IMG/VR virus record: IMGVR_UViG_3300030330_004252
Span: 1 to 28,272 of that record
Source of the DNA: a virus
Lineage: Duplodnaviria > Caudoviricetes
Length of the DNA stretch: 28,272 nucleotides
Direction: 5' to 3' (one strand)
Under the pieces are notes generated by a model that worked only from the letters and a program-made list of their open reading frames with translations, searched no databases and was not told the DNA's origin. Of the stretch, positions 1 through 28,272 are shown in pieces. Numbering within the stretch: the stretch's first letter is position 1; the number at the start of each line of letters is the position of its first letter. The translations under genes were made by a program, and so were the position numbers.

Positions 1-173
1 GCTTGGTCTCCTGTATATAAAAGTCCGTCAATAAGTGGCTCAGGCTTAGGAAATTCTTTGCGTAATATAGAGCCTAAATTTTCTACCCACAAAGATTTTC
101 CTGTATCAAAAACATCGCCAGGAGCGCCCGATACACTATTTATGGCATTTTGCTCCTGGCTCTGTTTAGACAT
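1..173 (-). CDS. N-terminus of probable AAA_25/RepA-like (RecA-fold) helicase, truncated by window edge
   Basis: Not in ORF track. ATG at 173 overlaps the SSB-like stop (TAATG). Reads MSKQSQEQ...LRKEFPKPEPLIDGLLYTGDQ, resembling the segment just before Walker A in AAA_25 helicases; the P-loop itself is outside the window. Confidence 0.55.
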   Translation of the reverse strand, partial: MSKQSQEQNAINSVSGAPGDVFDTGKSLWVENLGSILRKEFPKPEPLIDGLLYTGDQ

Positions 174-730
174 TAAAATGGGATATCGTCATCTTTACCT
201 GAATCAACAGCGGGAGAGTTTGATTCATTAGGCAAAGAATCTGGTTCGCCAAAATCGTCAGGCCTTGGCACCCATTGTTTATATTCCAATATAGGAATAT
301 ACATTTTACTGCCTCCAGAAAGTGTAATTTTCTCAGAGCCAGTATGCGTAACCCAGACAACTTTTCCATCCTCCTTATCTGCCCAGGCGTCAGTCATAAC
401 TTCGTCAAACGCTTTAGCCTCTGCTTTACTAAAACGTTGCCATAAAAAAGTACCTTTTTCTTTTACGTATAACTGTACGCTAAACGCACGTTGCCAGCCA
501 TCCATAAGCATGGTCTTTTTATCGTGTTTAGAAACGCCTCTTTCAGAGTCCCACTCCCAAAGAAATGTTCCCATCTCCTTATCAAACCGACCCCAACCAG
601 TATAAAAGTCAGGACTCAATAAAAAATCCTTAAAACCTTCTACAGGCTCATCGTCGACGGTAAATTTTCCGAGTTGATAGTGATGTTTTATATATGCACC
701 ATCAGTACTAGTCATATCTAAAAATGACAT
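173..730 (-). CDS. Single-stranded DNA-binding protein (phage type)
   Basis: Acidic C-terminal tail ending DDDIPF; aromatic-rich core; lies beside a helicase-like gene. Start moved to ATG 730, which follows SD AAGGAG. Confidence 0.7.
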   Translation of the reverse strand: MSFLDMTSTDGAYIKHHYQLGKFTVDDEPVEGFKDFLLSPDFYTGWGRFDKEMGTFLWEWDSERGVSKHDKKTMLMDGWQRAFSVQLYVKEKGTFLWQRFSKAEAKAFDEVMTDAWADKEDGKVVWVTHTGSEKITLSGGSKMYIPILEYKQWVPRPDDFGEPDSLPNESNSPAVDSGKDDDIPF

Positions 731-740
731 AAAAATCTCC

Positions 741-911
741 TTATACAAAAGGCATAAAAAACTGTTCGAACTTGCGAAACAGAAAGTGCCAGTTGTCTCT
801 TAAATATTCACTGTAAGTTAGTCCGCGCCAGTCCTCACCGTGCATCAGTCTTTCTTTTTTTGCGTCGTAATAAAATTGCATGCAAAAGAAGTGAAAATTG
901 TTCTCATTCAT
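741..911 (-). CDS. Hypothetical protein, 56 aa (MNENNFHFFCMQFYYDAKKER...FFMPFV)
   Basis: Not in ORF track. ATGA overlap with the upstream stop at 908-910; fills the gap up to the SSB SD. Confidence 0.65.
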   Translation of the reverse strand: MNENNFHFFCMQFYYDAKKERLMHGEDWRGLTYSEYLRDNWHFLFRKFEQFFMPFV

Positions 912-1126
912 AATTTTGTTATATCAAACTTAACAGATTGTTGCGGATTATGCATTGCAGTATTAGTGCCCATGCTCACAAAATATTCTGCTAATTTATG
1001 TTTGTTTATTTTATTGGTTTTTGCCAGGTATTTTAATTTTTTATACAAGTCTACACTTACATACACGGCTTTTTTACCGCATCTGTCACGCATAATTTTG
1101 TCGTCAAAATTAAAAAAATCTGACAT
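908..1126 (-). CDS. Small putative ribbon-helix-helix-like DNA-binding protein
   Basis: KKAVYVSVDLYKKLKYLAK...KHKLAEYFV gives a beta-strand plus two helices pattern. Confidence 0.5.
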   Translation of the reverse strand: MSDFFNFDDKIMRDRCGKKAVYVSVDLYKKLKYLAKTNKINKHKLAEYFVSMGTNTAMHNPQQSVKFDITKL

Positions 1127-1127
1127 G

Positions 1128-1313
1128 CTATTTATTTACCTTGTTATTGGCTCCTGTAAAACTAATATTATTGTTTACAACATCAAGTAAAACGTTACTG
1201 ACAAATGTTCTCATTATTAGTCCGTTCTGCTTGCAAAAACTTTTTATTGCGTCATGCGCGTCGTCATCTACGACAAGCATTTTCTTTTTTTCGTAATCAT
1301 CCATGTTTTCCAT
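1128..1313 (-). CDS. Small putative ribbon-helix-helix-like DNA-binding protein
   Basis: KKMLVVDDDAHDAIKSFCKQNGLIMRTFVSNVL has an RHH-like pattern; first gene left of the divergent region. Start may be 1313 or 1304. Confidence 0.5.
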   Translation of the reverse strand: MENMDDYEKKKMLVVDDDAHDAIKSFCKQNGLIMRTFVSNVLLDVVNNNISFTGANNKVNK

Positions 1314-1411
1314 ACTACATATAAAAATATTAAATGTAAACAAAAGTTTTACTTTGTTTAAAATTAGTGTACTATGCTTACATGTTAACTTTACTTTCTA
1401 GGAGGAAAGAT
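1314..1411. promoter_or_regulatory. Divergent promoter/operator region
   Basis: AT-rich gap between divergent genes. TTTACT(1348)-16 nt-TACTAT(1370) on +; imperfect inverted repeat TAAACAAAAGT...ACTTTGTTTA at 1336-1360; SD AGGAGG at 1400-1405. Confidence 0.5.
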
Positions 1412-1768
1412 ATGAAAAGAAAAGTTGCTACATACGTTAATGACGTAGAGTGTATGTTTCCAACGGAGTCTGCAGAGTCTCCTGTTTGGTTACTAAGTTT
1501 GTTCGACAATAGGTCAGAACGTTCTATCGATGACTCACAAATGAGTAATCCTATGGACTGGAATGACTTTAGTTTGTTGGCACAAGACGCCGCAGACTTA
1601 TTTTTACTTGTCGAAAAGCATTTTAATGGTTATACCATAGATGTGACCGTAGAGCAGTTTGTATTTGACTATGTGAGTGTTTACAAAACACAATACAAAG
1701 CAAATAGACTGTTACAGTGGCGTAATAAATCTTTTGCAAGGCAGCAAAAAAAGGAAAAAGCTGTTTAG
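1412..1768 (+). CDS. Hypothetical early protein (118 aa)
   Basis: ATG 1412 after strong SD AGGAGG; followed by a terminator-like hairpin; no family recognised. Confidence 0.7.
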   Translation: MKRKVATYVNDVECMFPTESAESPVWLLSLFDNRSERSIDDSQMSNPMDWNDFSLLAQDAADLFLLVEKHFNGYTIDVTVEQFVFDYVSVYKTQYKANRLLQWRNKSFARQQKKEKAV

Positions 1769-1778
1769 CAAATTGTTT

Positions 1779-1808
1779 GCGGGGCGCTCTGCAGGCGTCC
1801 TGCTTTTT
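1779..1808 (+). terminator. Rho-independent terminator
   Basis: GCGGGGCGC/GCGTCCTGC 9-bp stem (2 G-U pairs) followed by TTTTT. Confidence 0.6.
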
Positions 1809-1818
1809 GTGAGGAAAT

Positions 1819-2136
1819 ATGAACGCGAAAGAAATATATAAGTTGTGTTTGTTAATGCAAGAAAGAAAAGGTAGTGACTATCAAAATACTAATTCTTCTG
1901 TAAAACAAATTGACTACTATCCAAATGGCGTAAAAGATATTGTCTGCATGATGCATACAAAACTTACACGTATAAGAAGCTGCTTAGACGCAGATTTTGT
2001 AAATAACGAGTCTATTGAGGACTCAGCGTATGACTTGATAAACTACACTACATTTTTAATAATGTATTTAAATTACAGTTTTGACGGACAAACAAAAGAT
2101 AAGGATATTTTTAACAATGAAATCCCAGGTAGATGA
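1819..2136 (+). CDS. Nucleotide-modification-associated domain 1 (Nmad1/DUF1599-like) protein
   Basis: K.SDY...K..RI....ESIEDS..DLINY motif pattern; first gene of the modification cluster. Confidence 0.7.
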   Translation: MNAKEIYKLCLLMQERKGSDYQNTNSSVKQIDYYPNGVKDIVCMMHTKLTRIRSCLDADFVNNESIEDSAYDLINYTTFLIMYLNYSFDGQTKDKDIFNNEIPGR

Positions 2137-2299
2137 AATAAAAGTCGGAGATAGATTGCGTGTTATAGGCCATACATATTTTGGCCAACACTTAGGCTAT
2201 GACGATATAGGACGTATTGCTTTTCTTGATGAAGAAACGAACGACATTACTTACTACAGACGAGAACAAGTGGAGAAAACTTATGTCAAGTGGTTCTAA
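2117..2299 (+). CDS. Small hypothetical protein (SH3/KOW-like beta pattern)
   Basis: EIKVGDRLRV motif; overlaps both neighbours in the operon; start set to ATG 2117. Confidence 0.55.
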   Translation: MKSQVDEIKVGDRLRVIGHTYFGQHLGYDDIGRIAFLDEETNDITYYRREQVEKTYVKWF

Positions 2300-2684
2300 T
2301 ATCGTTAAAACTTTGTCTATGTTAGATAGTAAGTTTAATTTTTCTACTAGTGTTAAAAACATGACAGACGTGCAGAAAAAAGAATACTTATTATTTAGAA
2401 GTAAATTTATACAAGAAGAAAATGACGAATTGTTGGCTAGCATAATGCTAAACAATAAAGACGGTATAGTTGATGCTTGTATAGACGTAGCTGTAGTTGC
2501 ATTAGGCACTTTGCAAAGTTTTGGCATTGACGTAGAAAAAGCATGGCAAACTGTTGCAGATTCTAATCTACAAAAAGAGTTAGGCACTAATCCTAAACGT
2601 AGTGCCAATCCTAATATGCCTGATTTAGTAAAACCTGTCGGCTGGCGAGAGCCATGTCACAAAGACAATGTCGGAGTTCTGTAA
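2283..2684 (+). CDS. MazG-like all-alpha NTP pyrophosphohydrolase (PRA-PH-like; candidate dCTPase/dUTPase)
   Basis: FIQEENDELL...IVDACID...V.DSN..K...DLVKPVGWREP; ATG 2283 after GGAG. Confidence 0.8.
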   Translation: MSSGSNIVKTLSMLDSKFNFSTSVKNMTDVQKKEYLLFRSKFIQEENDELLASIMLNNKDGIVDACIDVAVVALGTLQSFGIDVEKAWQTVADSNLQKELGTNPKRSANPNMPDLVKPVGWREPCHKDNVGVL

Positions 2685-2686
2685 TT

Positions 2687-3337
2687 ATGAATGTTAAACA
2701 AGTAAGAGAAATATTTGCAAGAAAATATCATAAAACAGAAAACAAAAGCATTCCTACTATCGAGCTGTTTGGCATAAGCTTTCTTGCTGACGAGCCTAGT
2801 ATATTTTCTAAGCCAAATCAAGATTATATACAAGCGGAGATTGACTGGTATGAATCACAGAGTCTTAATGTAAATGACATTGACTTTGTTCCTGTTCCGA
2901 AAGCTTGGCAAGACGTTGCTAACGACAAAGGCTTTGTAAATAGTAACTATGGCAATATTATCTATTCGCCAAATGATAAATTAAATGGCATGTCACAATA
3001 TACATGTGCTCTGACAGAATTAAGTAATAAATATTCACGAAGAGCAACAATGATTTATCAAAGGCCAACTATGCATTTTGACGCCACTGAACAAGGAAAG
3101 AATGATTTTGTATGCACAAATGCTGTTACATATTATATACGAGCTAAGACTCTACGTTGTGTTGTACAAATGCGTAGTAATGACGCTGTTTTAGGCTATA
3201 AAAACGATTATGCCTGGCAGAAACATGTATTAAATAAGCTAGCAAAAGAGTTAGACTTAAAATGTAACAACGAAATTTATTGGCAAGTACAAAACTTGCA
3301 TGTGTATGCAAAACATTTCAAATACTTGGAAATCTAG
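2687..3337 (+). CDS. dCMP hydroxymethylase (T4 gp42-like, thymidylate synthase superfamily)
   Basis: TIELFGISFLADEP, NSNYG, SRRATMIYQRPTM, DFVCTN (catalytic Cys143), MRSNDAVLGYKNDYAWQK (Asp174), LHVY.KHF closely follow T4 gp42 as recalled. Confidence 0.9.
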   Translation: MNVKQVREIFARKYHKTENKSIPTIELFGISFLADEPSIFSKPNQDYIQAEIDWYESQSLNVNDIDFVPVPKAWQDVANDKGFVNSNYGNIIYSPNDKLNGMSQYTCALTELSNKYSRRATMIYQRPTMHFDATEQGKNDFVCTNAVTYYIRAKTLRCVVQMRSNDAVLGYKNDYAWQKHVLNKLAKELDLKCNNEIYWQVQNLHVYAKHFKYLEI

Positions 3338-3767
3338 ATACTTAGATTTAGCAGAACGCATATCTCACTGGAGTAAAGACCCAAGCACAAAAGTAGGCTG
3401 TATTGTTATAGGCAAAGACGGCCAGGTGCTAAGTCAAGGATTTAACGGCTTTCCGCGTAAGTTTAGCGACGATTTAGAGTTATATGTTATGCGAGAAACT
3501 AAGTACAGATTTATTGTGCATGCAGAAATGAATGCTATTTATCATGCAACGCTAAATGGCATAAGTTTAAAAAATAGTGTGTTTTTTATACATGGCTTGC
3601 ATGTATGTCATGAATGTGCAAAGGCATTAGTACAAGTTGGCGCCAAAGGCGTGGTTATGCGGCAAACAAAAGAAACGTCAACAAAGTGGGCAGAGTCATT
3701 TCATTACGCACAAGAAATACTTACGCAAGGAGGAATAGAGTATGAAATCTTTAGTAGTGAATCCTAA
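3306..3767 (+). CDS. dCMP deaminase (zinc-dependent)
   Basis: SKDPSTKVG, GFNGFP, HAEMNAI and CHEC zinc motifs. Start uncertain (3300 or 3306). Confidence 0.9.
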   Translation: MQNISNTWKSRYLDLAERISHWSKDPSTKVGCIVIGKDGQVLSQGFNGFPRKFSDDLELYVMRETKYRFIVHAEMNAIYHATLNGISLKNSVFFIHGLHVCHECAKALVQVGAKGVVMRQTKETSTKWAESFHYAQEILTQGGIEYEIFSSES

Positions 3768-4734
3768 TACAAATATACCGCGTGCACCTAACTCTCACGT
3801 TTTAGGCAGAGCTGCATTGTGGGCTGATTTACTAAAAGCACAGTTAATAAACAATATGTCAAGTCCTGTGAAAATAGAAAAGGAGCTTGCAGAACAATGT
3901 AAAGTTTATATAGACCACGGTGCAAATTTTAATGGCAGTCTAAACTTGTTTGGCGGTCTTACTAAAGACATATATAACAATTGGCAAGAGTTACTAATAA
4001 TGCGAAAGTGCGGACATAAAATATTTAGTTTAGATATAGACATGCCTGACTTTGGCGAAATGTTTAGAAAAAGACTAAATGCAGAAAGTACGTACTATTT
4101 GTTTGACAATAATGTTTGTAACAAAATATCTGACTTATGTCGTAACCACATTAAGCGTGCAGACTATACAAATATTGCATACAAAGGGATAACGTATGGC
4201 GATAGCCATAGCTTAGCATTTAGTAAAAAAGGCGACTATGTTTTTAAAATGGACGGTAGCACTTTGTTTAGTCAATTGCGTAAAGATTGGGTAAATACTT
4301 TTTTTGACAAACAAACGCATGACGTTACGTTTTGTTTTGGCAGCATAGACGTGCGTCATCACATATTGCGTACAGGCACAGAAATAAAAAAGCTTGCAAG
4401 AGACTATATTGACAAAGTTTGTGAGTTCAATTGTACATATGATACTGTTGCTGAAATATGTGCAGTTGTGCCAGTAGAATATGAAGGCAGACGAATACCG
4501 AAAACTGGCTATTATGACGGTAAGCCATTTTCAGGAAGTTTTGAAAGTAGAAAACATATTACAAATGAATTTAATAATTACATACAGCAAGAGTATGAAA
4601 AGTTCGTAAAACCGCCTGGCTACTGGTACACAATGTGTCCGGAATTATATGCAAAAGAATATATGGAAAGAGGCGGCAGTGTGCATATATCGCCAATGCA
4701 TTACAGAAGTAAAGGAGGTTGGGAAAATGCATAA
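3742..4734 (+). CDS. Putative DNA acyltransferase: beta-glucosyltransferase-like N-terminal domain plus SGNH-like C-terminal domain
   Basis: Strong SD. C-half has YGDSHS (Ser155), DGSTL, FGSIDVR and SVH (His315). N-half has MKSLVVN, GSLNLFGG and KIFSLDID, resembling the T4 BGT N-domain as recalled. Function is inferred. Confidence 0.5.
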   Translation: MKSLVVNPNTNIPRAPNSHVLGRAALWADLLKAQLINNMSSPVKIEKELAEQCKVYIDHGANFNGSLNLFGGLTKDIYNNWQELLIMRKCGHKIFSLDIDMPDFGEMFRKRLNAESTYYLFDNNVCNKISDLCRNHIKRADYTNIAYKGITYGDSHSLAFSKKGDYVFKMDGSTLFSQLRKDWVNTFFDKQTHDVTFCFGSIDVRHHILRTGTEIKKLARDYIDKVCEFNCTYDTVAEICAVVPVEYEGRRIPKTGYYDGKPFSGSFESRKHITNEFNNYIQQEYEKFVKPPGYWYTMCPELYAKEYMERGGSVHISPMHYRSKGGWENA

Positions 4735-5575
4735 TATGCATGTAATAGACGGCATAAATAAAGATTTAATAGGCAAAGACATAAACTACTATTTAAAGTT
4801 AGTAGCTGATTGGCAAGACCCATATCCAAAGCCAAAAATTATTACACATGAAGGCGTACGAGTAGTTAGAGAAGATTTAATTACAGGCACAAAAGTGCGT
4901 GGCGCAAGTGCATTAATGAGTAAAGTAAAAGAAAAAAATCTAGTATATGTGCAGCCGCGAGTAGGATTAGCAGGAGTTAGTTTACTTGACGCTGCTAGTA
5001 AATACGGAAAACGCATAATTTTATATATGCCAAGTAGTAAGCGAATAAGTACACATCAAGCATGCTGTATTGAACGTGGCGCGTTTCCTGTATTTAAACG
5101 TATTGCAGCAATGCCAAACTTAAATAAGTATGCAAAAATTTATGCGCAACAAACAAAAGGTTTTTTTATACCGTTAGGCCTACGACACGAGCTTGTAACC
5201 GCAGCTGTTATAAAAACAGCATTATCTATAAGGCCGCCAGAAATCTGCTATACAGCTATTAGTACAGGCGTGCTTTGTCGTGCATTACAAATAGCTTGGC
5301 CAGAAACAGAATTTGTAAGTGTAGCAGTTGCAAGAAATCTTAAGTCAGGCGAGCTAGGCAGGAGTAGTGTAATTAGCGAGCCGCTAGCATTTCATCAAGT
5401 AGAAAAACAGTTGCCACCGTTTCCTACAGTAGATACATATGACGCAAAAGTATGGAAGTACATTCCTAAAAATAGTAAAAAAGATATTATGTTTTGGAAC
5501 GTAGGCAAAGAACCTAAATTAATACATAAACAATTATGGCAATATGTAGATAGTTATAGGGATTGGAATGAATAA
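4727..5575 (+). CDS. PLP-dependent enzyme, fold type II (base-hypermodification-associated decarboxylase-like)
   Basis: VVREDLITGTKVRG (candidate Schiff-base Lys56), FIPLG and AISTGVL phosphate-loop-like motif; ATG 4727 after AAGGAGG. Confidence 0.8.
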   Translation: MHNMHVIDGINKDLIGKDINYYLKLVADWQDPYPKPKIITHEGVRVVREDLITGTKVRGASALMSKVKEKNLVYVQPRVGLAGVSLLDAASKYGKRIILYMPSSKRISTHQACCIERGAFPVFKRIAAMPNLNKYAKIYAQQTKGFFIPLGLRHELVTAAVIKTALSIRPPEICYTAISTGVLCRALQIAWPETEFVSVAVARNLKSGELGRSSVISEPLAFHQVEKQLPPFPTVDTYDAKVWKYIPKNSKKDIMFWNVGKEPKLIHKQLWQYVDSYRDWNE

Positions 5576-6677
5576 AACATATTATGACGAGTTTCTGCGT
5601 TATTACGAGCTTGCAGCATTACAACAAAAAGAATGTAATTTAGGCATAACGCCACACAAAGAGTTAGATATAAAAGACGATTTAATGATGAACGTTGAGC
5701 TATATGACGTTGTAGAAAGAAAGTATGCTGGCTTTAGTCAAATAGTACATGACATTGTCTATCAAAAAAGTGTTTTACATCCATACTACAAAAAAATATC
5801 AATGGGCTTAGCTAGTAAAGAACGTATGCAAATGATAGAAAATTGGCATGGCAGAAATCATACTAAGCTAAATTGGCTATGGCTTTTTCTAATGCATAGA
5901 GTTACCGGCAGCGCTATAAACTATGGCAAAAATCCTAGCGGTTATCATAATACGCTTTTATGGCATTTACATGATTGTCGTGATTTACAAGATTTTATAA
6001 GTTGCATATGGAGTATGCGTACCCCTTTTTATACATCAATAGGCTATCAGTTTCCTGCTTTTCCTAAACACAAAGAATACAAAAGAGGAGGCGATAACTT
6101 TCTTATAAACTACGCACCTCGTTTAGTCTATGACGTACTAGATTGGCTAACACAAAAAAATACAGTTGACTTTCGTGAAATAGGCGAATATATGTTTGAC
6201 TGGAATAAAAAACAAAATTTACGTGCATATAAGTTTCAATACAGTGCTTTTATTGCAGACATTGCAGACTGGATGCCAGAATATATAAATAGAGCAAGTC
6301 CGTTTTATTACGGCACTAACGCAAAAGAATGTATTAGTTATATATCCGGCAGCACAAAAGAAAAAGACTTAGATAAAACTATGCAACGTATTTACGATGA
6401 CACTGGCGCATATCCTTATAACGCAGAAGACGTATGTTGTGATTTTATACGTTGGGTCGAAAACTATATAAATCCTAATAGTGATTATGCGCATTTAGAT
6501 AGAGACAAAGTATGGAGTAGTTGCACAATTACTAATCATGCAAAAGGCAGGCAAAAAGCTATGTTAGAGCACGGACTCGTAAAAACATTTAACGACTTTA
6601 CTACACATCCTAGCGATTACAAAGTTTTAGACAGTATAAACATGAGTGTACAAGATTACAAACAATTAGTAAATTAG
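5568..6677 (+). CDS. Amino-acid:DNA transferase-like protein (aGPT-Pplase family, HhH-glycosylase fold), divergent
   Basis: LYDVVER..AGFS, FQYSAFIADIAD, YGTNAKECI and NAEDVCCDFIRW correspond in order to the family's NVxR, FxAxxxxxDL, GPG and DIEHxLCEFxKY motifs; lies next to the PLP enzyme. Confidence 0.65.
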   Translation: MNKTYYDEFLRYYELAALQQKECNLGITPHKELDIKDDLMMNVELYDVVERKYAGFSQIVHDIVYQKSVLHPYYKKISMGLASKERMQMIENWHGRNHTKLNWLWLFLMHRVTGSAINYGKNPSGYHNTLLWHLHDCRDLQDFISCIWSMRTPFYTSIGYQFPAFPKHKEYKRGGDNFLINYAPRLVYDVLDWLTQKNTVDFREIGEYMFDWNKKQNLRAYKFQYSAFIADIADWMPEYINRASPFYYGTNAKECISYISGSTKEKDLDKTMQRIYDDTGAYPYNAEDVCCDFIRWVENYINPNSDYAHLDRDKVWSSCTITNHAKGRQKAMLEHGLVKTFNDFTTHPSDYKVLDSINMSVQDYKQLVN

Positions 6678-6690
6678 ACAAGGAGATTCT

Positions 6691-7659
6691 ATGGCACAAA
6701 AAACAAGAAGTAAATTCTCGAGCGATAAACATGCGTCATGTAGTGGTTTGCCTGCTTTGTTTGGCATATCAAAACATGAAACAAGAACAGAATACATGCA
6801 GTCAAGACTTGATGCAAGGGCTGGCAAAGTTAAAGAAAAAACATTTAGTCGCGCTGCAGAAATGGGACACAAATTAGAAAATACTATTTTACAACTGCCT
6901 GTAGAGCATTTCGGACTCACAAATTTTGAGCATGACTTAGAGTATGCTGTAGAACATCCGGACTATCCGCTGCAAGGAAGTATAGACGGTATAGCAAAAG
7001 CAAACAATCTAACAATAAAACCCGATAATGATTTTATATATACAGAAGATGATGATGAAATACTTATTGACGGTAAAGGTATATTAGAAGCAAAAGCAAC
7101 AGCAATTTTGCCTAGCTCAGACGGTAAGCCGCCATTATATAGAGGAGTTCTGCAAGTTAAAGCGCTAATGGCAATTACACAATATAGCTGGGCCATGATA
7201 AGCACATTGCATTCTAGTACACTTCCAAAAATATGCGTATATCAGCGCGACTTTGCTTTTGAGCGTGATTTAAAGGAAACGATACTTGACTTTGAACGTA
7301 GGTTAAAAGAAAAGGATTATTATCCGCCAGTTACACACAGTGATACGCAAATCATGTTTCCTGTTGCAGAAAAAGATAAAGCTATAGATTTAGACACAGA
7401 CGAAGTAACTAATTTGTGCAAAACAATTTTAAATGGCAAAGAACAAGTTAAATCTATAAATAGTACAATTACACAAGCGGAAATACGTTTACAAGAAATT
7501 ATGGGAAACGCAAGCATAGGACATAATAAAAATTACACAATAAAATGGGGAAGTCGCACATATAAAGCACAGCCTGAAAAAGTGATACCTGCAAAAGACG
7601 GATATACAGTCAGGAACAAAAGTGTGGCTATAAATATTAATGAAACAAGCGCAGATTGA
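6691..7659 (+). CDS. YqaJ-like/lambda exonuclease family recombination nuclease
   Basis: SCSGLPALFG.SK, GHKLE, HPDYPLQGSIDG, ILEAK and Q motif; SD AAGGAG. Confidence 0.85.
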   Translation: MAQKTRSKFSSDKHASCSGLPALFGISKHETRTEYMQSRLDARAGKVKEKTFSRAAEMGHKLENTILQLPVEHFGLTNFEHDLEYAVEHPDYPLQGSIDGIAKANNLTIKPDNDFIYTEDDDEILIDGKGILEAKATAILPSSDGKPPLYRGVLQVKALMAITQYSWAMISTLHSSTLPKICVYQRDFAFERDLKETILDFERRLKEKDYYPPVTHSDTQIMFPVAEKDKAIDLDTDEVTNLCKTILNGKEQVKSINSTITQAEIRLQEIMGNASIGHNKNYTIKWGSRTYKAQPEKVIPAKDGYTVRNKSVAININETSAD

Positions 7660-7804
7660 TAAAGCACATGAAATTGTGCACAGCTTAAGAAAAAACAACG
7701 CGACATTAAACATACAAGACATTTCTGGCATATTAAGAATATTGGGATATGACTTGCCTCATAAAACAGTCCAGGCATGGTATTATGAGGCTGAAGCTTT
7801 GTAA
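7640..7804 (+). CDS. Small hypothetical protein, 54 aa, possibly HTH-like
   Basis: Not in ORF track. MKQAQIDKAHEIVHSLRKNNATLNIQDISGILRILGYDLPHKTVQAWYYEAEAL; overlaps both neighbours. Confidence 0.55.
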   Translation: MKQAQIDKAHEIVHSLRKNNATLNIQDISGILRILGYDLPHKTVQAWYYEAEAL

Positions 7805-8285
7805 AGACTGTAAAATAGCAATTACACGCGAAAATGCATATCTTGATAGAAAAGATAGAATCAGAGCACGATGTAAAACATGCGATAAGCTATATAGAAA
7901 AAAACAACATAGTACAGACGCATTTAGTTATCTAGATAAAATATACAGCAAACTAAAATACGAAATTACAAGCGGTAGACGTCGACTTAGTCGTGCAAAT
8001 ATGGCATGGCAAATAACTCCTTCGCATTTATATGCGCTTTGGCATAAACAAGACGGTAAGTGTAATTTGACAGGAGTTCCTATGACGTACAAATCTGGTA
8101 TAGGAAAAATCGATACAAATATAAGTATTGACAGAATTAATCCTAGAGTAGGCTATAAACCAGGAAACGTGCAACTAATTACTTATAGAGCAAATATACT
8201 CAAACATGATTTAAACGAAAGCGATTTATTGCGTATTGCCGACTCTATTCAACGCACGCTAAAAAATAAGAAGCATTCATCCTAG
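7785..8285 (+). CDS. HNH-like endonuclease with N-terminal CxxC/CxxC zinc finger
   Basis: CKDC...CKTC, QDGKCNLTG, SIDRINPRVGYKPGNVQL..RANILK; start set to ATG 7785. Confidence 0.7.
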   Translation: MRLKLCKDCKIAITRENAYLDRKDRIRARCKTCDKLYRKKQHSTDAFSYLDKIYSKLKYEITSGRRRLSRANMAWQITPSHLYALWHKQDGKCNLTGVPMTYKSGIGKIDTNISIDRINPRVGYKPGNVQLITYRANILKHDLNESDLLRIADSIQRTLKNKKHSS

Positions 8286-8697
8286 CTCTTTTTTTAACTT
8301 GTGTTGCATATTTACTTTCTAATAATTCTTGACTTGCTAGCTCCCAGTTTTCTTCTTTAACAGCTTTACACATTTTTTTAAAATTACTAAGTCCTTTACT
8401 GCCTAAATTAAAATGCATGTCTATTAATGCTATTTTTGCAAAATCAGGAAAGTTGTCAAAGTTACTAAATTTCTTAGATAAAAAGTTTAAGCTATCTTCT
8501 ATGTCGTTAAGTAACAAATATTCTGCTTCTTTTTTTGTTATACCTTTAGTTTCTAAATTTCTGCCGTAGCCTACGCTAGCATATCCAGCAGGACAGTCAT
8601 ATACAAGCGAAACAAAACCTTCATAGCGTTTTATATGTTTTTTTATTTTTGCAAGAAGGGCAGACAAAGGTTTTTGTGAGGGGTGGGAGATTTCCAT
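8245..8697 (-). CDS. Endolysin, GH24/T4-lysozyme family
   Basis: IKRYEG...YDC.AGY.SVGYGRNL, DMHFNLG..GL..FKKM, SKYATQV..RA. Confidence 0.9.
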   Translation of the reverse strand: MEISHPSQKPLSALLAKIKKHIKRYEGFVSLVYDCPAGYASVGYGRNLETKGITKKEAEYLLLNDIEDSLNFLSKKFSNFDNFPDFAKIALIDMHFNLGSKGLSNFKKMCKAVKEENWELASQELLESKYATQVKKRARMNASYFLACVE

Positions 8698-8709
8698 GTC
8701 ATGCCTGCC

Positions 8710-8937
8710 CTAAACTATAATCAAATAATTCCTTATTATTAAAGTCATAATGCTGGCTAACAAGCCAATTAGTAAACCGATAATGGTTCGTGTTCCTGAA
8801 TCTAATTTTACTCTGATTTTCTCAACATCAGAATCTATTTTTTCAAATTTGTGGAAAGCTGTCCTCCAACGTTCTGCACACTCTTTTTCATGAACAGCAA
8901 GCTCAAGATGTACGTCAGAGGCAGTCTTTCTAGCCAT
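8710..8937 (-). CDS. Small membrane protein (coiled coil plus C-terminal TM; XhlA/holin-like)
   Basis: HEKECAERW motif; C-terminal hydrophobic helix TIIGLLIGLLASIMTLII; directly upstream of endolysin. Confidence 0.65.
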   Translation of the reverse strand: MARKTASDVHLELAVHEKECAERWRTAFHKFEKIDSDVEKIRVKLDSGTRTIIGLLIGLLASIMTLIIRNYLIIV

Positions 8938-9104
8938 TACTTATTTTGTTTGTTTTCACTAAACAACATAAGCTCTTGCTCTAGCGTATTGCACTTTTTT
9001 ACGTACCCTCTTACAAGAACTGCAAGTTGCTCATTTGCAACTCTTAATTCTTCATAGGTAGGTTTTGCTTGTGCTTTGCTAGTTTCAGCCTTTTTGTTTG
9101 CCAT
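8937..9104 (-). CDS. Small coiled-coil hypothetical protein, 55 aa
   Basis: Not in ORF track. SD GGGAG; MANKKAETSKAQ...MLFSENKQNK; TAATG coupling to the next gene. Confidence 0.65.
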   Translation of the reverse strand: MANKKAETSKAQAKPTYEELRVANEQLAVLVRGYVKKCNTLEQELMLFSENKQNK

Positions 9105-9105
9105 A

Positions 9106-9252
9106 TTATCTCCCTTTCCTCAATGATAAATAGTCTACAATATCATATACCGCTTTATTCCAGCCTTTTTTAGGCTCAGGATATATGCATATAAGGATGT
9201 TAGCGCAGCCATTGGCAAACACTAACCAAAAAAATAAATCGAAAATCCACAT
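9106..9252 (-). CDS. Small membrane protein, 48 aa (holin-like candidate)
   Basis: Not in ORF track. MWIFDLFFWLVFANGCANILICIYPEPKKGWNKAVYDIVDYLSLRKGR: N-terminal TM plus amphipathic helix, first gene of the lysis block. Confidence 0.55.
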   Translation of the reverse strand: MWIFDLFFWLVFANGCANILICIYPEPKKGWNKAVYDIVDYLSLRKGR

Positions 9253-9306
9253 GACTTTTATTATACTTAGAAAAAAAAGTAATGTTATAAGAATTAAATT
9301 ATAAAA

Positions 9307-9543
9307 TTAATCTATTGGCGTTTGTGGCCATACAATATCTTCTATATTGTTATCATTACTGTATGTTGCTGGCAAATCTCGTAATTGCTGTCTATATGTT
9401 GCCCATGCAGCTTTTTCTGTGTTTGTTAATTGACAGTCAGGCATTTGTGTCCAGTCACATGCATTTAGTAAATTATTACGTCCTTGCCTTAAATGTTCCA
9501 TTGTTGTAAGTGGATTGCCTGGATATGCTTTTTTGTAAATCAT
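9307..9543 (-). CDS. Tail (fibre) assembly chaperone
   Basis: LR..RN.LL..CDWTQMPD...W.TYRQQLRDLP...IVWP motif. Confidence 0.85.
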   Translation of the reverse strand: MIYKKAYPGNPLTTMEHLRQGRNNLLNACDWTQMPDCQLTNTEKAAWATYRQQLRDLPATYSNDNNIEDIVWPQTPID

Positions 9544-12350
9544 TATGTTACTCCTGACGAATTTATTTTAATTGCTTGTATTGCAACATTAAATACAGCT
9601 AAACTTTCACTGACATCTGGATTTATTGTTTTTCCTTTCAGCTCGAAAGTTTTTGTAGCCGTTGTATCTGCACTTACTTCAGCAGCTAAAATAAAAGGAG
9701 CTAAAGCTGCTTCTACGCCTTGGCTAGATGTATAGTTTGCGACACTTGTGCCGCCATGAAATATGTCAAAACGCACTTGTGAATTTGACGTTGCTGTGTT
9801 TCCTACATCCCCTGCCGCAAATATGCCAATCTTGCCGCTTTCTTTTGACGCTGGTAATGTAAATGTTGCTAACGTTTGAAAACTAGTTGTGAGCGTTGTT
9901 GTGCTACCTGGTGCATTGATACCGTAATCGCCAACAAATGCGTCAGCAAGTATTATCGTATTATCTAGTCCGTTATTGCTTATATTTGCAGCGTCTAAAT
10001 TTTGTACAGTAATATTATCTGCATTAATAACGCCTGCTGTAATTGTTCCAAGATTAGATTCTATGGCTGCTAAATTATCTACGTCAATCATAGTTGCGTC
10101 AATTGAGTTTGCGCTTATGTGGTCTGCAGTAATTATGTCATCGGGCAAGTCAGGCCTTTGTATAGGACTAGTAGTATTATTAAAACTTACTGTGCTTGCT
10201 GCACTTTCTACTCCTAGACTATTAACTGCACTTACTTCTCCAGAGAAACTGTTTTGCACTTCTATGCCATCTAAGTTAAAAAACGTATTTCTTGTTTCTC
10301 CTGTAAATCTTATATTTCCGCTACTATCTTTTACAACGACGTTAAATTTATAGCTGGGGTATTTACTACTATCCGTCCATGTAAGTCTTGCAGGCACGCC
10401 AGTACTTGTATTTTTTGCTGTGAAAGTCAAACTAGAAGGAGCTAGTACTCTATTCATTTCTACTGGGTCATTAGGTATTCCTAAATCCTCGTCAGGCGGG
10501 TCAGTGAATCCGTATATGTCGCCTTGATATTCTATTGCTGTAACTTCTACATTCATGTCTGGCTGTATAGTCATATTTATTATTCTGTATTGTTCTGCGC
10601 TCATGTTAAGTGCACTATTTGTTATTGCAATAACTTCTCCTACTTTCGATAGTAAAACTCTTGGCGTCGATTTAAAAGTAATCATTTTTTGTTTTCTACT
10701 TCTTTGTAATATTGCTTTTGCATGATGATTAGCAATTTTATAATTTGTTACATAAGGAAACTGTATACGTGTTTCTAGTACTTCGCCATCGTCAGACAAA
10801 AATGTATCGCTACTTTCTCCAGTATTTATAACTGTGTCTGTTTCATATCTTTTTTGTGCATTAAAAAACTCTACTTCTACTTTGTTATATTTTTTTTCTT
10901 TATTCTCAAACGTCAAACTTATGCCACTATCTAAAATCATATCGTCAGTAAGTGTCTGTACTACACTTTCACTGCCTTCTACTTTTATTGTGTATTTTCC
11001 GTTTGTGTATGTAAAAATGCCACGCATATTTGCTACTAAATCTTTTGTGTTTTCTAGTACGCTTTCGCTGGTATCAACAACGCCGTTACAATGAAAACGT
11101 CTTTGACCTTGTGAAAAAGTACATGTTGTGTTTGTTGTTATTTCGCTTACTATTGAGCCACGCTCAAAGTGTAAAAATAGTAAAGAAATAGGATTGCTAC
11201 CGCTTATGTCAATAATATCTGTACTTTTATCAACTAGTTCTTTATTGTTTACGACTGTTGTGCCGCCGCTTGTAGTAACTGTAAATTTATTGCCTACTTG
11301 CATTTTATTAAATGCTGTTCTATTACTTGTGCCATCAGCTAATAAAATTCTGTCATTGTTACTAGTAGCACTTGTAACTAGTGCAGATATATCTACAGGA
11401 GTTTCACTATCGCCGCAATCATTTGCAGCTTCTACAAAACTTGGCATATCTAAATCAGTTTCTGCAAGTCCTTTTCCGTAATCTTTATCTTTTAAATAGT
11501 CAAGTAAACATAATGCAGCGTTGTCAGACCATGTATGTGTTGACGTATTAGCAAAGTCTTGTGAACCACTTCCGTAAGCACTATCGAGCCTTGGGTCATA
11601 AACCTTTTTGCCGTTAACTACTACCGTAATGTTAGGAATCCCTTGAAACATGCCTTTTGTATCATACTCAAAGTTACATGCAATATATGCTATGCCAGTT
11701 AATTTATGATTACTACTCCAAACAGTACTTGCGTTTGTACCGTTAAATACTCCTGTTAGCATTGGGTCTACAGCTTGCGATAATGTGCCTTGATGTAAGT
11801 TAAAAACCATTCTTGGCTGTGCAAATGGGTCCGCACCGGCTAAAATATTAGCTACACTTCCTGTACCGCTGCCTGTGCCAAAGTAATTACTATTTGTTGT
11901 AAGTGTATAGTTGCTTGCGTCTTTTCTTTCATATCTAAATGTTCCGTCAGCAATTGCATAACCTTGTCTAAAAACACTAGTATCATTTATAGAGCGTCCG
12001 TTTATTTGTATTGTTTGTGCCTCAAAGCTATCTATCTCATGGCCTGCTATTGCATATACAACAAACAATTCTTTGTTATTTACAGTTTCCATAAATACAA
12101 CATTTCCTGCAACTCTACGTCTGCCATATATTACTGGCATGCCGCCGCCAGTGCCGTACTTTTGTAAAAGTATATCTGCACCACTTCTTTGTGCTTTCAT
12201 CCTTGCTTTATGACTAAGTACTCCTTGTGCAACAAAAAATGCAGTTTGCACATACGTCATAGCAGCTGCTTTACCGCTAAAAAACTTAACAATAGAAGCG
12301 CCTATTTTTGCAAAAAAATTACCGGTGCCTGGAGGAGGTGCAACAGCCAT
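9543..12350 (-). CDS. Tail tip/host-specificity protein (gpJ-like central tail hub with Fn3-like domain)
   Basis: MPVIYGRRRV.G, V.GKKVYDPR, WSDNAALCLLDYL, FHCNGVVDT, YNKVEVEF; position after distal tail genes. Confidence 0.85.
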   Translation of the reverse strand: MAVAPPPGTGNFFAKIGASIVKFFSGKAAAMTYVQTAFFVAQGVLSHKARMKAQRSGADILLQKYGTGGGMPVIYGRRRVAGNVVFMETVNNKELFVVYAIAGHEIDSFEAQTIQINGRSINDTSVFRQGYAIADGTFRYERKDASNYTLTTNSNYFGTGSGTGSVANILAGADPFAQPRMVFNLHQGTLSQAVDPMLTGVFNGTNASTVWSSNHKLTGIAYIACNFEYDTKGMFQGIPNITVVVNGKKVYDPRLDSAYGSGSQDFANTSTHTWSDNAALCLLDYLKDKDYGKGLAETDLDMPSFVEAANDCGDSETPVDISALVTSATSNNDRILLADGTSNRTAFNKMQVGNKFTVTTSGGTTVVNNKELVDKSTDIIDISGSNPISLLFLHFERGSIVSEITTNTTCTFSQGQRRFHCNGVVDTSESVLENTKDLVANMRGIFTYTNGKYTIKVEGSESVVQTLTDDMILDSGISLTFENKEKKYNKVEVEFFNAQKRYETDTVINTGESSDTFLSDDGEVLETRIQFPYVTNYKIANHHAKAILQRSRKQKMITFKSTPRVLLSKVGEVIAITNSALNMSAEQYRIINMTIQPDMNVEVTAIEYQGDIYGFTDPPDEDLGIPNDPVEMNRVLAPSSLTFTAKNTSTGVPARLTWTDSSKYPSYKFNVVVKDSSGNIRFTGETRNTFFNLDGIEVQNSFSGEVSAVNSLGVESAASTVSFNNTTSPIQRPDLPDDIITADHISANSIDATMIDVDNLAAIESNLGTITAGVINADNITVQNLDAANISNNGLDNTIILADAFVGDYGINAPGSTTTLTTSFQTLATFTLPASKESGKIGIFAAGDVGNTATSNSQVRFDIFHGGTSVANYTSSQGVEAALAPFILAAEVSADTTATKTFELKGKTINPDVSESLAVFNVAIQAIKINSSGVT

Positions 12351-12968
12351 TTATCTATTCCACCTTACGTCTTCGTTTGTTGTGTGTGCAAACTCAAGTC
12401 CTTTATCTGTAAATCCGCTTGACAAACTACCGTCTGCTATTTTTTTTGTTATAAAATCGTTTTGCGAAGCTTGTGTAAATACACGGCCATTTTTTGTTTC
12501 CCAGTTTTTCCAATGTGACGATATTTCTACTTGCAATGTAAAACTACCTGCACTTGTATGTAAACTAGCTCCTGTTATTGTGCCTTTAAAAAACTCAAAC
12601 GCATCTATAATTGTTTCTTGACTATCTAAAAAGACAGTTTGTATTACTGCTTCTTTTCCTATATATTGTTGATGTCTAAATAAATCACGCACAGTGTCGG
12701 TAACATTTTGTAAAGTTATAGAGTTTGTACTGTATTCTAAACTTCCTGTTTCTTCTGTTTCTCCTATGCCTAAAAAATTACCGCCAGCTTCATAAGTTAA
12801 ATTATCTGTGCCGTCATTATATGTCAAGTTTTTTACATGATTGGTTACAGAAACTGTTGTTGTGCTACCGCTACTATTTCCTAGTGCTTTTAATTTAACT
12901 AAATGTGCAAGTCTAATTTCGCCTTGTTGTATTTGATTTTGTACACTCGAGCTTAGTGTTCTTCCCAT
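12351..12968 (-). CDS. Minor tail/tip protein (DUF2163/gpL-like)
   Basis: Position between distal tail and hub; SHW..W....GR.FT..SQ and DKGLEFA...DVRW motifs. Confidence 0.7.
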   Translation of the reverse strand: MGRTLSSSVQNQIQQGEIRLAHLVKLKALGNSSGSTTTVSVTNHVKNLTYNDGTDNLTYEAGGNFLGIGETEETGSLEYSTNSITLQNVTDTVRDLFRHQQYIGKEAVIQTVFLDSQETIIDAFEFFKGTITGASLHTSAGSFTLQVEISSHWKNWETKNGRVFTQASQNDFITKKIADGSLSSGFTDKGLEFAHTTNEDVRWNR

Positions 12969-13579
12969 TATAAAACCTCACGTAAGTCAAAAGATAAGTT
13001 AAAAAGTCCGTTAGCGTCTGTAGTATATAAAACGTCGTCTTGTACTAATTGCACAGTAAAAGAAGGCTGATTAACAGTAACAGCTTCGTTGTCAACAACA
13101 GCTGCTTGCAAAGGCGGTTCTATATCGACTGCTGCAACTTGTCCTGAGCTATTAGCATTTTCATTATCTATAACCATATATATTTTATTGTGATTAGCAA
13201 ACTTAATTAAGTCGCCAGCTTTTAAAACATTATTAGTTGTTCCTGATGCTGTAAAGCCATCTAATGGCACTTGGACTGCACCAGCGCTCGCTGAGCCATT
13301 TACTGCAATATCTGTTTGTGCTTTATCAACGCCTTGATTTTCTAGCGGGTATTGAAACGTAAAAGACTCAAAGCTACCTCTTTGTTTTACTAAAAATGCA
13401 TAGAACTCCATAAACTCATCTTGTGTCATAGGGGGCATTTGTACTGTAAACTGAAAATATTGCGAAGCAAATTGTTTTGTACTTCTTTTGCCTGACAATG
13501 TGTATGCTGTAGTATTTGGCCTAACTGAAGAAAAGTTAAATACTTTAGGTGTTTTTGTTGTAGGAAATGCGCCGCTCAT
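12968..13579 (-). CDS. Distal tail protein
   Basis: Follows tape measure; AFL.KQRG.FESF, LKAGDLIKFANH.K.Y and IEPPL motifs. Confidence 0.7.
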   Translation of the reverse strand: MSGAFPTTKTPKVFNFSSVRPNTTAYTLSGKRSTKQFASQYFQFTVQMPPMTQDEFMEFYAFLVKQRGSFESFTFQYPLENQGVDKAQTDIAVNGSASAGAVQVPLDGFTASGTTNNVLKAGDLIKFANHNKIYMVIDNENANSSGQVAAVDIEPPLQAAVVDNEAVTVNQPSFTVQLVQDDVLYTTDANGLFNLSFDLREVL

Positions 13580-15150
13580 TATATAATTCCTGGTTTTCCT
13601 TTTTGATTCATAGCTTGCACAACCATACTTACTATTTGATTTTTTCTATCAGATAACATTGTTTCAAAACCACTAGCGTCATTTGCAGAAACGTTAAAAC
13701 TTATATTGACATTACTACTACTTGCTGCCATACCTTTTGTTTCTCCTGCTGTCGCAATTCTACCGTTGCTAGTAGGTATAAACATTTCTGGCCCTTTTTC
13801 ACCGACTAGAAATGGCTGACCTCCCATAACAGGGCCTCCTAATGCTCTAGCACCAAAGTCAATGTTAGGAAATAAGAAACTTGCAAACTTCATTATTTGC
13901 GCTCTTACTTGCATTCTAATTAAGTCTGATATTATACTATTTACTAATTCTTTAAAGCTTGCTTTTCCTGTCATAACAAAATCAACTATTGCGTCTTCTG
14001 CTCCTTTAAATGCATTGGTTATTGTATTAGCAAATAAATCATCTGTATCTTTTGCAAAATTACGTAAACCTGTTTGTACTCCTGCAAAACTAACTCCTAT
14101 TTTAGTCATTAGTTTTTCTAGTAAGCTAAATTGTGGTTCTGTAGATTCTGTTATGTCTTTTACTGCAGGGATAAATCCATCTTGTATAATCTTGTTTACA
14201 TTTGCTAGTGAGTCGCCAAATGCTGCAGCAAACTTTACAGGCTTTATAAAAGCGTCGCTCAATGTTATACTCGCAATATCGTTGAATAATGTAATCATTT
14301 GATTTATAGCGTTTTCAAATGAAAACATAAAGTTTACTAAGCCTTTTGTAAGTTCTCTAAATATATCTTTAAAAATATCTTCAAAAGTCATGTCTCCTCT
14401 AAGCTCATGTATTTTTTTGATTGCTTCGTCAACAAAAAATGATAAAGCAGGCGCTAAAGTAGCTGTTAGTTGATTACTTACGCCACCGATAAGTGTACGT
14501 AATCTTGTAAGTTCATCAGCAAAAAAACCAACTCCACGAGCAGCACTGTCTGTAAGTATAAATCCTAGTCTATCTGCGTCGTCAAAAAACTGTTGTAAAC
14601 CATCACTACCGTTACGTAGCATTGAGACAAGCGCTGCACCTTCACTATCAAAACCTTTAAATGCAAGTGCTAATTGATTCGTTGAGTCTTCAGTTGTTGC
14701 AAGTGCGTCAGCAAATAACATTAAAGCCTCTTCTGCGCCTAAATCTGCAATAACATTTTGTGATAATCCCATTTCTCTCAAAGCAGGCAATAGTTCACCT
14801 GTTCCTTTTTTTGCTTCACCTAATCGTCTAGCAAATCTTTGCAATGCCATATCTGCAGTTCTTGTTGATACGCCAATTTGGTCTGCTGCAAAACGGAATT
14901 TCTGTAAGAATTCTATATTGACATCTAGTTTATCTGCGGTTTTAACCAACGCGTCTACAAAACGTGTAGAAACTGCAATTGAGGCTACTAATGCTGTTGC
15001 AGCGGCTGCAGCTGCAAGTGATATTTTCATCAAACCAGCAGCAGCAAGTTTAGCTGCACTTTTAAGCATATTTAATCCTTGCTTAATTTTCTTAAACACA
15101 GCTGTTGCCATGTCTTGTGCAATGATTTTAATTATATGTTTATTAGCCAT
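13579..15150 (-). CDS. Tail tape measure protein
   Basis: Ala-rich helical protein; lambda-type EDAIVDFV.TGK.SFK.L..SII.DL.R; C-terminal RALGGPV...FLVGEKGPEMFIP. Confidence 0.9.
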   Translation of the reverse strand: MANKHIIKIIAQDMATAVFKKIKQGLNMLKSAAKLAAAGLMKISLAAAAAATALVASIAVSTRFVDALVKTADKLDVNIEFLQKFRFAADQIGVSTRTADMALQRFARRLGEAKKGTGELLPALREMGLSQNVIADLGAEEALMLFADALATTEDSTNQLALAFKGFDSEGAALVSMLRNGSDGLQQFFDDADRLGFILTDSAARGVGFFADELTRLRTLIGGVSNQLTATLAPALSFFVDEAIKKIHELRGDMTFEDIFKDIFRELTKGLVNFMFSFENAINQMITLFNDIASITLSDAFIKPVKFAAAFGDSLANVNKIIQDGFIPAVKDITESTEPQFSLLEKLMTKIGVSFAGVQTGLRNFAKDTDDLFANTITNAFKGAEDAIVDFVMTGKASFKELVNSIISDLIRMQVRAQIMKFASFLFPNIDFGARALGGPVMGGQPFLVGEKGPEMFIPTSNGRIATAGETKGMAASSSNVNISFNVSANDASGFETMLSDRKNQIVSMVVQAMNQKGKPGII

Positions 15151-15292
15151 TTTTGTTTTTTTCTTCCTTAATTGTAAAATATGCTGACCACAATTGATAT
15201 TCTTCGATAGACATATCCTGTATTTCCGTTAAAGTTTTGTGTAACATTTCAGCTAGAGCAAGCTGACCATATAGATATTTATCAAGTATTAA
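15143..15292 (-). CDS. gpT-like segment of G-T tail chaperone, reached by -1 frameshift
   Basis: The -1 frame after the A9 run reads LILDKYLYGQLALAEMLHKTLTEIQDMSIEEYQLWSAYFTIKEEKNKNG* and overlaps the TMP start. Confidence 0.8.
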   Translation of the reverse strand, partial: LILDKYLYGQLALAEMLHKTLTEIQDMSIEEYQLWSAYFTIKEEKNKNG

Positions 15293-15624
15293 TTTTTTTT
15301 TACTTCTTCTATAGGCGTATTGCCCATAATTTCGTTTGCAACTCTTGCAATAACATTTCTATCTACCTTATTAAGTAGTGTAGATTTATCTTCTAGTGTA
15401 AATAGTTTATTGCCGTCTTCGTCAAGCGCTTTGTATATAAGAATATAGACTAACATTGTCATGTCGTCGTCTTTTGACATTTTGTATAGTTTGGATGTTT
15501 CTTGGAGTGTTAATGGACTTGCAAATAGGTAAAACGGTTTACCGTCTTCTGCCCATTCTGGCACAGATATTTTTTTGACACTAAGATTCTCAAAGTGAGA
15601 CTTAGCTCTGTCGATTGCCTTCAT
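15289..15624 (-). CDS. Tail assembly chaperone gpG-like
   Basis: Between tube and TMP; VPEW and ALDEDGNKLF motifs; ends EEVKKN on a slippery A run. Confidence 0.85.
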   Translation of the reverse strand: MKAIDRAKSHFENLSVKKISVPEWAEDGKPFYLFASPLTLQETSKLYKMSKDDDMTMLVYILIYKALDEDGNKLFTLEDKSTLLNKVDRNVIARVANEIMGNTPIEEVKKN

Positions 15625-15630
15625 TAATTA

Positions 15631-16032
15631 TTATGCAGTTCCGATACTTAAAGCACCGCTGCCTTGTACACTAAAACTTCTTTCAACAAGTCCGTCAAAA
15701 CTTTGTGATTGATTTATACTTGTGATTATTCCTGAACCACTAAGTTTATAATCGCCAGAAGAATCGCCTTCTGGTAATATATCAAAAGTTAACGACGTGC
15801 CAATTGTCATAGCAGTCTGAGCAGAGTCTCCGTCATCAAACAATGCTTCTATTGAAACAGTGAATTGTGAGAGCGTCTTTTTAAATGTACGAGCAGAGTC
15901 ACCCATTTTTGTATCTTCTACAGTATCAGATTGTTGCTCTACAGAAAAGCTTCTTATTTCGCCTATTGCTGTAGCACTACCGCCTGATGGGGTTACTTTT
16001 ACTATTCCGTCTGCGCCTGAAAATGTTGCCAT
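15631..16032 (-). CDS. Major tail tube protein
   Basis: IGEIRSFSVE...VEDTKMGD.ARTF, SGSGIITS and SFSVQGSGAL pattern; position. Confidence 0.85.
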   Translation of the reverse strand: MATFSGADGIVKVTPSGGSATAIGEIRSFSVEQQSDTVEDTKMGDSARTFKKTLSQFTVSIEALFDDGDSAQTAMTIGTSLTFDILPEGDSSGDYKLSGSGIITSINQSQSFDGLVERSFSVQGSGALSIGTA

Positions 16033-16057
16033 AATTTTATTTTACCTTATTGTTATC

Positions 16058-16543
16058 TTATAAAACACCTTCACTATGATGATATTTTACGTTAAAATCC
16101 ATAATTATTCTTGCCAAAGGCTTTTCGCCTTCGCTTTCATATTCTACAGCTGTTTGTATTAAAAATGAATCTTTCGCTAAATTGTCTAGCAATCTATTTG
16201 TAAATAGTGCTTCTTCTACTTCTTCTGCTATATCGTCTATTTTATTATCAAAGTTTGTATTTTGTTTTACGTAACCTTCTACAGATAATGTTATGTTTTT
16301 TTCTATACGTCTCGGCTTTATAGATATAATTTCTGAGTCGATATTTTTAGTATATAAAAGCAATGCTGGTAGTTTTATGTCTTCTATGTTATGTACTCGT
16401 GAGGCAAATATATTACTGCCAGTTGTTGTTAATCCAGTGAGTGTTTGTGTTGCTACATCTCTTATTTGTTCTTCTATTGATTTTGTCTCTACACTTTGTG
16501 ATGCAAAAGGAAGTTGTGCAAATGCTGCTAAACCGAATGTCAT
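16058..16543 (-). CDS. Tail terminator-like protein, paralogue 2, with N-terminal FGLAAFAQLPFAS extension
   Basis: IFASRV...LPALLLY, V.GYVK, NLAKDS, SEG, YHHSEG; immediately upstream of tail tube. Confidence 0.7.
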   Translation of the reverse strand: MTFGLAAFAQLPFASQSVETKSIEEQIRDVATQTLTGLTTTGSNIFASRVHNIEDIKLPALLLYTKNIDSEIISIKPRRIEKNITLSVEGYVKQNTNFDNKIDDIAEEVEEALFTNRLLDNLAKDSFLIQTAVEYESEGEKPLARIIMDFNVKYHHSEGVL

Positions 16544-16887
16544 TAACTACCTAATATTTTATTAACACTACTCGGATTAATTTTATTATTTATTTTTGCT
16601 TCTATGTCAGATTTAATAGTTGCGACATTATCAGCACCTAAATTAGCTTCTACCCAATTTTGCACAATTTGAGATGTTAAATCTTGCCATGCTATAAAGT
16701 TTGACAAGTCAGTCGTATCTAAATATACTCTGCCTTGCATTGTTGCGTAATAATTATTATTGTTTTCATCTAAATTAATAGTATCTATGCCTTTAACAAT
16801 GTAATGCACTTTATGTACAACATTTTGTAATCCGTTTTTATTTGGATAGACTTCGCAATTTGATACATTCCATATATAGTCAATCAT
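16543..16887 (-). CDS. Fibre-associated protein of unknown function
   Basis: Y.W.V...EVYP...NVVHKVHY...FI.W.DLT...V..WVE..LG pattern typical of small genes after phage fibres; TAATG-coupled. Confidence 0.6.
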   Translation of the reverse strand: MIDYIWNVSNCEVYPNKNGLQNVVHKVHYIVKGIDTINLDENNNNYYATMQGRVYLDTTDLSNFIAWQDLTSQIVQNWVEANLGADNVATIKSDIEAKINNKINPSSVNKILGS

Positions 16888-19800
16888 TATGCAGCTCCTT
16901 TAAGTTCTTGTATTTCGTTTTGTAACACTTGTATTTGTTCTTGTTGTTCTTGTATAGCTTTCACTAAATTAGGAACTAAAGGTGCATAATCTAGCATCCA
17001 TTTTTCTGAATCTGAGCCAACTGTCACACCTCTTGCATATTCTCCTATATCATCAAATGCTTGTTTGTATGCTTGAGCAGAAAAACCACATCCATCAGTC
17101 ACACCTGTTTCTTCTCTTGTATATTTAATTGGCTCTAGTTTTGAAATTAAATTAAGTCCACTTGCTTCACCAGTAATTGTTTTATATCTTTCATCTGATT
17201 CTACTGCCAATGTCATTGCATCACCTGAGTTGTCATAGTCTATTTTTCCTAAACTATCGTTGTTGTTTTTCTTATAAAATCTAATAAATCTGTAAAAAGA
17301 TGCGTCACCAGTATCAGAGTCTAAAGCTAAAACTGCATCATCATTACTACCAGTTTTCTTGACATTTAATGCTTCATTTTCAAATGTGCTACCACTTCCA
17401 ATACGTACTAATTCACTTGTATTTATGACACCATCTGATTCAATAGCAAATCTTAAATTTTGACCATTAGTGTAGAAGTCTATAGAGCCAGTATCTGTTC
17501 TAAATGAAAAGTCATTAGCACTACCGCCAGATTTAAGAGCATTACCACCAGCAATAAAACCATAGTTTGTTGAGCCATCAGTCAAAGATATACCTGTATG
17601 CCCTGTTCCTGCTGTCAACGCTAAAGTATTACCATTCCATGTAGCATTTGCTTCCGCTTCTAGCGTACCAGCTGTGCCGCTGCCAGTTATTAATCTATTA
17701 TCTGCATTATTATTAATTGTTGTTCCTCCGCCGCTCACTACTAAATCAATTGTTCCGTCTGAGTCTTGATATGTAGCTGTAATGTCAGTTTCAGTATTGC
17801 CAGTAAACATAGCGCCAACTGTATCTTGTATAACTTCAGTTAAGTCAATATTAGCTGTACCGTCAAAAGACACTCCGTGTATTGTTCTAGCGGTCTCAAG
17901 AGCTGTAGCTGTTGCTGCGTTACCAGTTGTGTCTTGATTTAATGTAGCAACTACTAAATCTATTGTTCCATCACTATCTTCATACGTTGCACTTATGCCA
18001 GTTTCTGTATTTGAGCTAAACATACCGCCTACAACATCTTGTATTGCTTCTGTTAAATCTATATTTGCTGTTCCATCAAAACTAACGCCTTGTATTGTTC
18101 TGGCAGTCTCTAATGCGGTTGCAGTACCTGCATTTCCTGTAGTATCTTGATTTAATGTTGCTACGACTAAGTCAATAGTCCCATCGGCGTCCTGATATGT
18201 AGCTGTAATACCTGTTTCTGTATTAGAGCTAAACATTGCACCGACAATATCTTGTATTTCTTCCGATGTTTGGTCTGCTGTTGCTCCTGCTTCAATAGCA
18301 TTTAGTTTTGACAATAAAGCATCAGTGAAAGCATTTGTATCACTATTGTTTTCATATGCTGTTTTAATTTCACTATCACTTTGGTCTGCTGTCGCGCTTG
18401 CCTCTATTCCGTTTAACTTAGATAAAAGAGCGTCTGTAAATGCGTTAGTGTCGCTATTAGCTTCATATGCTGTTTTGATTTCCGAGTTACTTTGGTCTGC
18501 TGTTGCATTTGATTCTATGCCGTCAAGTTTATTTTTAAGAGTTGTTGTAAAATCATTTGCAGTTTGTGCAGCTACTGCTAAATCAATAGTTCCATCACTA
18601 TCTTCATATGTAGCTGTAATTCCTGTCTCCGTATTACTAGAGAACATTGCACCTACTGTGTCTTGTATGACTTCAGTTAAATCTATATTTGACGTACCGT
18701 CAAAAGAAACACCGTGAATAGTTCTTGCTGTTTCTAAAGCTGTTGCCGTAGCAGCATTTCCTGTAGTATCTTGGTTAAGTGTTGATACAACTAAGTCGAT
18801 AGTACCGTCACTGTCTTGATATGTAACAACAATATTTGTTTCTGTATTGCTACTAAACATAGCACCTACTGTGTCTTGTATAACTTCTGTCAAGTCTATG
18901 TTTGCAGTTCCGTCAAAGCTTACTCCATGAATAGTACGTGCAGTTTCTAAAGCAGTAGCAGTAGCTGCATTTCCAGAATAACTTGCATTTATACCTAAAT
19001 TAGTTAATGCATTTGTTTTTTGCGTACTAGTTAATGACTGATTACTTACATCAATTCTTAATCTATTTCCTAAGCTTGTATTAATTGTTGTTGCAAAGTT
19101 AGCGTCGTCTCCTATTGCTGCTGCTAATTCATTAAGTGTATCTAAGGCCCCAGGTGCACTGTCAACAAGATTAGATATTTGTGTCGTTACAAATGATTGC
19201 GTAGCATAAGAGTTATTTGTTAAATATGTTTCTACACGTGAATCTGTATAATACAGGTTACTACTTCCTTCACTTACAGCGTCAGTGTCAAAACTAATGT
19301 TTGATGTACCGTCAAAGCTTGTACCGTTTATTGTTCTTGCTGTTTCTAATTTTGTAGCTGTCGCTGCATTTCCTGTAGTATTTTGATTAAGAGTTCCTAC
19401 TACTAAATCTATTGTGCCATCACTATCTTGATATGTCGCTGTTATTCCAGTTTCCGTGTTACTACTAAACATAGCTCCTACTATGTCTTGTATTTCTTCT
19501 GAAGTTTGGTCAGCAGTAGCGCCAGATTCTATTGCGTTAAGTTTGCTAAGAAGCGCATCTGTAAATGCATTAGTATCTGAATTATTCTCATATGCAGTCT
19601 TTATCTCAGAGTCGCTCTGGTCGGCTGTAGCACTATTTTCTATAGCATTAAGTTTACTTAATAATGCATCAGTAAACGCATTTGTGTCTGCGTTATTTTC
19701 ATACGCAGTTTTTATTTCTGAGTCTGTTTGGTCAGCAGTTGCACTAGCTTCTATTGCATTTAATTTAGTGTGGTCTGCGTCAGTAAAAACATTACTATCA

Positions 19801-20576
19801 GTTGCGCTTTCTACTAGTGTTCGTATCTCTGCTGCTGTTTGGTCAGCAGTTGCATTTTCTTCAATAGCGTTTAGTTTTGTTTGTAAAGCATTTGTAAAGT
19901 TATTATCTGTTTGCGAAGCAACAACAAAGTCAAGCGTGCCATCTCCGTCTTCGTAAGTTACAGTGATTCCTGTTTCTGTATTGCTTGACATCATTGCGCC
20001 AACAACGTCTTGTACACGTTCAGATGTATGATAAAGATTACTGCTACCTTCTGTTATTTCGTCTGTATTATCTTTTGTTTGTATTTGCGCAGCAATATAT
20101 GCTTTTACTGATTGTTGCGACGGCGCACGAGTTGCAGAATCTGTAGCAAAACTATCTTCATCAATTATATTATTTGCAATTCTAGCGTCAGCTTTTGTAT
20201 CTGTATAATATTGATTAGTTCCTTCTGATAAGTTTGTAGTTGTAATATCATGTACATTTCCTGCAGCATTTAATAAAACAGCTTTTGTAGCAGGTTGTGT
20301 AATAAATACGTCTTTACTTCCTGCAGAAAAGTTAACTGCACTATTGCTATTACTACTACTAATAACTGTTGTTCTAGCCAATGTTGTTGAGTTTGATAGT
20401 GTACCTAAACCTACTTCAAACTCGCCTGTACCGACTATTGCGTAATAGCATGTATCATTTGTACTTAATACAGAGGAAAAACTACGAAAACCTGTAACAG
20501 CACCAGCTAGACTTATGCTGCCTGTTCCTGTTGTTGTTGTAGTTTCTTTTACTCTATCTCTTACTTTTAATGCCAT
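16887..20576 (-). CDS. Long repeat-rich fibre protein with C-terminal intramolecular chaperone (peptidase S74-like)
   Basis: N-terminal DRVKETTTTTGTG; APGALDTLNELAAAIGDDANFATT fibre motif; C-terminal SDERYK...GFSAQ...LDYAPLVPNLVKAIQEQ. Start set to ATG 20576 (TAATG overlap). Confidence 0.85.
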   Translation of the reverse strand: MALKVRDRVKETTTTTGTGSISLAGAVTGFRSFSSVLSTNDTCYYAIVGTGEFEVGLGTLSNSTTLARTTVISSSNSNSAVNFSAGSKDVFITQPATKAVLLNAAGNVHDITTTNLSEGTNQYYTDTKADARIANNIIDEDSFATDSATRAPSQQSVKAYIAAQIQTKDNTDEITEGSSNLYHTSERVQDVVGAMMSSNTETGITVTYEDGDGTLDFVVASQTDNNFTNALQTKLNAIEENATADQTAAEIRTLVESATDSNVFTDADHTKLNAIEASATADQTDSEIKTAYENNADTNAFTDALLSKLNAIENSATADQSDSEIKTAYENNSDTNAFTDALLSKLNAIESGATADQTSEEIQDIVGAMFSSNTETGITATYQDSDGTIDLVVGTLNQNTTGNAATATKLETARTINGTSFDGTSNISFDTDAVSEGSSNLYYTDSRVETYLTNNSYATQSFVTTQISNLVDSAPGALDTLNELAAAIGDDANFATTINTSLGNRLRIDVSNQSLTSTQKTNALTNLGINASYSGNAATATALETARTIHGVSFDGTANIDLTEVIQDTVGAMFSSNTETNIVVTYQDSDGTIDLVVSTLNQDTTGNAATATALETARTIHGVSFDGTSNIDLTEVIQDTVGAMFSSNTETGITATYEDSDGTIDLAVAAQTANDFTTTLKNKLDGIESNATADQSNSEIKTAYEANSDTNAFTDALLSKLNGIEASATADQSDSEIKTAYENNSDTNAFTDALLSKLNAIEAGATADQTSEEIQDIVGAMFSSNTETGITATYQDADGTIDLVVATLNQDTTGNAGTATALETARTIQGVSFDGTANIDLTEAIQDVVGGMFSSNTETGISATYEDSDGTIDLVVATLNQDTTGNAATATALETARTIHGVSFDGTANIDLTEVIQDTVGAMFTGNTETDITATYQDSDGTIDLVVSGGGTTINNNADNRLITGSGTAGTLEAEANATWNGNTLALTAGTGHTGISLTDGSTNYGFIAGGNALKSGGSANDFSFRTDTGSIDFYTNGQNLRFAIESDGVINTSELVRIGSGSTFENEALNVKKTGSNDDAVLALDSDTGDASFYRFIRFYKKNNNDSLGKIDYDNSGDAMTLAVESDERYKTITGEASGLNLISKLEPIKYTREETGVTDGCGFSAQAYKQAFDDIGEYARGVTVGSDSEKWMLDYAPLVPNLVKAIQEQQEQIQVLQNEIQELKGAA
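17735..20235 (-). repeat. Interleaved protein-level repeats inside the fibre gene
   Basis: KLNAIE..ATADQ..EIKTAYE..DTNAFTDALLS (5 full, 2 partial); QD.VGAMFSSNTETGI..TY.D.DGTIDLVV (7); GNAATATALETARTI.G.SFDGT.NI (5); T...SEG..N.YYT (3). Confidence 0.9.
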
Positions 20577-21007
20577 TAATTTAATGTTCCTTCTCTGTGA
20601 TGATAACAAACAACAAATGTTAATATTGCCGTTGCGATATTTTTATCACCTTCACTATTATAATTTAAAATTTGTGATTCAAGATAACTGTCTTTAGCTA
20701 AATTGTTCAATGTTGTGTCAGAAGCTAGCTTTTCTTTTATATCTTTTAACAATGGCTCTATTTCGCTTGTAAAATTTTCTGCTTTGACATAAACCTCTAT
20801 ATTAAGCTCAAGGTTTTTTTCTACTGTTCTTGGCGGGCTAATTGTAATAACTTCGCTTGTTTCTTCTTGTGTATATACGCACGCACATGGCAAATTGCTT
20901 TCTTCTAAAGTATAAATACGGCTTGCAAATACTTTACTATTCAGGCTTGAAACTTCGTTTAATAATGTTACGACTCTGCTTCTAATGTTTTGTCTTATAT
21001 GTGCCAT
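20576..21007 (-). CDS. Tail terminator-like protein, paralogue 1
   Basis: MAHIRQNIR, VFASRIY...LPCACVY, IEVYVK, NLAKDS, SEG, YHHREG. Confidence 0.75.
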   Translation of the reverse strand: MAHIRQNIRSRVVTLLNEVSSLNSKVFASRIYTLEESNLPCACVYTQEETSEVITISPPRTVEKNLELNIEVYVKAENFTSEIEPLLKDIKEKLASDTTLNNLAKDSYLESQILNYNSEGDKNIATAILTFVVCYHHREGTLN

Positions 21008-21162
21008 TATCGTCCTTGTCCTCTATATTTTTTTTTATTAAGTCTTTTTTTATTTTTATTCATTGTACTAGTACCTACATTTCTTCTGCCAATACTTGTT
21101 TTTTTTCCTCTAACTCCTGCGGCAGGCTCATAAGGTATACTAACACTATATCTTTTTGCCAC
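21007..21162 (-). CDS. Small highly basic protein, 51 aa, ending KKKYRGQGR
   Basis: Not in ORF track. GTG start overlaps the holin stop (TAGTG); stop overlaps the next ATG (TAATG). Confidence 0.75.
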   Translation of the reverse strand: MAKRYSVSIPYEPAAGVRGKKTSIGRRNVGTSTMNKNKKRLNKKKYRGQGR

Positions 21163-21548
21163 TACTTCTCTCGACTAACTTTATTTATTTTTTCATATGT
21201 ACGCATTCCCCCTAGTCCTAGCATGCCTAACAAAATAGTCATTAAACTACTCATATCAAACTCTGGAAGATTGTATTCAACGCCTGCGAGAGATAACGCA
21301 AAAACGATAATGGGCTGAAGAATATAGTGGTACGCCAATGCAAACGACAAAATCCAGCCCAATGCAGGACGCCAGCCCGCGACAAATAATGATTTATGTG
21401 CTGCCTCAACTTTGTTAACTTGTATTTGCAAAGCATTTGCATTTTGTATTTCTCTTTCAATTTCATATCTAAGTTTTAGTTTTAAATCTTTATCAGGCAC
21501 AAACTTGTCGAGAATATTTGACAATGGGTCTATAAGCTTATCTAACAT
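21162..21548 (-). CDS. Holin, GTA 3TM family (DUF3154-like)
   Basis: LFVAGWRPALGW, LPEFDM and GMLGLGGMRTYEK motifs. Confidence 0.85.
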   Translation of the reverse strand: MLDKLIDPLSNILDKFVPDKDLKLKLRYEIEREIQNANALQIQVNKVEAAHKSLFVAGWRPALGWILSFALAYHYILQPIIVFALSLAGVEYNLPEFDMSSLMTILLGMLGLGGMRTYEKINKVSREK

Positions 21549-21778
21549 AACTTTTCGTTGTCCTCCAAATCGTAGTGGCTATAAACTGAGTTTAACATAT
21601 CTTTTGGAATAAATATGTCTAAACGTACGCATATTTTTCCACATAATATATCTTCAAATGCTTTGCTAAAAAGCATTTCATACTTTTCTATCGACAATGT
21701 TTTTTGTGCAAGTTTGTGTCGCATTTCACAATCATAAAGCCACGCTTCTGCTATCTGGCTTGACGAGTATAAAATCAT
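21542..21778 (-). CDS. Hypothetical protein
   Basis: ATGA-coupled to the upstream gene; fills the operon gap; no family recognised. Confidence 0.6.
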   Translation of the reverse strand: MILYSSSQIAEAWLYDCEMRHKLAQKTLSIEKYEMLFSKAFEDILCGKICVRLDIFIPKDMLNSVYSHYDLEDNEKLC

Positions 21779-22080
21779 TGTTTCTGTAATATAAGTTCTG
21801 TTATTCCTTCGTTATCGGGTTGTATGTTTTTTATATTATAAGTGACGCTGTCAATAGTAATGCTGTCATCTGTATCTAAGTTTGCAATATCACTCGAACG
21901 ACATGTTGCAATTGGCTGTGTGCCGTCTATGTTTACACTTTCGCCTGGTATTTCAAAGTATTCGTTATTAAGTATTACTTTTATAGATGAGCTCGTGCCA
22001 TTAATACTAACAGTTGCATTTTTGCCATGCGTTTCTGTATCGAAAAAGTTCTCTAAATCTTGTGCCGATTCTAATGCCAT
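21775..22080 (-). CDS. Head closure/head-tail joining protein
   Basis: FFDTE.HG, P...CRSSD, D.ITID..TY.I..IQPD.EG.TEL.L pattern; position after capsid. Confidence 0.8.
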   Translation of the reverse strand: MALESAQDLENFFDTETHGKNATVSINGTSSSIKVILNNEYFEIPGESVNIDGTQPIATCRSSDIANLDTDDSITIDSVTYNIKNIQPDNEGITELILQKQ

Positions 22081-22259
22081 TATCTTGCCTTAAAATCAGT
22101 TATTTGTTTATTTTGCTTTTTTTTTTCGTCTTTTTTGTTATGCTCTTCGCAGCCTAGATTTTTTAGTGCTTGTGCTTCTTCTGCATTGCACTCAATAATA
22201 TCTCCTGCCTTATACATGCAATTATTGTAAAAAACGTTTCTTGTTGCACAAAGTTTCAT
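22080..22259 (-). CDS. Small post-capsid protein, 59 aa (Y.AGD.IE....A..L...G type)
   Basis: Not in ORF track. MKLCATRNVFYNNCMYKAGDIIECNAEEAQALKNLG...DFKAR; ATGA and TAATG coupling. Confidence 0.7.
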   Translation of the reverse strand: MKLCATRNVFYNNCMYKAGDIIECNAEEAQALKNLGCEEHNKKDEKKKQNKQITDFKAR

Positions 22260-22423
22260 TTCTTTTCCTTTTTACTTTTTTTTGGTTTATAAATATTTCC
22301 GTAATACATTTTATCCCATTCGTCTGCATCTTTACTAGGTATTTCTATTACATCTCCCGAGTCATACCTTTGCCCGCCGTAATAGGCTGTTTGATTAAAT
22401 ACAAATTTAACTTTATCGTTCAT
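22256..22423 (-). CDS. Small post-capsid protein (Y.SGDVIE....A type), paralogue-like of the adjacent gene
   Basis: MNDKVKFVFNQTAYYGGQRYDSGDVIEIPSKDA..., basic tail; start set to ATG 22423. Confidence 0.7.
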   Translation of the reverse strand: MNDKVKFVFNQTAYYGGQRYDSGDVIEIPSKDADEWDKMYYGNIYKPKKSKKEKK

Positions 22424-22487
22424 AAATAAATTATACAGCAATGTGTGAAATATTAACTGTTAATAAATATTAAATAAATATGTACTT

Positions 22488-22517
22488 TTGTAAAAATGTA
22501 TTGTCTAATGTTATAGT
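22488..22517 (+). promoter_or_regulatory. Candidate sigma70-like promoter antisense to the late operon
   Basis: TTGTAA (22488-22493), 18 nt, TATAGT (22512-22517) with extended -10 TG. Confidence 0.35.
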
Positions 22518-22564
22518 CTATATTTGTATACGACTACAGATATAAAGACTCCTTTTGTATTGAC

Positions 22565-22591
22565 GCTGGCCCTTCGGGGCCAGTTTCTTTT
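22565..22591 (+). terminator. Terminator-like hairpin with UUCG tetraloop
   Basis: GCTGGCCC-TTCG-GGGCCAGT followed by TTCTTTT. Confidence 0.7.
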
Positions 22592-22595
22592 AGCT

Positions 22596-22643
22596 AGCTG
22601 TCTCTCCTCCGTTTTACTCATGTTTGAGAGGCAGCTTTTTTTT
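22596..22643 (+). terminator. Second terminator-like hairpin with 19-nt loop
   Basis: AGCTGTCTCTC/GAGAGGCAGCT 11-bp stem (one U-G pair) followed by T8. Confidence 0.5.
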
Positions 22644-22681
22644 AAATAATTTAATAAAGTAAGACTCAGAAAAGTCATAAG

Positions 22682-22707
22682 AAAAAGGCCTCGATTAAGA
22701 GGCCTTT
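22682..22707 (-). terminator. Rho-independent terminator after the capsid gene
   Basis: AAAGGCCTC-GATTAA-GAGGCCTTT perfect stem about 20 nt after the capsid stop; U-tract on minus strand. Confidence 0.8.
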
Positions 22708-22727
22708 ATTCATTAAGAGAATAGTTA

Positions 22728-25637
22728 TTATGTAGTAACTATGTCTTTACATACTGAGAACGCATTCTCATCTCTTATTGCAATGTCCATATCCTGGAAG
22801 AAAGCAAGTCTTGTTGTACCTGCTGAGCTGCCTGTATATGGGTCAACTACTACGTCCACTCCTGAATAATATCCAATGAGTAATTGTGAGAAGTCACCAA
22901 ACAAAAGAGCAGACAGGTTTGAACCTGAGCCTTTTGATAAGTCACTAGGCACTAATGAAGATGACATATAATTGAATCCTAGCATTTGATTGTTAGGTTC
23001 AAGAATAAAGTTACCTTCAACACCGCTTGACTGTTTTGATGTTGTTCTAAGTTTAGCAGTTACTTTTGCGTTTCCTATGAAGTTGACACTACCATCATTT
23101 CTGATTGCATTATCTTCGTCTACTAATTTAACTAAATCAACGACATTTGCATAGGATAAAGCACCACCGTTAGTTCCGATAGATACAACATTATTTGACA
23201 TTAAGCCTATTAGGCCTGTTGGCTCGTTAGAACCTCCGCCTTCAAGTGCAACACCGTCAATCTTTCTTGCGAAAGAATTAATAACGTCGTCTCTTACAAT
23301 CTGCTCAATAGATGGGTCGGATTGTAGCATTAGTTTTCTACTTAAGTCAATATGACAAGCTAGTGTCTTTGGAGACATTGTAACTTGTGCAAAAGTTTGA
23401 CTAGATTCACTAGGAGCTGCATTTTCAGCAACGAATGAAGCATTATTTACAGAAGCAGAAAGCTTAGGTATAGCAACGTCGCCTTTAAGTCCTTGTAAGA
23501 CTCTAGCGCCAGCTTCTCCTACAACTAGCTTTGCATATACAGCTTCTATAAATTCATTTCCTAAATGGTCTGTACCTTTTAAGAAACCGCCAGCATTATT
23601 TGTTCCTACAGTTAAATCCCTTTTGCCAAAATTAATATTTGTTGGCATATAGAATCCTCTTGCAGCTTTTCCAGTTTTGTGCGCAATTTCATCTGACATT
23701 TCTTTTTCAAGACCTGACAATGTGTTGCTTGCACTTTCTCTAATAGCTTTGATAAGAGAATATTCTCTCTTGTCTTCGCTCTTCATGTCGACATCAGACG
23801 GTAAGTCTAATGGCTTATCGGTTGCAATGCTCTCTAGAAGTTTGTTTTTGAATTGAGCTAAATTTAAGCCTTCTCTAATAGCTTCATGTGCTAAATCTCT
23901 TTTATTGTGCTGTGCACCGAGTTCTAACATTTCGCTGTTTTCTCTAGCTAAGTTTTTTCTCATTTCTTCTTTACTAACTTCAGGAGCAATATTTTTATTA
24001 TTTTCCATATTTTTCCTTGTTTTAGATGGGGTTAATTCTATTTTTGTATCTTTAGAACGGGCAAAACCTACTAACTTTGACTGGTCAGCGGGAATGCTTA
24101 CTGCAGATACCTCGAGCGGAGTCCAAGAATTGACTCTGTAGACGGGTACGCCGTCCTCCTCTTCGTCCTCTCTTTTCATACTATTGACTTGGTAGCCAAC
24201 AGATATGTTCTGCCTGATGCCGTCCCTCACATCACGGAATATTTCATCAGCTTGTTCGTTTTTACTGAATCTTACTTTTGCAACTGTTCTTTTATTATCT
24301 TTATCAATACCAAACTCTTCAACAACTCCAATTTGTTTTGTTGCGTCGTGGTCTAACAATAATGGACTTCTGCCTGATTGCATGAACTCCATATCAATTT
24401 CTTCGTCCTCGTGTCCTAGTACTTCTAAACCAAAGTTTCTTTCTACAGGTAATTCACTAGAAACTCCTATACTAACTGTTCTTTTATCTTCGTCAATTTT
24501 ATTTCTATCAAACTCAAATTCTCTTTCATGTTTTTCATTTGCAAAATGTTCTACTGCTTCTCTATTTTCGTTTGTTTGAGCATTTCTAATTGGTTGTATT
24601 TTTGTAAGCGCACTAAATTTATGTCCTGCATAATCGTCGCTTTGTTCTCCGCCTCTATAAACTCTAATTAGTGCTGCTGGGTCGTCTTCTTCGCCATTAA
24701 TTTCAAAATCAGTACCAGGTACTTTTATTGCACCGTCTCTACTAATTCTTGTAATTCTTCCTTTTGCTCTTCCGCCGCCTGCTCTCCAGCTGACAAAGTC
24801 ACCTACTTCTAAAGCGTCTGGCCCTGCTCTTTCTTCTTCTTCTTCTTTATAGCCTTTTTCTTCTTCGTCATAATGATATGGTCTTTTTTCTTCTTCTTCT
24901 TCGTGATAAGGTTTGTGAGGTCTATCTTCCTCCATTTGTCTTGTTAAAATTTTGCCACCCATACCCTTGTGATTTACGCAATAGTAGTAAAGATTAGGTG
25001 TGTCATCATCTACCATTATTTTTATACTTGCACCTTCTTCGCCTGCTTTACCATTAATTTCAACACCTTGCATATATTCTTGACCTTCGTTATGTGAACC
25101 ATCTTCTGTTACTGAGAATCTAAGAGCATGAGTTTTATTTGAGCCATCGCTTATATTAAAAATATATTCATTGCCTGAAAGCATAATTAGACTTGGTGAG
25201 TTTTCACCATCTAAATAAAACTTGTTTCCTTCACCATATTTGTTTTCACCTTCTTTGATAATAACTTCATATTCTATGGTTTCTTGTCTTGTTTCATCGC
25301 TCATGCCTTTTATTCTATCATCATTTTTTAATTTATTAACTATTTTTTTTGACCAACTAAATCCTGCGTCTCCGCCCCACAAAGCCCATGCTATACGTCC
25401 ATTACTAGGATAGCCTTCTTCGCCAGGGCTAAAACCTTCTGCTTGTTTATCAACTTCATGCCTAGAAAAAAAACTGAACATACGTTTTACAGTAGACTCA
25501 CTAAGATTTTGGCCATTAACAATTTGATTTGCTCTTGCTAAACCAATACGCGTACCTCCTCTGCCATGTTCTTTACGCCATGCTAATCCACGTGCTGCTT
25601 CAGCTTTCATGCCTTGATTAGGTTTGTAACTTGCCAT
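22728..25637 (-). CDS. Fused prohead protease-major capsid protein (HK97 fold) with extra N-terminal domains
   Basis: Protease motifs PLLLDHD, NISVGY, WTPLEVSAVSIPAD (~24490-24060); capsid motifs YSLIKAI, GFYMP, A.FVAE, MSPKTL, LLFGDFSQ, VDPY (~24010-22728). Confidence 0.92.
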   Translation of the reverse strand: MASYKPNQGMKAEAARGLAWRKEHGRGGTRIGLARANQIVNGQNLSESTVKRMFSFFSRHEVDKQAEGFSPGEEGYPSNGRIAWALWGGDAGFSWSKKIVNKLKNDDRIKGMSDETRQETIEYEVIIKEGENKYGEGNKFYLDGENSPSLIMLSGNEYIFNISDGSNKTHALRFSVTEDGSHNEGQEYMQGVEINGKAGEEGASIKIMVDDDTPNLYYYCVNHKGMGGKILTRQMEEDRPHKPYHEEEEEKRPYHYDEEEKGYKEEEEERAGPDALEVGDFVSWRAGGGRAKGRITRISRDGAIKVPGTDFEINGEEDDPAALIRVYRGGEQSDDYAGHKFSALTKIQPIRNAQTNENREAVEHFANEKHEREFEFDRNKIDEDKRTVSIGVSSELPVERNFGLEVLGHEDEEIDMEFMQSGRSPLLLDHDATKQIGVVEEFGIDKDNKRTVAKVRFSKNEQADEIFRDVRDGIRQNISVGYQVNSMKREDEEEDGVPVYRVNSWTPLEVSAVSIPADQSKLVGFARSKDTKIELTPSKTRKNMENNKNIAPEVSKEEMRKNLARENSEMLELGAQHNKRDLAHEAIREGLNLAQFKNKLLESIATDKPLDLPSDVDMKSEDKREYSLIKAIRESASNTLSGLEKEMSDEIAHKTGKAARGFYMPTNINFGKRDLTVGTNNAGGFLKGTDHLGNEFIEAVYAKLVVGEAGARVLQGLKGDVAIPKLSASVNNASFVAENAAPSESSQTFAQVTMSPKTLACHIDLSRKLMLQSDPSIEQIVRDDVINSFARKIDGVALEGGGSNEPTGLIGLMSNNVVSIGTNGGALSYANVVDLVKLVDEDNAIRNDGSVNFIGNAKVTAKLRTTSKQSSGVEGNFILEPNNQMLGFNYMSSSLVPSDLSKGSGSNLSALLFGDFSQLLIGYYSGVDVVVDPYTGSSAGTTRLAFFQDMDIAIRDENAFSVCKDIVTT

Positions 25638-25770
25638 CTATCCTTACTAATTTCTTTCCTTTTGTTTTTTTCCACTTTTTTTTATGCGGTGAGTTAAATA
25701 TTTTATCCCATGCATTTTTAAATTCTTCGTCGCTTATTTCTTTTGGCCTTCGTGTGCTGCCTTTACTCAT
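25618..25770 (-). CDS. Small basic protein, 50 aa (MSKGSTRRP...F..AWDKIF)
   Basis: Overlaps the portal end and the capsid start; KGS.RRP/WD.IF pattern seen in small phage proteins; start set to ATG 25770. Confidence 0.6.
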   Translation of the reverse strand: MSKGSTRRPKEISDEEFKNAWDKIFNSPHKKKWKKTKGKKLVRIDGKLQT

Positions 25771-27232
25771 CTTCGTCAGCTTGTTGTATTTCTGCATCAA
25801 CTGGCATTTTTTGTGCGCCGAATGGCTGATATGCTGTTTTTATGCCATATTGTTCAGCAAGCTTTTCTTCTCTTTCGTGTTGTTCAAATAATTCTTCTAC
25901 GTCTCTGCCATAATTAGTTTGTACGTCTTGCATAGTAATAACTCCAGCATTCAGTCCGTCAACATTTGCTTTTACTTCTTTAACTGGGTCTATCCATCCC
26001 CAAGAACGTGGTACATACATAATATTGTCTGCAAATTTATCAAATTTGTCTGCAGGAAGTGGGAAAGTAGGATTAAATGACATTTGTGAAAGTAGCCATT
26101 GATTAAACACTGGTTCTATAAAATGCTCAATCATGAATTTTTGCAATATTCTAAAATTGTCTCTTTCTTCTAATGTGCCTTGTCTTATAGAAGAATAATT
26201 TACGCCTTCTAAGTTATTTGCTAATGACACATAACTAACACCTAAACCACTTGCAATACCTCGTAATACAGATTTATGAAAACTATCAAAACCGCTTGTA
26301 GGGTGTTGCGGGTCAAATTGTTTAAAATCCATACCGTCTGGCAATTGCTCAAAGCTACCAGCTTCTGCATTCATTATAGGATTAAAGTCGTCATCGCCGT
26401 CGCCGACATATCCGTCACCGGCAGGACTTGTAAAAAAGCCCATTTTGCTTGCAGCTACACGACTTGCAACTAACTCTGCTTCTAAGTAGCCATCAAGCAT
26501 TTTTAATCCGTCTAAACTTGTTGTCATAAACGGTACGCCTCTTGTTTGTTCTGGCCTTTCGCTTACATATGAATGTAATAATTCATTTGCACTTACTTCA
26601 ATGTGTGTTCTGTCATATTTACCAAAACCTTGTTTATGCGGATGTTCTGCAAATAAAAAGTACGAAACAGGCTTTTTAAACTTATCGAGCTTGACGCCCA
26701 TTATTATTTCGCCATCGTTATTCAAAACTTCATCTTTTTCTTCGTCAAGATAATCAGCGTCTAAAAACTGTATTTTGTATGGCTGTTCTTTATTTCTAGT
26801 TTTTATATGTCTAACTAAAACTTCTCCATCTCTTGCTAGTGTTTCTATAAATAGCTTTTGTGCATCTAGAAAGCTCATTCTACCGTCAACAGTACAATTT
26901 CCTCTTTTACACCATTTATTCCAGTTATTTTCTATTATTTGATTGCCTATTTTGTCGATGCTATTATCTGCATTACGTGCTTTACTTTGTATTCTTATGC
27001 CATTTTGTCCTACAACGTTTGTAACTAATAATTGTAAATATCTTTTTGCATAGTCATTATTTCTTGCTTGTTCTCTACATCTATCTCTAATTTTTCTAAG
27101 GTTAAATCTAATAGCGCTATCTGCACTCAAGCTACCGCTCATCCAATCTGCAAAAAGACCACCGCCTTGTGTAGCTTTATAATTGCGTATTTTACGTTTG
27201 CGTTTTTTTGTAAATCTATCCCAAATAGCCAT
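25763..27232 (-). CDS. Portal protein, lambda family
   Basis: R.R.R..ARNN.YA, DGEVLV, QTRGVP, IASGLGVSY..L, NYSSIR, WIDPVKE. Confidence 0.95.
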   Translation of the reverse strand: MAIWDRFTKKRKRKIRNYKATQGGGLFADWMSGSLSADSAIRFNLRKIRDRCREQARNNDYAKRYLQLLVTNVVGQNGIRIQSKARNADNSIDKIGNQIIENNWNKWCKRGNCTVDGRMSFLDAQKLFIETLARDGEVLVRHIKTRNKEQPYKIQFLDADYLDEEKDEVLNNDGEIIMGVKLDKFKKPVSYFLFAEHPHKQGFGKYDRTHIEVSANELLHSYVSERPEQTRGVPFMTTSLDGLKMLDGYLEAELVASRVAASKMGFFTSPAGDGYVGDGDDDFNPIMNAEAGSFEQLPDGMDFKQFDPQHPTSGFDSFHKSVLRGIASGLGVSYVSLANNLEGVNYSSIRQGTLEERDNFRILQKFMIEHFIEPVFNQWLLSQMSFNPTFPLPADKFDKFADNIMYVPRSWGWIDPVKEVKANVDGLNAGVITMQDVQTNYGRDVEELFEQHEREEKLAEQYGIKTAYQPFGAQKMPVDAEIQQADEDE

Positions 27233-27813
27233 TAAAATCTTACCTTAATTGTGTTACCAGTATTTTGCTCGTTTTTAATTCTTGCTTTTTTTAACTCTTC
27301 GTTATATTCTGCTTTATATCTAGCTCTAAAAAAGTGTAAGTCTTGTATTGTCATACGAGATAAACTTCTGCCAGCAATAGAGTATGACATTTGGTCTTGT
27401 GACGCTCTATTTTCTATAATTGCCTCAATTGCGTCCAATACTTTCTTTGCATGACTTCTTACGTCACTAGCTGCTAACTCTGTATTTGCAAGTATTTTTG
27501 TTCTGCCTTCGTCAACAGTAAAACGCTCGTTGTCACTACTTCTTTTAACAAAAGCTTTCCATTGATATTCTCCTGCAGTAAGACTTGCTGTTGATGAGCT
27601 AGCTACTTCTATAAAATAGTTGTTATCTGCCTCTGTTGCAGATATAGCAAAAGTTGCTGCACCTGCGTCATCAGTAAAAGTATAACTTAACGCAAAATCG
27701 GCAATAGCATAATCACTAACTAAGTCGGGTCTTTGCCATACCCATCTATCGCCTACTACTAATTCGTTAGGTTCTTGTTTTGGATAATTTGTTCTGTCGA
27801 ATATATTTGCCAT
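27232..27813 (-). CDS. Head-tail adaptor (gpW-like C-terminus with extra N-terminal domain)
   Basis: Between TerL and portal; LDAIEA...SYSIAGRSLSRM...L...RARY...IKVRF. Confidence 0.75.
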   Translation of the reverse strand: MANIFDRTNYPKQEPNELVVGDRWVWQRPDLVSDYAIADFALSYTFTDDAGAATFAISATEADNNYFIEVASSSTASLTAGEYQWKAFVKRSSDNERFTVDEGRTKILANTELAASDVRSHAKKVLDAIEAIIENRASQDQMSYSIAGRSLSRMTIQDLHFFRARYKAEYNEELKKARIKNEQNTGNTIKVRF

Positions 27814-27846
27814 TTATTTTTATATATAACTAATCCATATTGTATA

Positions 27847-28272
27847 TTAATCGCGCCATGAATTAACAAAGTTTCTTGGTTTTCTTTGATACAATCTCCT
27901 GCGTTGCTGTACTATGCTTTCTTGTTGTTTCGGCTCAGCCTTTGTTTTTTTGCCATGTTTTAACATTTCAAAATCCGGATGCAATATTTGTACTGCAGCT
28001 AATGCATACACAAAAGTATCTAATGCTTCATTACGTTTTCTTATTTGTTGCCAAACAAGTGTTTTCTTTCCTTTGTTATATCTTGGCACTCTTTTTTCAC
28101 TTGTTAATTGCAAAAAGTACTCATCGTCTAGCGTGTTAGGAAAGTGTATAAGGTTTTCTTCTGACTGCAATCGTGCAAATATCCATTCTTTTGCAGTATC
28201 TGTGCCGACAGGATAAAGCAAGTTTTTACGTTTACCTACTAACGTAGGCTTTCCTGCAATAGGTTTACCTGG
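27847..28272 (-). CDS. terL: Terminase large subunit, lambda gpA type, C-terminal nuclease part (5' truncated by window)
   Basis: VGTDTAKE, IHFP...EYF.QLTSE, W...RNEALDTFVYALAA; frame stays open to the window edge. Confidence 0.93.
   Translation of the reverse strand, partial: PGKPIAGKPTLVGKRKNLLYPVGTDTAKEWIFARLQSEENLIHFPNTLDDEYFLQLTSEKRVPRYNKGKKTLVWQQIRKRNEALDTFVYALAAVQILHPDFEMLKHGKKTKAEPKQQESIVQQRRRLYQRKPRNFVNSWRD

Follow-up and report, generated by a model that had tools for sequence, protein, structure and literature searches.

Phage T4 beta-glucosyltransferase (BGT) flips its target base. In the pathways of phages M6 and ViI, the hydroxymethyl group is phosphorylated by a kinase, after which a helix-hairpin-helix (HhH) enzyme with an essential Cys and an essential Glu swaps the phosphate for a free amino acid, and decarboxylation by a PLP enzyme follows (PMC8989533 and PMC13458397). 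The amino acid:DNA transferase requires a leaving group (PMC8989533), and the E/T of its motif are metal ligands (PMC13458397). Adenine in DNA is aminoacylated by Mom, a GNAT (PMC13219725). The locus described here resembles the thymidine hypermodification loci of M6, ViI and PaMx11 (5-hmdU kinase, amino acid:DNA transferase and PLP decarboxylase; PMC8989533) in carrying a hydroxymethyl-pyrimidine synthase, an HhH protein with an ExxxC motif and a PLP enzyme related to M6 gp52 in one operon. It differs from them in three respects, i.e. the base is cytosine (as judged from D185 of the synthase), no P-loop kinase is seen near the gene, its place being taken by a hybrid SGNH protein, and the HhH partner falls outside the Pfam families ADDT and HMUDK_hel. 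Among the main texts searched there was no description of the hybrid family, or of an SGNH enzyme acting on phage hydroxymethylcytosine (hmC), although the 2013 paper by Iyer and Aravind, which reportedly defined the aGPT-Pplases, may mention the family.

The window, i.e. the whole 28,272-nucleotide stretch of viral DNA that was analysed, contains the following features around the hybrid gene:

1819..2136, plus strand: Nucleotide-modification-associated domain 1-like (Nmad1-like) protein (PF07659, E 0.004, below the curated cut-off)
2217..2684, plus strand: MazG-like nucleotide pyrophosphohydrolase (PF01503, E 2e-10; phrog_671)
2654..3337, plus strand: dCMP hydroxymethylase, orthologue of T4 gp42 (E 6.7e-56 to PDB 1b49)
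3300..3767, plus strand: dCMP deaminase (PF00383, E 3e-16; phrog_174)
3742..4734, plus strand: hybrid BGT-N/SGNH protein of 330 aa (ORF)
3742..4161, plus strand: N-domain of the hybrid, approximately residues 1-140, with predicted BGT homology over 1-103 (hhalign, conservation); conserved residues S18, H19, N68-L-F70-G-G, D98 and R111 (conservation)
4177..4731, plus strand: SGNH domain of the hybrid, residues 146-330 (fold comparison, Foldseek, conservation); S155 (codon 4204-4206), G172, G200-S-I-D203-x-R-H-H207, a basic insert at 246-270, E309 and H315 (codon 4684-4686)
4727..5575, plus strand: PLP-dependent enzyme related to phage M6 gp52, a DNA-acting decarboxylase (hhalign probability 97.2, E 3.1e-11, 215 columns)
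5568..6677, plus strand: HhH partner of aGPT-Pplase type (model, fold matches, motif)

The upstream genes point to a supply of hmC. PMC13326640 gives residue signatures that separate hm-dCMP, hm-dUMP and 5-hydroxy-dCMP synthases (for hm-dCMP, Asp at ThyA positions 177 and 169, an acidic residue at 143, and the catalytic Cys), and because of these rules the product of 2654..3337 is predicted to be hm-dCMP and not hm-dUMP or 5-hydroxy-dCMP. D151, C154, D177 and D185 of the enzyme fit the hm-dCMP signature and not that of the 5-hydroxy-dCMP synthases, an assignment that was ruled out by the retention of D177. All 57 hydroxymethylase copies longer than 150 aa, the window's included, have Asp at ThyA 169 and 177 (one 101-aa fragment was dropped). 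The MazG-like pyrophosphohydrolase likely removes dCTP, its presumed substrate.

We surveyed 80 viral loci carrying the hybrid gene and counted gene context in the 38 with enough flanking sequence, omitting the 42 short-flanked ones. The dCMP hydroxymethylase was present in 34/38, which backs the link to hmC-DNA made in the original prediction; the deaminase was found in 33, the HhH partner in 37, the PLP enzyme in 31 and the Nmad1-like gene in 21, and the one locus lacking the HhH partner has an HMUDK_hel protein. Fifty of the 80 loci are T4-like (RecA, DnaB or PolB nearby), and in these the module lies between gene 42 and uvsX, which is the b-gt position in T4, i.e. the hybrid gene occupies the same genomic slot beside gene 42 as BGT. 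A further 12/80 adjoin portal, capsid, terminase or RecE-type genes, as in the window, with the structural labels assigned by eye. Positions 8245-28272 (minus strand) of the window appear by eye to be the structural module of a small tailed phage, with portal-, capsid-, tail- and lysozyme-like genes, and the window therefore holds a T4-type hmC module in a small phage that is not T4-like. Within this region, a 969-aa ORF (22728-25637, minus strand) seems by eye to join several small domains with prohead protease-like and capsid-like parts, and a 1240-aa protein with long internal repeats (16887-20609, minus strand) is probably a tail fibre. The ORFs scanned in the window, which is probably an incomplete contig, included no recognisable DNA polymerase or dNMP kinase.

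The hybrid gene itself is preceded by an AAGGAGG ribosome-binding site and overlaps its two neighbours by 26 and 8 bases. A word-indexed search returned 101 relatives, and 713 were found at E<=0.001 (314 at E<=1e-30) among 50%-identity representatives; 589 of 599 matching viral stretches were confirmed, and approximately 1400 are estimated to exist in all. Of the 43 named phage records with the gene, 38 belong to Aeromonas phages, including 44RR2.8t, 31 and 25. The family is covered by PHROG 13881 and 17781, both annotated as of unknown function; searches of PDB sequences by single sequence and by profile gave no real match to the protein, and NCBIfam gave none. An Atlas cluster of 972-aa giant-virus proteins with glycosyltransferase domains aligns with the hybrid over residues 14-330 (TM 0.56), and from this alignment the family may reach into the Nucleocytoviricota.

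The original prediction described the protein as a fusion of a BGT acceptor-side domain with an SGNH domain replacing the UDP-glucose domain. All of the motifs that it quoted were found at 1-12, 64-72 (N68, F70), 93-100, 153-156 (S155), 171-172, 200-203 and 313-315, the three BGT motifs that it compared with them are located in the T4 gene at 1, 66 and 93, and profile and fold comparisons uphold the two-domain anatomy. We compared a profile of residues 1-145 (178 sequences) with a BGT profile built from the T4 gene and 21 relatives (n=22). In this comparison residues 1-103 aligned on BGT 1-105 with an hhalign probability of 89.7 and a score of 42.3, which, like all of the BGT figures given here, are pairwise values for a target named in advance. 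The score was reached by 0/100 block shuffles (maximum 37.9) and by 0/15 natural control families (maximum 26.4), the reversed profile scored 14.0 and the remaining three domain pairings scored at most 16.7. A deeper N-domain profile gave a probability of 96.4 (E 1.4e-9, score 57.4, 94 columns, residues 1-102) against shuffle maxima of 17.6 and 37.1 (30 shuffles each), and omitting the window protein from it left the probability at 97.2-97.6. Residues 1-63 alone, i.e. without the N-L-F-G-G motif, still gave 71.8, and residues 73-145 alone gave 0.8. The signal required profiles on both sides, as the whole alignment matched the single T4 BGT sequence only weakly (probability 5.5) and Pfam PF09198 touched 1/96 family members (E 0.1). 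An Atlas structure search with residues 1-145 listed B12-binding and receiver domains and other alpha/beta folds, with BGT not among them. BGT was also absent among the matches listed for the whole model, which do not exclude it because the lists were filled by SGNH proteins. On the profile evidence, residues 1-103 are probably homologous to the acceptor-side domain of BGT.

Conservation was read from an alignment of 132 sequences, in which the window protein was joined by the 128 of 143 new representatives that matched over their full length and by three proteins of named phages. The aligned region includes the N-x-F/Y-G-G loop and the Asp that follows the strand at 93-98 in BGT. H19 and N68 are each kept in 130/132 and behave as invariant-like acceptor-side residues, and the F70 position is aromatic (Phe or Tyr) in 114/132. 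In BGT we take D100 to be the catalytic base and F72 to have the base-flipping role; D100 is invariant in 22/22 BGTs. The hybrid's own D100 had been proposed as its catalytic base, an assignment that we reject, as the profile alignments place BGT D100 on D98 and position 100 is Asp in only 31/132 relatives. D98 is kept in 96% of 95 near relatives but is acidic in only 96/132 distant ones, so that, unlike in BGT, this counterpart is kept in only part of the family. The hybrid differs from BGT in two further ways: i) E22, present in 22/22 BGTs, has no acidic counterpart and the hybrid family has S18-H19 there, and ii) the UDP-glucose-binding Rossmann C-domain is absent (probability 0.6 between the two C-domains) and an SGNH domain is present instead.

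The AlphaFold model of the hybrid, built from 96 sequences, has a mean pLDDT of 92.7 and a pTM of 0.89. In a fold search, residues 140-330 of the model matched 2hsj (Z 12.1, rmsd 3.5, 169 aligned), and Foldseek gave an SGNH probability of 1.00, with PDB and BFVD searches in agreement; comparison of residues 146-330 with SGNH proteins, which the original prediction had called for, thus indicates a modelled SGNH fold. The protein resembles SGNH/GDSL enzymes (2hsj, 4rsh, sialate O-acetylesterase, Ape1 4k3u, PatB 8tlb and MsAcT 2q0s) in fold, with Z of 10.5-12.1, and in having a G-D-S-H block I, a block II Gly (G172, kept in 107/132), a G-N/S-x-D block III and a C-terminal His. S155, H156, D203, R205, H207, R270 and H315 are invariant in 132/132. 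Position 201 in block III is Ser in the window protein and Asn in 88 and Ser in 41 of the 132. The acid of the block V DxxH motif is absent, position 312 not being acidic, and E309 (130/132), six residues ahead of H315, is a candidate substitute. The missing acid and Ser201 therefore weaken the case for a canonical triad, but leave the fold assignment unaffected. The domain also differs from SGNH/GDSL enzymes in its basic Gly-rich insert, its fusion to a BGT-like domain and its location in a DNA-modification operon, and the Pfam families SGNH, GDSL and GDSL_2 touch 9, 7 and 3 of 96 members, with all scores under the cut-off. The hybrid is a real chimera that is not a member of the BGT family and is an atypical member of the SGNH group.

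The titles of the 50 fold matches listed are mostly those of GDSL/SGNH esterases, lipases and acylhydrolases, with Ape1, PatB, MsAcT and the Oskar OSK domain also present. These titles, the missing DxxH acid, Ser201 and the partial conservation of D98 and F70 all count against a role in priming, and the titles are what an esterase that strips an acyl group from the modified base or from a pathway intermediate (i.e. unmasking or editing) has in its favour. However, fold rank cannot separate a hydrolase from a transferase and no acyltransferase that would make the substrate was recognised in the module, and we regard this role as very unlikely. Somewhat better placed, but still improbable, is that S155 and H315 take part in an activation that involves no acyl group but the transfer of a phosphoryl, sulfo or similar group from a nucleotide donor, or that the domain chiefly serves to bind nucleic acids or nucleotides. 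Added to the SGNH core are the invariant or near-invariant R205, H207, R250 and R270 and a G256/G265 insert, which, with the absent DxxH acid, agree with such a role, as does the match to the Oskar OSK domain (Z 10.5), which binds RNA non-enzymatically. Amino acid:DNA transferases (AADTs) require a metal and use phosphate as leaving group (PMC8989533 and PMC13458397) and the HhH partner retains E287-D288, which also favours this reading. Against it, S155 and H315 are each kept in 132/132 and position 201 is Asn in 88/132, as would be the case in a working acyl-enzyme site, and we know of no SGNH phosphotransferase.

Downstream, the longest ORF of the PLP enzyme begins at 4649, with 4727, which is preceded by a ribosome-binding site, as the likely start. 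Its K82 (numbered from 4649) aligns on gp52 K36, and its match to ViI gp226 is weak (probability 7). In L090:4384-6702 (Microcystis phage Mae-JY30) and L091:2326-4764 (Erythrobacter phage ZS04), close relatives of the PLP enzyme either follow two ParB/sulfiredoxin genes or are fused in a protein annotated as a DNA methyltransferase, and carry annotations as methylases; this is possibly another base-modification route.

The HhH partner has an all-helical model (pLDDT 89.9), for which HhH DNA glycosylases are the top 7 of 12 matches listed, the best Z of 7.7 being under the tool's caution level. Its BFVD matches include a protein of 53% identity, labelled amino acid:DNA transferase in UniProt, followed by ADDT and Pplase1 proteins (TM 0.41-0.42). 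Its motif E287-D288-x-x-C291 is invariant in 63 sequences, with spacing as in M6 gp51 and M6 gp55. The motif does not prove transferase activity, because HMUDK_hel has it too, and M6 gp55, also an ExxxC protein, was dispensable (PMC8989533). None of 39 members of the partner family matched PF18724 or PF18723 at E<=0.5, and in hhalign the partner profile had no significant match to AADT (PF18724, probability 0.6) or HMUDK_hel (both <= 3.3). The low Z, the insignificant profile matches and the presence of the motif in gp55 count against the priming role. In 21/80 loci, e.g. L037:6009-6983, there is also a second helical protein that is paralogous to the partner (E-D-x-x-C motif; hhalign probability 71); it nearly always accompanies the PLP enzyme and is absent from the window.

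Profiles of BGT, AADT and HMUDK_hel had no match across the 80 loci or in the window's first 9 kb. No P-loop kinase was found by motif in those 9 kb, and any Walker A motif lay within 4 kb in only 2/80 loci; a kinase could lie elsewhere, because the contig is probably incomplete. From its domains and its place between the hydroxymethylcytosine synthase and relatives of base-tailoring enzymes, the hybrid likely acylates hmC in phage DNA. Since the HhH and PLP parts are in place, neither a kinase motif nor a glycosyltransferase was found in the vicinity, and the hybrid stays while the genes supplying the nucleophile change, acylation by the hybrid is the likeliest source of the leaving group. 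We therefore tentatively propose, with a probability of about 0.45, that the hybrid acts as a DNA O-acyltransferase and thereby primes hmC for another, predicted substitution.

In this scheme the gp42 orthologue, assigned by homology, would produce hm-dCMP, which would then be incorporated into DNA. The N-domain would bind the DNA and present the hmC hydroxyl as its BGT homologue does, presumably by flipping the base. S155, aided by H315, would accept an acyl group, probably acetyl, and pass it to this hydroxyl, a chemistry suggested by the fold and by the invariance of both residues; the acyl step would stand in for the 5-hmdU kinase. C291 of the HhH partner, as its motif and fold class suggest, would then attack C6, the ester would depart and a free small molecule would join the methylene, in parallel with the amino acid:DNA transferases that act on phosphate in phages M6 and ViI. 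In the window the nucleophile would be an amino acid with a free alpha-amine, subsequently decarboxylated by the PLP enzyme, in keeping with the homology of the latter to gp52.

Other phages combine the hybrid gene with different partners. The window's partner and the helical domain of 44RR2.8t ORF233c and P0190, which scores as HMUDK_hel, belong to separate helical clades, each fused to the hybrid in some proteins (to the HhH partner in 5/143 representatives, to the HMUDK_hel domain in ORF233c and P0190). P0190 is a three-domain fusion of FkbM, HMUDK_hel and the hybrid enzyme. Placing the C-terminal domain of 44RR2.8t in the family of the window's partner was rejected, as the link ran via an alternative-frame ORF. 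In 16 loci fetched with the second-clade domain (L176-L191) the hybrid was present in 14, myo-inositol-1-phosphate synthase in all 16, an FkbM methyltransferase in 4 and the PLP enzyme in none; a hydroxymethylase lay within 5 kb in only 3/16, which counts against the priming reading. A small protein with an HAD-like motif by eye and no Pfam match occurs in 14/16 of these loci (L176-L191; L001:4408-8388). In 44RR2.8t a sodium:solute symporter lies immediately upstream of the hybrid gene in place of inositol-1-phosphate synthase, genes 42 and 56 are present, and the 35 kb read contain no glucosyltransferase annotation. The second clade may thus append inositol, made or imported, to DNA. As regards the literature on inositol in phage hmC hypermodification, PMC13326640 does not bear on inositol on DNA.

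The hybrid gene also occurs in Aeromonas phage 25 and Tenacibaculum phage PTm1, in which no helical partner was detected by several searches, one of them run without a positive control; this, too, counts against priming. In phage 25 (L002:3776-7047) a UDP-galactopyranose mutase (E 5e-54), a 358-aa ORF and a stand-alone hybrid gene, two genes after the mutase, were found. The 358-aa ORF resembles a glycosyltransferase by eye, but neither Pfam nor BGT matched, and it has been given no assignment.

This arrangement favours the reading of the hybrid as a terminal acyl- or aminoacyltransferase, esterifying hmC or its appended sugar, polyol or amine to leave an ester in the mature DNA. The original prediction had allowed the enzyme to act either first, as an activator, or last; gene context favours the former, and the latter, less favoured, is retained as the main rival. 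SGNH O-acetyltransferases target sugar hydroxyls and PatB 8tlb is among the matches (Z 10.5), a UDP-sugar dehydrogenase is present in 9/38 well-flanked loci, and the giant-virus proteins aligning with the hybrid carry glycosyltransferase domains. A terminal role would, however, leave the activation of hmC for the Cys-bearing partner unexplained, with neither kinase nor glycosyltransferase found nearby. In addition, an amino acid esterified through its carboxyl group would not be expected to be decarboxylatable by a gp52-type enzyme, and a tailoring enzyme is expected to vary with the appended group, yet the hybrid is the constant gene. We therefore consider terminal acylation unlikely, and prefer the priming reading.

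If the priming reading is true, these phages would make a hypermodified cytosine without a sugar-nucleotide or a kinase, by means of an SGNH enzyme that acts on DNA. A broader proposal, possible but somewhat doubtful, is that cytosine hypermodification is universally primed by acylation in place of phosphorylation: an SGNH acyl-enzyme would act on the flipped base, and interchangeable HhH transferases would then add amines derived from amino acids (in this phage) or, in the 44RR2.8t-type clade, myo-inositol and its methyl ether, so that abundant aquatic phages would contain several undescribed bases. The hybrid family is large (the 314 clusters at E<=1e-30 and approximately 1400 estimated viral stretches noted above) and spans phage types, and for the Aeromonas phages 44RR2.8t, 31 and 25, which are in culture, it offers a testable candidate for hmC decoration. 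A new means of labelling 5hmC could come from an acyltransferase specific for hmC, or from such an enzyme paired with a transferase.
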